Positions 1 through 64,000 of a stretch of DNA of 64,000 bases are shown one piece after another. The stretch comes from a virus. The notes beneath the pieces are model-generated. The model was given only the letters and a program-made list of their open reading frames with translations, did no database searches and was not told the origin of the DNA. The stretch's first letter is position 1; every line of letters begins with the position of its first letter. Position numbers and translations under genes: made by a program. Where the stretch lies: the IMG/VR virus record IMGVR_UViG_3300017774_005745, positions 1 through 64,000 of that record. One strand, given 5' to 3'.

Positions 1-211
1 CTGGGGTCTTCTCGTTTGATTTGCCCTTATTGATGGCTTCACTGACTTCTTGGGCGACTTGCATTGCCCCGCCCAACTGTCCCCAAACAGTGGTAATGAC
101 GCCTTTTAGCGCACTTACACGCCAAACTCTTGGGGCACTAGACCTGGAATTGACCTGTCGGAACTCACGAACGGAACCATCCCAGTTGATGTTTCTATCT
201 TCGAATGTCAT
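1..211 (-). CDS. 5' part of a WGR-like domain protein, probably the N-terminus of an ATP-dependent DNA ligase (runs off the left edge; not in the ORF track)
   Basis: Own translation of the minus strand from ATG at 211: MTFEDRNINWDGSVREFRQVNSRSSAPRVWRVSALKGVITTVWGQLGGAMQVAQEVSEAINKGKSNEKTP. SD AGAGGA upstream. The W..WGQ.GG.MQ...NKGKSNE.TP pattern resembles phage ligase N-termini; the catalytic domain is outside the window. Confidence 0.55.
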   Translation of the reverse strand, partial: MTFEDRNINWDGSVREFRQVNSRSSAPRVWRVSALKGVITTVWGQLGGAMQVAQEVSEAINKGKSNEKTP

Positions 212-248
212 TATTCCTCTGAGGTGTAGACTTTTTCGTGTACAGTAC

Positions 249-256
249 CTTATACC
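249..256 (-). promoter_or_regulatory. GGTATAAG motif, putative phage promoter element
   Basis: Lies 38 nt upstream of the ATG at 211; matches the motif at 2614, 5442 and 59678. Confidence 0.5.
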
Positions 257-315
257 TACCAAGTCGTTCTACTTGACCAAGAGGGATATATAGTGCAAAA
301 AGCGAAAGGAACTCT

Positions 316-531
316 ATGATCACCGTTACTGTTCAGGTTTCCCCAGAGCATCAATCGAAGTCAAAAGAGGAGCTGTCTTCTTTGCTAGACGGTGAGCTCG
401 ACCTCTTTTCGCACTTCATGTCGTCGTTGGGAGATTGGAAGTCAGTTGGTCCCCTCACTGGGTCCGAGAGAGCGCTGATCAAGACCTACCTGGTCCATAA
501 GATTACCGGTAAGCTAGACAAGGGGATTTGA
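316..531 (+). CDS. hypothetical protein (71 aa)
   Basis: ORF with SD AAAGGA; next ORF starts 1 nt after its stop. Confidence 0.75.
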   Translation: MITVTVQVSPEHQSKSKEELSSLLDGELDLFSHFMSSLGDWKSVGPLTGSERALIKTYLVHKITGKLDKGI

Positions 532-532
532 A

Positions 533-835
533 GTGGCTCGACAAAAAGTCGTTGTTATTCAGTGTGACCGGTGCAGACGAGAAGAAGTCAAACCTGATGT
601 TGGAGAGAAGACAGAGCCCGACTTTACATCAAAGTTCATGGGCGAAGAGCTAAATTACTTTGACCTCTGCTACCGGTGTATGGAAGCAGTGAAGGCCAAC
701 CTCGGTAGAGTTCGCGAGTGGGAGCGTGAGTTGAACTCACTCCTAGGGCCGAAAGTTCAGTCTAACGAAGCACCACCCGTCACATCAGCACCAGATTTCA
801 GTCCTCCAAAGCCGCACGCAGGAATGAAGAAGTAG
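533..835 (+). CDS. Zn-binding protein with Lsr2-like N-terminus
   Basis: GTG start. MARQKVVVIQCDRC...FDLCYRC gives two CxxC pairs in a layout resembling the Lsr2 dimerisation domain (KVVV...DL). Confidence 0.55.
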   Translation: MARQKVVVIQCDRCRREEVKPDVGEKTEPDFTSKFMGEELNYFDLCYRCMEAVKANLGRVREWERELNSLLGPKVQSNEAPPVTSAPDFSPPKPHAGMKK

Positions 836-873
836 CTCTACCCCTTGTGCTCCGTCCCCGCCAAGGGTGCATA

Positions 874-907
874 GAGGAGGGCTCCCTTTGCAGGGGGAGC
901 CCTCCTC
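874..907. terminator. GC-rich hairpin between convergent genes, likely bidirectional terminator
   Basis: 13-bp perfect inverted repeat gaggagggctccc / gggagccctcctc between the stops at 835 (+) and 915 (-). Confidence 0.75.
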
Positions 908-914
908 ATCTTCT

Positions 915-1145
915 TCACTCTTGAATGCCCATCGACTTCAAAAGACAGCGCCTGTGATAGGCTACCTCTTTCGTTTTGTTGAGGTCATCCTCGACGTAGT
1001 AGAACGGGAGGATGAACCCAGAGTCGGTTTCTCCGACGGGCATCTCGCACGCAATGCACATCTCTCCGACAGGTGTCTCTACGAGCTCCTTGTCGGAGAG
1101 AGGTCCTGATGCCGGTTTCTTGTGGAGAGATCCAAACACCTTCAT
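915..1145 (-). CDS. small Zn-finger protein (CxxC...HxxC)
   Basis: C30-IA-C33 and H64-RR-C67; ATGA overlap with the upstream ORF. Confidence 0.65.
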   Translation of the reverse strand: MKVFGSLHKKPASGPLSDKELVETPVGEMCIACEMPVGETDSGFILPFYYVEDDLNKTKEVAYHRRCLLKSMGIQE

Positions 1146-2044
1146 GCTACTCTCCGAATAGGGATGACATCGGCGAGTTTGGTGTTGTCGAGGTTCGTCG
1201 GGTCTCCCCGCAAGAGCTGTCCATTCGCGAGGGTGATGTTGGCGTGCCTTCGAAGAGCGTCTTCGGCCGTTTCAATCATCAACTTCTGAACGAGCATTGC
1301 ATCACCTGCAGGAACACCGTTCGGCTGAACGCAGAGTCTCTCAAGGATGAACCCATCCTTGTCGACCACCTTGAGATTTCCGTGAGTACCTTCGTCGATT
1401 CGATACCTTCTCCCAGATGGAGCCTTGACGAAGAAGTACCTGTGCTTCTCCAGGTTGTCTCTCTGCTCTGCGTTGAGGCAGCTCTTCAAGAGTTCGAGAG
1501 CACGGTCGTATGCCTCTCGTTTGACTCGTGCTGCCTCTGCCATGCGAGCTTCGTACTCTCGTTGTTCTTTCTGAGCCCGTTCGTACTGCTCCAGTCGGAA
1601 ACGTTTCTCTTCTTCAGTCTCGACCACTTCGAAACCTACAATACGTCCGTAGGGATCTTGGGCGATTCTAGTACGTGGGCTTCCGTGTCTGCTGGGGTTG
1701 TCTGTGAACTCATTCCACAACGACCAGGTCGTGCTAGAGGTTGTTATGGTTGGAGTGTGGAGGTTATTCCAATGCTCCCAACCGACATCACAGGTTGTTG
1801 CCGAGTTGGAGGTCCAGATACGCCAAACGGTTCCTCCTCCAGTCACCGTATTTGTGATGATTCTCGTCTCCAGAGGGTCCCAGGTATTCATGGTTACTGG
1901 AGGAGGGAGGTGGATGACTTCGACAGGCTCCTCCCTCACCGCCTTGAGTTTTCTGGCTCCCTTCGTCCTCTTGTCCTTCTCGGATTGAGCCAGTCTCTCT
2001 TTGATGCTTGGTTTGAACCTCTCAGCAAGAGAGTTCCTACTCAT
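1142..2044 (-). CDS. hypothetical protein with Thr/Trp-rich N-region, coiled coil and a Cys-containing C-terminal domain (possibly E2-like)
   Basis: 300-aa ORF with SD GGAGG. C-terminal THGNLKVVDKDG...RLC(238)VQP...GDAMLVQKLMIE; directly downstream of the GG-ending gene. Confidence 0.7.
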   Translation of the reverse strand: MSRNSLAERFKPSIKERLAQSEKDKRTKGARKLKAVREEPVEVIHLPPPVTMNTWDPLETRIITNTVTGGGTVWRIWTSNSATTCDVGWEHWNNLHTPTITTSSTTWSLWNEFTDNPSRHGSPRTRIAQDPYGRIVGFEVVETEEEKRFRLEQYERAQKEQREYEARMAEAARVKREAYDRALELLKSCLNAEQRDNLEKHRYFFVKAPSGRRYRIDEGTHGNLKVVDKDGFILERLCVQPNGVPAGDAMLVQKLMIETAEDALRRHANITLANGQLLRGDPTNLDNTKLADVIPIRRVA

Positions 2045-2045
2045 G

Positions 2046-2294
2046 TCACCCTCCGACGATGGGCGGGGTCATGATGATCTTCTCCAAGGACGGATCGAAC
2101 TTGTGGACGATCTCTCCCTGGTTTCCCTTCTTGTCCACCGTGAACGCGATGTAGCCCTTCTTCTTGAGGTCATCGAACTGCTTCTTGGCTGCTTCGACCT
2201 CGACTTCGCTCTTCGAGTCCCACATGAACTTCGAGTCGCCCGTGTGATTCATCACGGAGAGCGTGTTCTTTACTTCTGCAGTCGTGAGTTCCAT
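2046..2294 (-). CDS. putative ubiquitin-like (beta-grasp) protein with C-terminal Gly-Gly
   Basis: 82 aa ending IIMTPPIVGG-stop (compare MoaD/ThiS ...PPVSGG). Inferred strand-strand-helix-strand-strand-strand pattern. Confidence 0.6.
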   Translation of the reverse strand: MELTTAEVKNTLSVMNHTGDSKFMWDSKSEVEVEAAKKQFDDLKKKGYIAFTVDKKGNQGEIVHKFDPSLEKIIMTPPIVGG

Positions 2295-2302
2295 GTATCT
2301 CC

Positions 2303-2560
2303 TTAGACGTGGTTTGGGTGCCAGCTTCTGACTTCGTTGAGCTGCTCATAGATGCTCATCTTCATGGAGTACACCTCCATGATGCGTTGCATGTTCTTGA
2401 AGTTGTATTCCTTCATCTTTACTTCGATGTCTTCTCCTTCTTTGACTTCGACTGGGTAATCTTCGTAGTCAAAGTCGTCACAGACTACTAAGAGGTGAGA
2501 GCATCCATTCTTCTGTGCTGCTCTGACCCACTCTTCGATTTCCTCTGCGGACGCGGCCAT
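2303..2560 (-). CDS. acidic hypothetical protein
   Basis: Start moved to ATG 2560, which has SD GAGGAG. Core HLLVVCDDFDYEDYPVEV. Confidence 0.75.
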   Translation of the reverse strand: MAASAEEIEEWVRAAQKNGCSHLLVVCDDFDYEDYPVEVKEGEDIEVKMKEYNFKNMQRIMEVYSMKMSIYEQLNEVRSWHPNHV

Positions 2561-2577
2561 GTGTCTCCTCAAACACA

Positions 2578-2605
2578 AATGCCCAGGTCGTTAAACCTGG
2601 GCATT
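2578..2605 (-). terminator. hairpin downstream of nrdJ (terminator or 5' leader stem)
   Basis: 11-bp inverted repeat aatgcccaggt / acctgggcatt, followed on the minus strand by TGTGTTT. Confidence 0.6.
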
Positions 2606-2613
2606 GCGTTACC

Positions 2614-2623
2614 TTCTTATGCC
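2614..2623 (-). promoter_or_regulatory. GGCATAAGAA motif, putative phage promoter element
   Basis: Intergenic, upstream of the 2560-915 operon. Confidence 0.5.
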
Positions 2624-2631
2624 TTTAAAGT

Positions 2632-4671
2632 TCAGCGAACTGGACAGCCGGTCCTGCACTCATCTTCGACCTGGACCGTCTCTTTCCGTCCTTCGTAGGC
2701 ATTCCACTCCGCCTTGCTGAGCTTCTGGTACGGGGCGTTCTTCCTGCTCTTCTCGGGGAAGAAGGTCGTTCCCTTGATGAACGGCAGGGCATCGACGAAC
2801 GCCTTCTCCATGACACTCTCAGTCGGCATGTCATCCTCGCTCATATTGATAGTGAACGAGATGGCATTGTCGGCGTAGTGCTTTTGAATCATCATCTGCG
2901 TTCCAAGGGAGTCCTCCAGCTTGAGCTCGTCCTGGCACTCGATGAGTGCTTCGGGGTCCATGCCCTTTGCACGCAAGACAGCCACGAGAGGGTCTTCGCA
3001 CCAGTACTCGACGATTTGCGTATTTCTCGCATCATCATCCTTGAATACCCGGTACCCTTCCTTCCTCTTCACTTCCAATTCAGGGTCCGTATCCGCGTAC
3101 CGAACGAGGCGCTTGAAGTGACGGTAGATGACAGCTTGACCACTGGCGGACACTCCAGGCATCAGAACAATCGTGCCTGTTGGCGCAAGAGTCGTATTCT
3201 TGACTGGTGTTGGGATTCCTTGAGCAGAGGAGTACTCTCCTGCTTCCGTCTCAACGCACAACTTGAACGAGGCCAGCGTGTTTTGAACGGTCTCATCCTT
3301 CCAGGCTTCTGAGTACTTGATTCCACGAAGCGCCAACCAGCCGTGGTAGCCGAAGAACCCGACACCGATTCTTCGATTCCTATCGACCACTTCACGTTGT
3401 CTGGGCTGCGGGATGTCCCCGAAGGTCGCTCTCACGAGCCACCGAGTCATGAGACGAAATGCCTCTCTTGCCTCTCTATCTGGCTTTGACGCGAAGTACT
3501 GCAGGTTGATGTGTCCCAGATTGCAGTTCTCCCACATCTGAAGACCAATCTCTCCGCAGGGGTTTGGGCAGAACATCTTCTCTGGCTCCCGCTCCCCTTC
3601 CATTGCGAGAGAGCGATTCCACAGTCCTGGCTCTCCGTTGGAGCGCTTACCCAGCGTCACTGCTCGCATCACAGCAATTGCGTGTTCGTCTCCTGAGTTG
3701 TACGCAGCGATGAACTCGTTATCCACTTCTACTGAGATGTTGGTGCTCCAGTGGGCTCCGTCTGTTCTCTTGCAGTTAATGAATTCGAAGATGTCTGTAT
3801 CTGCCCAATGCTTCACAGACATACGACTTGACCGACGCTTGCCACCAGCAATGACACAGGCTGCGAGAGTGTGGTCCAGAGTCATTGCATCGACGGACGT
3901 GAGGCTGTGTCCAATGCAGCCATTCAGGTGGCGAACGAAGTCAGTGAGCATGGAGACCAGAGGACCAGGACCGCATGCAATGCCTCCAGAAGTCTTCAGC
4001 GGCTCTCCACGCGAACGAATACCTGATACGTCGATGACGATGCGTGCTTCCTTCTTGTAGTGCGGGCCCCATGCCGCCTCAAGAAGATGCTTCACGACAT
4101 CGACCCATCCCTCTCGGCTATCCTCAACCTTGAACGTCTCGAAGTGAGCGTTGACGTCTCCCTGAGTGACCTTGCACAAGAGGTCTTGGAATTCTTCGAT
4201 GTTCGGGTGGTCAGTACGGCACACAACGTGGAGGTCGATGGAGCGCTGAATTGCGGGAAGAGAGTGCATGTACCGGTTTGAGTAATTCGAACCGACTCCG
4301 CCTCCCTGCATCAGCTCATCAAAGAGAAACGCAAAGTGGTCCCAAGGTGCTTTCTCATCCCAACCAGCAGCGTGGCAGTTGAACAGGAACTGACGACCCT
4401 TTACTCCTGAAGCGTAAAGATGACGGCCTGCTGGGATGGCTGCGAAATCGAGAAGGAGGCTTATGAGCTTATCTCTCTCGTCTTCTTCAATGAACCGAGG
4501 ACTGACGAGTCCGATATTTCCATCGACAGCGCGAACAACGGTCTCAGGCCAGGTTTCCTTTGAGCCGTCGTCTTTAGTCCTACTGTACGAACGCTTGTAG
4601 ACTTGCTCTCCGATGGGTCCCCACTTCACATTGTACTTTGAGAGGGTCTCATGCGACAGGGTCTTGCTCAT
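2632..4671 (-). CDS. nrdJ: class II (adenosylcobalamin-dependent) ribonucleotide reductase
   Basis: KETWPETVVRAV, PAGRHL, FNC, GGKRRSS, NPCGEI, TTLAPTGT, and a C-terminal ECRTGCPVR Cys pair. Start set at ATG 4671 (SD AAGGAG). Confidence 0.93.
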   Translation of the reverse strand: MSKTLSHETLSKYNVKWGPIGEQVYKRSYSRTKDDGSKETWPETVVRAVDGNIGLVSPRFIEEDERDKLISLLLDFAAIPAGRHLYASGVKGRQFLFNCHAAGWDEKAPWDHFAFLFDELMQGGGVGSNYSNRYMHSLPAIQRSIDLHVVCRTDHPNIEEFQDLLCKVTQGDVNAHFETFKVEDSREGWVDVVKHLLEAAWGPHYKKEARIVIDVSGIRSRGEPLKTSGGIACGPGPLVSMLTDFVRHLNGCIGHSLTSVDAMTLDHTLAACVIAGGKRRSSRMSVKHWADTDIFEFINCKRTDGAHWSTNISVEVDNEFIAAYNSGDEHAIAVMRAVTLGKRSNGEPGLWNRSLAMEGEREPEKMFCPNPCGEIGLQMWENCNLGHINLQYFASKPDREAREAFRLMTRWLVRATFGDIPQPRQREVVDRNRRIGVGFFGYHGWLALRGIKYSEAWKDETVQNTLASFKLCVETEAGEYSSAQGIPTPVKNTTLAPTGTIVLMPGVSASGQAVIYRHFKRLVRYADTDPELEVKRKEGYRVFKDDDARNTQIVEYWCEDPLVAVLRAKGMDPEALIECQDELKLEDSLGTQMMIQKHYADNAISFTINMSEDDMPTESVMEKAFVDALPFIKGTTFFPEKSRKNAPYQKLSKAEWNAYEGRKETVQVEDECRTGCPVR

Positions 4672-4846
4672 ATCACTAGCTCCTTGAGGCGACAAAACCA
4701 CCCTGGACGTGTTGGGACACACGTCTAGAATGGTCTTTACTGTGGGTTTGGGTTGCTGTTGATGCCCTTAGATAGACTGGGCTGGGTTTTCGGCACGATG
4801 AATGTCCCTGTTCACCAGTCACACCTTGCAGAGTGTGGCCGTCCCA

Positions 4847-4855
4847 TTCTTATAG
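4847..4855 (-). promoter_or_regulatory. CTATAAGAA variant of the minus-strand motif, upstream of nrdJ
   Basis: Intergenic; shares the ATAAGAA core. Confidence 0.35.
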
Positions 4856-4916
4856 AACCACGGCATGCTGGTGACAACTTCAAACAAAATCTTGCTGTGA
4901 AGTCCACGACCTAAAG

Positions 4917-4937
4917 AGAGCGGGACTTATCCGCTCT
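4917..4937 (-). terminator. short hairpin after ORF 4984-5406
   Basis: agagcgg-gacttat-ccgctct with a short T run on the minus strand. Confidence 0.4.
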
Positions 4938-4983
4938 AGAGTTATCCGTAACCCCGTTGAACAGCTTGTACCTACACTTCTCA

Positions 4984-5406
4984 TCATTTTGACTCGAAGC
5001 TACTCATGAACTCCTTGTCAGCCAGGCGGGCCTCGCTGATTGAGATGAGCCGCCTGAACTCGTCCCCGCTGATGGTCTCGCCATCTTCGATGCTCTTCAT
5101 TGCTTTATCGAGGATGAATACCTCGTCTTCTTTGAGGAGGAGCTTCTTCTCTTCGAGGAATCTGAGTCTTCGGTGAAGAGTGCCCCTCTCGAACAGAATT
5201 GCTCGAAACTCGAACTCTCCCTTTGCCAGATTCTCTCGGTCTCGGATGATGTCAAAACCCAGCCTTCCGAGTCGTTCGTAGAACTTCGTCTTCTCCTGCT
5301 CCCTTACCAGAAGGAACCCCGTAGTCACTGTGAGCAGCTTCGGGGTCTGGCGGAGGAACCAGGAAGCACCGTAAACAACCCCCAATGCACCCGCTAGAGC
5401 AAACAT
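4984..5406 (-). CDS. hypothetical protein with hydrophobic N-terminus (possible membrane anchor)
   Basis: SD GGGAGA; N-terminal MFALAGALGVVYGASWFL then a charged helical region. Confidence 0.7.
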   Translation of the reverse strand: MFALAGALGVVYGASWFLRQTPKLLTVTTGFLLVREQEKTKFYERLGRLGFDIIRDRENLAKGEFEFRAILFERGTLHRRLRFLEEKKLLLKEDEVFILDKAMKSIEDGETISGDEFRRLISISEARLADKEFMSSFESK

Positions 5407-5441
5407 GTATTCTCCCTATGAATTAGGTAGACTGCACTGTA

Positions 5442-5452
5442 TTCTTATGCCC
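5442..5452 (-). promoter_or_regulatory. GGGCATAAGAA motif, putative phage promoter element
   Basis: 36 nt upstream of the ATG at 5406, in a divergent intergenic region. Confidence 0.55.
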
Positions 5453-5521
5453 TAGACCCTACTAGAGTTGCCACCCCTTCTAGTGGTACCGTTCTTCAAC
5501 CTCCCTTCGAAGGGTTCGTGA

Positions 5522-8500
5522 ATGCCTACGAGCTACGAAGTTGCATCCATGTTTGCCCAGCAGAACCAGATGTTCATGGGACAGGCACAGTTCTCTCAAT
5601 CTATCGGGGTCCCAGTTCCTCCACCTCCAGGTCCTGCGAGTATTGGCGGGTACAGCATGGGGGGTCCAAGAGGAGGCGGGGGAGGCTTTAACTACGGCGC
5701 TTCAGGAATGATGGGATACGGGGCAGGAAACGCCATTGCGGGTGGAGTGATGTCTGCCGGTGGAGCTGCGCTTCAAGGAGGCATGGCCCTCGGTGGCGGT
5801 CTTGGAATGATGGCGTTGGCAGGCTCGGGTTTCGGTCTCCCTCTCGCTGCGGGTGCGATGGTAGGTCAAGCCAGCATCGGTGCGATGATGGGAGGAGCGC
5901 ATCAGCAGTCTTCGATGAACACCATGCTCGGGTCTCAGTACAACTTCTCAAATCCTTCTTCTCGTTCTGGAACGGGCTTTTCGAGAGGTGATGCAAAGTC
6001 AATCGGAGACATGACGAGGTCCCTGTCTCACATTCCTGAGATGATGACATCCTTTGAAGAACTTCAAGGAATCATGTCCAGAATGAAGAGTTCTGGAGCA
6101 ATGCAGGGAGTGAGGAGTGCCTCCGAATTCCAATCAAAGTTCAGAGAAGCCCTCTCTACTATCAAAGAGACCGCTAAGATTCTCGGAACAACGATGGAGG
6201 AGGCAGAGCAGTTCTTCTCAGCAAGCAGAGGGTCTGGTTTCTATAACAAAGGTTCCCAGATTAAGAATGCAGTCAGTGCTCAATTCACCTCTACAGTGAC
6301 AGGCGCTACGGTTGGACAAGTTGCAGGTCTCCAACAAGCTGGCGCTGACATGGCAATGGGGTACGGGGCGAGGAGAGGTCTCGGAGCAACTGCTGTTACG
6401 AATATGGCTCAGAACATCGGACTTGCTCAGATGTCCGGAAGACTGAGGGAAGGAGCAGTCGAAGACGTAACAGGAATGCAGGGGCCAGAAGCACAGATGG
6501 CTCTCGCTCAGAAGATGTTTGGCGGCATGATGCGCTTTGGACAAACCGCCCCTGGTCGTCTCGCAATGGCTGGAATGATGAAGTACGACGAGTCTGGTCG
6601 TGCCATCGGAGTAGATGAATCGAAAGCCAAGAGATTCAATGCAGGTGAGTTGAGCATTGATGAGCTCAAGGCGAGCGCCTCGAACCTCACCGATGCACAG
6701 AAGAAGTCATTCACAGCGCGTCAGTCCGACTTAGTCGCGTCTCTCGCAGGTCAGATTGGTCCGGGAGGTGCCTTCACAATGATGAAGGGCGCTTTGGGCC
6801 TTAGAGGAGATGACGACGGCACGAACCTCGTCATGCAGCGCCTCACAGGCATGAGCGCTGGTGAGATTGATATTGCAGAAGGAATGCAGGGCGTTTCTGG
6901 AAATTCGCAGGCAGGTGCGTTTGCCAGAATGCGTCAGAGACAGTCTTCTCAGAGAGAGCGCACCGACCCTGGCGCAATCATGAAGAAGGTCAAGACCAGA
7001 CTCCACAGTGCAACGGTTGGAAAGCTCGAACAAGTGGGAGCGGACATCCAGAACTCCATCGCAAAGGGCGTGGATGAGTTCTTCGACGACTTGGTTGGGA
7101 GAGAAGTATCGACCCTGACAGAAGAGAAGGCAGTTATCCTCTCAAAGGCGTTCTCCGGTTCAAACTCTGCTCAAGCCAAGGAGATGATTGCAAGCCTCAC
7201 GAAGACTGGGTCGGCGGCTGCGAAAGCTTCCACTACTTCTGAGAGACTCGGTCGAGTGGGTATGAGCACGCTCTTCGGTGGCGCAGGACTTCTTAGCGGA
7301 GCGCGTGCTGCCGTGAAGGAGTTTGGTGGGGTCGACTCAGGAATTGCTGGATTGCTTGCGGGCCTTTCAGGAGGCATGACTGGAGGCCAGGAATCGGACC
7401 TCGCGAAGAAGCTATACGGAACTGATTCTGTATCGGGTCAGGCTGCGATGGCGGCTAAGTTCCGTTCTGGGAATGTCGCAGGAAAGGGAGCAGAGGCCGC
7501 TGTTGCTTCTCTCTTGTCTGGTGCCGACCTCACAGGAAAGTCAGAGTTCCAGAAGGCCGACTTCCTCACCGGAGGTCTCAGAGACAAAGTGTCTTCAGCA
7601 GCCGGAAAGCTCCCAGCAGGATTCAGAGACCCGGAGCAAATCAAACGAGTCAGCCGTGATACTCTCGAAGCTCAGATGAAGTCGTCTGGCCTTTCTGAAG
7701 AAGAGAAGGGAGTTCTTCGCTCCTTCCAAGATGCCGCCTCAAATCCTGCAGGTGGGAATATCTACGCGCAGATGGCTGCTGCTTCTGGGGCTGGCTCTAT
7801 TGTGGGTGCTGCCTTGGGTGCAGGGAAGTCGAGTGCGCAACTGCAAAAGGCTCTTCTGAAGTCTGAGGAGCAGCTGACGAATGCGGTTGGAGAAGCAGGA
7901 GCTTCCTTCGTCAAAGGCTCTGCGAAGAATGCAAAGGCATTCGGAGAAGTCGCCAAGGACTCTAGTCTGCAGGTTGCTCTTGCTTCTGCATTGGAGACGG
8001 GTGACTACGAGAGTGCTCGAAAAGAGATTAATGCCAAGCTGGGGCCTGGAGAGAAGATGTCAGAGGCAGAAGTCAAAGCACTGGCAGAGGCGTCCAAAGG
8101 CCTCGGTAAGATGGATTCAAAACAAATCGGAGCTGTACAAGCTGCCATCAAGAGCTACGGAGATCAGTCGACCGCAGTTGCCTCCAAGGAGTTCTTCAAG
8201 AACGTCGCAAGACAAGGACAAGAACTCACAGACACTGCCCTCGGAGGATCGAAAGGAGATGCCCAGCGAGAACTTGGGAAGGCGATGGGAGACTTCGAGG
8301 CGGAGTTGGCAGCGGCCGGAGATGACCCAGCAAAGCAGAAAGCAGTCATGGATAAGTTTGGGAGTAAATTCTCTGCCTATGCAGACTCATTTAAGGGCCT
8401 GAAGGGGAAGGCTCTTGAGGAGGCACTGTCCGCAGGAGGGTCTACCGGATCTCAGGCGTACGCTGCTCTCATGAAGAAAGAGAAGTTTGGGTCTAAGAAG

Positions 8501-8848
8501 TACGCATCGGTCGAGGATGCCGCCAAAGACTTCGGAGTCGATGTCAAAGACGTGTACGCAGCCGGGTTCAAGCCCGGAGAGACCCTCTCTAAGGAAGCCC
8601 TCGAATCCCTCACGGCCAAGGGAGGCTCGGAACGCGCCCTCGCCGATGCTCAGGGTGGTACGAAGGGCGACAAGCCTAAGAGCAAAGACGATACACTCAT
8701 CGATACACTTACCAAGCAAAACGAAATCCTCAGTAAGCTCAGCACCAAGCTTGATACTGATAAGAAGGGATTCTTTGCATGGGGTAGCTCTGATGAGAAC
8801 GCCAATGCAGACCCAAAGACCGGTAAGACCGGTTTGCCACCTAATTGA
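5522..8848 (+). CDS. tail tape measure-like protein
   Basis: 1108 aa, very Gly/Ala/Ser/Met-rich and helical; directly upstream of hub/baseplate-like genes. Confidence 0.65.
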   Translation: MPTSYEVASMFAQQNQMFMGQAQFSQSIGVPVPPPPGPASIGGYSMGGPRGGGGGFNYGASGMMGYGAGNAIAGGVMSAGGAALQGGMALGGGLGMMALAGSGFGLPLAAGAMVGQASIGAMMGGAHQQSSMNTMLGSQYNFSNPSSRSGTGFSRGDAKSIGDMTRSLSHIPEMMTSFEELQGIMSRMKSSGAMQGVRSASEFQSKFREALSTIKETAKILGTTMEEAEQFFSASRGSGFYNKGSQIKNAVSAQFTSTVTGATVGQVAGLQQAGADMAMGYGARRGLGATAVTNMAQNIGLAQMSGRLREGAVEDVTGMQGPEAQMALAQKMFGGMMRFGQTAPGRLAMAGMMKYDESGRAIGVDESKAKRFNAGELSIDELKASASNLTDAQKKSFTARQSDLVASLAGQIGPGGAFTMMKGALGLRGDDDGTNLVMQRLTGMSAGEIDIAEGMQGVSGNSQAGAFARMRQRQSSQRERTDPGAIMKKVKTRLHSATVGKLEQVGADIQNSIAKGVDEFFDDLVGREVSTLTEEKAVILSKAFSGSNSAQAKEMIASLTKTGSAAAKASTTSERLGRVGMSTLFGGAGLLSGARAAVKEFGGVDSGIAGLLAGLSGGMTGGQESDLAKKLYGTDSVSGQAAMAAKFRSGNVAGKGAEAAVASLLSGADLTGKSEFQKADFLTGGLRDKVSSAAGKLPAGFRDPEQIKRVSRDTLEAQMKSSGLSEEEKGVLRSFQDAASNPAGGNIYAQMAAASGAGSIVGAALGAGKSSAQLQKALLKSEEQLTNAVGEAGASFVKGSAKNAKAFGEVAKDSSLQVALASALETGDYESARKEINAKLGPGEKMSEAEVKALAEASKGLGKMDSKQIGAVQAAIKSYGDQSTAVASKEFFKNVARQGQELTDTALGGSKGDAQRELGKAMGDFEAELAAAGDDPAKQKAVMDKFGSKFSAYADSFKGLKGKALEEALSAGGSTGSQAYAALMKKEKFGSKKYASVEDAAKDFGVDVKDVYAAGFKPGETLSKEALESLTAKGGSERALADAQGGTKGDKPKSKDDTLIDTLTKQNEILSKLSTKLDTDKKGFFAWGSSDENANADPKTGKTGLPPN

Positions 8849-8860
8849 GGAGACTAAGTA

Positions 8861-9070
8861 ATGAGCGTGCGAGACGAAATCGAAAGTCGTTTCAATGTTG
8901 AAGGAAGTCCAGTCATCATCAAGCTCATCAACAACCCGACTATTGATGATGTCATCAACACAGAGGCCAGAGTGCAGGCATCTGGGTTTGAGACTGGACG
9001 CGACCTCTCTACGAGGGTAGTTTCCAGGTCTCTGCGTGACTACCTCATCCGATTGGGGATTGAACTATGA
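8861..9070 (+). CDS. hypothetical protein (69 aa)
   Basis: SD GAGGAG; ATGA overlap with the next ORF. Confidence 0.7.
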   Translation: MSVRDEIESRFNVEGSPVIIKLINNPTIDDVINTEARVQASGFETGRDLSTRVVSRSLRDYLIRLGIEL

Positions 9071-10380
9071 GTCTTGTCACTATTCAGGTTATTCCTGACA
9101 GACAGAGGAATCAGTTCGACTCCCAACTATCCACCTCTCGTACTCCTGGTGGCGGGCTTACGTCGAACACCATTCGACGCCCTACTCGCGGTATCACGAT
9201 TAAAGAAGACACGTATGCCACCATGCGTGTTGTGAAGGGGGATGGACAGACCATCCTGCTCACAGACGCCGGAGGTTCTCAGGGCTCTCGAACCGCTCGT
9301 CAGACTGATATCTATTCTAACTTCCTGCTTCAACAGGTTGCTGAAGAGAGAGCAGAGAAGCAGCAGATTCTTGAGACCTTCGGAGAGCCGTACATCTTTC
9401 TGTTTGGAGAGCGCCCAAGAATGGTAACGTTCTCTGGAGTTCTTCTCAATACGTTCGACTTCAACTGGGAAGCCGAGTGGTGGGATAACTACGAGAACTA
9501 CCTCCGTGGAACGAAGTGCGTAGAGAGTGAAGCCCGTGTCTACATCGCGTACGATCAAACGCTCGTAAGCGGATACATCATTGCGAGCTCTGCTTCGAAG
9601 AACTCCAATGATAAGAACTTTGTGAACTTTCAGTTCACTCTGTTCCTCACCGGCTATGCCACCTTTTCGAACCTCGGAGACGGCACTGCCGTTGAAGATA
9701 GATACATCACTAAAGCCGACAGGGCACAGCTCAATGCCATTGGAGAGATTACCCAGACTCCTACTGCTCTCTCTACAGGTAATGTCGCTACTCCAAGTCA
9801 AATCAGGAACGCACCTTCTCTATTGGATGGTCTGACGTCTGGATTGGCGGAAGTTCAGAAGACATGGCAACGGGCACAAGACATTGCCAACTCCGCTGCC
9901 CAGACACTCTCCAACCTGGCTCGCGGAGATATCCTACGAGTTCCTGTTGGGTTTGCCGGTGCATTTGCCTACGATGACGCCGACATTGTCCGGTCTAAGC
10001 AGACTCCTTCAGCTTGGTACGGCGTTCTTCGGTACTCCGAGTTCAATAAGAACGTTGATGAGTATGTAGGGTCCTCTTCTCAGTATGGTTCATCTTTCAC
10101 AGCCAATGTCCTGTACGAAGATGTTGCGCTGACTCAGAAGAGAAACCAAGACCTGGTCAATCAAGCCCGCATCTCATGGAATCGGGCCGGGTTCTCCATC
10201 CCATCGGAGAGCGAAGCACTTGTTTCGAGCTTCATCATTCGAAACGGCGTAGGTCTTATCCCTGTCGGAAGCTCCGCCGTGTGGCAGACCGCTCAAGCAG
10301 CAAATACAACTCTCAGCGTTGCGAATACTTCTCCGCTTGAGGCCATTCGTGCCGTCTCGCCAGTTCCAGTAGTTGGGTAA
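9067..10380 (+). CDS. putative tail tube initiator / baseplate protein
   Basis: Position after the tape measure gene. Beta-rich N-domain ETFGEPYIFLFGERPRMVTFSGVLLNT resembles tube-fold initiators. Confidence 0.45.
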   Translation: MSLVTIQVIPDRQRNQFDSQLSTSRTPGGGLTSNTIRRPTRGITIKEDTYATMRVVKGDGQTILLTDAGGSQGSRTARQTDIYSNFLLQQVAEERAEKQQILETFGEPYIFLFGERPRMVTFSGVLLNTFDFNWEAEWWDNYENYLRGTKCVESEARVYIAYDQTLVSGYIIASSASKNSNDKNFVNFQFTLFLTGYATFSNLGDGTAVEDRYITKADRAQLNAIGEITQTPTALSTGNVATPSQIRNAPSLLDGLTSGLAEVQKTWQRAQDIANSAAQTLSNLARGDILRVPVGFAGAFAYDDADIVRSKQTPSAWYGVLRYSEFNKNVDEYVGSSSQYGSSFTANVLYEDVALTQKRNQDLVNQARISWNRAGFSIPSESEALVSSFIIRNGVGLIPVGSSAVWQTAQAANTTLSVANTSPLEAIRAVSPVPVVG

Positions 10381-10390
10381 GGTGACCTAG

Positions 10391-13300
10391 ATGCCTGAAG
10401 GAATCGGAAAACCACTGCGTCTTCGTTTATTCCTGGAGGGGCAGGAGGTTCCTGTCATCTCTGCTTCCGTCTCTATTGTACCCAACTCCCCAGCAACGGC
10501 TGCCATTCAAATCGTTCCTCTTGACCAGGGTATGGATTTCTACCCTCGAACGATGGTGCATCTATTCTACCTTGACCAGACCTCCATGCTACCGGAGGAA
10601 TTGGCGTTGGCGAAAGAGAGGGGCATCCCAGAGACGGAGGAGAGGCTTAAGTACCATCTTCTGTTTGCGGGTGAGACCGTCGGGTACGCATTTGGACAGA
10701 GCCCAGACCAGCGAAGCTTGGTTCTTCAGTGTCTGGACTTCTCCAGTTACTGGGAAGCGTGCCATGCGACGGCGATTGAGTACGGTCCAAACGGAAACGC
10801 ATTCTACAATCAGTCGGCGCTCTACGGGTCTAACACTGCGCTGTTCGATGACATCGTCAACCACCAGGGCGAGGTCATCAGCAAGTGGCTGCAGCAAACT
10901 CCAAAGACTCCAGGACTACAGAACATCTCCGGCCTCGCTGGAGGTGTGATTGTTATGTTGGAGGCTATCGGTGGAGTTCCAACTCGGTTCAAAGGAGTTA
11001 ACGACTTCTTTACCTTTGCAGAACTGAGGACTCGCCTACTTTCTCAGATTGTGGCGGAAGAGAATGACTCGTCTGCATCTCGGTTGTTCTCTGGAAAGAT
11101 ATTCGATGAATGGCTCCGCCATGGTCTTCAGAACATGGGCCAGCAGGTAACATTCAGAGACATGCTGAAGTTACTCTGTAGCTACATCTACTATGACGTC
11201 GTCCCAAATCCGGCCTCGAAGTATGATGCAACTATTACTGGGACAGAGACTGGCACGTACGCCACTACCGAGCTCTCTCAGAACGTAAACGTAAGAGCGG
11301 CCCTTGCCTCCCTAACGACGTTAAAGAATCGGATCTTTGGCGCTGCAGACTTCGAATACACGAACAAGACGCCCATCATTCGATTCGCAAACCAGACCTC
11401 AGATGAGCTTGGTCAGATTGTGACGAAGTTGAATGCTGTTGGCTCTATTGCTCGCGGTATCTCATCTTTTGTGGGACAGGCTCAGGTAACCTTACAACTC
11501 CTTGCAGCAGACCTCACTAATGAGAGTCCTACTGTTGAGCAGTTTAAGATTGCACTCAACAATACGAATATCTCCATCCAAAAAGCGATCGACGTCATTA
11601 ACTCTCCGAACCAGGAGAAAGTCACATTCAAGACAGGCACAAAATCAACATCGACATCGTCCCGACTCCGCTCCCAGGTGTTGCGACCAGACTGTTTCTT
11701 CGCTCCTGCTCCGAGATGTAACGTCATCTTCCCAGAACACTTTTCTCAGGTCTCTTTCGATAGAATGTATTTGAGCGAAGTCACTCGGTCGTTGACGTTG
11801 GCATACGATACTCTCATCGGTAAGGACCAGATGCTGTCGAGAGGTGTGCTCGCTCCCAACCTCGGTCTCGACATCAAGAAGCTCGAAAAGCAGGCTGGGA
11901 CCTCTGGATATCGAATCCTGATGCCGCATGAACGGCATACTGGAATCATTCCAAGAACAGAGTGGCTCGCGAATACGGCATCGTTCGATAAGAAGACGTC
12001 TTCTGACAAAGACAAAGTAGTTGGTGCTCGATTGAGTTGGGTCAACCGAGCTGCTATGTTTCACTTCTTCAAGTATCGGTTTGGCCCTCGGAAGGTCGCC
12101 GTTGCCGGGAAGTTTAATCCCTCCATCGTGTGTGGATTCCCTGCGGTAGTCATTCTCAAGCCGTTCACACCGAAAGAGTCGTCCCTTCGAGAAGCTCTTA
12201 GTATTCAGGAATCAGATGACATCAATACTACAGACAGGAAAGTACTAGACTTGGTGCAAACGAACGGCACAACAGAGAAGCCGCTCGGAGCTCCGTATCA
12301 GTTGTTGGGGATGGTAGGGTCGGTGAGTCACAACATCGACCAACGTGGTGGAAGTACCTCGGTCGAGATGCACCATGCTCGAAAGCATCTGGGGTCTGAC
12401 GACGAGTTCGTTGGTATCTTCTCAGAGAATACTGGCACGAGAACACGGCGGATTCGAGTCCCAATTACATCCGATGTCGCTCTTGCTCAGGCGAATGCGT
12501 CTTCGAAGGACAGTCTCCTTCAAGCACTCGTAGGTGTCACTCCTCAGGTAGCAGCCGTCGGAGGTTCGAAGACTGTCATTCAGAAGTCCACGAACCCAAA
12601 GTCTTACAAAAAGAACTCACGTCGACCAACTGTCCCTCCGCAGATTCTTACAAGAAACGTCCCTACGTCTACTGAGAAGACAGAGACTACACCTGCTTCT
12701 CTCGTCGACCCCAAGGGACGAATCACTGGGGTCGATAGAGAAGTAGCGGTGCCTAAAGGTGGCGGTACCAAGATTACAGTCGGGTCCAATGCCCTCTTCG
12801 GGGCAAAGGGTAAAATCGTAGGTATCGAAGTAGTAGACTCAGGAACAGTAGAGATACTCTCCGGTACCTACACAGGCCGCCAGGTCTTTCGGTCTGTCAT
12901 CGTTCACGAGGACGTCCAAGTCACGGCAACCGAGTCTGTGCCTGTAGAGGAGATTATCCGCCCGACCTGGTTCTCGCCGAAGTACAAGAACGCTCGAATT
13001 GGGGAAGAAATCTACAGACCCTTCTTTGGGACTACCTCTGTCATTGACGAGCTCGCCTTTACTGGGCTTGCTTCAGAGATTGTCTCGACGACAGACTCTC
13101 CAGAAGGGGATGTGTTCGACCCAAAGGAGAAGTTCCAAGACATTCAAAAGGCGCTCTCTACCAAACAAGACAACATATCGAAGCTCTCCATTGAGAGAGC
13201 AGTCAACATCATCTCCTACTTCTACGGCATGGTGAAAGCTCAGGGGAAGGACGTTGACCAGTTCGTAAGGTCATTCACCTTTAGACCGATTGCTACGATG

Positions 13301-13588
13301 GTTGATATCTTTGGCACATCCGACCTTTCCATCGATTACGACGCAAAGGGAGTTCCGACCATAACTGCAGGAAAGCCTGGATTCCATAGTTTAGCGGTAG
13401 ACCCAAAGGGAATCGACCTCGGAAACTTGACGGGCCTTCTCCAGGAGCCGGATCGTCTACTCCCTCGCATCAATAACACAGGAGACAAAGCCCCCATCCC
13501 TCCTGTATACGATGTTCGTAAGCAGAAACTCGACCAGGTCCGTCTCTACGTAAAAGCTTTGAGCAGTGGCCCTGGACTTAGGGGCTAA
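10391..13588 (+). CDS. putative baseplate hub protein
   Basis: 1065 aa. N-terminal LRLFLEGQEVPVISASVS...AAIQIVP is typical of hub proteins; also supported by gene order. Confidence 0.5.
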   Translation: MPEGIGKPLRLRLFLEGQEVPVISASVSIVPNSPATAAIQIVPLDQGMDFYPRTMVHLFYLDQTSMLPEELALAKERGIPETEERLKYHLLFAGETVGYAFGQSPDQRSLVLQCLDFSSYWEACHATAIEYGPNGNAFYNQSALYGSNTALFDDIVNHQGEVISKWLQQTPKTPGLQNISGLAGGVIVMLEAIGGVPTRFKGVNDFFTFAELRTRLLSQIVAEENDSSASRLFSGKIFDEWLRHGLQNMGQQVTFRDMLKLLCSYIYYDVVPNPASKYDATITGTETGTYATTELSQNVNVRAALASLTTLKNRIFGAADFEYTNKTPIIRFANQTSDELGQIVTKLNAVGSIARGISSFVGQAQVTLQLLAADLTNESPTVEQFKIALNNTNISIQKAIDVINSPNQEKVTFKTGTKSTSTSSRLRSQVLRPDCFFAPAPRCNVIFPEHFSQVSFDRMYLSEVTRSLTLAYDTLIGKDQMLSRGVLAPNLGLDIKKLEKQAGTSGYRILMPHERHTGIIPRTEWLANTASFDKKTSSDKDKVVGARLSWVNRAAMFHFFKYRFGPRKVAVAGKFNPSIVCGFPAVVILKPFTPKESSLREALSIQESDDINTTDRKVLDLVQTNGTTEKPLGAPYQLLGMVGSVSHNIDQRGGSTSVEMHHARKHLGSDDEFVGIFSENTGTRTRRIRVPITSDVALAQANASSKDSLLQALVGVTPQVAAVGGSKTVIQKSTNPKSYKKNSRRPTVPPQILTRNVPTSTEKTETTPASLVDPKGRITGVDREVAVPKGGGTKITVGSNALFGAKGKIVGIEVVDSGTVEILSGTYTGRQVFRSVIVHEDVQVTATESVPVEEIIRPTWFSPKYKNARIGEEIYRPFFGTTSVIDELAFTGLASEIVSTTDSPEGDVFDPKEKFQDIQKALSTKQDNISKLSIERAVNIISYFYGMVKAQGKDVDQFVRSFTFRPIATMVDIFGTSDLSIDYDAKGVPTITAGKPGFHSLAVDPKGIDLGNLTGLLQEPDRLLPRINNTGDKAPIPPVYDVRKQKLDQVRLYVKALSSGPGLRG

Positions 13589-13594
13589 CCTTTA

Positions 13595-13623
13595 TTGGCA
13601 CTTGTGTTGTTTTCTTCTAGTCT
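13595..13623 (+). promoter_or_regulatory. sigma70-like promoter (TTGGCA-17-TAGTCT)
   Basis: Intergenic, canonical spacing, preceded by TTTA. Confidence 0.4.
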
Positions 13624-13649
13624 CGTTGCACACCTCTGAGGACCCTACA

Positions 13650-13955
13650 ATGACACCATCCGAACTAAAGGCACTCCGTTCTGGCTTCAACGATGAACTT
13701 GAGAAGATTGCTGGCTTCTCGCGCAGCGGCACCCGGCCGTTCAAGGCAGCTACCCTGCTCGCCAAGAAGAAGCTCGTCAAGAAGTCAATGATGAAGAAGA
13801 TGGGCTCTGGTCCGGAGCAAGCCAAGAAGCTTCTTGGTGGAAAGAGGAAGGCATTGGCTCTTCTCGCAGCAGGGGCCATCGGTGGAGACCAATTGAAGAA
13901 GGCAAAGGACGACTGGACTCTCGGTCGCCAGGTTCGCCGTCAACAGGGGATGTAA
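13650..13955 (+). CDS. small basic protein with DELEKIA motif (putative internal virion protein)
   Basis: Start moved to ATG 13650 (SD GAGGA). GFNDELEKIAG; Lys-rich, with a LLAAGAIGG segment. Confidence 0.7.
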   Translation: MTPSELKALRSGFNDELEKIAGFSRSGTRPFKAATLLAKKKLVKKSMMKKMGSGPEQAKKLLGGKRKALALLAAGAIGGDQLKKAKDDWTLGRQVRRQQGM

Positions 13956-13956
13956 C

Positions 13957-14349
13957 ATGCACTCCCTGGGGATCTTCTTTCAAAAGACGGCTGAAAGAAA
14001 GAAGCCGGTGAGTGAGAGGGTGGTTGATGTCGGTGCTCCGATGTTAACTGGCTCTGCCGTTGGGCGCACTCTTGCGGACCTTTCGCTGTCGACTGCGCAA
14101 GGTGCATCACCCAGAAGAAAGACCGTGGGGACTATCCTCGGGGCCGTTGGCGGTCTCGGTTGGCACAAGGCACAGGACGACAAAGAGAAGCGTAGGAAAG
14201 CATACCGAGCGTCACTCAAGAAGACGGCTGCCTTGGTAGGGAAGACCCCGTCTCAGTTTCTCGGTGTAGCGAAGAAGTCTAAGTCGATACATCAACTTGC
14301 CCCCAAGATTGGACGTAAGGGGCTTCTTCCAAAGATTGGAACTCCATGA
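13957..14349 (+). CDS. small basic protein with K-x-A motifs and a glycine-zipper segment
   Basis: FFQKTAE, LKKTAA, GTILGAVGGLG; coupled to neighbouring ORFs. Confidence 0.7.
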   Translation: MHSLGIFFQKTAERKKPVSERVVDVGAPMLTGSAVGRTLADLSLSTAQGASPRRKTVGTILGAVGGLGWHKAQDDKEKRRKAYRASLKKTAALVGKTPSQFLGVAKKSKSIHQLAPKIGRKGLLPKIGTP

Positions 14350-14795
14350 GCAAGAACAAAGAAGCTGTCGGTAATCTAGGTGCAGAAGAACTCAACTTCA
14401 TGAGACACGTACGTCTTACTCGTAACGATACGAGAAAGGACCTGACCAATCTCTTCCAGACCTCTCCTCAGAATCGTGAGCGAGACCAGGCGCTCATGAA
14501 GAAGTTGTTTGTCCAGGCCGACGGTGCGATGACCATGGCGGACAACCTCCTCAAGACTGCCTCTGCGTCTCAGATTGAGTCCTTTGAGAAGATTAAGGTG
14601 GCCTACAATGTCCACCACTTCTTTGAATCAGGGGCGCACCTGACGGAGGCTCAGAGACGGTTCCCAGAGCTCCGAAAGGTAGCTGCTCGTAGTGGGCAGC
14701 CTGCAAGGCCTGCAGTGTCTCTCAAGAAGCAGGTATCTGCTCCAACGACAGGCTCCACGGGCTCAAACACCACCATGTCTGGAGCTTCTACCTAA
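14346..14795 (+). CDS. hypothetical protein with K-x-A motifs
   Basis: NKEAV, LKTAS, IKVAY, RKVAA; ATGA overlap with the previous ORF. Confidence 0.7.
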   Translation: MSKNKEAVGNLGAEELNFMRHVRLTRNDTRKDLTNLFQTSPQNRERDQALMKKLFVQADGAMTMADNLLKTASASQIESFEKIKVAYNVHHFFESGAHLTEAQRRFPELRKVAARSGQPARPAVSLKKQVSAPTTGSTGSNTTMSGAST

Positions 14796-14798
14796 CCC

Positions 14799-15644
14799 AT
14801 GTCCGACGCCACCGAAAATTCAGAGGCCATTCAGTGGGTCCTTGAGAAGATCTCGGCGGCTCGTGTGCCCGCTCCTCGACCTGTTCCTGTCTTCAAGTTC
14901 GATGCGTCGAAAGACACTAAGAAGAAGGAACTCGGAGCGAAGAAGAGCTCTGAAGTTGAGCTCTGGAAGACGTGGAACACAGGAGGGAGGAAACCCGAGC
15001 ATCTGGATCCTCTCCTCAAGTCCATGCAGCCTCTCATCGAGAATCGTGCGAGGATCTTCAAGAACAATGTGGAGATCCCAAACGCTGCTATCGACTTCGA
15101 ACACAAGAGACTAGCAGTCGAAGCCTTCCAACGGTACGACCCATCCAAGGGTACTCAGCTCGGTACGTGGGTTCAGAACTACCTCAAGAAGGCTAATAGG
15201 TTCATCCAGACCCACCAAAACGTAGCTCGTATTACTGAACCCATCGCAGGGAAGATCGGTAAGTACAACGCAGCCAAGGCAGACCTTACCGAGCGCCTTG
15301 GGTTTGAGCCAGACTCTCAGACGCTTGCAGAGCACACCGGTTTCTCGATGAAAGAAATCAAACGGCTCTCAAAGGACCAGCGTAAGGGACTCATCGCCTC
15401 AAACAGTCTCGGTGGTGATGCAGCCTCTGCGGCTTTCCTCTCCTCTCGTGAGCAGGAAGTTGTTCAGCTTATCTACCACCAGCTGACTCCTGAAGAGCGG
15501 TCCGTTCACGAGTACGTCTTCGGTCTGTATGGAAAGCCTGCCCTCAAGTCGGGTGATATCGCCAAACAGCTCAAGATGGATGGGTCAAAGGTAGCGAAGC
15601 TCAAGTCGTCTATCTTCAGGAAAATGAAACCACACCTGGAGTAA
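14799..15644 (+). CDS. phage RNA polymerase sigma-70-family factor (group 3-like)
   Basis: Region 2: AVEAFQRYDPSKGTQLGTWV. Region 3: LTERLGFEPDSQTLAEHTGFSMKEI. Region 4 HTH: LTPEERSVHEYVFGL...SGDIAKQLKMDGSKV. Confidence 0.88.
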   Translation: MSDATENSEAIQWVLEKISAARVPAPRPVPVFKFDASKDTKKKELGAKKSSEVELWKTWNTGGRKPEHLDPLLKSMQPLIENRARIFKNNVEIPNAAIDFEHKRLAVEAFQRYDPSKGTQLGTWVQNYLKKANRFIQTHQNVARITEPIAGKIGKYNAAKADLTERLGFEPDSQTLAEHTGFSMKEIKRLSKDQRKGLIASNSLGGDAASAAFLSSREQEVVQLIYHQLTPEERSVHEYVFGLYGKPALKSGDIAKQLKMDGSKVAKLKSSIFRKMKPHLE

Positions 15645-15647
15645 GCC

Positions 15648-15857
15648 ATGTCAACTCGTGCGTCTCGACTGAGCGATCTCGAACAGACCGCTAAGCAGTA
15701 CATCGCTGCTGAGAAGAAGCGGGCGGAGAATCAGGTAAAGGTGCTTGAGGCAGTTCTCAGTGGTAGGACAGGTGGGGCAGGTATTCAGAAGGTTGCAGTT
15801 ACGGTGGTCTCTGCTGTCGCAAACGCGGACTTGGCTGCATACCTGAGAGGTTCCTAA
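15648..15857 (+). CDS. hypothetical protein (69 aa)
   Basis: ORF in an operon; TAATG coupling to the next gene. Confidence 0.65.
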   Translation: MSTRASRLSDLEQTAKQYIAAEKKRAENQVKVLEAVLSGRTGGAGIQKVAVTVVSAVANADLAAYLRGS

Positions 15858-16171
15858 TGGAAGAGCTCATCCAGCTCATCACCAAGACCTACGGCATTGT
15901 GGGACTCATCATGATGAGTCCGTTCATCGGTCTTGTCTATGTTTGGCGACATAGCCACAAGGTACAGGAAGACGCGGATAAGAAGAACACTGAGCTGCAG
16001 TTGAAGATTAACGAAGTAAACGAGAAGCGAGTCTCAGACTTTAAAGAGGTCAGTGAGCGGCTCATCAAAGTCATTTCTTCGAGTACATCTACCTCTAATG
16101 AGACGAACCTTCTCCTAGAGAGACTCGGTGACTACCTTTCATCTGCTATGCAGTCTAAGAAGGGGGAGTAA
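15857..16171 (+). CDS. holin-like membrane protein (one N-terminal TM segment plus coiled coil)
   Basis: YGIVGLIMMSPFIGLVYVW followed by a charged heptad region; BhlA/UviB-like layout. Confidence 0.45.
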   Translation: MEELIQLITKTYGIVGLIMMSPFIGLVYVWRHSHKVQEDADKKNTELQLKINEVNEKRVSDFKEVSERLIKVISSSTSTSNETNLLLERLGDYLSSAMQSKKGE

Positions 16172-16173
16172 CC

Positions 16174-16368
16174 ATGCACCCTAAGAAGAAAGAAAAGAAC
16201 GCAGAACATACACCGGGGCGGTCTGTAACGAGTGAGTTTGAGCTCGTTATCAAAGAGCTAGACGAGACGGTAGAACGAGACCAGAACGCCAAAGAGGCGT
16301 GCTCTGTGAACTCCAAGAAGCTTAAAGACAGTATTCCTCCCACCCGCTCTGAGAGACTGAAGAAGTAA
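16174..16368 (+). CDS. hypothetical protein (64 aa)
   Basis: SD GGGGAG; lies within the operon. Confidence 0.6.
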   Translation: MHPKKKEKNAEHTPGRSVTSEFELVIKELDETVERDQNAKEACSVNSKKLKDSIPPTRSERLKK

Positions 16369-16379
16369 GAGGAGGTTGT

Positions 16380-17309
16380 GTGACTGTTCAACTTTCAATC
16401 CTGGTTGCTAACAACGATAGCTTAATCGGGCTGGGTTTCACCCGGATTGAGGTTTGGCAGTCCCTGAATGACGGGGACACCTATGAGGAGCTTACTGCTC
16501 CTGCGGCGCAAGCTGCGTTCATAGAGTCGCTCTCTGCTCAGACGACCTTCCGACAGGGAGGGAAGCTTCTGAAGTTCATCATCAATGGAGGAGCGGAGGT
16601 CTCTGTCTCCTTCAGTTCCTTGGTGGATGTCTGGACTGCCCAGCAAGTCGTAGACAGAATCAATGAAGTGGCTCCTGGTGTTGCTTCTCTGTCTGTAGAT
16701 AAGGTGAAGCTGAGCTCGAATTCTACGGGGCGTGCGTCGAGTGTCGAGGTCACCTACAGCGACGGAGTAGACCTCGGATACCCCATCGTGAAGGTCTTCG
16801 GCAAAGACCCAAGAATCACTCTCGTACCTACTACCCTGTCCTATCTCTACTCCGACGTATCGGGGACGACATTAGCAAGGTACCGTTGGAGGTTCTCAGC
16901 GAACGGTGCTGACCCCATCTCTGAGTACTCTGCATACGTCCTTGGATTTGAAGTACCTCTTATCAACTCGGGGCAACTCTCTGTATGCTCAACGACCTTC
17001 ATCGGTCTTGATGGGCAACCCGTTAAGACGAAGGTGATTGTCGTAGCAGATCAACCACCGACGGCACTCTCAACCTACGCAGTTACAAATCACCAACCCC
17101 TTATCTTCGAGAGTGGAGACGACGGCTTCATTCAATTCACACTCGTACGAGGAGCGAAGGTCCGAGCAGCGATTGAGGGCTCTTCGTTTGTTCGAGAGTT
17201 CGTTGTCCCGAACGCGGCAAGCTTCGACCTACTGACCGTGATGTCTACCTCAACTGATCCCTTCACGGTTCAGACCGTTCCTCCCTACCTCATTCGGAGG
17301 AGCATCTAA
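16380..17309 (+). CDS. virion structural protein
   Basis: GTG start with SD GAGGAGG; beta-rich; contains the LKFIING...VVDRIN...LSSNSTG..SVEV module shared with other structural ORFs. Confidence 0.6.
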   Translation: MTVQLSILVANNDSLIGLGFTRIEVWQSLNDGDTYEELTAPAAQAAFIESLSAQTTFRQGGKLLKFIINGGAEVSVSFSSLVDVWTAQQVVDRINEVAPGVASLSVDKVKLSSNSTGRASSVEVTYSDGVDLGYPIVKVFGKDPRITLVPTTLSYLYSDVSGTTLARYRWRFSANGADPISEYSAYVLGFEVPLINSGQLSVCSTTFIGLDGQPVKTKVIVVADQPPTALSTYAVTNHQPLIFESGDDGFIQFTLVRGAKVRAAIEGSSFVREFVVPNAASFDLLTVMSTSTDPFTVQTVPPYLIRRSI

Positions 17310-18295
17310 TGGCTATCAACGTAGACATCATTGTTAAAGACACACAAGCACCGCCACGGCCTATTGAGGGAGTGGTGGTTAACGTCTATGACTCTACGAC
17401 CTTGGCGCTGGTTGCTTCTGGTCTGTCGGACGCAGACGGCCTCTCTGCTTTTCTTCTTCCAGGTGCGGTGTCTCCTGGAGTGACGTATGAAGTTCGTCTC
17501 TTCAAGGCTGGTGTTCTTTTCTCGAACCCACAGCTAATAGCTGTCCTTGAGCCAGTAACACCACCTCAGACGAATACGTTCGACGTCTCTGGAACCCTTA
17601 CAACGATTCCAGTAGCGACCGACCCTCTTCTCTGCCGATGCACGGGTCAGTTCATCGACTTTAGAGGACAGCCTCTTGCAAACAATCTCCTGAGAGTGAC
17701 TGCTGTTCAGAACGTAGGGTACTTCACGCCTACGAATGTCCCCTCTCCTCAGAACATCCTTTCGGGGTTTCAGGTCCCGAAAGTAATCGATAGCAAGATG
17801 GTCGCATCTCAGACCATTGAGGTAAGGACTGACCTCAACGGTCGTGTGAGCTTCGACCTCATTCGTCTTGGTCAGTTCTATGTCTCGTTTGCAGGCGAAG
17901 AGGATGTTCCGTGGTGTATCTCAGTTCCCGATAGGTCCTCTGCGAATCTCATTGACCTCATCCATCCTGCTCCGGTCAGCGTTACTTGGAATAGCTCAGA
18001 TGCTCCGTACAACGCAGTAAGTGTACTCGTTGGAGCAACTGCGACTGTTCGGTTTGATGCATTGTTCTCTAACCATTACTCGTACTCGACGAATCTTGGA
18101 AACACTCTCCAATTCATCAACTCAGATGATGCGGTTGGAGAAGTCGTCTATGACTCTGGAGTAGGTCAGCTCGTCATCACGGGCATCCAGGCGGGTACGC
18201 TTCAAGTTACTGTTGCTCTTCTGACTGGGTTGGCTCCTTCGAGGATTCCTGCTTACTCGATTACAGTCCTTCCTCTAGTCGTCACCGTTTCATAA
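17309..18295 (+). CDS. virion structural protein with prealbumin/Ig-like beta domains
   Basis: IEGVVVNVYD...SGLSDADG...YEVRL pattern; C-terminal Ig-like segment VVYDSGVGQLVITGIQAGTLQVTV. Confidence 0.55.
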   Translation: MAINVDIIVKDTQAPPRPIEGVVVNVYDSTTLALVASGLSDADGLSAFLLPGAVSPGVTYEVRLFKAGVLFSNPQLIAVLEPVTPPQTNTFDVSGTLTTIPVATDPLLCRCTGQFIDFRGQPLANNLLRVTAVQNVGYFTPTNVPSPQNILSGFQVPKVIDSKMVASQTIEVRTDLNGRVSFDLIRLGQFYVSFAGEEDVPWCISVPDRSSANLIDLIHPAPVSVTWNSSDAPYNAVSVLVGATATVRFDALFSNHYSYSTNLGNTLQFINSDDAVGEVVYDSGVGQLVITGIQAGTLQVTVALLTGLAPSRIPAYSITVLPLVVTVS

Positions 18296-18306
18296 GAGAA
18301 CCACCC

Positions 18307-18768
18307 ATGAAAGAAATGAAATCCCTCCTTCGAGCGGAGGTCTACGTCGAGGACGCTTTCATCGAGTGGCTCCTGTCTCAAGAGGTCAGTTGCCAGAAGG
18401 TCAAGGGACAGTCCAGAGCAGAGGAACGTTACTCTGGGCCGAAGGTTCTCTGGATGCGTGTCATTGTTCGAGCCGCCTTTGACCTGGCCTCGTATAAGAA
18501 CGACAATAGGCTCGCGCTTCGGAAGTACGCAGATAATGCGCATAAGTGGCTTTTCGAAAAGAGCCACCTCTTCAATTCCTTCGAGAACATATGTGCCATG
18601 CTAGGGTTGAATGCGGTTCCCATCCGTAATTGGGCCGCAAAGCTGACGAAGGAAGAAGTGATGAAGATGGAGCATCTCGATAGGAGACCTTTAACGGACT
18701 CCTTTGAGATTCTAGATAGAGGCTCCCGCAGGGGAGTAGTCTCAACGGACTTTGATGAGGAGTTCTGA
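18307..18768 (+). CDS. hypothetical protein (helical, possible DNA-binding)
   Basis: LWMRVIVRAAFD...AHKWLF...SFENICAMLGLN pattern, recalled from phage hypothetical proteins. Confidence 0.6.
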   Translation: MKEMKSLLRAEVYVEDAFIEWLLSQEVSCQKVKGQSRAEERYSGPKVLWMRVIVRAAFDLASYKNDNRLALRKYADNAHKWLFEKSHLFNSFENICAMLGLNAVPIRNWAAKLTKEEVMKMEHLDRRPLTDSFEILDRGSRRGVVSTDFDEEF

Positions 18769-20933
18769 TGGCAGCCGGGTCTACCGCAGACCAAGCATCT
18801 TCCCTTCTAGAGAGGAGGGTTGCTGAGGCGCGTCGACAGGGAGCTCTTTCGACAGAAGCAGAGACCCTGGCTCTATTCGAGAGTATTGCTTTCAACCTCC
18901 TCCTACAACCTCGGTCTGCTCTCCTCTTTGCCTTCCTGGCGAAGAATGGATTGAGGAAGGCCGTCCAAGATGAGCTCACATCCGTCTCAGAGCTTCTGAG
19001 TGTTGTACGAGACCTGAGTAACGTATCCTTCAGCGTCAATTCGACGACCTCTCTACAGAAAGCAAGAGTTGCCCTTCTGCAGATGGAGCAATTGACCCGT
19101 GTGTCCGTCTCTGACCCACAGTTCAAGAAGTTTGATTCATCCGTATCAGAGTTCTTGACGAAGTCACTCGGCAAGAGCCTGAGACGTCCTCATGCGACCT
19201 CCCTCACTCGTCCAGGGTCAGAGGCTGCTGTCGATTTGACTCCCTCCTTTGAGTCTCTGAAGACACTACACAGTGACTTCTTGGATAGGCTCTATGACCT
19301 TGTAGTAGGGGTAGAGAACTTCCTGGAGTCTCCTCTCTCTTCGATTATCGGACTGACGACCGTCGCAAGAGTCCGGGCAGATGTAGATTCGCTCATCAGT
19401 ACAATCGAAGAGACAGGTTCCGCTCCGGCAAATAGAGACATGGCAATTCGTCTCATCACGGACAGAGCTTCTTTGAAAGTCATAGGTGACTTTCCTACTC
19501 TCTCTACGCCCGTCATCGGCCCTTCGTCTCCAAAGGGGTACTCGATTCAGGCGGAGTCAGACCTCACGACTGCGTCTGCCTTGAGCGCGGTAGGTCCTTT
19601 TGTCATGGGGGCGGCTCCCGTTGTTTCCGTAACAGTAAATGGGACGACTGTTGCTCCTACGAACTTTCCTCAGTCTACGTTCGATCTCCAGAACAGAGCC
19701 GTGGTGATTGGTCGTGTACCATTTACATCGGTCACTCTCCCCGCAGATTTCTTTATTAGAGGAACGGTAGATGGAGTCAGTTTCAGTATTCCAATTCCAT
19801 CGGGTATTCATAACGTTGCTTCTATCGCTAGTATCTTTAGCGGAGTAGCTTCCGGTTTTCCAGCTCCAATCTCTACGCTCAGCGCCGACTCCTACGTAGT
19901 TCCTGCATCCAATCTATTACTATTTCACCACCCGACAGCCTCCTCGATTTCAATCACAGAGGCGACAGTAACCACTGCAACGATTTCTCCAGTACCCACT
20001 CCTCCTGCATTGGCTACTTATCCAGTGGTTGTTCCAACTGACCTTTTGAAGGTCTCTGGAGCTGGGCAGTCTGGTTCTACGAGCCCCTCCTTCATTTCAG
20101 ACGGGTTCAAGTATCTCTGTGGAACACTCGTCAATTCATTCGTAACTCAAGACGGTAAGGTGAAGCTTGAGACCCTCTCATCGGCTCTCGGGACATCTCT
20201 CACTGTTGCGGCTCCTGCGGTTCTAGGTATCGCTGGAACGACCTACGCCACCTCAGATTCAATCAGACTGATTGGCTCTGTATTGGGCGTTGCGACAGAC
20301 CCAATCAATCCTATTGGGCTTGTGGATATCGGCGACCAGGTATCGTTCAATAACGTTATTGCTACCCTCGTTGGTATTACTAACGACCGCATGAGGCTAT
20401 CCGCGCAGGTCAGAACCGCGCGTGCCGCGATTACAGTCGAGAGTGCGCTATACCTTGCTTATCAGAATTTCATCGGCGCGCTGAGCGCGTACGTAACGGA
20501 CTTCTCCATCACGAAGTTCGCGTCAGACCTCGCAGCACTGGAGCTCCCTCTTTCAAGTCTTAGAGAGGGAGTCACTCAGTCTCAGAGGAATGAAGTCATC
20601 GACCTCTTGAACACTCTCACTGCGTCACTCTCTTCTTTGCTCATCATCATCGACGCTATTCCTCCGCTAGACCCTAGGAGCGCCTCACAGGAGCGAGAGA
20701 TTGTAGGCGGCATCATCTCGTCTCTTGAAGAGAGGAAGTTCGATAAGGCAGTAGACTTCTTTCTAAGATGCAAGATTCAAGAGGCGCTTGATTCTGATTT
20801 CGAGACGGCCTCTTACGGGGGTTCCTTCTTGAAGGCGTCTGCCGAGTTCGCCAGAGCTGACATCAAGGTCCCCAACAGAGCTCTCGATGAGGAAGTCGAA
20901 GGGATCGCTTCTCAGGAGGAGACCGGACTATGA
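18768..20933 (+). CDS. virion structural protein (helical ends, beta-rich centre)
   Basis: 721-aa ORF coupled to both neighbours within the tail block. Confidence 0.6.
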   Translation: MAAGSTADQASSLLERRVAEARRQGALSTEAETLALFESIAFNLLLQPRSALLFAFLAKNGLRKAVQDELTSVSELLSVVRDLSNVSFSVNSTTSLQKARVALLQMEQLTRVSVSDPQFKKFDSSVSEFLTKSLGKSLRRPHATSLTRPGSEAAVDLTPSFESLKTLHSDFLDRLYDLVVGVENFLESPLSSIIGLTTVARVRADVDSLISTIEETGSAPANRDMAIRLITDRASLKVIGDFPTLSTPVIGPSSPKGYSIQAESDLTTASALSAVGPFVMGAAPVVSVTVNGTTVAPTNFPQSTFDLQNRAVVIGRVPFTSVTLPADFFIRGTVDGVSFSIPIPSGIHNVASIASIFSGVASGFPAPISTLSADSYVVPASNLLLFHHPTASSISITEATVTTATISPVPTPPALATYPVVVPTDLLKVSGAGQSGSTSPSFISDGFKYLCGTLVNSFVTQDGKVKLETLSSALGTSLTVAAPAVLGIAGTTYATSDSIRLIGSVLGVATDPINPIGLVDIGDQVSFNNVIATLVGITNDRMRLSAQVRTARAAITVESALYLAYQNFIGALSAYVTDFSITKFASDLAALELPLSSLREGVTQSQRNEVIDLLNTLTASLSSLLIIIDAIPPLDPRSASQEREIVGGIISSLEERKFDKAVDFFLRCKIQEALDSDFETASYGGSFLKASAEFARADIKVPNRALDEEVEGIASQEETGL

Positions 20934-21256
20934 GCGACCTTAGAAAAGTCCTTCACTCTGCCTACAGCTTCATTAGAAGCGTAGAAGTCAACAAAGCATC
21001 GGCATCCCTGACTCTCGATCACATGATTCAAGAGCAGATATCAACTCTGAAGAAGGGAGAGACGCGTGCTCTGTTGGACGCTAAGGGGGATAGCGTTGGG
21101 AGTAGGATTTCCTATATCGATGCTCTAGAGTCTCTTGAGAAAGAATTGGCAGACGTCGTAAAGGCTGTCAAAGACGCCGGGACGGATGCCGCAAAGCTTC
21201 AGGCTCTTGGTATCTCAGAGACTGACTCCGCTGGGTCCGATGGAGGTACAACATGA
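20930..21256 (+). CDS. hypothetical helical protein
   Basis: ATGA overlaps on both sides. Confidence 0.65.
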   Translation: MSDLRKVLHSAYSFIRSVEVNKASASLTLDHMIQEQISTLKKGETRALLDAKGDSVGSRISYIDALESLEKELADVVKAVKDAGTDAAKLQALGISETDSAGSDGGTT

Positions 21257-21900
21257 AGGACTTTCGAATCGTTCAGGCGAAGACAATCCTGACCATATTC
21301 TCCATCTCTCCCATTCGAGGATTCAATCCTCCGTCTGTTGTTGTATTGGGGTCTAAACTGAACAGTGCATCGGAGTTGCTCTACAACGGCGTTCCTGTAA
21401 CTGAGTTCTTTGTATCATCGGATACGCGGCTGGTCGTTCGTATTCCGCCCTCCCAAGTCGGGAAGGACTTGATTGACTTTCAAGCCTTCTCCAACGTGTC
21501 GATTCTCAATAACAGTGCTTCTGTTGTTCTTGAGCTCTCAAAGCCCTTGAAGCAGATTTCCGGAATCGATCGCCTGGTTCAGGCGTGGATGATGATTTTC
21601 CTCACCACTCCTGGGTCGGACGTCTTCCAGCCATCCAGCGGTGGTGGGGCTCGCTCTATCATTGGGTCTCGTACGGATAGGCGTCACTCGTCTGCCGCTG
21701 CAGACCTGACAGTTGCAATTGATAGGACTGAGAGTGAGATTCTCAGACTACAGTCTTCTCAGAAGAACATCCCTCCTGAAGAGAAACTGCTATCTTCGGA
21801 CCTCGAAACCCTTTCCTTCGACGACACAACTGGTACGTTATCGGCTACTGTGCGTCTTAAGAACTTCGTCAACCAAGCTGCCAACGTATCCTTGAGCTAA
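21253..21900 (+). CDS. baseplate wedge protein, gp25/GpW-like, with N-terminal IPT/TIG-like domain
   Basis: GIDRLVQAWMMIFLTTPGSDVFQPSSGGG and C-terminal TGTLSATVRL; directly upstream of the J-like gene. Confidence 0.72.
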   Translation: MKDFRIVQAKTILTIFSISPIRGFNPPSVVVLGSKLNSASELLYNGVPVTEFFVSSDTRLVVRIPPSQVGKDLIDFQAFSNVSILNNSASVVLELSKPLKQISGIDRLVQAWMMIFLTTPGSDVFQPSSGGGARSIIGSRTDRRHSSAAADLTVAIDRTESEILRLQSSQKNIPPEEKLLSSDLETLSFDDTTGTLSATVRLKNFVNQAANVSLS

Positions 21901-21904
21901 CACC

Positions 21905-24900
21905 ATGGCCACCCAAGAACTGAAGACATTCCTCGAAGACCGTCTTCGTGCGCTAGACCCGACCATTGACTTGGATACAGGGTCCCCTGCCCAGACACAG
22001 TTCATCGAACCGGTCTTGACCTATCTCGGGACAGATCCGTTCGAGACGAACATCGACAGCTTCATCACTGATAGATTTGCTCAGGAGTTCCCCGAGCTCA
22101 TCGCGTCGGACCCCGGTGTCATTCGAGATACCTTCATCAAGCCTCTCATTCTGCTTCTGACTCCGTTCCAACGTGAGACTCAGTCCATCAAGCGGAACCA
22201 GTCTCTGCAGGACCCGTCCATCCTTTCAGATGACGACGCAGACGCTCTTGTCGCCAACGTATTCGATGAGAGAGACCCAGGCTCTTTCTCAACCGGCGTG
22301 GGTCGTCTGTACTTCTCAAATCCAACAAACGTTCAGGTTGAGATTACCTCTCGCTTCTTTACTGCAGAAGGGCTGAGTTTCTTTCCAACGAATCCCGTCT
22401 CCATTACGGCCGAGGAGATGGCATTCAATAGAGCCAACTCTCAGTACTTTCTTGATGTCGCATTGAAGGCGGAGAAGGAAGGGTCGGACTACAACATCGA
22501 TGTCAACGCGCTGTCTGGCGTGGATGGTCTTTTTGGTGTTGTCAGAGTTGGAAATCTCCAGAAGTTCCAGAATGGAGCTCCGAGGATTGACACTCCCTCC
22601 TTCGTTGCGCAGGCAAGACAGGCTCTCAACGAGAGGTCGCTGAATACGCGAAGAGGTGCTACCGCTCGTTTGAACGACGTCTTCCAGACAGAGCTCCGTG
22701 CCATTCAAGTCATTGGCGCAGGAGACCTTGAGATGGAGAGAGACATTCTGATCGCCGACTCTCCTGGCCATCAGTGGATTACAGGTCGAGTAACTATCTG
22801 GCAGAACCTCGCTCTCGTACAAGCAAGAACCATCGATGGTCCCGATTCGGAAGCTCCGAAGGTAGGGGACACTCTCTACTTGTACCTCAGCACAACCGCG
22901 TTCCCCGCACTGCTTCAAACGACTCGACTCGTTCGCCTCTCTGTTTCTGAGGTGTTCATTGGACCACTGGCAAGCAGCTCACCTTACCAGATGACGTACC
23001 TTGTACGGTTCTCTGGTTCTTTCCCGTCTGGTGTTGTAGTAGTGGATGGGACTGGATTTGAGGGTGGGTTTGCGAGACCTGGGAATGTGCAGATCTCCTC
23101 GCTGCCTACCATCGGTGCTTCGAACGTTTCTGTCCCAAGTGGCTCAGTACATGTGTTTGGGCACACTGACTTCTACGTTCGGCCCGTTCTACAGCCAGCC
23201 TCTACTGTCGTATTTAATGGGCTTTCCGACTCTTCCTCCTTTGTTGAGCGTCTGACTCTTCAGACTCTTGGGTTGGGGAGCGAGAAGAACAAGGTCCAAG
23301 ACCTCAGTGCCCCTTCCATTGACTTCGAGGCTGTGGGGATTCTCCCAGGAGACCTCATCAGTATCGAGACGGGCGACGATGTCGGCGTTTACCCAATCAT
23401 GCGAGTGGCTGGGTCTGTTCTCTATCTGACATCTAACCTCTCCAACTCTCAGAGTAACCTGAGATACCGCATCATTCGTTCAATCAAGGTCAATCCTTTT
23501 GAGCCGAAGATTCCAAAGTTCCCATTCGGGAGCCTGCTTGCGAATGACATGCAGACGGTCATCGGCTCCAATGTGTTGCAGCTCCTCACCAATGACATGA
23601 TTGGGTTTGGAGTTGTCGTTGGAGACATCGTTAGAATCAAGACGGGAATTGTTGCTGGTGACTACACCATCACGGGCTTTGATTCGATTCTCGGCGGCCA
23701 GGGTCTTATCGTAGACCGTGCCATCTCGGCGTCTCTCATCAATCTAGAGTATGAGGTGTTCTCTGCTCTTGAGAACGTTGAGCGGCCTTTGGTTCGAGTG
23801 AAGGAATTGCTCCTGCTCGACTCGTCGAATCAGTCTACAGGCATTCAGATCCCTCTCGCCGACCCAGTTGGAGTTGTCCCAACGCGTGCCTTCACCTCCG
23901 CAAGAGTGCGGGCAGGTTCTCAGCGAGTCAGTGGATTTGTTCTTCCAAGCCTCGACTCCACTCTTGTTGCTTACCTATCCGGAGGACCTGTTGCGGCTCC
24001 GTCTGGAGATAGACGCTACTCACTTGGGTTTGACACTCCAATTGGGTGGTACTTCCCCATGCTCTTCGCAGACGGGACTTACTCGGAATTGGACTTTCAC
24101 GGAGATGGGTCGGGCAACGGAGACGCATACGACCCAGCGAGCTACTTCGTCGCTGTCTCTGAGGCCCTAGACGACGCAGAGAACTTCCCTCCCATCGACC
24201 CACGACCTGGAGAGAGCCTCACCATCAAGAACGGCCCTAACCAGGGGAGCTACCTGATTAAGAATGTCCTGAAGTTCAAGCACAGGCTAACGGGCCCGAC
24301 GAGAACGGTCTGGACATACTTCATCAAGATTTACGACCGATTCCCCGTAGACGTTTACGGGGAGCTGTTTAGCTTCTTGAACGACGTTGGAGGTGGTGCG
24401 ACTGTAGTTGAGCTCCCGATTACGGGGTCCACTGCATACCCTACCTTCTTCCAGAACCTGCACAACTCTCTTGGAACGAAGCTGAACTCGGCGCTCACTA
24501 CGCTTGGTATTACGTCAGTTCCGTCTGCTCCGACTCTCCAAACCGCAATCGATTCCATGACGTTCTGTGACTATGAATGGGGAGACCCCGCACGTGGGGT
24601 TCTCCGTACATTCATGCTCTCACCTACTCTTCTTCAACAGAATACGGGTGACTCGAACTCCTCTAAGTTTGAATTCAAGAATGATTCAGGAGAGTCGGTC
24701 ATGTTCCGACCCGACCCGAATCGGTACCGTCAGCAAGAGATTGTTCCGTCTAGGCTCACGGAAGATGCGGATCCGAAAGATCTCCCGCGAGACCTAGACG
24801 TCAGTGGCCTCCTTTCTTATGGAACACAGACTTCTAACTTCACCGTTGGAAGTACTCTCACCGGGGCAACGAGCGGAGCCACCGCGACTATCATCGCAGA

Positions 24901-26557
24901 TGCCGATGCAGGTGCGACTGGTACGCTCACTCTTGCGAACATCGTCGGCGAGTTTGTCTCTGGAGAAATCATCACAGACGCAGGTCTTCCAGGCTCAGCA
25001 ACCACTACCAGCGTTGTTACTCAGGGAATTACCGCGACATTTACCGACCCCGGCCGTATCTCTGTATTCAGTCTCGGCGTTACTGAAGACGACGTCCTCT
25101 CCGTTCACGAAGAGGTCTTCTTCCACGGAACCACGAATGCGAGACAGACGGTCATTCAGACCATTGCAGGCTCTACGCAGGTAACTGCTCCGACCGCCTC
25201 TGGGTCTGTGTTCACGGCAGATATGGTCGGTAATCTCTTCTTCATTGAAGAGGGGGTTGATGCGGGAAGTTACCGAGTAGTGAAGTTCATCGATGGGTCC
25301 AACCTCGTCTTGGACCAGGCGATGACGGAGTCAACTCCAACAGTACTGCTGCAGGGCAACGTCTCTCAGTGGGGTCGCAACGGAGTAAATAACGTCATTC
25401 TCTCCGTCGGTACGGACTTCACTCCGTACATCAACAAGTTCATCACCATGTATGGAGTCCCCTACAAGTATCAGGGCTCCTATCAAATAACCTCTGCCCC
25501 AGTGCTTGGGACGGCAGTCATCTCAAGAATCGGAGACTTCCCAGGGAGTCCTACTCTCAAGACAGAAGCAGATGCGAACTTCCTCATCACGGAGGCTCCT
25601 TCTTCTACTCCTGTTACCGTTCTTAACGGGACAGAGTTGTACGCTGCCCGTCCTATTAGAATGTACGAGTCTGTTGTGAAGGAACACCCCGTAGATTCGA
25701 TCATCTTCAACAACCTCGCAGTATCGAGACTGAACATCCCAAGCGGGGCGGTTCTGACGAAGGGGCTTAAGCAGCCGTTTAGAATCTACAGAAGAGACAT
25801 CCGAAGGGTTACTCCAAGTGAGATGCAGCTCTCTTCACAGGGACCCGTCTCTTACTTCGATACCGAAGTAGTCTCATTCAATCCTCAGGACTCGGCAAAC
25901 CTCGCTCAGGCGTCTTACCTGGAGATGGTACCAGAGACATTCAAGTCTTTTGGTTATCGTCATCGCGTCTCCGATAGAACCTTGACGTACTCGATGAAGG
26001 AAGAGGGCTTCATCGACTTCAGTCCTCAGACTCTCCCAGTCGGAAGCTCAGATAGCACGGAGAACTTCCTCAACCTGGTAGGCTCCTCGATTCAAGTAAC
26101 GTACGAGCAGTCCGACCTCGTTCGTAGAATTCAGGAGTTCTCAAACTCGGGTCAAGATAGGATTAGCTCCGCCAACATTCTGGTGAGGCATTTCCTTCCG
26201 GCGTACATCTCGTATGATGCAGTGTACCTCGGAGGCAGCGCTCCGAGCACCATCGCTGCAGATATTATCAGCTACATCGACAACATCCCAGTCGAAACGG
26301 CAGCTGACGTGTCCGAAGTACAGGATCTTATTGCTAAAAGAGGAGGCAATCCGATCACACCGACATTCGTACAAAGCCTCCTCCATGACTGGGGTCGGCG
26401 TGTGTGGTTGGAGTTCAGCGATAACCAACTCGGGGGATTGGAGACCTTGGTGCCTTACGATGGCACTGCCCGTGTCTCCTTCTTCGTCCCAGGCCCCGAC
26501 GTCTCTGGCCAGGACCCTCTCCCGTCTGGCGAACGAATCAACCTTGTTCGTCAGTAG
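21905..26557 (+). CDS. large baseplate J-like (gp6/gp47-like) wedge protein with repeated beta modules
   Basis: 1550 aa. N-terminal GVIRDTFIKP...GVGRLYF...F...VALKAEKEGSDYNI..NAL is J-like; follows the gp25-like gene. Confidence 0.68.
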   Translation: MATQELKTFLEDRLRALDPTIDLDTGSPAQTQFIEPVLTYLGTDPFETNIDSFITDRFAQEFPELIASDPGVIRDTFIKPLILLLTPFQRETQSIKRNQSLQDPSILSDDDADALVANVFDERDPGSFSTGVGRLYFSNPTNVQVEITSRFFTAEGLSFFPTNPVSITAEEMAFNRANSQYFLDVALKAEKEGSDYNIDVNALSGVDGLFGVVRVGNLQKFQNGAPRIDTPSFVAQARQALNERSLNTRRGATARLNDVFQTELRAIQVIGAGDLEMERDILIADSPGHQWITGRVTIWQNLALVQARTIDGPDSEAPKVGDTLYLYLSTTAFPALLQTTRLVRLSVSEVFIGPLASSSPYQMTYLVRFSGSFPSGVVVVDGTGFEGGFARPGNVQISSLPTIGASNVSVPSGSVHVFGHTDFYVRPVLQPASTVVFNGLSDSSSFVERLTLQTLGLGSEKNKVQDLSAPSIDFEAVGILPGDLISIETGDDVGVYPIMRVAGSVLYLTSNLSNSQSNLRYRIIRSIKVNPFEPKIPKFPFGSLLANDMQTVIGSNVLQLLTNDMIGFGVVVGDIVRIKTGIVAGDYTITGFDSILGGQGLIVDRAISASLINLEYEVFSALENVERPLVRVKELLLLDSSNQSTGIQIPLADPVGVVPTRAFTSARVRAGSQRVSGFVLPSLDSTLVAYLSGGPVAAPSGDRRYSLGFDTPIGWYFPMLFADGTYSELDFHGDGSGNGDAYDPASYFVAVSEALDDAENFPPIDPRPGESLTIKNGPNQGSYLIKNVLKFKHRLTGPTRTVWTYFIKIYDRFPVDVYGELFSFLNDVGGGATVVELPITGSTAYPTFFQNLHNSLGTKLNSALTTLGITSVPSAPTLQTAIDSMTFCDYEWGDPARGVLRTFMLSPTLLQQNTGDSNSSKFEFKNDSGESVMFRPDPNRYRQQEIVPSRLTEDADPKDLPRDLDVSGLLSYGTQTSNFTVGSTLTGATSGATATIIADADAGATGTLTLANIVGEFVSGEIITDAGLPGSATTTSVVTQGITATFTDPGRISVFSLGVTEDDVLSVHEEVFFHGTTNARQTVIQTIAGSTQVTAPTASGSVFTADMVGNLFFIEEGVDAGSYRVVKFIDGSNLVLDQAMTESTPTVLLQGNVSQWGRNGVNNVILSVGTDFTPYINKFITMYGVPYKYQGSYQITSAPVLGTAVISRIGDFPGSPTLKTEADANFLITEAPSSTPVTVLNGTELYAARPIRMYESVVKEHPVDSIIFNNLAVSRLNIPSGAVLTKGLKQPFRIYRRDIRRVTPSEMQLSSQGPVSYFDTEVVSFNPQDSANLAQASYLEMVPETFKSFGYRHRVSDRTLTYSMKEEGFIDFSPQTLPVGSSDSTENFLNLVGSSIQVTYEQSDLVRRIQEFSNSGQDRISSANILVRHFLPAYISYDAVYLGGSAPSTIAADIISYIDNIPVETAADVSEVQDLIAKRGGNPITPTFVQSLLHDWGRRVWLEFSDNQLGGLETLVPYDGTARVSFFVPGPDVSGQDPLPSGERINLVRQ

Positions 26558-26819
26558 GAAGCTTGGTAATTATCCCCGAGTGGGGGTCGAACTCCGTTGA
26601 GCAGACAAGGCAACGGAGGAGTTTATTTGGAAGAATGGCTCCAGGAGAGAAAGGAGCCTTTGGATTTATAAAGGACTGAGTACTTGCCTGGTCGCATGTT
26701 GGGCAGGGTGTGTTTCTAAAGAAAGCCTCCTCCTTCTTGATTTCCGGAGTAATCACATCCTTGTAGCCTTCAATGGCCTTCCAAACCTCTTCTGGATTCA
26801 GCTCCTTGAAGATACCCAT
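26538..26819 (-). CDS. small Zn-ribbon protein, antisense to the structural block
   Basis: CPTC...CLVC pairs; SD-like AAGGTGAG; fills the only gap in the plus-strand block. Confidence 0.7.
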   Translation of the reverse strand: MGIFKELNPEEVWKAIEGYKDVITPEIKKEEAFFRNTPCPTCDQASTQSFINPKAPFSPGAILPNKLLRCLVCSTEFDPHSGIITKLPTDEQG

Positions 26820-26844
26820 AGCTCACCTTTTCTGAGGACTGTTC

Positions 26845-29547
26845 GTGGCTCCAAGACTCGTTAATACAGTTCCAGGCGATATCACAACTCCGGTCAAGCC
26901 CGGCCAGCTTTTCCATCTCGGACTCAAGTCAGAGACGCAGAACGTCCAGCTTGCGTCTCTGGCAATCGACTCTGGGTTCTCGAACATTCAGAATCACGCG
27001 GTACTCCCAGAGCTTGATACGGTCAATGACGCATACGGTGTGACTACTCTCTTCGAGACATCTGAGAAGCGAGCGCCCGCCGCTGGAAGTGTGACGAAGC
27101 TCATTTCTGGTGGAAGTCTCGTTCTTACGAAGACCACTAACTCTCTCTTTGAGCAGGGAGTGTATACCCTGAATGTCCCCATCGTCCCAGGCGCATCTAC
27201 GATGGGGTACTTTAAGTTCAGAAAGAAGACAGCGTGGGTGACTCATAACCCTGACTGGTGCTCGCTGACGAACATGGTCGGCATGTACTTCGGTCTTGAG
27301 CACGGCACATTCAACACCGCTGCTTACGCTTTCTTGAGAGACAACGGCACTGGCGGCTCTATTGTCTTTGCTGGGCCGCTGCAGTCTTTCAGCACGGCGC
27401 GACCAGGTCAGACAGAGCTCGCTCAGGATTTGGACCCAGTCACCGGAGGCAACCAGGGATGGATGTCTTTGGCTGATGACAGTGTGCTTGAAGTATTTAT
27501 TCGATTCAACACTTCTGTTGTGCCGTTTAGAGCTGAGCTCTGGACACGAATTCCAGCCTCACAGTCTCCTGTATTCCAGGGTTCTATTCTTGTCGGAGCT
27601 CTCGGACAGTTCCCCTCAACGTTGTTTACGAACGGTAGAACTGGGACTTCAGAGACTGCTTCTCTCTTCTTTGGAAACATCGGAAGAACTGGAGACATTC
27701 TTCAGCTCGATGATTGGGCACTGTTTCCAGACTTCAGAGCCTCTGTTCGAAGCGGGCTCGCCGTCTCTGATTCAGAAGTACTGACGCTGCCAGACCTTCC
27801 TGCAGAATACAAAGCATCGAATGCAGTGCTCCCTACTGACTTGCCCGTAGGTAGATGGTTCGAGGCTGGCACGTTGCCCATGTCGTCAAGTTTCTTCTAT
27901 CAACCTGGGCGCTTCTTGAAGCCACAACACCTGTCCATGGACAAGGCAGTTGCGGGCTCTCTTCAGTACCAGCGAACTGAGCCTCGGCTGGAGCAACGGG
28001 CTGACGGTGTAATGATGGAGGCCTTCGTATCGGCCGAGAGTGTTTCTCGACTCGGAGACCTAGTCGGAGGAGGGTTTGGCTTCAAAGACGGACTCAACTC
28101 GTATCAAATTGCCCCTCTTGAGACCGTCACTCAGAGAAATTGGGGTCTCTTGCTTTCGGGTCCTGAGTCTCTGACGACTGGGTACCTCGTACCAGCTATC
28201 GAGCACGACTTCAGAAGTCCTAAGTTGGTTCGTATGCTTCTCGATAGAAGACGCAAGACTCTGTCCCTGGAAATCGATGACACGAAGGTGGCGTCCACTG
28301 CCACGAGCTCTCCTGCTGAGGTGTTCTCCGGGACCCAGGCATTTCCCCTTACGAGCTTCACCGGCACGACGCTGAACACTTCCATTAGCTCCGATGCAGG
28401 TGGCTCTTGGGTTACTCGCTCTCACGTATTTGCTTCAACGCCTACTACCGTTGCAGGAATTGTAGCTGCTTTGAACGGTAACGCTGTTTGGCGCGGTGCG
28501 GGAGCAACAGAGATTGAAGCAGTGGACCGTGGGGCCTTCTTCTCAATTCGAACAATCCAGACCGGGACATTGATGGGGGTTCGAGTCGATGCCTCCACTG
28601 CGGTTGGAACCGGGAAGCTCAATCTTCCGACGGTGACGCCATTCTTTGGCGCTGAGACGACCTTCCCTCTCTCCGGCTCTCTTACGGGAATAGTAGCTTT
28701 CGGCCATCCGTCGGTTGCCGCCTATGAGTCAACATTCAATGTCTCTTCGTTGAACTACATGACTCGGTATCTGGCGTGGGATGCAGAAGACTCTCTCACG
28801 CCAGACAGCGTTGCGCTGCCATCGGACATTCGATTTACCTACGACACTGTTGGCCTGAACATCGAGTCGCCGACTCCCAGCGAGTTCAGCCTCACCAAGG
28901 GAGACTACGCCAATAGCACGTTCAAGGCAGTGTACACGAAGACGCAATCCCTCACAGATGTAGGAAGCATTCAGATTGACTTCAAGGTTCAGGTTGCCGG
29001 GTATACAGATGAGACCGGTAGAGTGAACGCTCCGCTCACCTCAGTCGATGCAGGGATTGTAATCTATCTCGGCAACAAGCGAGTCCGCCTTGGGTTCTTT
29101 GACTGCGGCCTCAACGGTAGGAAGATTGGAGTCATTCCAGGGTCTGGGTCCGAGGTCGATATTCTCAATCAAACGCCACTTGGAGTGAAGTTCTCCACTG
29201 ACGTTGATTGGACGGTCATGAACCAGTATCGAATCGTCGTCCAAGCCTTCCAGAGTATTCGCGTATGGGCTGGTTCTTTTCTCGCAGACCCCATCATCAC
29301 AATCCCCTGGAGGAACGCTACTCAGGGGTTTGACCTCCCTCTAGACCTGACTCCCTCTGCAGTTGGATTTGGTCACTTCAATCACTTTGCGCTGCCAAGC
29401 TCTAGTACTACAAAGTGGAAGTTCTTCAGGTGGGGACACTCGAATGGGTACGAGATGGCCGTTGGCCAGAAGTTCCCACTAGGTGTCCCAAGCTACGCGT
29501 TTGGTGGCAAGGCATTCATCCTCTCTGACTTCGACGAGTCTCCATGA
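26845..29547 (+). CDS. virion structural protein (beta-sandwich rich)
   Basis: 900 aa; GTG start with SD GAGGA; coupled to the next ORF. Confidence 0.6.
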   Translation: MAPRLVNTVPGDITTPVKPGQLFHLGLKSETQNVQLASLAIDSGFSNIQNHAVLPELDTVNDAYGVTTLFETSEKRAPAAGSVTKLISGGSLVLTKTTNSLFEQGVYTLNVPIVPGASTMGYFKFRKKTAWVTHNPDWCSLTNMVGMYFGLEHGTFNTAAYAFLRDNGTGGSIVFAGPLQSFSTARPGQTELAQDLDPVTGGNQGWMSLADDSVLEVFIRFNTSVVPFRAELWTRIPASQSPVFQGSILVGALGQFPSTLFTNGRTGTSETASLFFGNIGRTGDILQLDDWALFPDFRASVRSGLAVSDSEVLTLPDLPAEYKASNAVLPTDLPVGRWFEAGTLPMSSSFFYQPGRFLKPQHLSMDKAVAGSLQYQRTEPRLEQRADGVMMEAFVSAESVSRLGDLVGGGFGFKDGLNSYQIAPLETVTQRNWGLLLSGPESLTTGYLVPAIEHDFRSPKLVRMLLDRRRKTLSLEIDDTKVASTATSSPAEVFSGTQAFPLTSFTGTTLNTSISSDAGGSWVTRSHVFASTPTTVAGIVAALNGNAVWRGAGATEIEAVDRGAFFSIRTIQTGTLMGVRVDASTAVGTGKLNLPTVTPFFGAETTFPLSGSLTGIVAFGHPSVAAYESTFNVSSLNYMTRYLAWDAEDSLTPDSVALPSDIRFTYDTVGLNIESPTPSEFSLTKGDYANSTFKAVYTKTQSLTDVGSIQIDFKVQVAGYTDETGRVNAPLTSVDAGIVIYLGNKRVRLGFFDCGLNGRKIGVIPGSGSEVDILNQTPLGVKFSTDVDWTVMNQYRIVVQAFQSIRVWAGSFLADPIITIPWRNATQGFDLPLDLTPSAVGFGHFNHFALPSSSTTKWKFFRWGHSNGYEMAVGQKFPLGVPSYAFGGKAFILSDFDESP

Positions 29548-32500
29548 GCCTAATCTCCCTCCAGACCGCTTCCGTTGTTCCGGAGATTCTTCTTCCGAAG
29601 GCGGTCGCAGTTTGCGATCCGGAAGTAGGCATCATTGGCTCTGTCATCAAAGTGGATGGAAGGAAGAGCACAGACCCAGACGATTCTGTTCTTACGTACA
29701 CCTGGTCTTTTGACTCTGTGCCGATTGGATCCAAAGTCGTTGGTGAGGGCTTTAAGGTCATTGACCCCGACGGCTCGGTTGTGTCGTTCTCTCCAGACAT
29801 CGTTGGAGAGTACGTCATCGGTCTTACTGTATCGAACGGGGTCTTCGTCTCTGAGAAGTCTCAGACTGTATCGAGCGTTCGCGCCATTCTCGTTCCCCAC
29901 GCCCGTGGCATCATTCCAGATGGTAAATGGATTTGGAGCTACATCAGAGACGTGTGGCAGGGAGTCGATAACAAAGAACTCTTCGAGACTCTCTGGTCTG
30001 CTCTGATTCAAATTGCAGGTGCTGAACTCTTGAAGCTCTACCAAGTAGACTTCAACAAGAGCATCCGAGATATCCAAGATTACTTCCAACGCAGATGGCT
30101 TGCGTATGAGCCCAAGCGGGAGATTCTTGTCAACGGCCCGGACTTCTACTTCGGGTACCACTACGCCGGTACGAATGCCACCTCGATCAACCTTGGTCTC
30201 GATGGCTCCGTTATTATCCTCGGTTCCAATGAATTGGTACTCGTAGAGGGGTCGGTTCTTCAGAATGTCGGAGGCAGTGTCATTCGCCTGCTTTCGAGCT
30301 CGAACGCAGCAAACAATAAGAACTATACACTCTCTGGCCTGAACACCGCCAAGAACGGGTACCAGATTGCTCGCAGTGATACGGTCCCGAGTCCTCTCTC
30401 TGACCGAGTCGACAACGACGTTGCATTCATCTTTACGACTGGCTCCACGTTGTGGTCTGTGAATGGTGCCCGTGGCAAGCCGTACGCACAACTGATGTCT
30501 GAGTACGGGTCTCCGCTGGACTACTTGTTGCCGCTCTTCATGGGCAACAACGCGGCAGGAATTCTAAACGTCCAGGCGGGCGACATCATCCACTACAAGG
30601 CAGGGCCCAACAAGGGTTTCTACAGAATTGTATCGAAGAGCGGTTCCTTCGTTACTGTAGAGAAGGCGGCTCCGAGCTTCTCAAACGTCACAACGAGTCT
30701 GACCTACACCGCTGACGTCTACCGGCCTGTTAGATTCTCCATCGACCAGCCAGACGCCCTACTGACCGACACCATCGGCATTCCACTGGATCCGAATGCA
30801 GACGTGAGTGTTGTAGCTCCTGGCCGTGTCGTGATTATCGGCGGGCAGTGTTACACAATTCTGCGCTCCTCCGTAGACTCCCGACAGAGAGTTCCTACTG
30901 TCATCATCACAATCGACAAGCCTCTTCTCCAGTCTGGTCTTACCAACCTCCCTTGGAGAACACCGCCGACTCTGATTTCGACAACACAGGACTTCGAAGC
31001 AGAGGGCGTTGCTCCTGGTGACCTTCTTCAGTTTGACATTGTTCGAGACGGGCAGAAGGTTACTTCCATTCCATGTCAGGTCGTGGGCGTGGATGGAGGG
31101 AACATTGGTTTTGTATTTACCGATGAGGCTGTCGTTCCTGGAATTGTCCCTCCTATTCCTCCCTCTTTCTACGCTCAAATTGGGAACGACCTGGCCATCT
31201 CAGGGGTGACGGAGAATCCAGACGGTACTGTCACGTTTAGCGGTGACGCCGCTACCTACTTTGACATCGCTAACTCGGGTAACTTCAAGAATACATACTG
31301 GAACAAGAGGCTCACACCAGAAACGAACATCAACATCAATCCCACTTTTCAAATCAAGCCAAGAATCGTGGTGAGGAACAACCTCATTCCTATCGATGAG
31401 AGCGTTCGCAGTATCCCGACACTTCAAAACTACATGGTGCCTGCGACCGTCATCGAGCGTGATGATGGGTTCTTCCAGATAAAGAATGGACGAGAGTACG
31501 AAGTCGAAGCACCTCCCATGACATTGCGGGAGAACATCGACTACATCGTAGACGGTCAATTTGCCTTCAAGGGGCAGATGACCTTCCAGACCGGAACAGA
31601 TGTCTTCGAAGTAGATGATGGAGACTTCATCGATCGAGGCATTCGACCGGGTGATGAGATTGTCATTGTCGAGCCAATCACCCTTGCCAGAACCTACTAC
31701 GTGCAAGCGGTCCTTTCCGCAACGAAGGTAAAGCTGACGAGAGCCATTCCGTTCTATCCTCCGACTGGGTTTGTCACGGCAAAGGTTCGCATCAAGCGAA
31801 AGCGCTCTGGGAGCTTCATTAGGTTTGTGCCCGGTAAGTTCACGGCGTCGAGACCTGCCCCTTCTCGATTCTGGGCGGAGGTTACTTTCTTCGACAACAA
31901 CGAGAACATCGAGAACAACTTTGGTATTCTTGTCGGCTTGACCAGGCAGGATATCGAAGCAGTCTCAGAGAACATCAACTACAGGCAAGCTGTCTCTGGG
32001 TTGATGTTTGCCTTCCTCAAGGGAAGTGCGTTGGAGAAGGTGAGAATCGGAGCTCAGATTCTACTCGGTCTGCCTTTTGCGGAGAACCGTGGAATCATTC
32101 GTTCTATTGAGAACGATTACCGTCTTGGAATCGATGGTAATCCTATCCTTGGGCGTCTGCTGGTCGAAGACACTTCAAGTACGGGAACGCCTCTCGGCAT
32201 TCTCAGAGTATATACCTTCCCCATTGATCCTGCCTCTGACCTTGCAGGGCTCGATGTGAACCCCATAACGGGAGTAGAGTACAAGGTTGGAGACACCGTT
32301 GAGCGCTTTGCTGCAATGAGTAAGGGAGTCGAGGTATCGGACTACATCTCAAACCCACTCCCAGCAACAAACTTCTCTCTCTCCCGACTGCTCCAACAGT
32401 TCCACTCCATCCGAGTGAGAGTGAATGACGGTCTGTTTACTCTTGACGAGATTAGTCTTGTGTCTTCCTTCTTGCGGAAGATTACCCCAAGCTACGTCTC

Positions 32501-33776
32501 TTTCTTCATATCGTCTGTCTCGGAGTTTGCTGACGACGTTGTTATTCGAGACTTCACTTCCTTTAGGATTGGAGTTGGGAGCGGAGACTTCATCGACAAC
32601 ACGTCTCTCGCAATGCCTCCTTCTTTGAATTTCAGCTCAAAGAACCCATCTGCCATATTTCAAATCCAATACGATGATGGTGTCTTCTGGATTCGGCGGT
32701 CAGGCTCCACTCTCAGTACGACGGATGGCTCCGGTCTTTTGACCATTCCTGATGGTGGTGTACTAACACCAAGGACTGGTGAAGACTTCGAAGGACCACT
32801 CACACGTGCCGGAGACAAGGTAACTATCTACCAGGGAGTGAACGCAGGAACGTATACGGTGGCGTCTGCTACCAATACGGTCATCACCCTCTCTGATGCT
32901 CCCGCGTTTGGATTCGAGACTTCCTCGAATGTCAGGTACGCCATCAAGAGAAAGATGAAATCGAAAATCACCGAAGGGGCGTCCGCAACGTTCGCCTCAG
33001 GCAACCCAATCGTAGTCCTTCAAGCAGGGCTCCGCACGGATGGAGTGGCTGTTGGAGATTGGCTGGTCAATCTCACGTCTGGGCTGCGCTACTCAGTAAC
33101 AGAGGTGATTCTCAACGGAGCGTCTTGGGATAGGGTTCGAGTCACCCCAACCCCAACAGCAAACGCCACGGTTCCTTGGATGGTCGTAAGACCGTCTCTC
33201 ATCGAGCCGTCCTATCCGGAAACTGGCACCCTTCCCATCACTTCGACGGGCGTGCCGATTCTCAGTGTCTTCGACCCGCAGATTAAGGCTCTTGCTGAGA
33301 TTGGAGATGAGCTCGAAGTTCAGGATGCCTCTTTGACTAAAGTGACTCTCTTGTCCCCTTTTACGGGTTATACGTCTCCTACCCTCCCTGCAGGGTCCTA
33401 CGGCGTGAAGCTCAAGAAGAACAAGAGAACAGGACTTGCCTGGGACCATCTTCAGAGGTTTAACCCCGAGGATGCCGCGTTTGGTGACCTCCGGGAGTCT
33501 CAGGCTCTAGCAGTCTGTACAGCCACCTCAGCAACCGTTACACTCTCTGAAGAAAGAACCACCGCACCTGCCTCTGGTCCTTCTGCGGTTAATCCAGTTA
33601 CCATCAAGGTTCTTCCAGGAGACCTCCTTATTCTTGGGGGCACGAACGGGACTGTAGATGTTGGATATGGTTTAGGTGTATACCCTATCGTAAGTGTGAC
33701 CTCTACGAACATCGTACTGGCGATGACACTCGGCACTTCTGAATCAGTTTCTTGGACCATCTCTCGGAGACGCTAA
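29544..33776 (+). CDS. large baseplate/tail protein with N-terminal PKD/Ig-like domain and repeated beta modules
   Basis: VIKVDGRKSTDPDDSVLTYTWS...FSPDIVGEYVIGLTVSNG is PKD-like. YRQAVSGLMFAFLKGSALEKVRIGAQILLGLP resembles wedge proteins. Confidence 0.6.
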   Translation: MSLISLQTASVVPEILLPKAVAVCDPEVGIIGSVIKVDGRKSTDPDDSVLTYTWSFDSVPIGSKVVGEGFKVIDPDGSVVSFSPDIVGEYVIGLTVSNGVFVSEKSQTVSSVRAILVPHARGIIPDGKWIWSYIRDVWQGVDNKELFETLWSALIQIAGAELLKLYQVDFNKSIRDIQDYFQRRWLAYEPKREILVNGPDFYFGYHYAGTNATSINLGLDGSVIILGSNELVLVEGSVLQNVGGSVIRLLSSSNAANNKNYTLSGLNTAKNGYQIARSDTVPSPLSDRVDNDVAFIFTTGSTLWSVNGARGKPYAQLMSEYGSPLDYLLPLFMGNNAAGILNVQAGDIIHYKAGPNKGFYRIVSKSGSFVTVEKAAPSFSNVTTSLTYTADVYRPVRFSIDQPDALLTDTIGIPLDPNADVSVVAPGRVVIIGGQCYTILRSSVDSRQRVPTVIITIDKPLLQSGLTNLPWRTPPTLISTTQDFEAEGVAPGDLLQFDIVRDGQKVTSIPCQVVGVDGGNIGFVFTDEAVVPGIVPPIPPSFYAQIGNDLAISGVTENPDGTVTFSGDAATYFDIANSGNFKNTYWNKRLTPETNININPTFQIKPRIVVRNNLIPIDESVRSIPTLQNYMVPATVIERDDGFFQIKNGREYEVEAPPMTLRENIDYIVDGQFAFKGQMTFQTGTDVFEVDDGDFIDRGIRPGDEIVIVEPITLARTYYVQAVLSATKVKLTRAIPFYPPTGFVTAKVRIKRKRSGSFIRFVPGKFTASRPAPSRFWAEVTFFDNNENIENNFGILVGLTRQDIEAVSENINYRQAVSGLMFAFLKGSALEKVRIGAQILLGLPFAENRGIIRSIENDYRLGIDGNPILGRLLVEDTSSTGTPLGILRVYTFPIDPASDLAGLDVNPITGVEYKVGDTVERFAAMSKGVEVSDYISNPLPATNFSLSRLLQQFHSIRVRVNDGLFTLDEISLVSSFLRKITPSYVSFFISSVSEFADDVVIRDFTSFRIGVGSGDFIDNTSLAMPPSLNFSSKNPSAIFQIQYDDGVFWIRRSGSTLSTTDGSGLLTIPDGGVLTPRTGEDFEGPLTRAGDKVTIYQGVNAGTYTVASATNTVITLSDAPAFGFETSSNVRYAIKRKMKSKITEGASATFASGNPIVVLQAGLRTDGVAVGDWLVNLTSGLRYSVTEVILNGASWDRVRVTPTPTANATVPWMVVRPSLIEPSYPETGTLPITSTGVPILSVFDPQIKALAEIGDELEVQDASLTKVTLLSPFTGYTSPTLPAGSYGVKLKKNKRTGLAWDHLQRFNPEDAAFGDLRESQALAVCTATSATVTLSEERTTAPASGPSAVNPVTIKVLPGDLLILGGTNGTVDVGYGLGVYPIVSVTSTNIVLAMTLGTSESVSWTISRRR

Positions 33777-34451
33777 ATGCTTAAGGACTTCATTCGAGTT
33801 GCAGACCAGGGCTTCACAAAGCTCGTTGATAGGTTCGGAAGAGCCATTGCTGGAAGCGTTTGGTCGTCCTCGGTGGAGGGAGAAGAGAGCGTTGTTCAGG
33901 TACAGGGATGGGTCCGTGCCCTGTGTCGAGAACGCGGTAAGATTGTTCAGGGCTCCGTGAGAGAGGGCCATAACATTTGGACAAATACCGGAAGGGAGTT
34001 TCTGGCTCTTCTGATGAGCATTGAGACAGGCCCTACCACTGCATATCGAAACGATAGAATGGCCTATATTGGAGTAGGTACTGGGTCTACAGTCGAGGAC
34101 GTTGGAGTTCTCCGTCTGGTGACTCCAATCGAATACGCCACTGGTCAGTACCTGGCTCCACTCAATGTCCCACCAACGTTCCCGCTGACTCCGTCTCGTA
34201 CGACAGTCCGATACGCACGAACTTTCGCTGAGAATGAGATTACGCTGACGCCTGGTGTTCAGGTCAACATCACTGAGATGGGCTTGTTCACGAATGGCTC
34301 TCCGTCTGCCATTCCTGCATTCAATCCAGGAACCCGTCAGACGGGTATCGCAACGGCGGGTTCACAGGCACCGAACGCGTACAAAACTTTCGAGCCCATT
34401 GGCAAGACAGACTCTCTTGAGTTTGAAGTCAATTGGGAAATTCGTTTCTGA
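33777..34451 (+). CDS. tail fibre attachment / collar-like protein
   Basis: HNIWTNTGREFLALL...MAYIGVGTG...ITEMGLF...AYKTFEPIGK, typical of proteins preceding fibre genes. Confidence 0.6.
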   Translation: MLKDFIRVADQGFTKLVDRFGRAIAGSVWSSSVEGEESVVQVQGWVRALCRERGKIVQGSVREGHNIWTNTGREFLALLMSIETGPTTAYRNDRMAYIGVGTGSTVEDVGVLRLVTPIEYATGQYLAPLNVPPTFPLTPSRTTVRYARTFAENEITLTPGVQVNITEMGLFTNGSPSAIPAFNPGTRQTGIATAGSQAPNAYKTFEPIGKTDSLEFEVNWEIRF

Positions 34452-34461
34452 GGGATAACCT

Positions 34462-37400
34462 ATGCCATCCATGGACTACTTCCGCCGTCCCCAACTATCT
34501 GGAAAGAACATCACCAGAACCACGAACGCGGTTTTGCGTGGGTCTCTTCGACGTTCAAACGCAGATGGCGTCAGTGTGGTTCCTTACTTCCCAGCCGCAG
34601 TTGCTGCACAGACGTTGAATGTTTCCATTGATGGGACGCCGTTTGTTGTTACTCTGACTGGTAACGGCATCAACACTGTCATCGCCGACATCAATACAGC
34701 TATCGGTGTTGCGGGCACTGCGTTTGACTCAGACGGTACCATCTCTATCCGTTCTGCGACGGCTGGAACTCCGAGCTCGGTTGAAGTTACAGGAGGCTCG
34801 GCTGCAACCGCACTCGGCTTCGAGGTCACGCTCGGCGGGCTTCGTGTTACTGGCGGAGATATCCCATCCTCTCCAGAAGGACGGATCGGAAATGCCGCTG
34901 GTATTGGCTTCCCGAACTCATCTGAGAATCTTACCAGTGAGTCAGTCAATCGAGCTCTCGCACGAGTCTCTGCGAACTCAGACGTTCTGTTCGCAGACTT
35001 GATGCGGCACGATGTTGTGCTCAAGCCCGTATCCTTCTCAACGTCAGATAGACGTCTCCTGACTCTGACTGCTTCTCAGCGGGTATTCATCGGTTCTCCT
35101 GGTCTGTTCACTGGTGCGAATCCGACCAAAGAAGAGCTTGTTCCGTACTACCAAGTAATCGACAACTCGAACGGCCAGCCTGCTCAGAGTAGGGTGGTTG
35201 GTGTTGTCAGAGGTTCTCCTGCTGGACTTCCTCCGTTCGCTGCTGCGACTACGTGGGTCGGTGGGGGTTCTTCTGGTTCTGTCATCAACACAAGCTTCGA
35301 CAAGGTTACTGCCGCTGCCATTACGAACATTGCAAATGGTAGAATCGTTACCTGCTCCGCAGCTAACTTCTCGGACGTCGTTGTTGGGGACTTTGCTGAG
35401 ATTACGGGAGCAACAAACACTTCTCCCATCTCAAACAACGGCGACAAGTGGGTGGTTGAGCAAGTCATCAACACGACCACTCTGGCGCTGCGTCCTCTCA
35501 CTGCAGCTCAAATCTCCGGCGTCGGGGCAACTCCAACGACAGAGGTACAGCCACTCGTAGAGTTGAGCAGCTCAAAGACTGGTCCTGAGTCTTGGGGTTC
35601 CTTGAGCATCTACAACGGGTTCTTTACGTCGCAGGCTCAGTTGATTGTCGACCCTCCACTGCCCACCGGAGGCTCGTACACTGTTCTCTGCGCCGTTCCC
35701 AGGACCTTCCGAGAAAGGCAGCCGTTTGACGAGGCACTGAATGCAAGAGCGTCGATGGTGCCTCTTGTCTCTGATGATGACCTTGTCGAGAACTGGACCT
35801 TGAGCGGATTGGTTGCCACTCCTTCTGGTCCTAACCTCGCGGTCACTGCAGGAAAGATTCGTTGGAATGGACGGGTGTACACCATCCCCGCTCGCACTTT
35901 CCTGCCAGGCGCTTTCACGAACAACACGAGAAATTACCTATACTGGGATGAGGCGACCGCAGACTACGCTATCTCTACCTCAATCTCCACCTTTGGTAAT
36001 GTGTTGGACTCTGTTGCAACGACCAACAGAGGACATCAGATCGCGGTTGTTGATTTGAGTGCAGGTGCCATCTCAAACATCATCCCAAATATTCGAAACA
36101 GGGCAGAGAAGGCCATTCCGCTTACAGTTGGAGAGGGCGGGCAATTTTCCTCAATCCCCGCAGTCGCCAGTTACATTTCCAATATCTCTGCCAACTACCC
36201 TGGAGAGACGGCGACTCTCAATGGGACCTTCCCTCACTTCGAAGTCATCATCGTTGGAAACGTATTTGGAGGATCTTCCCCAATCCCAAGGTTTACAACA
36301 GTTGGACTTACCATCAGAGGAATCAATGAGAAAGCAACGGTAGACCTTGGAGCTCTGGTAGGCGCTCTTGAGTTCGACGTAAAGTTTCTCGAAATCAGAG
36401 ACCTGAAGGTTGCTCCAGGCGTTGGGCTCGCCGGTCTCGTAAGCTCAACGGGACTAGACTCGATCGATAGAGTAACGCTCAGAAACCTCAACCAGGGCGG
36501 AGGTTCCTTTCAATCGGTCGTCATTAACGACGTCTTTGAGGCCCCTATCTCAGAGTTGATTGTTGAGGGTTGTACTCTTACTACTCGGAGCGGCATCTCT
36601 TCTTGTGTTGGAGGAGCTGGTACCGGCATTCCAAACATTAGAGTTGAGAATTCAACGTTCGAGTACGTCGGGGGTAGCGGTGTTGTTCCAAGGTTCGTCT
36701 ACAGTGCGGTAGGTCCGAACAATTGGAATGGGTCCTCCTTCTACATGTCTAATTGCACCTTCACGGGAGCATGGGGTGGTACGACCGCATGGACGGGAAG
36801 TAACTCATTCCTTCTTGCCTCGAATACAGCGTCTCGAATTACTATTCGAGATGTTGTCTGGGCAAATGGTGCGATCCCTTCGACGAACATCTCGTACCTG
36901 GTCAATGCCTCGACTGCCTTCGCACTCATCAGCAACTTCAGAATGTCCTCTGGTTCGATTCCAGTAGCTCTCAACCTGGGAGCAAATGGTATCGTCGAGA
37001 ACAGTAGCTTCACCACTACGACGTCCTTGAACAACTACGCAGTAAGCGCGAACGTCGTCAGAGGATGTTCCCTCAATCAATTGGACATTGCCGCCGCAGG
37101 GTTTTCTGGGTCTGGCATCCGTACTATCGGAGACAACGCACGAATCGAAGGAAATCTCGTCAGTGGCGGCTACTACGTCGGTATCAGAAACCCCGACTTG
37201 GCTTCGTACATCGTAGTAGCGAACAACAGAATCAACATCACGGGTCTTACGAACTCAACTGCAAATGCATTTGGAGGATGCTTTGCTGGCATTCAGACAG
37301 GAGACACAGCCGTCGGTGCTCAGGTCCTCTCTAACTCTATCACCATTGGAACTGTTTACGGAACTTTCCATGGGATTACCCCTGACTTGGGAGGATCTGG

Positions 37401-38964
37401 AGATGGTCTCGTTGTTACTGGGAATCAAATCTACCTAACAAATCCAGACAGCACCTCGTGTACGGGAATTGGGATTCGTCTGGGCTCCTCTGCGAATGTG
37501 ACCTGCGTTGGGAATTACATTCGGTCAACAGGTGGAACGGACGCAGTGTCTCAAGACATGATCGGTATTCACATGTCTGCCTGCACGGGCTCAGTAGTGA
37601 GTTCGAACATTGTATCCATGGAATCCATCCTCGGAACGAAATCTTGGAAGGGTATCCAATTCGGAGACAACGAGAACTGCACTGTCTCTAATAACAAAGT
37701 TCATTCGTTTGGGAAGCCGGTTCACGACAACGGCACATCAAGCTTCGGAATGGCCTGGCTCGGAAACGAGTTTGTCTCCACGACTGCTGTTGCAGCCGCC
37801 TCTCTGATCGACCGAATCTGGGGACGTGTCGAAGGCAATCGCTTCTACTGGAATGGGACCGGATCCGCGCAGACTCTGAGCGCCAAGTACGGACCTGGCA
37901 TTGTGAAGGGTAACGTGTCTGAGGGCGCTACCTTCACCATTCTCGCATCAGAGGAGACTATTCCTTCTGTTGTCGAAGGCAACACATCCAGTGGCGTATT
38001 CGATGTCACGAGCACAACAACCGCAACAAACATCAACTTCTCCAACAACCTCGTAACGGGGAACAGCACGTTCACGACAGTCGTCGGGGATATCAAGTTC
38101 AGTGGAAATAACGTTGGAGGGAACCTCAGCATTGCTGGGAACCAGATTCGACGTCTACTAATCACAGCTTCTAGAGTTGTTGGTACAACGACGCTCGAAG
38201 CGGCTAGCACCTCCGTCATCACGATTACTGGTTCTTCGTTCGATGGTCAGTTTACTATTACGAGCGCGCCATCTACTCTAATCTCTGGATGTTCTTTCTT
38301 CTCTACATCCACGACGACGATTGCTGCTACTCTTAGTATGTCGAACTGCCAGGTATTCGGTACTCTCTCCTTGGGTGGGTTCGCTACTCAGATTATCGAT
38401 AGCTGCCGAATTCAAGGGCAGTTGTTGTTCACAGCAGACTTCTCAAACGTCCAAGTAAGAGTATCTAACTGCACCATCATCCCTCAGGATCAGGCGCTTG
38501 ATGCCATCTCTTTCCCAGCACTCACATTCCCTGCCGATGTGCATATTTCAGTTACTGGGAATAACGTTGTCTTTGGGACCGTGAGCGCCGTCTCACCCCA
38601 GGCAAACTGCCTTCGTTTCCTCGGGAACGTAGGTCGGACTGTAATCAACTCGAACCGGTTCATCTTGGCAGGTGCTACTGCACCAGGCTCGGGAGCAACC
38701 GCTGCCTTCTCTTGTATTCGGTTCGATGGAACGACCGCTAACGGTCCAGCAGTCATAACGGGTAACTATCTGGATAGAAGAGGTGCTTCATTTGTGTACG
38801 GATTCGGGACCATCACCTACTGGCTCATCTCAGCCGCCGCAACGTCTGCTGCGACGCAACTGGCCGGGGCAGGTAATGTGGGTATCTCGAACAACGCATT
38901 CGTTGCCGGAGTGGGGTCAGGCGGCGTTCTTCTCCACGACTCATCAGCAGCCTACACTCTGTGA
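34462..38964 (+). CDS. tailspike / receptor-binding protein with long right-handed beta-helix (pectin-lyase-like)
   Basis: 1500 aa. From about aa 590, Asn/Gly/Thr-rich repeats of the I.GN.I, V.NN.I, VSSNIV, VEGN type. Confidence 0.75.
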   Translation: MPSMDYFRRPQLSGKNITRTTNAVLRGSLRRSNADGVSVVPYFPAAVAAQTLNVSIDGTPFVVTLTGNGINTVIADINTAIGVAGTAFDSDGTISIRSATAGTPSSVEVTGGSAATALGFEVTLGGLRVTGGDIPSSPEGRIGNAAGIGFPNSSENLTSESVNRALARVSANSDVLFADLMRHDVVLKPVSFSTSDRRLLTLTASQRVFIGSPGLFTGANPTKEELVPYYQVIDNSNGQPAQSRVVGVVRGSPAGLPPFAAATTWVGGGSSGSVINTSFDKVTAAAITNIANGRIVTCSAANFSDVVVGDFAEITGATNTSPISNNGDKWVVEQVINTTTLALRPLTAAQISGVGATPTTEVQPLVELSSSKTGPESWGSLSIYNGFFTSQAQLIVDPPLPTGGSYTVLCAVPRTFRERQPFDEALNARASMVPLVSDDDLVENWTLSGLVATPSGPNLAVTAGKIRWNGRVYTIPARTFLPGAFTNNTRNYLYWDEATADYAISTSISTFGNVLDSVATTNRGHQIAVVDLSAGAISNIIPNIRNRAEKAIPLTVGEGGQFSSIPAVASYISNISANYPGETATLNGTFPHFEVIIVGNVFGGSSPIPRFTTVGLTIRGINEKATVDLGALVGALEFDVKFLEIRDLKVAPGVGLAGLVSSTGLDSIDRVTLRNLNQGGGSFQSVVINDVFEAPISELIVEGCTLTTRSGISSCVGGAGTGIPNIRVENSTFEYVGGSGVVPRFVYSAVGPNNWNGSSFYMSNCTFTGAWGGTTAWTGSNSFLLASNTASRITIRDVVWANGAIPSTNISYLVNASTAFALISNFRMSSGSIPVALNLGANGIVENSSFTTTTSLNNYAVSANVVRGCSLNQLDIAAAGFSGSGIRTIGDNARIEGNLVSGGYYVGIRNPDLASYIVVANNRINITGLTNSTANAFGGCFAGIQTGDTAVGAQVLSNSITIGTVYGTFHGITPDLGGSGDGLVVTGNQIYLTNPDSTSCTGIGIRLGSSANVTCVGNYIRSTGGTDAVSQDMIGIHMSACTGSVVSSNIVSMESILGTKSWKGIQFGDNENCTVSNNKVHSFGKPVHDNGTSSFGMAWLGNEFVSTTAVAAASLIDRIWGRVEGNRFYWNGTGSAQTLSAKYGPGIVKGNVSEGATFTILASEETIPSVVEGNTSSGVFDVTSTTTATNINFSNNLVTGNSTFTTVVGDIKFSGNNVGGNLSIAGNQIRRLLITASRVVGTTTLEAASTSVITITGSSFDGQFTITSAPSTLISGCSFFSTSTTTIAATLSMSNCQVFGTLSLGGFATQIIDSCRIQGQLLFTADFSNVQVRVSNCTIIPQDQALDAISFPALTFPADVHISVTGNNVVFGTVSAVSPQANCLRFLGNVGRTVINSNRFILAGATAPGSGATAAFSCIRFDGTTANGPAVITGNYLDRRGASFVYGFGTITYWLISAAATSAATQLAGAGNVGISNNAFVAGVGSGGVLLHDSSAAYTL

Positions 38965-39018
38965 TTCTCAATAAGCCTACATTCGATATACACTGAGGTT
39001 CCTCTTCAAGGAGAACAT

Positions 39019-39618
39019 ATGTTTAAGAACATTCTTTTGTTGTCTCTCGTACTTTCAACAGCGTCTCTTGCGTCCGAAGACGCAGGGCTCGTTGTGGAGT
39101 CCTCTGGTGGTGTCATCGATGCCGGTTCGATGGTCGTTGTTCTTGACCCAGTGGTCGATGCAGGAATGCCTGCAGTATCTCCAGTACTCGTCACAGACAC
39201 TTCCTCCCTCGACAATCCGATGGTGTTCGTGAAGGTGATTGTTGATGGGGTGAAGGCGGGAGACTGGGCAACTGCTGCTGCAGCTCTTCTCGTTCTTGTT
39301 GTCGCTCTCTTGAAGATGTTCGGTAAGAAGCTCCACGACTTCATTCCAGACACCAGCCCGTTGGATAAGCCACTCTGGTTCCTGTTTGATACCAAGCCTG
39401 GTGGGTGGTTGTTGAACTTCCTCTTCTCGACCGGTGCAGGTATCGGACTCTCGATTGCAGCAGGTGAGAAGGTCACCTGGGCGCTCATCAAGCCCATCTT
39501 GACCGTGTCGCTCTCTGCAGCCGCAATCTGGGGCCTCTGGAAGGACATCTCAGAGTGGATGAAGGAGCGTAAGAAGGCTCCAGAGCCGAAGCCTGAGGAT
39601 CCGAAACCGGTGGCCTAA
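39019..39618 (+). CDS. membrane protein with signal peptide and multiple TM segments (lysis-associated, holin-like)
   Basis: SD AAGGAG; MFKNILLLSLVLSTASLA signal, DAG repeats, hydrophobic segments; directly precedes the spanins. Confidence 0.6.
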   Translation: MFKNILLLSLVLSTASLASEDAGLVVESSGGVIDAGSMVVVLDPVVDAGMPAVSPVLVTDTSSLDNPMVFVKVIVDGVKAGDWATAAAALLVLVVALLKMFGKKLHDFIPDTSPLDKPLWFLFDTKPGGWLLNFLFSTGAGIGLSIAAGEKVTWALIKPILTVSLSAAAIWGLWKDISEWMKERKKAPEPKPEDPKPVA

Positions 39619-39938
39619 TGATTTACTTCGCTATGGCCACGCTCATCCTAGCTGCAATCGCAGGCGTGATTGCAGCTTCGATGATTTCTAAGGTCAAGAT
39701 TCAGAAAGCCGAGATTGGATCTCTAACGACAGAGAAGGCAGAGCTCATCAAGGAGAAGGACGCTACAAAGGCAAAGCTTGACGAAGAGACCTCAAGGAGA
39801 GAGACTCTTATCGAAGCCCTCAAGAAAGAGATCGATTCCCTTGAAAAAGACCTTGAAGCGTGCCGTGATCCTGCTGTCGTTCGTTCTCGGCTTCGGAAGC
39901 TGTTTACCGTTGAAGAAGGAAGTCCTCCCACCACGTGA
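39618..39938 (+). CDS. Rz-like inner-membrane spanin
   Basis: N-terminal TM segment (ATLILAAIAGVIAASMI) plus coiled coil; overlapped by a lipoprotein ORF. Confidence 0.65.
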   Translation: MIYFAMATLILAAIAGVIAASMISKVKIQKAEIGSLTTEKAELIKEKDATKAKLDEETSRRETLIEALKKEIDSLEKDLEACRDPAVVRSRLRKLFTVEEGSPPTT

Positions 39939-40137
39939 GAACTGTCTAACGGAACCACCTCCTCGCATCATCTCCGTCGTTGATTCAGAAGCCAACTGCC
40001 CTCCTGAGTTTGCTTACTGTCTTGACCCGAACGCCGGAGCTGCTCTTGAGAAGAATACGAGAGACCTGAGAAGGTATGCGAAGGAGGCGTGGATCCGTTG
40101 TGGTGTCCCCGATGGGGGAATTCCTCCAGGCTATTAA
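39853..40137 (+). CDS. Rz1-like outer-membrane lipoprotein spanin
   Basis: Proposed TTG start 39853: MKRAVILLSFVLGFGS-C lipobox, Pro- and Cys-containing mature region; starts inside the Rz-like gene in another frame. Confidence 0.65.
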   Translation: MKRAVILLSFVLGFGSCLPLKKEVLPPRENCLTEPPPRIISVVDSEANCPPEFAYCLDPNAGAALEKNTRDLRRYAKEAWIRCGVPDGGIPPGY

Positions 40138-40183
40138 CCAGACAATCGCAGAGGGCTCTTTGCTCTGTGGAAGGAGAACTTCT

Positions 40184-40438
40184 ATGGGAATTAAAGAGCG
40201 TCTATTGGGAGTTGGAAATCAAGAGAAGGTCGCAACACTTGTCATCTACTGGGCAGATACTCAGCAGCTCCTCACCCACCTAGAGAGAACGATTCTTTCG
40301 AACCACACTACTTTAGTAGTCGATGTGACCCCTCTTGAGGTCCTTCTAGAGGATTCTATTACTGGAAGGAAAGTCGTCGTTCGAGGTATCAACGACGAGG
40401 GTCTACCGAAGTGGTTGCTTTCGCACTCTGAAGACTAA
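40184..40438 (+). CDS. hypothetical protein (84 aa)
   Basis: Start moved to ATG 40184 (SD AAGGAG). Confidence 0.65.
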   Translation: MGIKERLLGVGNQEKVATLVIYWADTQQLLTHLERTILSNHTTLVVDVTPLEVLLEDSITGRKVVVRGINDEGLPKWLLSHSED

Positions 40439-40443
40439 AAAAG

Positions 40444-40475
40444 AGAGGGACTCCCGACGTCTCGGGAGTCCCTCT
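40444..40475. terminator. intrinsic terminator at the convergence of structural and replication blocks
   Basis: Perfect 14-bp inverted repeat agagggactcccga-cgtc-tcgggagtccctct, with an A run on the left (U tract for minus-strand transcripts). Confidence 0.85.
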
Positions 40476-40478
40476 TGC

Positions 40479-40733
40479 TTACTTCAAAATACCAGAAGCA
40501 GCGTTGACCAACTTCATCATAATGGCCGCTCGCTCCTCTTCGGGTCTAATCAAAATACCCAAAGTGGTTTCTGCGAACTCAATCAGTTCTTGATTGGTGA
40601 GCTTCCATAGCTCGTCCGCATCTACTTCCAACAATACTGGAGGCTCTGTGTTTGGACGCCGACCAGCAGGAGGCTCCGCCTTGACCTCCTGCTGTGTTTG
40701 AGTCGGAGCCCCAACTAAGGGCGCGGCACGAAC
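40479..40733 (-). other. 84-codon open frame with no start codon near its 5' end; likely -1 frameshift extension of ORF 40715-41740
   Basis: Own translation: VRAAPLVGAPTQTQQEVKAEPP...DADELWKLTNQELIEFAETTLGILIRPEEERAAIMMKLVNAASGILK-stop, ending right at the terminator. Confidence 0.5.
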
Positions 40734-41740
40734 TTAGCGAGGTACTCCTTGAAGGCAGGAGCAGTAGTCGCCTTTGCTTCGACAGCCGCTGCACCGACCG
40801 CAGGGTTGTGGAGATAGAGGTGATGGATTGCACCCATCATCAACTCCAACGTCCTCTGAGTCTCCTTCAGAGTAGTCTCCAGAGACGTCAGAGACTTGTT
40901 CTGAGAGTTGATTTGCTCAGAGAGATTACCCACGAACTGGGAGAAGTCCTTCTTGTGGAACTCCAGGTCCTTGCTCACATCCTGGAGACCCATCCCAATC
41001 GCATCGAGCTTCTTCGTCAGCTGATTTCCTGAGACTGCGATGTCCTGTGCTGCGACCTGCACTGGAGCTGCGGCAGGAAGCGGAGCGGGGAGAGGAGCAG
41101 GTGCTGGAGCGGGAAGTGGTGCTGCCTCCGCCGCTGCAGGGAACATCATGACCTGTGCCTGATAGACTGGAGCAGCGGCCGGAAGAGGTGCAGGTGCCAC
41201 GGTGATGGTCTGAGCTCCAGGAGGAGCCGCAGGAGCAGCCACAGGGGTTGCGACGACTGGCGGTGCCACGGCAGCCGTCAGACGAGGACCTGGGCGCTTC
41301 TTTCCGATTGGTGAGTTTTCCATAGGAGGAGGTTGAGGCTGGGGGACGGATTGGTTTGCAGGAACTTCGGGTGGAGGTTGTGGGGCGGCTTGAGGAGGCT
41401 GAATGAGAACAACGACAGACTGAGGCTGTTCGACAGGGGCTGCAGCAACTGGTACTGCGACTGCTCCTCTATCATCTACGAGCCACCCTTGCGCAAGCTC
41501 ATACTCAAGAAGCCTCTGTCGAACGAGGTTCCTGTCGTTGATGGAGTCGTTGTAGTCGCAGAAGGGCTTCCCGTCTGGATACACGTAACCCATTACAACA
41601 GAGCCATCTGGTTGCGTAATCTTGAGCCCCTCCGTGGCTGCTTTCCGAAGTGGAAAGAACAGGCAGTTCTTCATGGCCTGTTCTCGTTGTGAGTACGGCT
41701 GACCGATTGGGTTCGGCGGCAGTGTTATGGCTTCACTCAT
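40715..41740 (-). CDS. hypothetical protein with Pro/Ala/Gln-rich linker and coiled coil
   Basis: 341 aa; PAAAPV/PAPAP repeats; heptad region LTKKLDAIGMGLQDVSKDL. Confidence 0.75.
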   Translation of the reverse strand: MSEAITLPPNPIGQPYSQREQAMKNCLFFPLRKAATEGLKITQPDGSVVMGYVYPDGKPFCDYNDSINDRNLVRQRLLEYELAQGWLVDDRGAVAVPVAAAPVEQPQSVVVLIQPPQAAPQPPPEVPANQSVPQPQPPPMENSPIGKKRPGPRLTAAVAPPVVATPVAAPAAPPGAQTITVAPAPLPAAAPVYQAQVMMFPAAAEAAPLPAPAPAPLPAPLPAAAPVQVAAQDIAVSGNQLTKKLDAIGMGLQDVSKDLEFHKKDFSQFVGNLSEQINSQNKSLTSLETTLKETQRTLELMMGAIHHLYLHNPAVGAAAVEAKATTAPAFKEYLAKFVPRP

Positions 41741-41948
41741 CTACATCTCCCTTAGATATCTCTGGTCTATCCAGCATTGCTTTGATTGAGAGCTTCTCAC
41801 CGTACTTTTGAATCGTCGCTTCTCTTGCCCTGAATACTGCTTCTGGAACTGGGTTGAACCTTGAGCATGTGTAGTCCGTCGCAACCTTTCGCTCATCCGT
41901 CTCGTTGCAGACGCTCAATCTTGAACAGCTAAGACAGAAGCCCCTCAT
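41733..41948 (-). CDS. small Cys-rich protein
   Basis: Start moved to ATG 41948; CLSCSRLSVC...C. Confidence 0.6.
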   Translation of the reverse strand: MRGFCLSCSRLSVCNETDERKVATDYTCSRFNPVPEAVFRAREATIQKYGEKLSIKAMLDRPEISKGDVDE

Positions 41949-42265
41949 CCGAGGTTCACCAATTCTTTGTTCGGACTGAAGCACGCTGCGTGTCTTCCCT
42001 CCGAACAAGGATACGTTGTGCATTTCCCATCGCACCCCGGAAGTTGGCTTCTAGTCTTTTCCCAGTGCTTTTCAATGAATTTCTGAAGAAGCTCTCTCGT
42101 GTGTTTTGTATCAGCGTAGTGTTGCGGCTCGGGGTCTATCTCCCCTCGAACGATTTTGAAGAGGGTGTCCCTTGGGAGTCCTCTTCTGATTCGCCCAAGT
42201 CCCTGCTGATACGCAAGTTGAAGGAGCTCCGATTCGTTGCACTCCAGCAGAGGTGTGTCATCCAT
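41945..42265 (-). CDS. hypothetical protein with C-terminal Cys/His cluster
   Basis: Start moved to ATG 42265 (TAATG overlap); CDGKCTTYPCSEGRHAAC. Confidence 0.65.
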   Translation of the reverse strand: MDDTPLLECNESELLQLAYQQGLGRIRRGLPRDTLFKIVRGEIDPEPQHYADTKHTRELLQKFIEKHWEKTRSQLPGCDGKCTTYPCSEGRHAACFSPNKELVNLG

Positions 42266-42681
42266 TAGTCGTCCATGTTGTCTTCTTCTCGAAACCGAGC
42301 CCACCTCGAAATCCAGCCGTCCTTGGACTTATCAATCTCCAACTTGGCCAGCTCTTCTCGTGATGGGCAACTACCACAGAAAGGGAAAGGGCGTTCTTTG
42401 CATGTTGCAAGTTCGGTTACTTCATACCTATCTGGAGGCTTTCCCTGCCAAAGGTCCGTTACGTTCTTCCATCGAGGGCATTGTACTTGTTCGAGCTTCT
42501 TCTCTGGGGTGTCGAACACGAGTGCGAACTTACTGTTCGGGCATACGTGACATTCTTCCCGAAGTCTCATTAAGCACAGAGCACGATGACGGGACTCGAC
42601 TATCTCTTGGTCTTCTTTGACGGGCCTACAATCTGCATACTTCGCCCTATCCCCAAGCACTAGTTTCTTTTCGTCACTCAA
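42265..42681 (-). CDS. Cys-rich hypothetical protein
   Basis: C..., CLM....CHVC, CPRW, C....PFCGSC; SD AAGGA. Confidence 0.7.
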   Translation of the reverse strand: MSDEKKLVLGDRAKYADCRPVKEDQEIVESRHRALCLMRLREECHVCPNSKFALVFDTPEKKLEQVQCPRWKNVTDLWQGKPPDRYEVTELATCKERPFPFCGSCPSREELAKLEIDKSKDGWISRWARFREEDNMDD

Positions 42682-42692
42682 AGGTGTCCTTG

Positions 42693-43142
42693 CTAGACCC
42701 CGAACAGCTTAGGACTTACCTCCTCTATCTCAATCTCCACCCGCTCATTGAGTGGGTCTTGATGCTTTTCTTGAGAAGCTGCGAAGGTCCGAGAGTCATC
42801 AATATCGATGGCGTCTCGAACGCAGTCCTCCAGAAGCTTAATCCTGTTCGACAGGTCTATTCTCTTATACCTATCCTTCGCTCTCTTTGACGGAGGGAAA
42901 TTCTCATTCTCGAACGTCTCGTTGACGAGAGTCTTGAAGAAGAATCGAAGGTGAAGCGCAAAGAGTCCCTTGGGATTCAGTTGATTGATTTCGTGCAGGT
43001 GGTTCTTTGCAGCCCAGGATGCGAACGTCTCTGCGTACTCTCGTGCTACTCCTGTAAGAATAGTACCTCTGAAGTAGATCTTGTTAGAGGTAGGAGGCAA
43101 CACGGAGTACACCATCTTCATGTGTTCTTTGTAGCCGCTCAT
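42693..43142 (-). CDS. rusA: RusA-like Holliday junction resolvase
   Basis: PPTSN near the N-terminus; DLSNRIKLLEDCVRDAIDIDDS matches the RusA D-x-x-N-x-x-K-x-x-x-D...DD pattern. Confidence 0.8.
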   Translation of the reverse strand: MSGYKEHMKMVYSVLPPTSNKIYFRGTILTGVAREYAETFASWAAKNHLHEINQLNPKGLFALHLRFFFKTLVNETFENENFPPSKRAKDRYKRIDLSNRIKLLEDCVRDAIDIDDSRTFAASQEKHQDPLNERVEIEIEEVSPKLFGV

Positions 43143-44002
43143 GAAAGCATGACCTTGCCGCCTTCTTCCATCTTGTTGATGAACTCATCCAGCTTTCTTC
43201 CGAGCAACTGGTGCTTGGTGCCCATGACTGCGAACGGCTCCATCAGGTCACGACGAGACACTTCCAGAGACTTCAGCACGTCTCTGATGGCCGCCATCTC
43301 CGTCCGTGAGAACGTCACGGCGTACAGGTCATTCTCTTCGAAGAGCTCATACGTTCGAGGGAACAGGCTCTTGACGATGGTTCCAACTGCCTCTGCGAAC
43401 ACTCGAATCTCGAACTGAGCGTTTGGACGAAGGCGCAGATTCAAGAACCCGAGCCAGTTCCTCAGATTCGCCTTGGCCCTCATCTTCGAGTAGCGGCTGA
43501 CCGGGGTGTTGAGACGGGCAATCTCTTTGGATACGCCCTCGGTCAACATCTGTTCGTAGTGGCTGTACGTTTGCTCTTGCTCGTACTGCAACTCTTCAAG
43601 TGTCACTTTGACGTAGTCTTCCGGGAATGACTCTTCACCAGTTCCTTGTTTGTTTTGCCCGCTCTGCTTCTTCAAACGGCTCTGGTCCGGCATGTAGTGG
43701 AGGTTGGGCATCTGCGAGTAGCGTGCAGAGAACTCGTTGTAGCTCTGCGTACGATGCCGCTGCCACTCTCGGAAAACAAGAAGAGGGGCCTGGACTTCGA
43801 TACAGATTTCCCCCATCTCGAATGGGGTTGCGTGCTTCTTCCGCCAGAGGAAGTCCAAAAGGGACGCGTCCTTCTCCCACCCCTCGAAGCCTCTTCCAGT
43901 GCTCATTCGAGCGGCTTCAATGACGCTCTCATCCGAACCCATCGAATCGATGTACTTCACGTACCCGTGGTCGAGTACTTGAATCGTGTGACCTTTGTCC
44001 AT
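43139..44002 (-). CDS. thyX: FAD-dependent thymidylate synthase
   Basis: HATPFE, REWQRHRTQSYNEFSARY, EIARLNTP, NLRNW..FL.LR, AQFEIR. Confidence 0.95.
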   Translation of the reverse strand: MDKGHTIQVLDHGYVKYIDSMGSDESVIEAARMSTGRGFEGWEKDASLLDFLWRKKHATPFEMGEICIEVQAPLLVFREWQRHRTQSYNEFSARYSQMPNLHYMPDQSRLKKQSGQNKQGTGEESFPEDYVKVTLEELQYEQEQTYSHYEQMLTEGVSKEIARLNTPVSRYSKMRAKANLRNWLGFLNLRLRPNAQFEIRVFAEAVGTIVKSLFPRTYELFEENDLYAVTFSRTEMAAIRDVLKSLEVSRRDLMEPFAVMGTKHQLLGRKLDEFINKMEEGGKVMLS

Positions 44003-44010
44003 GTGCTCTC

Positions 44011-44277
44011 CTATGAGATGTCTATTCTCTCTAGTTTTTCTCTCATCACCTGCAGCGCTTCTGGGGTCTGAATACCCTCCCCAAGGACGTGGTAGCCAGA
44101 AGATGCGTGTGACCCATTCTTCTTAATCAGCACGTAACCAACACCTCGGTAGCCGCGCTCCGCGACCCGATTCAGTACAACGATGGCCCAGCGTGTTCCC
44201 TCAGCAACGACACTCGGGTTCAGGTCTGAGAAGGAGTCTCCGTAGTACTTCTTGAGCCAATCTGGTGTAGTGGACAT
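44011..44277 (-). CDS. hypothetical protein (88 aa)
   Basis: ORF between tmk and thyX with tight spacing. Confidence 0.65.
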   Translation of the reverse strand: MSTTPDWLKKYYGDSFSDLNPSVVAEGTRWAIVVLNRVAERGYRGVGYVLIKKNGSHASSGYHVLGEGIQTPEALQVMREKLERIDIS

Positions 44278-44278
44278 G

Positions 44279-44902
44279 TCACGTCTCCGAGTTTCTCAGT
44301 CGCCAATCTGCAATTGCTTGATTGATGGCAGATGTTGTCTCTTCTTTGGATTTTCTTGCATTGATGACGACCCACTCAGCCGGACGTTTTTGACCCATGT
44401 CTTGCCAGAGTTTTCGATAGTTCATAATCACTTGCCGAATGAGCAGCGGGTCTTTCTCGTACCTATCTCTGCGTTCTGACCGTCTCTCCGTGCTATCGTC
44501 TGGCTCGATATCGAGCAAAAGAAACAGGTCAGGTTGTGGGAGATATTCATGCAGGTCGATGAGGTACTGCCCGTCAAGACCGTCTGCCATACCGTATGCG
44601 TACCCACTCGGCCAGTACCTATCCAGTACGACATTCTTACTCTTGAGCTTACTTAGCTCTACCGCGAGCTCCATTCGGTTGGCGATTTGAAGTGACTGAA
44701 ACACCAGCGCATTGATGGGCTCTGGACTTTTGAATCCAGGCCGCAAGATACTCCACTCTCCTTCGAGGTTGGAGTAGATGAGCTGTCCAGTTGGAGAGTC
44801 CTTGTTTGGGAATTTAAAGAATCTGGCATTCAAGTACTTCGTGAGAAGACTCGCTTGAGTTGATTTCCCACACCCATCAACTCCCTCAATACATACCATC
44901 AT
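44279..44902 (-). CDS. tmk: thymidylate kinase
   Basis: IEGVDGCGKST P-loop, FPN, ANR, VVLDRY..SG.AY, PQPDLFLLLD. Confidence 0.92.
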   Translation of the reverse strand: MMVCIEGVDGCGKSTQASLLTKYLNARFFKFPNKDSPTGQLIYSNLEGEWSILRPGFKSPEPINALVFQSLQIANRMELAVELSKLKSKNVVLDRYWPSGYAYGMADGLDGQYLIDLHEYLPQPDLFLLLDIEPDDSTERRSERRDRYEKDPLLIRQVIMNYRKLWQDMGQKRPAEWVVINARKSKEETTSAINQAIADWRLRNSET

Positions 44903-44908
44903 AGTGAG

Positions 44909-45487
44909 TCACCTTTTGAATGCAGATCTGAAGTTTGGAGTTACGTTACCTACGTTCTCCATTCTCTTTGCTCTTTCAATTCCTTGACCACGCTGAGTGA
45001 TTCTTCGAGACACCGTGTCCCAGTCAGACTGTCCCTTATCACGAATTGACTTCACGTACTCGTAGTAGCTGTAGCAGTAGAGATACCGAGCTTTTGCCTC
45101 AATTACTTTTGGATGGGTATTCATCATATCCGTCTTGTCCTGAGCAGTGATTTTCCCTTCCTGAGCTCGGACTGCGATTCGGATATGGCTTTGGATGAAC
45201 TCCAATTGTTGTTCCGCTACTCCCATCTTCGTCTCGGCCGTTACCAAGTCCATTTGAACGTAAGCGACCCACCCATTGAGTTTGTTGAGAAGCTCTCCAA
45301 GGGCATCATCGTCCAGATTCGTAATGGAGTCCGGCATGATTCCCATAAACCCATCGCTGGGCTTACCTTGAATCGGGTAGCCCTTCTCCAGGACGGCTCG
45401 AAACACATCATCTGCTACTTCGAGCTGCTTGAGGCCCGTACTCATATCCATCGGGTCTGCAACTCGAACGCTTCCAAGAGTCGGCAT
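44909..45487 (-). CDS. helical coiled-coil protein (possibly UvsY-like recombination mediator)
   Basis: Long helical region; lies in the recombination cluster. The UvsY link is weak. Confidence 0.4.
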   Translation of the reverse strand: MPTLGSVRVADPMDMSTGLKQLEVADDVFRAVLEKGYPIQGKPSDGFMGIMPDSITNLDDDALGELLNKLNGWVAYVQMDLVTAETKMGVAEQQLEFIQSHIRIAVRAQEGKITAQDKTDMMNTHPKVIEAKARYLYCYSYYEYVKSIRDKGQSDWDTVSRRITQRGQGIERAKRMENVGNVTPNFRSAFKR

Positions 45488-45489
45488 GG

Positions 45490-46362
45490 CTATCCTTTCT
45501 TCATGTTCGCTTTGAACTGTTTCTCATACGTGGAACAAGTCATGACGTATGGGCAGTACTGGCAGTGGAATCCTGCCGTCGCTACAGGTGGCTTCTTTTC
45601 CTTGACCGCATCCAAGAGGACAAGAGCCTTCGTCTCAATCTGAAGCCAGGCATCCGGACTGAATTGCACCGGGAAGTCTGCCAGGTTCTGGTTGTCTTTG
45701 TTGAAGTACAAGTAGACGACGACTGGTCGATTCAGGCAGGCAGAGTATACCAATGCCTGCGTCTTGTGTTCGGGCTTTGGCTGCGTAAGCTTATCGAAGT
45801 TCCGGTCATTCATGGTCTTGTACTCGTGGATGATTCCCACTTCGTACACGACTGGCGACCCATCGATATCTACCGTGAGAATGTTCTCAGCGTCAGCATG
45901 TCCCTCAATCATGAGCCTCTCTGAGAGCTCTTGCAGAGTCTGAGAGAGGGTGGCCTCTGGTTCGTAGATAGGACCCCAAGCACCCGCCTTGCCGTAGGCT
46001 TGGAACATGTCGTGAACGGCATGTCCGAGGTCGAATACGAGCTGGGTCCTTGGGTCGAACGTACCTTGACCAGGTTCCCCCACCATCTCATTGTAAATCT
46101 TGAGAAGGCAGGGGTGTGGGAGTTGGGATGGATGCAGACCTGGGAGACGCGGCTCTGCTGCGAGCCAGCCTTTGGTCTCGCACTTCACGCAGGGAATCCA
46201 GTCCCCGAGTTTCAGTTCCTGTTTCTTCGCAGAGTGCCTGTCTTTGAGGAACTTAAACAGCCTCTCCTTGAGCTTTATGTTTTTGAGGATGAGTACCCGG
46301 ATATCAGGACTCAGCTCCATCCACTGGTCAATCGTATGAAGCTGAACGATGGGCTTACTCAA
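45490..46362 (-). CDS. Cas4-like PD-(D/E)xK exonuclease with Fe-S-type Cys ligands
   Basis: HPSQ..HPC, GHAVHD, GHAD, EYKT, QALVY, terminal C..C..(.)..C (HCQYCPYVMTC). Confidence 0.82.
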   Translation of the reverse strand: MSKPIVQLHTIDQWMELSPDIRVLILKNIKLKERLFKFLKDRHSAKKQELKLGDWIPCVKCETKGWLAAEPRLPGLHPSQLPHPCLLKIYNEMVGEPGQGTFDPRTQLVFDLGHAVHDMFQAYGKAGAWGPIYEPEATLSQTLQELSERLMIEGHADAENILTVDIDGSPVVYEVGIIHEYKTMNDRNFDKLTQPKPEHKTQALVYSACLNRPVVVYLYFNKDNQNLADFPVQFSPDAWLQIETKALVLLDAVKEKKPPVATAGFHCQYCPYVMTCSTYEKQFKANMKKG

Positions 46363-46726
46363 AGTCGGGTCCCTCGAATGATACTGGACGGCCTGCGGCC
46401 TTTTTCTCGGCTTCCTTCAAGTCGAGGTACTCTTGCCAGTCAATGACGGCAAATCTCTTACCGGCTACGGTCCCTTGGAACTCAATCTGAAACGCCCACC
46501 CTTCGTCACCTCCCATGAGCGCCTCAGCCTTGATTTTCTCCAGGTCGTGCAGCTTGAGGTAGTAAGACTTAGCCGAGGTAGTCTTGCACTCAACGCGAAG
46601 CTTTCGAGCGTTTCTTACGTCCCCCTTGTAGAACTCTGGAGCTCCCGACCCCGGCTGAACCTGTCCTCCGATATCCTTTGCTGCTCTTCTTTCCTGGAGA
46701 ACGCTTTTTCTTTTGATTCGCTGCAT
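46355..46726 (-). CDS. Hjc-like PD-(D/E)xK nuclease / resolvase
   Basis: Start moved to ATG 46726; QERRAAKDIGG..QPGSGA...KGDV...VECKTT. Confidence 0.72.
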   Translation of the reverse strand: MQRIKRKSVLQERRAAKDIGGQVQPGSGAPEFYKGDVRNARKLRVECKTTSAKSYYLKLHDLEKIKAEALMGGDEGWAFQIEFQGTVAGKRFAVIDWQEYLDLKEAEKKAAGRPVSFEGPDFE

Positions 46727-47030
46727 AGGTCGTGAGCTCTCTTTCGTACCAGACGTTGATTGCAATGCTGAGGTTGTTGAACACTACCTTTGCGCTCTTA
46801 TGGTACGAGGCGTACTCCGCTCCATCATGAGTGACAGATGCAGCGAAGACGTCATTCTCAAGGTGGTGTTGGAAGAAGAACTCGACTTTCTTCCCAGATA
46901 CCTGGGCAAGTCCTGCTCCGAGGAGGAAAGGAGACAATGCCCACTCAGCATTCTTGAGCGCGTTTCCAGTCCTAGATGGGTGGAACGTAACAGCAGACTT
47001 GAAGTCGAGGTTTCTCATTACCCATCCCAT
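46590..47030 (-). CDS. hypothetical protein; basic C-terminal tail overlaps the Hjc-like gene
   Basis: Overlaps the recA stop; fills the gap 46727-47017. Confidence 0.55.
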   Translation of the reverse strand: MGWVMRNLDFKSAVTFHPSRTGNALKNAEWALSPFLLGAGLAQVSGKKVEFFFQHHLENDVFAASVTHDGAEYASYHKSAKVVFNNLSIAINVWYERELTTYAANQKKKRSPGKKSSKGYRRTGSAGVGSSRVLQGGRKKRSKASR

Positions 47031-48313
47031 TCGTTGTACTTGATATCAATTCCAAGCTTCGTAAAGCACTGCTGCCGGATGTGATTGAGGAGACTGTCTG
47101 CTTCTCCCTTGGCAGCCTTCTCCGTTGCATCCTTCTTGAGCAATTCGAGGAATGCGTCTCGTCCGTTTGCCCGGCCCAAGTACTCTGCGGGATTCTCTGG
47201 GTCTCTGATTCCCATCCAAGCCCCTGCGGTCTCGATGACCCCGTGTGTCACACCAGCCATGAGGTAGTCGATGTAGAGGTCGATGTTCGCAGTTTCGAAG
47301 TTGAATACGAAGGTACCTCGTCCGCCCTCGTGCATACCCGCCTTGCCTTTGACAATCTTCCAGTTGACCTCTTTGCCGTAGGCACGGAACCGCTGTCTCC
47401 AACCTTCAGGAGTGTAGACCGCCTCTTCTTGACCGAGTTGCTTTCCTCCTTCGACGTAGAGGTCTACGAGCTTGGCATGTTCGAGTGCATTCCCACCTGG
47501 AGCCTTGTAGGGAGCGTTCGGGTCTTTGATGTTATCTCGAACCTGATTGACCGCTAGGATGCACGTATCACGGACCTGTCCCCAGTCCGTATTCATCGTG
47601 AGCATGTTCGTCATCTTCTTCAAGAAAGTCGTATTCGGTGCAGACGTTCCACCGTACGTCTTGTCCTTGGTCGACTCGTTCTCTTGCTCTGCATCTGCGA
47701 GTGCGTTGCCGATGCTGTCGATAATAACCAGGTGGTACGTGTTCTCTTCGATTGCCTGAAGAATGACGTCGTAGAAGTCTTCAGCAGCCATTGCGTGTAG
47801 TTCGTGAATCGTACCAATCTGAGGACCGAGTTCGGCAATCTCTTTCTTGGTAAGGGGAGGAAGTCCCTTCTCTTTGCGACTCATGTTCAGCGCATGAATC
47901 TCGTCCTGGCCGAGGGCGATTTGGACTCCAAGCTTTCTTGCTTGAGAACGGTCGGCTGGAATCTCAGTCATAGCAAGAAGGACCATCATCTTCTCACCGA
48001 TGAAGTACTGCAGTTGGCGAATAGCCTGCCATGCCAACATGGTCTTCCCGGCGTTTCTCCGCCCGATGACCTGACTCAGTCCACCTGCAGGGAAGCCTCC
48101 ACGAAGCTCCAAGTCCAACGTGAGAATGCCAGTTGGGATTCTCTTCGTGAGGTATGGAAGACGGTACTCAGACGCAGACTGAAGAATGGCCCTGCCTCTC
48201 ATCTTCTTGTTGACGTTATCCATCAACACAGCCGCACGTTGGTCCCTTGGAAGGATAGGACCACCCTTCGGCTTCTTCTCTGCCTTCTCTTCGTCCTTCT
48301 TCTTGTTGGCCAT
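47018..48313 (-). CDS. recA: RecA/UvsX-like recombinase
   Basis: IPTGILTLDLELRGGFPAG, Walker A GRRNAGKT, Walker B LVIIDS, VNQVR, PGGNALEHA. Confidence 0.92.
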   Translation of the reverse strand: MANKKKDEEKAEKKPKGGPILPRDQRAAVLMDNVNKKMRGRAILQSASEYRLPYLTKRIPTGILTLDLELRGGFPAGGLSQVIGRRNAGKTMLAWQAIRQLQYFIGEKMMVLLAMTEIPADRSQARKLGVQIALGQDEIHALNMSRKEKGLPPLTKKEIAELGPQIGTIHELHAMAAEDFYDVILQAIEENTYHLVIIDSIGNALADAEQENESTKDKTYGGTSAPNTTFLKKMTNMLTMNTDWGQVRDTCILAVNQVRDNIKDPNAPYKAPGGNALEHAKLVDLYVEGGKQLGQEEAVYTPEGWRQRFRAYGKEVNWKIVKGKAGMHEGGRGTFVFNFETANIDLYIDYLMAGVTHGVIETAGAWMGIRDPENPAEYLGRANGRDAFLELLKKDATEKAAKGEADSLLNHIRQQCFTKLGIDIKYNEWDG

Positions 48314-48483
48314 TACTTGTCTTTCTTTTCAAAGGGCTCAGTGCCGCAGTTCGCGCACCACAGGAGGAACTGATTGTTCTCGACAAGCTCGCTGTTGCAC
48401 TTCGGACAGTGTGTCAATCGAGCTGCAGTTTTCTCTCCGGGCTTTGGTTCTGGCTTTTCTTGGACAACGGCATATTTCTCCAT
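48313..48483 (-). CDS. 56-aa Zn-ribbon protein (not in the ORF track)
   Basis: Own translation: MEKYAVVQEKPEPKPGEKTAARLTHCPKCNSELVENNQFLLWCANCGTEPFEKKDK. SD GGAAG; TAATG coupling to recA. Confidence 0.7.
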   Translation of the reverse strand: MEKYAVVQEKPEPKPGEKTAARLTHCPKCNSELVENNQFLLWCANCGTEPFEKKDK

Positions 48484-48731
48484 TTTGACTTCCTCCCAGT
48501 GTAGAGCCGTACTGTATTGGTTTCAGCTTTCTCTTTCTTCGATTGAAACTTGTACGTCCTCTTCTTGAGAGTCTTCAAGCGAAGTGTACCGTAGCCAATC
48601 AGCTTGACTTCTTCGCCTCGCTGAAGAGCGGCAGTTATCTCCTTGAGAATCTCTACGTATATATTCCCGATGAGGTTCGTGTTGAGTTTCAGTGCCACCC
48701 CGACTTGCTGTACTATTTGAACACCCGTCAC
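48414..48731 (-). CDS. HU/IHF-like DNA-binding protein
   Basis: Proposed GTG start 48731 (SD AGGAGA, GTGA overlap); IVQQVG.AL....ILKEITAALQRGEEVKLIGYGTLRL. Confidence 0.72.
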   Translation of the reverse strand: MTGVQIVQQVGVALKLNTNLIGNIYVEILKEITAALQRGEEVKLIGYGTLRLKTLKKRTYKFQSKKEKAETNTVRLYTGRKSKWRNMPLSKKSQNQSPERKLQLD

Positions 48732-48967
48732 GGGTTCTCTCCTTTGATGATTCTTAGAATGACTCTCGGACTCACTACTTCCGTTTTGAGGGCTATCTCG
48801 GTCATTCGTCTTTTCGGTATGTCGTAGTGAGCAAGTCTCCCAGCATGGAACCAACATCGTGTGATACCAAGATGCGACGCCATCTGGTGCAGTCCCTCTA
48901 TTGAGTAGGGGAAGCACACCAGATGGCGTTGATTGTCTGAGAGATACCTTACTTCGCCGTTGCCCAT
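48728..48967 (-). CDS. hypothetical protein (DUF4031-like HYD motif)
   Basis: LHQMASHLGI.RCWFH...HYDIPKRR. Confidence 0.55.
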   Translation of the reverse strand: MGNGEVRYLSDNQRHLVCFPYSIEGLHQMASHLGITRCWFHAGRLAHYDIPKRRMTEIALKTEVVSPRVILRIIKGENP

Positions 48968-50937
48968 GAGTAACCATGTCCAACTTCTGCAGGGAGTGGA
49001 ACGAGGAGAGGCTCTTGGAATGGTGCCTCCATGAGCTCCTTAACGCGCTTCTTCACTGCTTCGATGGTTGCTTCATCTTCTGGGCATTCCCAGATGAGTT
49101 CGTCGTGGACCTGAAGCAGAAGAGTTGCTCCAAGTTGAGCGAGAATCTCGTCGTTCTCTACTTGAACCATAACCACCTTTGCAATGTCTGCGGCGCTTCC
49201 TTGGACGATGGAGTTCACGCCCTGGCGCTCTGCTCTGCCACGGTCCTTGAACGACATGCCCTTCACATCACCGAAGCGGCGGTACCGACCAGTGATGGTC
49301 TGTACGTATCCCTTCGAGAGCATGTAGTCGTGGGTCTCTTCGATGTATTCCTTGACTCGCGGAAAGACCGAGAACCACTTATCGATGAGTGCGTATCCCT
49401 CTTCCTCAGTGACAACCCTGTCGAGTCCTGCTTCCTTAGCAGAGAGAGTAAGGCTGACGGAGAGGCGCTTCCCTGCGATTCCGTAGATGATGCCGAAGCC
49501 GATTGCCTTCGCAGTTTGGCGCATGAACAGGAGTTCACGCTCTCGTGCAGTAAGCTCTCGTCCGAGTTTCCCTCTCTTGTGGAGCTTCTCAGCTTTGACT
49601 GCTCCAATGACTTCCTCGTAAGGGATATCGTACATCTCCGATACGGTGAGGCAGTGAAGGTCGATACCCTCCTGAATGGCCTTAATCATCTTCTCGTCTC
49701 TAGAGAAGTGAGCCATCAGTCTCATCTCAAGCTGAGCATAGTCAGCTACGATGAGTACCTTCTTGAATCCAGGAATGAACGCCTCTCGGATAGTGAAATC
49801 ATCTTCACTGGTTCGAGGGATATTCTGGAGGTTGGGGTCTTTAGAAGAGAGACGACCTGACACTGTACCGTGTTGGTTCAGTGTGGTGTGGATTCGATAG
49901 TTACCGTCAATCCACTCTTGAAGACCCGCGACGTACGTACCGTGAATCTTGGAGATACCACGGAACGCCATCAACTTCTGCGCCCACTCGTCGCCTTCTT
50001 CTTCTGCCCAGTGCTTGAGAACTTCCTCGTCCGTAGAGGCTTTCTTGACTCCGGTCTTGCCTCCCTTCGTCATCTTGAACACTTTTTTACTGAGGTGTTC
50101 GATGAAGAACCAACGAACGTCATTCACTGAGTTGAGATTGAGAACTCTCCCAGCTTCCTTGTTGAACTCCATCTGCATCCGGAGCATCTCTTTTTGCATC
50201 GGACCTTGGAGCTCTTTGAGGTATCCGAAGTCTGCCGTGATTCCTCTACGCTCCATCAACCACAGTACTTTGTGGAACGGGACTTCGATGTGGTAGTAGA
50301 GGTCGTACAGCCCTTGCTCTTTGAGCAAGTTGTCGAGGTGAGCGCGGAGCGTCGTAGAGTTGTAGGCGTCGAGGCTTGCGTAGTCGGAGCTTATCTCGAC
50401 TCGTGCTGGGTCATTGAATGCATTTCGAATCAGGTCGCCTGTGTTTATCTCAGTAGGGTCCTTCTTCGTTGCTTTCTTTGTCTTCCCGAACACCTCTACG
50501 AAGGTTGGCGTCTTCCGCCCAAAGTGGTCCTCAATACATTCCTTGAGACCGTGCCGTCCGATGTTGTTCTCATTCAACATCCAGGACATGACGTTGGTGT
50601 CTCTCCAAGCCTTGCACTTGTAGATTTCAACGCCAGAGTTGGCGAACATATGCGCGTCAAACTTGCAGTTCGAAAGGTCGAACGTTACTTCTGGGTTCTC
50701 CAGAAGCGGCTTCCGAAACATCTGCAGGTATCGAGCAGAGAGGCAGATTCTCTCTTTACCGTCAGAGAGCGACCAGACAACGACAGTGTCTTTGTGAATC
50801 TCAACACCGGTCGTCTCAGAGTCCAGGCCAATGTTGTTGGTTTTGGAACTCTCGACAAAGTAGTTCAACCACTTCTTGGCCTCCTCGTCGGTGTTTACCC
50901 AAGACCCTTTTGGGATTGAGATATCAAACGCTTTCAT
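48949..50937 (-). CDS. polA: family A DNA polymerase with 3'-5' exonuclease domain
   Basis: ExoI LDSETTG, ExoII SNCKFDAH, ExoIII YASLDA, TVSGRLSSKDPNLQNIP, motif A ADYAQLEMR, motif B RQTAKAIGFGIIYG, motif C QVHDEL. Confidence 0.96.
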   Translation of the reverse strand: MKAFDISIPKGSWVNTDEEAKKWLNYFVESSKTNNIGLDSETTGVEIHKDTVVVWSLSDGKERICLSARYLQMFRKPLLENPEVTFDLSNCKFDAHMFANSGVEIYKCKAWRDTNVMSWMLNENNIGRHGLKECIEDHFGRKTPTFVEVFGKTKKATKKDPTEINTGDLIRNAFNDPARVEISSDYASLDAYNSTTLRAHLDNLLKEQGLYDLYYHIEVPFHKVLWLMERRGITADFGYLKELQGPMQKEMLRMQMEFNKEAGRVLNLNSVNDVRWFFIEHLSKKVFKMTKGGKTGVKKASTDEEVLKHWAEEEGDEWAQKLMAFRGISKIHGTYVAGLQEWIDGNYRIHTTLNQHGTVSGRLSSKDPNLQNIPRTSEDDFTIREAFIPGFKKVLIVADYAQLEMRLMAHFSRDEKMIKAIQEGIDLHCLTVSEMYDIPYEEVIGAVKAEKLHKRGKLGRELTARERELLFMRQTAKAIGFGIIYGIAGKRLSVSLTLSAKEAGLDRVVTEEEGYALIDKWFSVFPRVKEYIEETHDYMLSKGYVQTITGRYRRFGDVKGMSFKDRGRAERQGVNSIVQGSAADIAKVVMVQVENDEILAQLGATLLLQVHDELIWECPEDEATIEAVKKRVKELMEAPFQEPLLVPLPAEVGHGYSWATAK

Positions 50938-50953
50938 TCAATCTCCAAAAAAA

Positions 50954-50984
50954 GAGAGGGCCCTCTTATCGAAAGGGCCCTCTC
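50954..50984 (-). terminator. intrinsic terminator between the SSB-like gene and polA
   Basis: 11-bp stem gagagggccct / agggccctctc followed by T7 on the minus strand. Confidence 0.82.
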
Positions 50985-50991
50985 GGGGTAT

Positions 50992-52437
50992 TTACTTACT
51001 GAAGTTGGGCTTCATCGGCATCTGGAACCCCTGAGGCCCCGGCAGCGTGTGTTGCGGCGTCTGCTGCGGAGGGTAAGGAGCGTACGGAACCGCTCCCGGA
51101 GGCAGCGGTGGGGCAACTACGGCCCCCTCCACGACCTGTCCAGCGGCGGGATTCACTTCCATGGGCTTCGTCGCCCACGGCGGGACGTAGGGAGCCTGTG
51201 GGGTGGTCTGTGGTTGAGTCCCGTATGCACTCGGCTGCTGAGTGCCTGGCATTGAGAAGCTCAACTCCATTCTCTTCATCTGCTCTTCCAGCGTCTTCGG
51301 ACCGAGGAACTTATCGAAGTCGTAGGGCTTCGCGAGGTCCTTGATGGTATCGAAGATGCTCTTCCCCTGCAGCAGCGAGACGATTCCAGGTGGGAGCGTC
51401 TTCTGGAACTCATCCACGGTCTGGAACTTGTGAAGAACGAGCTGGCTCTTCGTTCCCTCTCCATGCCGCTTGCCCCACAGAACCACATCGAACAACCCAA
51501 GCTGGAGCATGTCACGTCCAGATTGAGCGCACGAATCGCAGCTCGTCACTTCCGAGAGCAGCACAGCCTTCTGGCAATGCAGACACGGATACGGATGAGC
51601 AACCGCCTGTGAGATTTCCTCGTCACTGCGAGGATCCGACGACATGTCGATGACGACGTTGCCGCACGTCGGGCAGTTCCACGACTCACTGGTCAACTGG
51701 TTGGCGCAGCGGGCCAGCAAGTTTCCTGCAGCGTCATTGATGTGAGCACTGCACTGATTGGTGATGGAACCATCCCAGGCTTCGAGATTCGAGAGGTGCG
51801 ACTTCCCGATTTCGATGTATCTTCGGTGACCGAACTCCGTCGTCACATCAGCAGGATTGTAGTTGGGGAAGTCGTACTTATCTTCCTTCCTTCTGATGGG
51901 CGGGTTGCCTGTGAGAATCCGGCAGAAGTTGCATGTTCTGCCTTCGCACTCACTGAATGTGTAGTAGGGCTTCCCTTCTTTGTCCGTCTTGTACTTGCCG
52001 TTCTCGTAGTCGATTTGAGGGTGGCGGTGGTACGGAACGAGGTGGACGAGAGCGAATGCGAACTTGTCTCCCACTGAGACCGTCTTGTCCCCGAGGTCCA
52101 TTGCCATACAACCTGCGCAGGGTTTCGGGTTGTGCGGGTCGTACCCTTGAGAGCACGTCTCCATGGCAAAGCGTTCCTTGCCGTTCTTGAACATCTTCCT
52201 CGTGTGGCTGCGGTACTTGTAGAAAGCGTTCTTGACCGGAAGAGGCTGCCCATTCGGTCCGACTTCTACACGGTCAGGAGAAGGCGAGGGGTCGATGTAT
52301 TCTGCATTGATGAGCACGAATGGAGTCGCCTCACCTTGAGGAAGCTTGTACACATCCTTCCAGTTGCCTCCGCTGCCTCCTCCTTTCTTCTGTTGTGAGT
52401 TGGACAGGGCGCTTCTACGAAATGAACTCATTCCCAT
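50992..52437 (-). CDS. putative single-stranded DNA-binding protein (gp32-like), Cys-rich, with Pro/Gln-rich tail
   Basis: Lies between primase and polymerase; aromatic N-domain (W.D.YKL, FYKYRSH, C..C, KFAFALV). Confidence 0.55.
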   Translation of the reverse strand: MGMSSFRRSALSNSQQKKGGGSGGNWKDVYKLPQGEATPFVLINAEYIDPSPSPDRVEVGPNGQPLPVKNAFYKYRSHTRKMFKNGKERFAMETCSQGYDPHNPKPCAGCMAMDLGDKTVSVGDKFAFALVHLVPYHRHPQIDYENGKYKTDKEGKPYYTFSECEGRTCNFCRILTGNPPIRRKEDKYDFPNYNPADVTTEFGHRRYIEIGKSHLSNLEAWDGSITNQCSAHINDAAGNLLARCANQLTSESWNCPTCGNVVIDMSSDPRSDEEISQAVAHPYPCLHCQKAVLLSEVTSCDSCAQSGRDMLQLGLFDVVLWGKRHGEGTKSQLVLHKFQTVDEFQKTLPPGIVSLLQGKSIFDTIKDLAKPYDFDKFLGPKTLEEQMKRMELSFSMPGTQQPSAYGTQPQTTPQAPYVPPWATKPMEVNPAAGQVVEGAVVAPPLPPGAVPYAPYPPQQTPQHTLPGPQGFQMPMKPNFSK

Positions 52438-53513
52438 TTTGTTTGCTCCGAAGAGTAGGTTTGTCCCCGAGGGGATGGCGTAACAGCAAAGTGAACTGCG
52501 GATTGCATCAGTTGGTGTAGCACAGGTGCAGCGTAATCGTCAGGTTGTGTTCTCTCGAATTTGTGTTCCTCCGGGTATGGCATTACGAAAACTCGTCCGT
52601 ACATCGGACCCCACAACAAGCTTCCAATTCTCTCTGTTGCTTTTCTTCCTGCATCGTCGTTGTCGAGACACAGCACGATATCTCCGCCCAGTCTATGCAA
52701 CATACGCTGTTGCTTCTCAGAGATGGCGCTCCCCATGAGCGCAATCGTGTTTAAGAACCCGGCTTGAATCATCCATAGACAGGCTTTGAATCCCTCGACG
52801 ATGAACACCGTATCAGCCCCCTCTGACATTGATATGGCTCTAGGGAATACCCTGTTGAAATTCCACAGGAAATTGTGATTCTCGAACCGATACCCTGGAT
52901 GCTGCTCGTCGAACCATGCCCCGTAATCAGAGGGACTCCACAGCGACCCTTTCTTCGAACCGCCTTGATACACCTTGTACTTCGGGACCTGCTCAGGAAG
53001 AGTTGCACCACCTGAGTACCCAACGAGCGTTCCGTACATATCTCGGATGGGGTACATTATTCTGCTGCCTGCTCTATCGAATCCGATATCCATATCCTGA
53101 AGAAGGAGAGGGTCGAATCCTTTTGAGACGAGCTGAGTCGGCATCCAGTCATACACACCGAGTAGGGCCTCTGGGAGAGGGTACTCTGCTTTGAATGGGT
53201 CTCGCTCTCTGAAGAAGTTCTCTTTTACTTTTCCGTGGAGCTCTCTGGCGTGGTCAAGCTCCGGTTGAATGGCCGCGAGCTCTGCATCAATTGTCTGACG
53301 AGACGCTCCCATGAGCTTCAGGAGTCTTCGAAGGTCTCCTGACTCGTGACATGAGAAGCAGTTGAAGACTCCCTTCTCTAGGTTAATTCCAAAGGAAGCA
53401 CTGTGTTCTTGTCCTCCTTTATGGAAGGGGCACTTGCAGACGATGTTTGAGCCACTTGCCTTGAATGGTCCAGGCAGGTACTGGCTCACCAAAGCAATGA
53501 TGTGTTCTCTCAT
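52428..53513 (-). CDS. dnaG: DNA primase (CHC2 Zn finger plus TOPRIM)
   Basis: CPFH...SF.IN....FNCFSC; IMYPIRD; IVEGFKACL; LCLDNDDAGRKA. Confidence 0.92.
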   Translation of the reverse strand: MREHIIALVSQYLPGPFKASGSNIVCKCPFHKGGQEHSASFGINLEKGVFNCFSCHESGDLRRLLKLMGASRQTIDAELAAIQPELDHARELHGKVKENFFRERDPFKAEYPLPEALLGVYDWMPTQLVSKGFDPLLLQDMDIGFDRAGSRIMYPIRDMYGTLVGYSGGATLPEQVPKYKVYQGGSKKGSLWSPSDYGAWFDEQHPGYRFENHNFLWNFNRVFPRAISMSEGADTVFIVEGFKACLWMIQAGFLNTIALMGSAISEKQQRMLHRLGGDIVLCLDNDDAGRKATERIGSLLWGPMYGRVFVMPYPEEHKFERTQPDDYAAPVLHQLMQSAVHFAVTPSPRGQTYSSEQTKWE

Positions 53514-54934
53514 TTAACCGTCTTTAGCGTCTTCAAAGGAATCTTCGGACCAGTGTCTCCTTTCTTGAAAGGACTGGAAGAAGAGCTCCCCTTAGAGCCG
53601 TAGGAGGATTCGTTCTTACTTGTCTCTTCTGCATCGAGGTCTACGATTGTCTTGATGTAATCAAAACTCGTGGCAGGTTCTCCGCGAATAACAATGCCGT
53701 CGAACTTCCCCTCTCGAAGGCCCGGTGCAGTGAGGTACAACTCAGTCTTCTTTTGATTGTTATCGTCGATGAGATCTTTCTTCGAGACTCTGAAGACTGC
53801 GTCTGCGTCCTGGCCGAATGCATCTGCGTAGGCGAGTTCTGTAAGGTCCTCGCCCTTGCTTTTATCTGCGGCACGTGTTGCCTGTGTGACTCCGACGAGA
53901 GGGATATCGAAGTCTTGTGCAGTGAGCTTCAGGTCCTGAGAGATGTGAGCCATGTTCTTCCAGTCGACTGACCTGGACCGAGACCTGTCATCCATCATCA
54001 GGTACATACCATCGACGAATACAATGTCTGGTTTCAGGTCGCGTATCTTAGACTGGAGCCATCCAACTCCGCCGCCTCCACCTCCTGAGGCACCAGACCT
54101 GTCAGTCGTAATGACGAAGCAGGGTCCGGAGCCATTCTTGACGTTGAGGCCCTTCTCATCATCGATGAGTTCCTTCAGTACGGTGAAGACGTGTTGTTTG
54201 ATTTCAGGTTGGAGCGTACCGTTCTTGTACGCTTTGTAGTCTACCTTCGTAAGAGCGCACGCCACGCGTTGCGCCACCATGAGCGGATTCATTTCTCTCG
54301 TGTAAAAGAGAACGCGCTTACGGGATTGAACGTATGCATGCACCGCTTCGTGGATGGTAATCCAACTCTTCATCGACTTCGGGCGACCGTAGATGATGAT
54401 GAATTGGCTAGGCTGCATCCCCTGTGTTTCTTCGTTGAGTGCTTGCCATGGGTAGGGGATGCCCAAGAGGCCGTTCGAGGATTGAACAGCCTCGTATCGA
54501 TTCAGCAGAATGTCGTGGGCGCTGGAGAGATTGAGGTCTGCTCCAGCTTCAGCCATCGTCGCGAGCTTGGCAGACTCGGCTCGGATGGATTGAAGAGCTT
54601 CGAACGGGTCCTTGTCTGCCAGAACAGAAAGATCTTGTGAGAGCTTTAGAATCTCTGTTCTGACTCTCTCCCTTCTCAGTTGTTGTGCGAGAATGGCGAC
54701 AGAGTCGTGTGTCGGCGTAAAGAAGAAAGACGGGAAATGGTACTTAACCATTTCCCCACTAGGCACTTGCCCGTGCGTGGCTCCATCGAAGTACATGTTT
54801 CGAAGGAAGCGATAGACCTCACGAGTTTCGGGAGAGGAGAAGAACCCTTCATCGATCTGAAGTTTGTTGACGGTGTGGAAGTCTTTATTCGCAATGATTG
54901 CGGAAACGAGAGCAAACTCGATATTTGATGACAC
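53510..54934 (-). CDS. dnaB: DnaB-like replicative helicase
   Basis: GIPYPWQALN, IIYGRPKSMKS (Walker A), FYTREM, VFVDGMYLM, VTQA, GQDAD; GTG start. Confidence 0.88.
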   Translation of the reverse strand: MSSNIEFALVSAIIANKDFHTVNKLQIDEGFFSSPETREVYRFLRNMYFDGATHGQVPSGEMVKYHFPSFFFTPTHDSVAILAQQLRRERVRTEILKLSQDLSVLADKDPFEALQSIRAESAKLATMAEAGADLNLSSAHDILLNRYEAVQSSNGLLGIPYPWQALNEETQGMQPSQFIIIYGRPKSMKSWITIHEAVHAYVQSRKRVLFYTREMNPLMVAQRVACALTKVDYKAYKNGTLQPEIKQHVFTVLKELIDDEKGLNVKNGSGPCFVITTDRSGASGGGGGGVGWLQSKIRDLKPDIVFVDGMYLMMDDRSRSRSVDWKNMAHISQDLKLTAQDFDIPLVGVTQATRAADKSKGEDLTELAYADAFGQDADAVFRVSKKDLIDDNNQKKTELYLTAPGLREGKFDGIVIRGEPATSFDYIKTIVDLDAEETSKNESSYGSKGSSSSSPFKKGDTGPKIPLKTLKTVK

Positions 54935-55066
54935 CTAACCTCCAAGTTAGCTGAGACTTACGTATGGCTCCGCCATCGCAGGGCGGAGTGTTTACGTTGT
55001 CCCAAGGGGCTGCGCGTTCTCACCAACGCGTCAGCAAGTAGTACGTTCGATTTTCTTCGAAGTCAA

Positions 55067-55387
55067 TCAAAGACCGGGCACATCATCCTCTGGTATACTT
55101 TCTTCAGACTCCGTACCAGATGTTGTGGTGGGGGTAGGTGACCCTCGAAAGAGGATGTTCGCAAGTTGCTCTTCAATCTGTTGGATGGCCTCTCTGAGAG
55201 AAGCTTCCGCGTTCTTCCCAGGCTCATTGAAGGACCCAGAGCCGTAAACCTCTCCAGACTCTGCATGGAGAATGATGTACTTACCTGACGCGGTCATTAC
55301 CGTATCATCTCCTGAGGGACTCACTTTGATGGCGAGTTCCACCACTCTGATAGAGTCGGCCTTGAGTGGAGATGACCTGGTAATCAT
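55067..55387 (-). CDS. hypothetical protein with acidic tail
   Basis: ORF coupled by an ATGA overlap. Confidence 0.65.
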   Translation of the reverse strand: MITRSSPLKADSIRVVELAIKVSPSGDDTVMTASGKYIILHAESGEVYGSGSFNEPGKNAEASLREAIQQIEEQLANILFRGSPTPTTTSGTESEESIPEDDVPGL

Positions 55388-55758
55388 GGGTAGCTAGCTT
55401 TCTTGGAATCGAGAATCTTCTTCAACTCAATGTCGCCGAGTTGCTGATGCTCCGCAGCAAACTGTCGTGCGAGAACACCCGCAAAGTCGATTGCCTTTTC
55501 AATCGTCACTGCGTCTTGGTTACAGCTCAAAGAGATAGTGACCATTGCCCCTGCGCCAGTCCCAAAGTCCTTGATGCTCATGTCTGATGACACTGAGATG
55601 TGGGCCTGTCCATCGCCGATGAGCTCTTCGTACTTATCCATAAGAACCTCCATGTAGTCATCTTGAAGCCCTAGTTGGGCTACTTCGTTGTAGGTTTTGT
55701 TTTTGTCGCCGAAGGTTCTGATGATTTTGACCTTCGGGTCTCTTATCTTCTTTTCCAT
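55384..55758 (-). CDS. hypothetical protein (124 aa)
   Basis: ORF abutting both neighbours. Confidence 0.7.
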   Translation of the reverse strand: MEKKIRDPKVKIIRTFGDKNKTYNEVAQLGLQDDYMEVLMDKYEELIGDGQAHISVSSDMSIKDFGTGAGAMVTISLSCNQDAVTIEKAIDFAGVLARQFAAEHQQLGDIELKKILDSKKASYP

Positions 55759-56373
55759 TTAGTCACCTTTCTTCTCTCCGAAGAAGGCGAGAGCCTTTGG
55801 TCCCTTCACCTGAGCAGTGGCTTCTTTCTCGTCGTATGAGGCATCGACTACATCTTCATGCCCGTGGTCGATGAGCCACTTCGTGACAAGGTCGTAGTCG
55901 ATTTCGTACTTCTCTTGAACGAGCCTGTACTTCTTCCCGTTCTTATCGACGCTCTCCAAGCCTCTCAGGTCCTTCTCAAGACCCTTGGACCGTGCTTGCT
56001 GCATCAATGCTTCTCCGTCCAACCACCGCCTTGTGACAGAGGAGACATGGAAAGACCCATACGAAGTGACGCTGGGTTTCCCATCTCTCCCACGCCACTG
56101 CGAGGGGGCCAGTTGAACGAACTGACGGAGGGAGTTCTTGGCGTTCTGGAGCTTTGTGTTTCTCTCTTCGAGGAGATTCTTGAACTCATCAATCATCGCC
56201 TTGAATTGCTCGATGATGTTGTTCTTCATTTCCTCGTCGATTGTGCCTGGGGCACCGTCAATGACCATGCCCAGCAGTTCCCCAGACATGAACTGCTCTT
56301 CCAGGTTCGTGTACTTCTTGTCCGTCTCTAGGAACTCATCGATTGCTTTTTCGTACTCAAGTTTCTCGCTCAC
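55759..56373 (-). CDS. hypothetical protein with N-terminal coiled coil
   Basis: 204-aa ORF coupled to neighbours. Confidence 0.7.
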   Translation of the reverse strand: MSEKLEYEKAIDEFLETDKKYTNLEEQFMSGELLGMVIDGAPGTIDEEMKNNIIEQFKAMIDEFKNLLEERNTKLQNAKNSLRQFVQLAPSQWRGRDGKPSVTSYGSFHVSSVTRRWLDGEALMQQARSKGLEKDLRGLESVDKNGKKYRLVQEKYEIDYDLVTKWLIDHGHEDVVDASYDEKEATAQVKGPKALAFFGEKKGD

Positions 56374-57194
56374 TTGATTCCCCTCTCTGGCGCTGGAATG
56401 CCTTGGTGCGTCTCACGAAGAAAGTCGAATAGGCGCATGGCATTCATGAAGTCTTGGACTGTCTTCGAGTAGTCGCCCCGTTCGTCTTTCCAATCCGCTT
56501 TTCTGAGAAGGAACGAAGGGTGAAGGGTAAGAACAACGGGGTAAGTGACCTTCCCGAACTTCCCTTGAATGCTCATCTCGTAAAGCTCACCACGCTTCAT
56601 GGTGATTTCAATCTTCTTCCCAAGGAGGGTCTCAGCGGCGGTCTTCCCAGATGCGATGATGATGGTTGGGTCGACCGTGTAAATCAGATTCGTCAGTCTC
56701 TCCGCACAGGCTTTAATCTCCGGAGGAATCGGTGTCCTATTCTCTGGAGGGCGGCATCCTACGATGTTCGTAACGAAGAAGTTCTTGTCTCTCCACTCGA
56801 ACGCGGCATTCTGGAAGTTCTCTTCATTGGCCTTCGAGTGTCTGGTCTTGACGAACTTCACGTACTCCTGTCGAAGCGCGACGTCATCAGTGACGGATAC
56901 GAGTATCTGATTGAGGAGCCGCCCAGACTTTCCATAGAAAGGAATCAGGGAGTCTGCTTCCTCTTCACCGGGAGCTTCCCCGATAATCATGATACCTGAG
57001 TCTGGGTTCCCTCCACCGAATACAATGTCTTCAATCTCAGTGCCGTCTCCATCACATCGGAACTCAGCCAACTGACACCGCTGGCATTTGAACCACTGCT
57101 CGTAGAGACTTTGAAGCTTCTCCGTCTTACTCTCCCCAGCCAGGTTGTGGATGGGGATGATTACTTCTTCTTTTTTGGCTTTCTTAGCCGCCAT
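56370..57194 (-). CDS. family 4 uracil-DNA glycosylase-like protein (Fe-S type)
   Basis: CQRCQL, IIGEAPGEEE, PFYGKSGRLL, TNIVGCRPPENRTP, C, IIASGKTA, LHPSFLLR. Confidence 0.9.
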   Translation of the reverse strand: MAAKKAKKEEVIIPIHNLAGESKTEKLQSLYEQWFKCQRCQLAEFRCDGDGTEIEDIVFGGGNPDSGIMIIGEAPGEEEADSLIPFYGKSGRLLNQILVSVTDDVALRQEYVKFVKTRHSKANEENFQNAAFEWRDKNFFVTNIVGCRPPENRTPIPPEIKACAERLTNLIYTVDPTIIIASGKTAAETLLGKKIEITMKRGELYEMSIQGKFGKVTYPVVLTLHPSFLLRKADWKDERGDYSKTVQDFMNAMRLFDFLRETHQGIPAPERGIK

Positions 57195-57612
57195 TTTCTT
57201 TCTTTCTGAATGGGCTTTCGATGGACGTAGCAGGAATCACAATCCCTGCCTGCTCCGCCTTGTGCATGACTTTTCTATCGAAGTGTTCTTTGAGGAGAGA
57301 CAGAACTGCAGAGATGGTAACCTCTGGCTGCTCCATGACGTGATAGCAAATCGTCGGGGCCATCCACAGGGACCCTTCTTCGATGAAGTCCCAATCACCG
57401 ACCATGTAGTTGATGACGAGCCCTCCAGCCTGCACCTGAGACATCTTGTAGAGTCTCTTCGGGTTCGTTACGAGGACAGTGGAGTGCGTTGCTTCCTCTC
57501 CGTCTTCGGAAATCTCACCAATGATGGTGTCTGCCCCGACAGTCAGAACAGCCAGATTGTCGAGAACAACGTCCTTATCCTTGAAGAACTGCTTCAACTC
57601 CTCAATCGACAT
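57184..57612 (-). CDS. hypothetical protein
   Basis: Start moved to ATG 57612 (SD GAGGA), overlapping the helicase stop. Confidence 0.65.
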   Translation of the reverse strand: MSIEELKQFFKDKDVVLDNLAVLTVGADTIIGEISEDGEEATHSTVLVTNPKRLYKMSQVQAGGLVINYMVGDWDFIEEGSLWMAPTICYHVMEQPEVTISAVLSLLKEHFDRKVMHKAEQAGIVIPATSIESPFRKKENGG

Positions 57613-59068
57613 CGTCTTCCTCATCTTCAATCTCCTTTAGGCGAGTAAACTCTTGGTCGTAAACTGCTTGTACCGACAACGGAAGTTTTTCTGGTGTCTT
57701 TGCTTCGAGCGGCTTAGCAATTTCAAAGGTGTACTTCCACTCTTTGAGCGTGCGCTTGATGGACGCACATAGCTTCTTGAGAGGGGGAATGAACCAGTCC
57801 TCGAATACGGTCATCTCTGGTGCCTTCTTTCCCTCCCGTGCTCGCTGGATTCTCCCCATGGATTGCTGCAGCGTCGTTCTAGACTTGTATGGGGTGAGCC
57901 AGAACAACGTATCGAGCCGGTCGTCATCTACACCAACCGACCCGAGACGGGCAATCGCAAAACATATCTGGCTATTCCGTAGAGCGTCAGTCCTCAGTTC
58001 CCGCTCTGTCTCCGAGATAATGAGAGCAGAGCCTGGGAACATCTTGTGAAAGAGTCTGAGCTGTGCCTTCGAGTGAGACAGGCAGAGAATCTTCCGTCCA
58101 GAGTCCAGCGCTCTCTTGATAAGCCAATACCTGAACGTGTTTCCGACCAGGTCCTTTCCGAGCTCTGACCGAAGCTTTGACACATTAGTCATTCCATTGA
58201 CCTGTACAGAGGCAAGGTCGATGTGAACTGGAGTCTGTTGGAACGTTACCTTCGGAACCAAGTCTTGTGAGAGGTCAGAGTAGAAGGGTTCACCGATGTG
58301 GTATCGGTAGATAGGGTCGAGGCCGTCTTCTCTTTTGACTGTGGCAGTGAGTCCGATTCTGTCTCCATAGAAAGGAGCCGCTGTCAGACTGAACATCGGA
58401 GCGCCGATTTGATGGACCTCGTCGTAGATGATTTGACCGAAGTACCTAAAGACCTCCTCAGGTACCTTTCCGTCCCGAATCTTCAAGGCCAGAGTCGTCA
58501 CAAGGGCTAAGGTAATAGGCCTTTTCCAATCGAAGGTCTGCCCTTGGATGAGTCCCATCTCTCCCTGGAACCTCAATCCAGGAGGAGTCTCTCCTGAGCC
58601 GTACACTGAGCGTTGCCATTGGTCTAGGATTCCACCATCCGGCACAATGACCAACGTCGGGACCTGCCTCTGGCTAATCTTCTTGAGAGCGAGCTTGGTC
58701 TTTCCTTTGCCGCACCCAAGATTCAGAATCCCGTTGTCGAACAACGAGAGGGCTGCCCAGGCCCTCTCTTGCTCGGCATTTCTCGGTACCACCAGGTCCT
58801 CGAACACGACCTTCTCGAATTCCATTCGGACGTCGATGAAGGGGAACGAGTACTTTGGATACTCTGATGGATTTAAGAACTCACGTGGGCAGATGATGTG
58901 ATTCTTAGTCTCAGACCAGAGTCTATGTGTCTCTTGCTTTCCCTGAACAACAACAGTGAATTCAAGAGCTCGTTTCACTGGCCCCACACGCACCTCTGAC
59001 TTGGGGAGCCAGAGGTGGTTGGAGATGTACGCCTTGCCAGGTTCTTTCTTCGCGAACTCCAGAATCAT
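57602..59068 (-). CDS. superfamily 2 helicase (UvsW/A18-like)
   Basis: LNLGCGKGKT, IIYDEVH, GLTAT.KREDG, QQSMGRIQR. Confidence 0.9.
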   Translation of the reverse strand: MILEFAKKEPGKAYISNHLWLPKSEVRVGPVKRALEFTVVVQGKQETHRLWSETKNHIICPREFLNPSEYPKYSFPFIDVRMEFEKVVFEDLVVPRNAEQERAWAALSLFDNGILNLGCGKGKTKLALKKISQRQVPTLVIVPDGGILDQWQRSVYGSGETPPGLRFQGEMGLIQGQTFDWKRPITLALVTTLALKIRDGKVPEEVFRYFGQIIYDEVHQIGAPMFSLTAAPFYGDRIGLTATVKREDGLDPIYRYHIGEPFYSDLSQDLVPKVTFQQTPVHIDLASVQVNGMTNVSKLRSELGKDLVGNTFRYWLIKRALDSGRKILCLSHSKAQLRLFHKMFPGSALIISETERELRTDALRNSQICFAIARLGSVGVDDDRLDTLFWLTPYKSRTTLQQSMGRIQRAREGKKAPEMTVFEDWFIPPLKKLCASIKRTLKEWKYTFEIAKPLEAKTPEKLPLSVQAVYDQEFTRLKEIEDEEDDVD

Positions 59069-59076
59069 GTTATCTC

Positions 59077-59640
59077 CTACTTTTCTTGGTCTTGGTCATC
59101 TCTTCGAGGGGCCCACACAAACTGACGAACACCCAGGAACAGCTCACCAATTGCCGACTCAAGACCTGCGAGAGCCATATTCTTAGCAACTCGTGTGGCG
59201 AATGTCTCGCTTGGGAACTGCGGTCTCATGATACTTGGAGTAGCCTTGATTGTAGTGAACATCGGGTCTTGAAACTGCCCGAACCTATCGCTGAATTGCC
59301 CCACCTGCGGTACTTGAACAACAGGCTTTGCCGCTTGAGGCGCTGCTGGTGTTATCTTGACGAACTGCTGTTGCGGCACAGGAGCTGACTGCACTGCCAT
59401 TGGTTGCGGAACTGTGTATGCTGCGGGAGCTTGGTACTGGTGGAAGAAGCTCCCCACTCCGGTAGGGGCTGGGGTAACAACAGAGGGCCTGGACTTCAGA
59501 ACCTGGTCCCTGCAGGTGTTTTGAAAGCCACACGCTCTGCATTCTCGGTCTTCGTTGTCGTACTTCGATGTCCCCCAACACGGAGGCTTTGGACCTAAAA
59601 GATTGACACTCTTTGATGGGTCTCCGTATGAAAACGCCAA
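59077..59640 (-). CDS. hypothetical protein with N-terminal Cys cluster and Pro/Gln-rich linker
   Basis: TTG start with SD GGAGG; PPCWG...ECRACGFQNTC. Confidence 0.7.
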   Translation of the reverse strand: MAFSYGDPSKSVNLLGPKPPCWGTSKYDNEDRECRACGFQNTCRDQVLKSRPSVVTPAPTGVGSFFHQYQAPAAYTVPQPMAVQSAPVPQQQFVKITPAAPQAAKPVVQVPQVGQFSDRFGQFQDPMFTTIKATPSIMRPQFPSETFATRVAKNMALAGLESAIGELFLGVRQFVWAPRRDDQDQEK

Positions 59641-59677
59641 ATGTGCTCCTCCGACTGGTAACGGGTCACTGCTATTA

Positions 59678-59688
59678 CTCTTATGCCC
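59678..59688 (-). promoter_or_regulatory. GGGCATAAGAG motif, putative phage promoter of the replication block
   Basis: 38 nt upstream of the first gene of the 19-kb minus-strand block. Confidence 0.55.
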
Positions 59689-59719
59689 TCATTTTTCAAA
59701 GACTTGTTCGCGTCTTTTA

Positions 59720-59749
59720 TTGACCTACAGTAGATAGAGGACTTACACT
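59720..59749 (+). promoter_or_regulatory. sigma70-like promoter (TTGACC-18-TACACT)
   Basis: Divergent intergenic region, preceded by TTTTA. Confidence 0.4.
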
Positions 59750-59791
59750 CTTTGCAGGGAATTCTGCCCATTGATGTTCAAGGAGATTTAA

Positions 59792-61630
59792 ATGCGTACA
59801 GCTGGCGTTATTTTCGACTTCTACGACGATGTTTCGGGTTCCCTCCTCAAGAAAGCGTGCCCAACTGCGGCAGACCTTCCTGAGATTGTGAAAGAAGCCC
59901 ATATCCTCAGCCCAGAGGAGCACGAGGTTCTTCGTGACGAGGCATACGCTCTCACGATGGTGAACAACGGAACGCCTCTTCGGAAGTTCGCCTGCGTTGA
60001 CGCCGGGAACACTGCCCTCTCTGTTCTCTACTTCTCCGACACGGCCGACCTTCTGCCTCACGCCGCAGTGAAGGTAGCTGCCGCAAACCTTGTCGAAGCG
60101 TGCGAAGACTTCGAGCTTCCAGTTCCAGGTTGGCTCAAGACCGCAGCGAAGACGGGAATGTCAAAGACCCGCAATCCATCAAAGCAACCTCAGCAGAGCG
60201 ATGATGTTGAGTGGAGCCAGAGAACGAATCTCAACAGCGTCCAAGGCGGAGCGGACTCAGGTCGAGTCATCCCCACCGCCAGCCAGATGAAGACGGCACA
60301 AGACCATGCTTTTAGCCATATGGCTCGTGTGAAGGGCGCAAAGAAGAAAGACGTCAACCTCGACAGTTTCCACAAGCTGAATCCAGAGGCCAAGCCAAAA
60401 GAGAAGAAGGCTGTGTCGGGGGAGTGGATTCGCGACTTGACGAGGAGTGGAGCTCAGGCTGCTCACGCAGCAGGGAATGCAAGCAAAGTATCTAACTTTG
60501 CGGCCCGCAACTCTATGGCTGGTATGAAGCCAGCAGGAAAGGCGCTGACGTTTGCTCAAAATCAGAAACATCAAGTAGCGGCGAACGCGGCTAACAGTGT
60601 CTCCTCCAAGATGGCCTCAGCCGAGACAACCGAGAAGTTGGCTCTGAGTCCTGGTATGGTTAATTCTCTTGCTCAGTCAGGAGCGCGTAAGAACCCTCTC
60701 AAGGGATTCCAGTTCATGAATCGAATGAATGCCAAGTCAAACGCTCTCTACGACACCGCAAAGAAACTCCCACAAGGGACAGGGGCCCGATCAAAAGTAC
60801 TAGATAGGGCATACAATGCTCGTGAAGGGGCTCTTGGCGCAGAGACCGGGTACAAGGCAAACAGACCTTCCGCTGGCATGAAGAGTGACGCTCGGATAAA
60901 CGCAGAGGTTAAGTACAACCCACAGGGCAAGTACGCGTCCGTCGTAGACGTCTCAGAAGCACAAGAGCAGGTGCTCGTGAAGAGAGCATCGGCTGAGCTC
61001 ACTGCACTTGGTGGGAAGTACCCTCTCGATTCCATGGCTGATGTTCAGAAGGCCGCCGAGTACTTCGAAACGAACTACAAAGAGATGGAGCCAGTCGAGG
61101 CTCATATCTTTGCTGTGAAGACTGCGGCACGTGCTGAAGAGATTGGTGTTCCGACCTCTCACACTCTTCAGAGATACGGTTCCATCGAGTACGCCATTGA
61201 CGTCGATGCACATATGGCCAATCGACTGGCCGTCACGCCACTTGAGTACAGAGAAGTGTACCAAGAGCTTCGCGAGAAGCGCGCCTCAATCGAGCCAGAG
61301 ACATTCGCAAACCTCCTCGCAGAGGCAGACGAAATCTCAGGGCTTCGTTGGGTGTGGGGTGGTGATGTCGCTGACCCCTACTACGCAACCTTCGGTAAGC
61401 AGGCAAATGCGTGGTCCTGGACCGGACGCACTGGAGATTTTACTACCGAAGAAGAGTTGAAGTGGCTTGCAAAGAACGGTAGACCTCTCGTCCACAAGCA
61501 CTTCTCAAGTGAGTTCACGGATTCGTTCATCAAGGACCCGATTACTATCTTTGAGTCCATGCCGGACGACTCGAAGGTCATCCTCTCTCGTCTTGCAAGC
61601 GGTCGCTTTGATGCGATGAATGCGAACTAA
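59792..61630 (+). CDS. putative head/internal virion protein with many K-x-A motifs
   Basis: 612 aa; SD AAGGAG; KVAA, KTAA, KTAQ, KKAV, KMAS, KLAL, KYAS, KRAS, KTAA, KQAN. Confidence 0.65.
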   Translation: MRTAGVIFDFYDDVSGSLLKKACPTAADLPEIVKEAHILSPEEHEVLRDEAYALTMVNNGTPLRKFACVDAGNTALSVLYFSDTADLLPHAAVKVAAANLVEACEDFELPVPGWLKTAAKTGMSKTRNPSKQPQQSDDVEWSQRTNLNSVQGGADSGRVIPTASQMKTAQDHAFSHMARVKGAKKKDVNLDSFHKLNPEAKPKEKKAVSGEWIRDLTRSGAQAAHAAGNASKVSNFAARNSMAGMKPAGKALTFAQNQKHQVAANAANSVSSKMASAETTEKLALSPGMVNSLAQSGARKNPLKGFQFMNRMNAKSNALYDTAKKLPQGTGARSKVLDRAYNAREGALGAETGYKANRPSAGMKSDARINAEVKYNPQGKYASVVDVSEAQEQVLVKRASAELTALGGKYPLDSMADVQKAAEYFETNYKEMEPVEAHIFAVKTAARAEEIGVPTSHTLQRYGSIEYAIDVDAHMANRLAVTPLEYREVYQELREKRASIEPETFANLLAEADEISGLRWVWGGDVADPYYATFGKQANAWSWTGRTGDFTTEEELKWLAKNGRPLVHKHFSSEFTDSFIKDPITIFESMPDDSKVILSRLASGRFDAMNAN

Positions 61631-61639
61631 GGAACGACA

Positions 61640-62170
61640 ATGACAACTAGAATCCACGTTGGTTCTTTCTTCGACGAGCTTGAGAAGATCTCCTCCGCAG
61701 GCCTGGAACTCGCAGGTCTTGGTGTTCTGGCCGCCCCGAGCGTTAAGACACTGATGGATCCTTCGGCAAAGAAGAAGGAGAAGAGCCACGCGAAGTTTGA
61801 AACTGCAGGACTCGGTCTTCTTGCAGCCCACCCTGCGTACGAGATTGGAAAGAAGCTGCTGACTAAGAAGGCAGCTACCGTCTCAAACCCAGCGATGATG
61901 CGTAATCACATGCTGGTCGATTCACAGAAAGCTGCCATCAAGGCACCTGCACAGGCCGCCCCAGCGTTGATGAAGAAAGACCCATCTCATTACTCAGACT
62001 TCACCCCTTCTGCATCTGTGGGACATCAGCCGGTCCAGAAGGCAGCTCCCGCCCCGATGAAGAGCACAAGGGCACTTCCTTCTGCTGGTCCTGTCATGAG
62101 CGCAGCACGCCCCGCAGCCAAGGCTACTGGCGTGATGGCTCGAATCGCTAACACGTTCCGGAAGGCGTAA
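61640..62170 (+). CDS. basic protein with DELEKIS motif and glycine-zipper segments
   Basis: SFFDELEKISS; GLELAGLGVLAA; AGLGLLAA; Ala/Pro/Lys-rich tail. Confidence 0.7.
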   Translation: MTTRIHVGSFFDELEKISSAGLELAGLGVLAAPSVKTLMDPSAKKKEKSHAKFETAGLGLLAAHPAYEIGKKLLTKKAATVSNPAMMRNHMLVDSQKAAIKAPAQAAPALMKKDPSHYSDFTPSASVGHQPVQKAAPAPMKSTRALPSAGPVMSAARPAAKATGVMARIANTFRKA

Positions 62171-63105
62171 TGAAGAGTCCAGAACTAGAACTGTACGAGC
62201 GTCTTCGGGGTGCTGAGGCTAAGAAGCCAACGGCACCTTCGGAGGGGTCTGCCATGGAGAAGGAACTCAGGAAAGAGAATCCAGACGTCTCGACTCCACT
62301 TACAGTTCGAAACATCTTCACTCACTTCGATACGCATCCAGTAGTCCTGGACCTGGCACTCCTCAAGGCGTTTGGGGTTGATTGGTTCTCTTGGGATTCT
62401 TCTACACTGTACCAAGAGATTCAGCGTGTGTTCTTGTCTCAAATCTCAGAACACGCACGTGCGAAGATTCAAGCAATCAAGACTCTCCACGTCTCAGATA
62501 AGCCGTGGACGAGTTGGCAGGTCTTCGAGAAGGTCATTCAAGCTCTGAATAGCAGCATCCCTCGCTGGGAGTTCATGCAGGCTCCCTCGCTGGACCAGCT
62601 CTTTGCAGGGATTGATATCATGACCTCTATTCGTCCGGAGATTTTCGACGACGAAGTGAAGGCGTATATCGCAGCCGCTGTGTTGAACGAGGATGTCTTC
62701 TTCGTTCCCCCGCCCCTGGATTTTGCTCAGGTAGAAGTAAGTCACCCGAGGTACGTGTGTCTAGATTGTGGGAGCGAGGACTCTGCTCTCTTTCATGACG
62801 GAATCTGCGACACATGCTCCCAACGCTTTGACCCAGAGAACGGCTTCTCTTTCCAACCAGACCCAGACCTCATCCGAGACGGCAAAGGAAAGAACGTCAA
62901 GCTGGTTCTTCAGTTCGACCCGGACCCTATTGAGACTCGTTGGAATGAAGTAAAGGATACTCCAACGAAAGATGTAGACCTCCAAGAGACCCAGGTAGAC
63001 GTTCAAGTCGCAAAGCTTCTGCTCTCTCGCGACTACATGAACATCCGACGCAGACAACTCTCAGAGCAGCTTGTTGCTCTCAAGTCTTGGCTAGGGACCG
63101 TATGA
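62170..63105 (+). CDS. hypothetical protein with internal Zn finger
   Basis: 311 aa; CLDC...CDTC; TAATG and ATGA coupling to neighbours. Confidence 0.75.
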   Translation: MKSPELELYERLRGAEAKKPTAPSEGSAMEKELRKENPDVSTPLTVRNIFTHFDTHPVVLDLALLKAFGVDWFSWDSSTLYQEIQRVFLSQISEHARAKIQAIKTLHVSDKPWTSWQVFEKVIQALNSSIPRWEFMQAPSLDQLFAGIDIMTSIRPEIFDDEVKAYIAAAVLNEDVFFVPPPLDFAQVEVSHPRYVCLDCGSEDSALFHDGICDTCSQRFDPENGFSFQPDPDLIRDGKGKNVKLVLQFDPDPIETRWNEVKDTPTKDVDLQETQVDVQVAKLLLSRDYMNIRRRQLSEQLVALKSWLGTV

Positions 63106-64000
63106 ACCTCATGACCGTTAGATCGCTCCTTGATGAGCTTGAGAAAATCGCCGTCTCTGAGGAGTGGATTCGACGCCATGCTAGGAGAGGATCCCTACTG
63201 AGACATTCACTCAGTCGCGATGAGCATGGCGCTAGACTCGAAGGAGATCCTTTTGGATCGTATTACAAGACTCTCAAAGGAAAAGAACGGCCCCCTTTTG
63301 CCGGTACGAAGAGTACGTTGAAGGATGACCCACGTACACGTAACAAGAGACAAGCTAAGATAGATGGTACGTGGGAAGGCTTTGATGACTACTCTAGAGG
63401 ACAGAGACTCAAAGAAGTAGGTGGAAAAGAATATAGTAAGCAGAAACCATCTAATAAATCACCACCTACTCAAACAAACTCATCACCGACATCTACTCAA
63501 AAACTTCCTTCTTTTGCTAAAAAACACTGGAAGAAGGGTGTTGCTGGTCTCGCTGCAACCGGCCTTGCTGCTGGTGCCTACGCTCTTCATAAGAAGAGAA
63601 AAAGTAATCGTGAGAAGACGGCAGAGTCCGAAGAGGGAGGTGCTGTGAACTACGTAAAGGGCATCGGAAAGAATCTCAAAGGGGCAGCTAAGGACCTAAC
63701 GCATCCAATCTCAAGGGCTCACCACGAGCTCAGGAGAATGGGACGAGACATCAACTCAGCGATTACTGGGAAGAAGGGTAATAGACAACTCACTCCCATG
63801 CAGAGAGCTGGTAAAATTGGGAACCACGGCCTAACTGCTGCATTTACCGTCCCGGCCGCCGCTGCCGCACTGAAGAAGGATCCCTCTGGACAAACATCCC
63901 GTGCAGAGCGAGTATCAAGATTCGTAGGCTCTACGATTGGAAACCTCGCCACCTCTCGAAGAGGTCTCTCGGGTTCGATTGCGGGAAGCATCGCCGGAGA
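63102..64000 (+). CDS. basic modular protein with DELEKIA motif (runs off the right edge; not in the ORF track)
   Basis: Own translation is open to the window end: MNLMTVRSLLDELEKIAVSEEWIRRH...KKGVAGLAATGLAAGAYALHKKRKSNREKTAE...GSTIGNLATSRRGLSGSIAGSIAG. Confidence 0.75.
   Translation, partial: MNLMTVRSLLDELEKIAVSEEWIRRHARRGSLLRHSLSRDEHGARLEGDPFGSYYKTLKGKERPPFAGTKSTLKDDPRTRNKRQAKIDGTWEGFDDYSRGQRLKEVGGKEYSKQKPSNKSPPTQTNSSPTSTQKLPSFAKKHWKKGVAGLAATGLAAGAYALHKKRKSNREKTAESEEGGAVNYVKGIGKNLKGAAKDLTHPISRAHHELRRMGRDINSAITGKKGNRQLTPMQRAGKIGNHGLTAAFTVPAAAAALKKDPSGQTSRAERVSRFVGSTIGNLATSRRGLSGSIAGSIAG

Follow-up and report, generated by a model that had tools for sequence, protein, structure and literature searches.

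Could a phage carry its own machinery for tagging proteins, built on a ubiquitin-like (Ubl) modifier and reduced to two genes? Bacterial Ubl conjugation has so far been described as host defence (CBASS Cap2, Bil) or as presumed defence (Bub). The question is raised by three tightly coupled minus-strand genes in a window of 64,000 bases, the opening stretch (bases 1-64,000) of a phage genome that is complete at 196,807 bp and bounded by direct terminal repeats. An original prediction, made from the letters of this window, had read the three genes as a Ubl with a Gly-Gly end, a Cys-bearing E2-like partner and a Zn finger. Our analysis supports a narrower model, in which the first two genes, here called the tag and the partner, are best explained as a minimal ubiquitin-like conjugation module, the whole of whose chemistry we infer.

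The locus and its third gene

All three open reading frames were confirmed at the positions in Table 1, and the residue numbering given earlier for the partner (H221-G-N223 and C238) is correct. The tag ORF ends in PPIVGG-stop and has a good AAGGAG ribosome-binding site; the partner's ATG lies 1 nt past the tag's stop codon, and the third gene overlaps the partner's stop (ATGA). The tag/partner locus has a ribonucleotide reductase gene on one side and, on the other, past the genome end, a DNA ligase gene. Searches of Pfam, PHROGs and NCBIfam returned no real match for the tag, the partner or the third gene, and there was no PDB sequence-profile match for the proteins searched.

Table 1. Positions of the tag, the partner, their key residues and the adjacent third gene in the 64,000-base window
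Feature	Position	Strand	Basis
Tag gene, 82-aa ubiquitin-like protein (divergent beta-grasp by prediction), unannotated family	2046..2294	(-)	AlphaFold2, structural matches, 2,213 clusters
Tag C-terminal Gly81-Gly82, free end without propeptide	2049..2054	(-)	GG conservation, codon spread
Partner gene, 300 aa: basic N-terminus, Thr/Trp-rich segment, long charged helix, C-terminal cysteine domain	1142..2044	(-)	
Partner cysteine domain, ~100 residues (about 175-272)	1229..1522	(-)	AlphaFold2; after tag in 43/43 loci
Cys238, candidate nucleophile	1331..1333	(-)	57/57 distinct partners
Asp248, candidate catalytic acid	1301..1303	(-)	Asp 56, Glu 1 of 57
Asn269, candidate oxyanion or structural residue	1238..1240	(-)	53/57
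Thr/Trp-rich, Lys-poor segment containing WxxW; putative role in target binding or assembly	1706..1891	(-)	Composition, motif counts
Third gene, 76 aa, possible Zn ligands C30, C33, H64, C67; lineage-specific neighbour	915..1145	(-)	

The third gene is a bystander and lies outside the module. The CxxC and HxxC motifs first noticed in it are present (C30-x2-C33 and H64-x2-C67), and they supply four possible Zn ligands, where a RING has eight. Its homologs occur only in the source phage's own lineage group, one of 41, with no further homologs in IMG/VR, and across the 41 groups only the tag and the partner recur widely, opposite-strand shadows aside. On its ligand number and its presence in a single lineage group we rejected the Zn finger as an E3 and dropped it as the third component of the original prediction. 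Immediately upstream of the tag lies a gene for an acidic protein of 85 aa (2303-2560, minus strand); it has no family match and is likewise conserved only within the source phage's own lineage group (1/41). In three lineage groups an AAA ATPase gene lies near the pair (L005:5991-7529, L011, L013).

Glycine end and cysteine partner

The AlphaFold2 model of the tag (mean pLDDT 82.6) has the element order strand-strand-helix-strand-strand-strand, which is that of a beta-grasp. Three structure searches returned mostly beta-grasp domains, including protein L and G, Raf RBD, PB1, Ufm1, SUMO, ISG15 and MoaD, albeit as weak matches (best Z 5.3-5.6 across the searches; the strongest reached Z 5.6, with an rmsd of 3.3 A over 60 residues). 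The model thus points to a divergent beta-grasp protein that is not closely related to ubiquitin. The by-eye alignment to ubiquitin that had been proposed for the tag holds as a resemblance of predicted fold and fails at the level of sequence, where neither Pfam nor PDB sequence profiles detect a likeness to ubiquitin.

A profile of the tag family, built from eight close relatives, retrieved 2,213 clusters at 50% identity. Among the best 150 of these relatives, 136 end in GG and four in another xG, eight carry one or two residues after GG, one carries 34, and one is a two-domain protein that lacks the tail. Glycine occupies the homologous terminal position in 140 of the 150, and G82 is invariant across 137 tag sequences. 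The best-150 list is biased toward GG, since the profile scores the tail; in an unbiased set collected with a DNA pattern from the first hairpin, all eight intact, complete tag genes end in GG. By comparison, only 3 of the 243 ORFs in the source genome are GG-ended, and the GG end of the tag is far above chance.

In the source phage the GG codons overlap the partner's ribosome-binding site, GGAGG, which would offer a trivial origin for the doublet. We rejected this artefact as the main cause: all four Gly codons are in use at both terminal positions, the GGAG/GAGG core was found in only 19 of 47 cases in the ribosome-binding-site check, and GG is kept where the next gene has its own ribosome-binding site or where the partner sits further off. 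Three loci whose tags run on past GG were checked and retain a Cys partner, so either trimming or tolerance must be assumed for extended tags. At one locus (L056:6001-6372) a Cys codon stands at the tag's stop position and opens a 34-residue extension after GG; it is seen in several contigs, and an intact partner follows. At another (L118:6235-6462) similarity to the tag ends after the helix, with neither GG nor a partner in the available sequence, and this is likely a decayed copy. A search for longer proteins yielded one unrelated fusion only, which argues weakly against tags fused to a partner or an E1, and we set that arrangement aside.

The partner's cysteine domain follows the tag within 1.4 kb in all 43 distinct loci with enough sequence. 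The reverse search, for which the DNA pattern came from the helix after the Cys and contains neither the Cys nor the Ubl, found the Cys in 12 of 12 viral loci and a tag in all ten loci with upstream sequence (nine ending GG, one AG; two loci are identical). C238 is invariant across 57 distinct domains, position 248 is Asp in 56 of them and Glu in one, and Asn stands at 269 in 53. In duplicated pairs the glycine end and the Cys are both retained (L010, L098). Beta-grasp order, glycine end, cysteine and co-occurrence, on which the original prediction had hung, therefore all stand for the tag and the partner.

AlphaFold2 predicts a confident cysteine domain (pLDDT 96) made of two helices, four strands, two further helices and one strand, with the Cys ending strand 4. 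It has no match in Pfam, PDB sequence profiles or PADLOC. Upstream of it the source partner has a long charged helix and, further toward the N-terminus, a Thr/Trp-rich, Lys-poor segment. A WxxW motif lies upstream of the cysteine domain in 23 of 32 partners, whereas only 8 of 422 background segments contain one, and the composition of this arm departs from background by 5.6x for Trp, 2.5x for Thr and 0.25x for Lys. We suggest that it may bind targets or serve in assembly.

Two cultured jumbo phages extend the pattern. A Foldseek search of predicted viral structures matched the partner to a 397-aa protein of Agrobacterium phage Atu_ph07 (AUZ95012; E 1.9e-3, TM 0.60), and 4 nt upstream of its gene lies that of AUZ95013, a protein of 117 aa that ends in FAGG. 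A subsequent sequence search showed that Sinorhizobium phage Phosso carries the pair too (Atu_ph07, MF403008.1 181237-182788, locus L087:7238-8789; Phosso, PV764938.1 250650-252259, locus L088:4004-5613, genes 346 and 345). Both tags are 117 aa long with a central insertion, and the partners are about 400 aa long with a different N-terminal region. In profile alignments (E 1.7e-4 and 4e-4) the first hairpins of these tags fall on that of the source tag, and the Cys, Asp and Asn of the partners on C238, D248 and N269. The GG tail, the Cys, the Asp and the gene order thus persist at about 16-21% identity, and these copies make a metagenomic pattern directly testable. A terminal Gly and a single Cys that are invariant together usually point to acyl transfer. 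Since both are conserved in linked proteins down to about 20% identity, acyl transfer from the tag's tail to the partner's Cys is the best explanation of the pattern.

The pair is mostly phage-borne and occurs with very different hosts. It was found in 3 of 401 planctomycete genomes, in two of them among housekeeping-like genes; a close-pattern search of GTDB returned nothing, and a broader pattern returned one genome. Two planctomycete pairs (L121 and L122; G061:C8 near 80,700 and G026:C233 near 19,000) lie near TPR, M20 peptidase, FG-GAP, CCA-adding and NUDIX genes. None of the genes scanned around them was a phage gene, and the two pairs are possibly cases of cellular adoption.

The partner as a candidate E2 and the source of an activator

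The identity of the partner as an E2 is not established, and the fold data neither confirm nor exclude an E2-like fold. The order of its predicted elements is compatible with an E2-like layout: like a canonical UBC domain (Pfam UQ_con; UbcH5c), it would have a helix, a four-stranded sheet, a Cys after the sheet and then helices, and it has a conserved Cys, Asp and Asn. Unlike canonical E2s, it has no conserved HPN. The HGN that had been equated with this motif did not survive comparison across the family, as H221 is present in only 6 of 57 partner domains, Gly stands at the Pro position, and N223, kept in 43 of 57, lies 15 residues before the Cys rather than 8.

Profile searches, moreover, detected no homology to E2s. 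Against a shallow profile of 11 planctomycete HPN-type E2s the partner profile scored 12.4, at the level of block shuffles (mean 12.2, maximum 16.7), and the comparison left the cysteines unaligned. Pfam E2 families matched none of 32 partner members. Superposition on UbcH5c (PDB 1x23) gave a background-level Z of 2.5, with an rmsd of 5.7 A over 95 residues, and a Foldseek search of the partner model against the PDB returned nothing at E 0.001. The model included the long N-terminal helix, which swamped the wide structure search and makes missing E2 or RWD matches there uninformative. Over the whole domain, the partner was matched best by phage P1 DarA, in its penton-binding domain (Z 4.3, with 71 residues superposed at an rmsd of 3.4 A), and this Z lies within the background for that search.

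A free carboxylate requires ATP-dependent activation, and an enzyme from elsewhere is therefore needed to charge the tag. The earlier remark that the window holds neither an E1 nor a JAB gene extends to the complete 196,807-bp genome, in which ThiF and Prok-JAB searches were empty while their controls were positive. ThiF is absent from 9 of 11 pair-carrying phage records, the source genome included, and 565 kb of DNA flanking the pairs contains no E1 or JAB relative. Of 14 control prokaryote genomes, 11 have ThiF-family genes above the cut-off, so a host activator would usually be available. In two phages, Rctr197k and LR756511, a ThiF gene and a JAB-like one lie about 60 kb away from the pair. 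Within each of them these two genes lie a few kb apart (LR756511, Rctr197k; L094:5617-7542, L095:4757-8672), with no GG-ended ORF among their listed neighbours, and they could serve the pair.

Proposed chemistry, rival readings and related systems

We envision a pathway in which the tag passes through a Cys238 thioester to a target after being charged by a host E1-like enzyme, a proposal that we rate at nearly even likelihood. The tag's C-terminus would be adenylated by an outside enzyme, most simply a host ThiF/MoeB-family E1-like protein, and the tag would then move to Cys238 as a thioester. Acting as a combined E2/E3, the partner would discharge it onto a target amine with the assistance of Asp248 and Asn269, while the Thr/Trp-rich arm and the long helix would choose or reach that target. 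Tagging would take place within infected cells rather than in the virion, in keeping with the lack of the Atu_ph07 pair among the virion proteins of that phage. By analogy, the pathway would work like an E2-only pathway such as Bil, with the partner only a candidate E2. Several observations weigh against a tagging function: no activator is encoded, E2 homology and a conserved HPN are lacking, and 9 of 150 tags have residues after GG. E1 enzymes, moreover, are usually specific for their own Ubl, yet the pair spans very different hosts.

Counter-defence would put the same parts to another use. The tag could act as a decoy that host E1 enzymes of Bil, Bub or CBASS take as substrate, and the partner's Cys could drain or hydrolyse activated Ubls or, in the manner of a Cys-x-His/Asp peptidase, cleave Ubl conjugates, which would spare phage proteins from being tagged. 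A mostly phage-borne pair without its own E1 is what such a trap would look like, tags extended past GG fit a partner capable of trimming, and the His found at Cys+2 in 44 of 57 domains could form a hydrolase site with the conserved Asp; Bil systems, furthermore, tag phage tail proteins (PMC11601596). We nevertheless consider counter-defence unlikely, as the Cys+2 residue is Gln in the source phage and non-catalytic in others, the tag's structural matches place it nearer protein L and Raf RBD than bacterial BilA-type Ubls, two planctomycete genomes have copies with housekeeping-like neighbours, and no anti-defence neighbours recur by the pair across the 41 lineage groups. If true, it would mean counter-defence against Ubl-based immunity. 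A sulfur relay seems improbable to us. The tag would, like ThiS, MoaD or TtuB, acquire a C-terminal thiocarboxylate through host ThiF/MoeB, and the partner's Cys would form a persulfide or acyl-disulfide to thiolate a nucleic acid or cofactor. A small beta-grasp with a free GG end also defines the sulfur carriers, on which host ThiF/MoeB enzymes naturally act, and MoaD, TtuB and a ThiS-like protein are among the tag's structural matches (Z 3.4-3.9). But no sulfur-using enzyme recurs by the pair, only two genes recurring across the 41 lineage groups, and no E1-like or sulfur-accepting enzyme is linked to it; the tag has instead an obligate Cys partner of another family, with no rhodanese match and no recognisable nucleotide-binding motif.

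The pair might also form a non-covalent complex that serves as a scaffold, for example as a capsid-internal protein. The GG tail would then be seated in a pocket on the partner, whose Cys would be structural or metal-binding. The DarA match would suit this role, as would a structural use of the Thr/Trp-rich arm and long helix. That match is within the search background, though, and the pair in the source phage lies beside genes for ribonucleotide reductase and DNA ligase. The Atu_ph07 proteins (gp230 and gp231, as counted from annotated neighbours) are absent from the 131 virion proteins of that phage (PMC6102473 Table S5). The joint invariance described above, with its usual meaning of acyl transfer, also speaks against a merely structural Cys, and we hold the non-covalent complex to be rather improbable. 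Finally, the partner could be a ligase in its own right, attaching the tag to targets either through transpeptidation of extended precursors or through a yet undescribed form of activation of the free carboxylate. Most carriers do lack an E1, and the minority of tags with residues after GG would have possible leaving groups. This we think very improbable, given that 136 of the 150 best tag relatives, like the source tag, end exactly at GG with no leaving group, and that a domain of ~100 residues without a recognisable nucleotide-binding motif would have to do the work.

The known conjugation systems closest to the proposed thioester pathway are Bil and Bub, which, like CBASS Cap2, are host systems with their own E1 (PMC11601596, PMC11601603). 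Bil is a bacterial defence operon of BilA (Ubl), BilB (E2), BilC (JAB) and BilD (E1) (PMC11601596, PMC11601603). Like the pair, it sets a beta-grasp protein that ends in Gly beside a Cys protein and has no E3, so that the Cys protein would pick the target; unlike Bil, the pair is mostly phage-borne, has neither E1 nor JAB, and matches nothing in PADLOC or Pfam. Bub (6E/DUF6527) operons, which use Tyr and Ser oxyesters and encode an E1 and a peptidase (PMC11601596), likewise combine a diverged Ubl with an E2-like pathway, and their Ubl and E2 genes are adjacent or fused, whereas the pair has an invariant Cys, separate genes and no E1, JAB or DUF6527. We class the pair, by its inferred chemistry, as a Ubl conjugation variant that belongs to none of Bil, Bub or the E2 family. 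No published description of it was found in the literature searched, in which coverage of subscription papers was thin.

A phage-side module so common (2,213 clusters) and so small would, if the tagging model is correct, show viruses using the same chemistry as their hosts' defences, and it would call for an account of how a Gly-Gly tag comes to be activated when it has no E1 of its own. In its broadest form the idea is that thousands of phage lineages have their own two-gene protein ligase, a Ubl tag with a cysteine transferase that has at most a remote relationship to E2 enzymes, which hijacks host ThiF/MoeB or is E1-free and tags host proteins during infection. We offer this tentatively, as possible and on balance doubtful.

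Several phages carry more than one copy of a component. In one, two pairs occur (L010:4932-8073); the second, whose tag is 121 aa long and ends in RSGG, has diverged far from the first in both tag and partner. Tandem pairs are found at L098:3969-5622, where the first tag has a mid-gene in-frame stop and is either broken or recoded. A 436-kb phage has a single tag and three partners (L107:1337-4584), two of them following the tag and the third lying on the opposite strand. Rctr197k (genes 113, 112 and 110; L054:5815-8986) has a two-domain tag ending in PG together with two partner paralogues, and these genes are flanked by two annotated CRISPR arrays.

Follow-up and report, generated by a model that had tools for sequence, protein, structure and literature searches.

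The 612-aa open reading frame (ORF) at positions 59792–61630 of the window (the whole stretch of DNA that was analysed, 64,000 nucleotides of the 197-kb genome of an uncultured phage) contains a basic, low-complexity region punctuated by Lys-x-Ala (K-x-A) tripeptides, and the question it raises is whether these tripeptides are protease sites that separate exchangeable peptide cassettes. That was the original prediction, and the coordinates and sequence features on which it was built are correct: MKTA occupies residues 166–169 (60287–60298) and GKYA residues 379–382 (60926–60937), KKAVSGEWIRDLTRSG begins at 60404, EKLALSPGM at 60632, and KIAVSEEWIRRHARRG at 63144 in the next-but-one gene. The stretch from MKTA to GKYA is rich in A, K, S, N, and G, with a net charge of +16 over residues 208–382, and carries KKA, KMA, and KLA, plus KGA and KPA, which had not been listed. 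Read by sequence comparison, the protein is a conserved head-region protein with a fast-evolving basic insert exactly between two K-x-A tripeptides, and these two are probably head-protease cut sites.

The ORF is one of a large family of uncharacterised phage proteins, with at least 178 homologs and 48 viral loci, and synteny across relatives always places the portal gene two to four genes downstream of the family member. Pfam, PHROG, and NCBIfam searches of the 612-aa protein returned zero matches, as did tblastn against 50,697 phage records; Pfam, including DUF6582 (PF20223), gave nothing at E 0.01 or better. DUF6582 appears only in weak structure rows of the ESM Atlas (TM 0.45 for residues 15–123 and 0.27–0.35 for residues 393–468), which otherwise lists unnamed viral clusters. 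Foldseek of the family model against the PDB found no match at E 0.001 or better, the best VIA result (Z 6.2, a 62-residue C-terminal piece) lies within background, and BFVD matches are all to uncharacterised phage proteins. The features of the locus and of the putative protease gene are listed here.

59792–61630, plus strand: 612-aa ORF, comprising N domain, variable linker, and C domain (ORF list)
59792–60145, plus strand: folded N domain, residues 1–118 (AF2 model of the compact homolog P0009, pLDDT ~80)
60146–60298, plus strand: conserved segment of predicted disorder, residues 119–169, ending RVIPTAxQMKTA (model pLDDT <50)
60290–60298, plus strand: K167-T-A169, left boundary and putative protease site (homolog conservation)
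60299–60412, plus strand: family linker module A, residues 170–207 (..DVNLDSFHKLNPEAKPKEKKA), ending in KKA at 60404–60412 (recurrence in linkers)
60413–60937, plus strand: lineage-specific 175-aa basic insert, residues 208–382, ending in KYA at 60929–60937 (absent from closest homologs)
60413–60451, plus strand: insert start VSGEWIRDLTRSG, common to the insert and the gene at 63102 (BLASTP)
60527–60535, plus strand: KPA, residues 246–248 (aligns with KPA of homolog P0003; weak, single comparison)
60608–60643, plus strand: KMA (60608–60616) and KLA (60635–60643), the inner dividers of the original prediction (tripeptides present)
60938–61627, plus strand: conserved helical C domain, residues 383–612 (homolog conservation, AF2 model)
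61640–62170, plus strand: 176-aa basic protein with N-terminal leader ..SFFDELEKIS at 61640–61693 (leader motif)
62170–63105, plus strand: conserved 311-aa protein, syntenic partner of the 612-aa family (synteny)
63102–64000, plus strand: second leader protein, 331 aa, ending at 64085 beyond the window (leader motif)
87390–88970 of the genome: candidate head protease gene (526 aa) in the head module (PHROG head-maturation-protease match, E 8.7e-6)

Evidence for the two outer tripeptides comes from their position across homologs. The N domain (residues 1–118) is highly conserved and has no solved-structure match, and residues 119–169 are near-invariant across 60 homologs despite their predicted disorder. 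The N part terminates in a near-invariant QMKTA across about 160 homologs; it is invariant in the alignment of 60, with K and A present in 60/60, and K-x-A stands at the KTA169 position in at least 149 of 160. Identity collapses immediately past A169, where a linker of 2 to 256 residues starts. Compact homologs have KTA immediately before the x-x-VD of the C domain, which begins x-x-V-D-V-S in nearly all homologs; the two domains are fused in all homologs seen within the searched length range. Among the 117 long-linker homologs, defined as those with 20 or more linker residues, 57 have a K-x-A ending exactly four residues before the conserved Asp; at this right boundary, 77 carry K at P3, 61 carry A at P1, and 19 carry S there. 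The register of K-x-[A/S] is kept though the linker is otherwise unalignable.

The closest homologs, 81–93% identical in both domains, are without residues 208–382. These 175 residues are therefore a basic insert, and they lie exactly between KKA207 and KYA382. The expectation that indel boundaries would fall at K-x-A was borne out for the major boundaries. Recurrent linker modules keep similar company: module A, which adjoins the C domain directly in the closest homologs, recurs in 46 linkers with K-x-[A/S] no more than 22 residues downstream in 34, a GLLNVYVV module begins right after K-x-[A/S] in 11/11 cases, and a GGxxLTxD module has K-x-[A/S] 0–6 residues upstream in 17/25.

The idea that K-x-A is a head-protease code also fits the rest of the genome. 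The head module contains 95 K-x-A where 67.4 are expected (p 9e-4), compared to 179 vs. 210 elsewhere; 31% of the head-module sites have Glu at P4, and EKIA occurs 10 times in this genome vs. 0.85 expected. In relatives, the conserved start of the major capsid protein is immediately preceded by K-[IM]-A; the N-terminal region of the candidate protease has a conserved F-E-K-x-A, and the 300-aa protein encoded beside it has EK[LT]A repeats. One motif is common to the capsid protein propeptide, the protease, and scaffold-like or internal proteins, and its enrichment is confined to head genes. Pfam, NCBIfam, and PDB sequence searches of the candidate protease gave zero matches. T4 gp21 is the top structural match to its low-confidence model (mean pLDDT 54) by both Foldseek (probability 0.93, E 0.03) and VIA (Z 5.7, rmsd 3.7, 142/165 residues).

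Downstream of the 612-aa gene, the same motif ends N-terminal leaders. Forty ORFs of this genome and its relatives share the N-terminus [ASG]-F-x-D-E-L-x-K-I-[A/S], past which their sequences diverge at once. These are the genes at 61640 and 63102 and 38 others, each with a leader of capsid-targeting type (~10–20 residues, ending at the putative protease motif). The 63102 protein has the leader MNLMTVRSLLDELEKIA (63102–63152) followed by VSEEWIRRHARRG (63153–63191); past the leader it is strongly basic (+36) and its GC3 is low (0.43), and the portal gene (PHROG) follows directly at 64085. Syntenic leader proteins occupy the place of the 61640 gene in relatives, and most relatives have an ORF of about 310 aa at the place of the 311-aa gene. 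The 612-aa protein is without an FxDELxKIA-type leader, its family consensus start being M-K-T-A-G. Pfam, PHROGs, and NCBIfam gave zero matches for the 176-, 311-, and 331-aa proteins, and a literature search for the FxDELxKIA leader or a K-x-A/Lys-x-Ala motif found no paper.

Given this anatomy, conservation pattern, synteny, and motif statistics, we think it somewhat probable that the 612-aa protein is a prohead-internal head protein processed by a gp21-like maturation protease that the phage itself encodes. This enzyme would cut after Lys-x-Ala, with Lys at P3, Ala or Ser at P1, and often Glu at P4. The positionally conserved KTA169 and KYA382 would bracket a disordered linker tolerant of almost any insertion; in this phage the linker comprises the family module ..LDSFHKLNPEAKPKEKKA and a 175-aa orphan basic insert starting VSGEWIR. 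Within the capsid, cutting would separate the N part from the C domain and set basic linker peptides free, and because both mature ends would be constant whatever the insert, the slot could evolve freely. What we infer from these patterns is the cleavage, the presence in the virion, and what the fragments become and do.

Lysine- and alanine-rich low-complexity sequence might yield K-x-A by composition, with the AVSxEWIR match to the 63102 gene a coincidence, and the inner tripeptides read that way. Residues 166–383 hold 7 K-x-A vs. 4.7 expected (p 0.17, not significant), and 101 pooled linkers hold 104 vs. 104.8, i.e., no enrichment; the whole protein has 17 vs. 6.8 (p 2e-4), the top enrichment among the genome's 244 ORFs. 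No homolog or statistic backs KMA and KLA as divisions. The third proposed unit, EKLALSPGM (EKLALSPGMVNSLAQSG), is the best internal self-match, but its score is reached by 12.7% of shuffles, and the suggested search pattern K-x-A-[VL]-S-x-x-[WM]-[IV] retrieves only its three founding instances. KPA (residues 246–248) marks the end of the first ~41 residues of the insert that are shared with P0003, in a single, weak comparison. Between the 612-aa and 63102 proteins, no local match is better than the AVSxEWIR pair (12/23 identities), its BLASTP E of 0.004 holding for a single comparison and its score reached by 1/200 shuffles (0.5%); given the many pairs that could be scanned, it is modest evidence by itself. 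Against coincidence, VS-x-EWI recurs in family homologs P0003 and P0029 and, in relative L011, in the ortholog of the downstream gene, and it directly follows K-x-A in all five occurrences, across two gene families. The stretch common to the insert and the 63102 gene amounts to only ~16–23 residues. Composition also fails to account for boundary sites that are positionally conserved in more than 100 divergent homologs, or for an insert whose ends coincide exactly with KKA and KYA. Chance is refuted for the boundary sites; it is left as an explanation of the inner KGA, KMA, and KLA alone, and is very unlikely as an account of the whole. Of the protease-delimited cassettes first proposed, the two major boundaries are supported and the finer subdivision is not.

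An uncut protein is a different matter: the linker could be a flexible spacer in an intact chain, with K-x-A serving as block-edge motifs, for example in the docking of another head protein. K-x-A is conserved within the folded parts of both domains (KFA65 in 59/59 homologs, KTA443 in 60/60), so the tripeptide can be structural; several conserved copies lie inside predicted helices or strands and are probably inaccessible, so that the motif alone is no mark of a cut. About one third of the long-linker homologs are also without K at P3 of the right boundary. Cleavage, in turn, is favoured by the predicted disorder around KTA169, which would suit a recognised linear motif, by the second K-x-[A/S], which homologs with an insert keep in exact register with the C domain while P2 and other linker sequence vary, and by the use of the same tripeptide at the ends of leaders and before the mature capsid protein start. 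We regard the uncut protein as unlikely. Compatible with cleavage is a recombination origin, in which illegitimate or short-homology recombination at E-K-x-A codons common to many head genes would leave K-x-A at both ends as a by-product of insertion, with or without proteolysis. The insert position is indeed ambiguous by exactly one K-x-A unit, resembling a target-site duplication, and the same short modules stand behind K-x-A in different genes; in T-even phages, conserved leader-coding sequence has been proposed as the driver of internal-protein gene shuffling. The P2 residue of the flanking sites differs, however (KTA/KKA vs. KYA, KVA, KMA, KIA), and the constancy of K and A alone suggests that selection acts on the protein. 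Around the two VSxEWIR sites the longest run of identical DNA is 12 bases, and the codons differ at synonymous positions. Nothing therefore points to a recent exchange with the 63102 gene, and recent gene conversion between the two sites was rejected on the same grounds. As the source of the pattern, recombination seems to us distinctly unlikely.

For the insert as a whole, exchangeability is not supported. Searched against 1.84 billion protein representatives, it found no relative beyond itself and one spurious coiled-coil match, P0121 (3763 aa), a coiled-coil repeat protein rejected as a relative since it matched via summed weak repeats. Base composition was also considered for a foreign origin of the insert and gave no clear signal (GC 0.535; GC3 0.54 vs. 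0.59–0.62). The label “polyprotein-like” is too strong for a two-domain protein with a variable linker: the modules of a viral polyprotein would be found as separate genes or whole recombining units, and this insert is without a relative anywhere. Modules held in common with other genes are short (~10–50 residues). The linker of P0087 matches a leader protein of L032 (E 1.6e-6) and that of P0109 a leader protein of L005 (E 3.5e-5), each match beginning at K-x-A; some cross-gene module matches are Gly/Ala-rich, and composition may inflate them. The slot may now and again have short modules in common with the basic FxDELxKIA-leader proteins encoded beside the portal gene. Tentatively, and as a possibility well short of probable, the linker could be a genuine cargo slot, in which arbitrary, fast-invented basic peptides are loaded into the capsid through in-frame insertion between two protease sites of a conserved head protein, short modules are traded with the portal-side leader proteins, and the freed peptides act on packaged DNA or the infected cell.

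If K-x-A is the cut site, a large group of uncultured phages, with Salmonella phage Arash as a distant cultured relative, would have a head-protease specificity that we found in no paper, and mature virion proteins would be predictable from sequence in hundreds of metagenomic phages. The 612-aa family offers a natural experiment in favour of this, with two sites in register, 2–256 residues between them, and full turnover among close relatives, and the linker would be a candidate capsid-delivery slot tolerating foreign sequence like the T4 capsid targeting sequence. If the sites are uncut, what is left is an uncharacterised head protein with a hypervariable linker.

The closest parallel in working is phage T4, whose internal proteins IPI–III and Alt are described as carrying a capsid targeting sequence that the prohead protease gp21 processes (Mullaney and Black, 1996, as cited in PMC10052503; PDB 5jbl). 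Both systems have a short common N-terminal leader on unrelated, fast-evolving basic proteins, and a tripeptide-type motif common to the capsid protein, protease, and internal proteins. The candidate protease gene here lies, as in T4, within the head module, with gp21 as the best structural match of a low-confidence model. The motif here is K-x-A (small P1, Lys at P3) rather than L/I-x-E, the leader FxDELxKIA rather than MKTYQEFIAE, and the putative sites here lie on either side of a variable slot within the protein, between two conserved domains, instead of only ending an N-terminal propeptide. In the giant phages SPN3US and phiKZ, the prohead protease (gp245/gp175) cuts after A-x-E, and some propeptides, e.g., that of gp53, have multiple sites (PMC10052503, PMC5694885). 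Shared with these phages are a motif on many head proteins, propeptide regions with several motif copies, processed internal head or ejection proteins (putatively so here), and virion RNA polymerase genes nearby. All identified SPN3US cuts except protease self-cleavage remove N-terminal propeptides (PMC10052503), whereas in the present protein the C domain would be retained and a conserved N domain lies upstream of it; specificity also differs, and these phages have no sequence homolog of the 612-aa family. K-x-A/S, the motif conserved here at the boundaries and in the leaders, is neither L/I-x-E (T4) nor A/S/G-x-E (phiKZ, SPN3US), and by these sequence comparisons the system appears T4-like in working with another cleavage specificity (K-x-A/S).

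The nearest cultured relative is Arash (PMC10585845; OQ632216), whose published proteome is at the protein level. A profile search of its genome did not find a member of the 612-aa family, a difference from the present phage. Its major capsid protein is 29% identical, K-x-A is dotted over its head proteins, KQA lies near the protease N-terminus, and the conserved start of its capsid protein has KEA immediately ahead of it.

A separate observation from the gapped-dipeptide table of the present genome is a genome-wide excess of IxE (225 vs. 178.6 expected), which ranks seventh by z-score.

The 612-aa ORF (59792-61630, plus strand) belongs to no family in Pfam, PHROG or NCBIfam, and the Atlas offers no more than viral clusters without names and one weak pointer to DUF6582. 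At least 178 homologs occur in metagenomes, and in IMG/VR the family is found at 48 loci, many of whose contigs span 165-210 kb. For a compact homolog of 398 aa, the AlphaFold model (mean pLDDT 76) has a folded N domain (aa 1-118) and a helical C domain, neither of which resembled any solved structure in fold searches; aa 119-185 are low-confidence in this model, yet rank with the family's most conserved segments. The family consensus starts M-K-T-A-G (window 59792-59806), with T3, A4 and G5 at least 90% conserved; most members have K-x-A at residues 2-4, and the query reads M-R-T-A.

The genome comprises 196,807 bp, of which the window is the opening 64 kb. Because the contig closes with the same 123 bp with which it opens (window 1-123), the genome is complete, and circularly permuted or terminally redundant. 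The 612-aa ORF begins a rightward operon, divergent from a replication block that contains a helicase and a UDG-like gene:

59792-61630, plus strand: 612-aa protein
First downstream of the 612-aa ORF: 176-aa protein
62170-63105 (window), second downstream: 311-aa protein
63102-64085, third downstream: 331-aa protein
64085-66163, directly after the 331-aa gene: portal (PHROG portal matches)
Farther downstream than the portal: large terminase
Genome 87390-88970, farther downstream: candidate head-maturation protease (PHROG head-protease match)
Genome 92237-93361: major capsid protein, 29% identical to the capsid protein of Salmonella phage Arash

Across IMG/VR loci the family member is repeatedly followed by a small leader protein, a ~310-aa protein, a leader protein and then the portal, and in shorter versions it still lies two to four genes upstream of the portal. 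The ~310-aa ORF holds the same slot between family member and portal in most relatives; the 311-aa protein has a Cys cluster (CLDCGSED...CDTC) and matches no known family. Beyond its leader (63153-64000), the 331-aa protein is strongly basic (+36), with a GC3 of 0.43 vs. ~0.59 in adjacent genes and GC falling to 38% near 63392-63541; this region is fast-evolving or acquired. Even so, the ortholog in the related locus L011 is similar over its full length.

The N part of the family closes with RVIPTAxQMKTA, whose last Lys and Ala are present in 60 of 60 aligned homologs, all of which diverge from the residue after KTA onward. K-x-A occupies this left boundary of the linker in at least 149 of 160 sequences, several of the exceptions being alignment slips of one residue. 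The linker is 2-7 aa long in compact homologs, where KTA abuts x-x-V-D of the C domain, and up to 256 aa in others. Among 117 homologs with linkers of at least 20 aa, K-x-A ends exactly four residues upstream of the conserved Asp in 57; of the 117, 77 carry Lys at P3 of this position, with Ala at P1 in 61 and Ser in 19. Since the linkers are otherwise unalignable, inserted segments evidently either bring a second K-x-[A/S] in precise register with the C domain or are under selection to retain one.

In the closest homologs, whose two domains are each 81-93% identical to those of the query, the first linker module ends ..AKPKEKKA and SVVD follows directly, and the 175 additional residues of the query sit exactly between KKA207 and KYA382. 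For the outer boundaries, this bears out the original prediction that homolog indels fall at K-x-A. Nothing favors KMA and KLA, which it had also taken as cassette dividers: with boundary sites taken out, 101 non-redundant linkers together contain 104 K-x-A vs. 104.8 expected.

The coordinates behind that prediction were all correct when rechecked on the sequence, and the stretch from MKTA (aa 166-169) to GKYA (aa 379-382) is basic as described, and rich in Ala, Lys, Ser, Asn and Gly. Between these ends lie KGA, KKA, KPA, KMA and KLA. Taken alone, the stretch has no excess of K-x-A (7 vs. 4.7 expected); the whole protein has 17 (vs. 6.8 expected, p = 2e-4), the highest enrichment among 244 ORFs of the genome. 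The proposed match with the 63102 gene, KKAVSGEWIRDLTRSG / KIAVSEEWIRRHARRG, is the top local alignment of the two proteins (12/23 identities, E = 0.004), its score being attained by 1 of 200 shuffles. The third unit claimed to share this shape, EKLALSPGM..., is matched by 12.7% of shuffles.

The query and the homologs P0003 and P0029 have the opening ~41 aa of the insert in common, VS-x-EWI through an aligned KPA, after which the sequences diverge. When 1.84 billion representatives were scanned in full with HMMER, the 175-aa insert retrieved only the protein it comes from and one spurious coiled-coil match; it is an orphan, and the idea of a circulating cassette falls. Recurring family-specific linker modules do hold constant register to K-x-[A/S]: GLLNVYVV begins immediately after it in 11/11 cases, it lies 0-6 aa ahead of GGxxLTxD in 17/25, and it follows LDSFHKLNP in 34/46 and GDLEVNY in 21/23. 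Module order is not constant among homologs.

VS-x-EWI is confined to two gene families in all DNA examined, the 612-aa family (the query, P0003 and P0029) and the portal-proximal leader protein (query genome and L011), and K-x-A directly precedes it in every occurrence. At the DNA level these sites have only GGAGTGGATTCG in common and their synonymous sites differ, so any exchange between genes would be old, or the motif convergent. Sharing between linkers and other genes appears independently in further lineages, with different sequences. The linker of homolog P0087 resembles the post-leader start of a leader protein at locus L032 (E = 1.6e-6), and the leader protein of L005 is matched by P0109 (E = 3.5e-5) and P0093 (E = 4e-4). 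The L011 linker (PKEAGLPRGLKELA) resembles a 942-aa protein at 75763 (PKEKKAGIPKGMQELA), and GGGEVLTDD, a module of many linkers, is found after K-M-S in a 355-aa head protein at 90229. Composition may inflate some of the cross-gene matches, those rich in Gly and Ala.

K-x-A is best read as a putative head-protease site. T4 uses an L/I-x-E cut motif with a capsid targeting sequence, and SPN3US and phiKZ an A-x-E motif with multi-site propeptides (PMC10052503); the putative K-x-A system, inferred from sequence, follows the same logic with a different motif. The leader [ASG]-F-x-D-E-L-x-K-I-[A/S] opens 40 ORFs in the query genome and its relatives, seven of them in the query genome, with Lys invariant, Ala or Ser at the final position in 39/40 and total divergence beyond. 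K-x-A is in excess in the head module only (95 vs. 67.4 expected; remainder 179 vs. 210), where 31% of sites have Glu at P4. K-[IM]-A lies immediately upstream of the conserved capsid-protein start in 10 relatives, and KEA does so in Arash, whose published proteomics are at the protein level (PMC10585845) and whose genome contains no member of the 612-aa family. F-E-K-x-A is kept near the N-terminus of the candidate protease, for which two independent structure aligners, using a low-confidence model, gave T4 gp21 as best match.

Chance best explains KGA, KMA, KLA and the third unit, and is excluded for the boundary sites. Conserved K-x-A also occurs within predicted helices and one strand of the folded domains, so the tripeptide alone is insufficient to mark a cut site, and Lys is absent at the right boundary in one third of long-linker homologs. 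Given a leader and a capsid-protein start that carry the same motif, we consider it unlikely that the linker is an uncut tether with K-x-A as edge motifs of two domains. Insertion through recombination at E-K-x-A codons, set beside VS-x-EWI sites that differ at synonymous positions, appears somewhat less probable still.

Other ORFs with the FxDELxKIA leader lie at window 13566-13955 and genome 89902-90219, 141648-141893, 156377-157153 and 157718-158626; several of these five are outside the head module, and the leader-tagged set is thus scattered around the genome. EKIA is the fifth most frequent tetrapeptide of the proteome (10 vs. 0.85 expected). The most frequent, FPDF (17 vs. 0.3 expected), is due to a 1236-aa ORF beyond the window (genome 168303-172013) with ~15 copies of a ~33-aa repeat (core DWLPxFPDFxR). 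The protease of the query genome has 526 aa; at three related loci, L056 (G002:C1:113249-118207), L058 and L062, protease homology lies in two to four pieces within one open frame of 900-1679 aa, interrupted by in-frame inserts (about 0.4-1.6 kb each) that may be inteins or homing elements.
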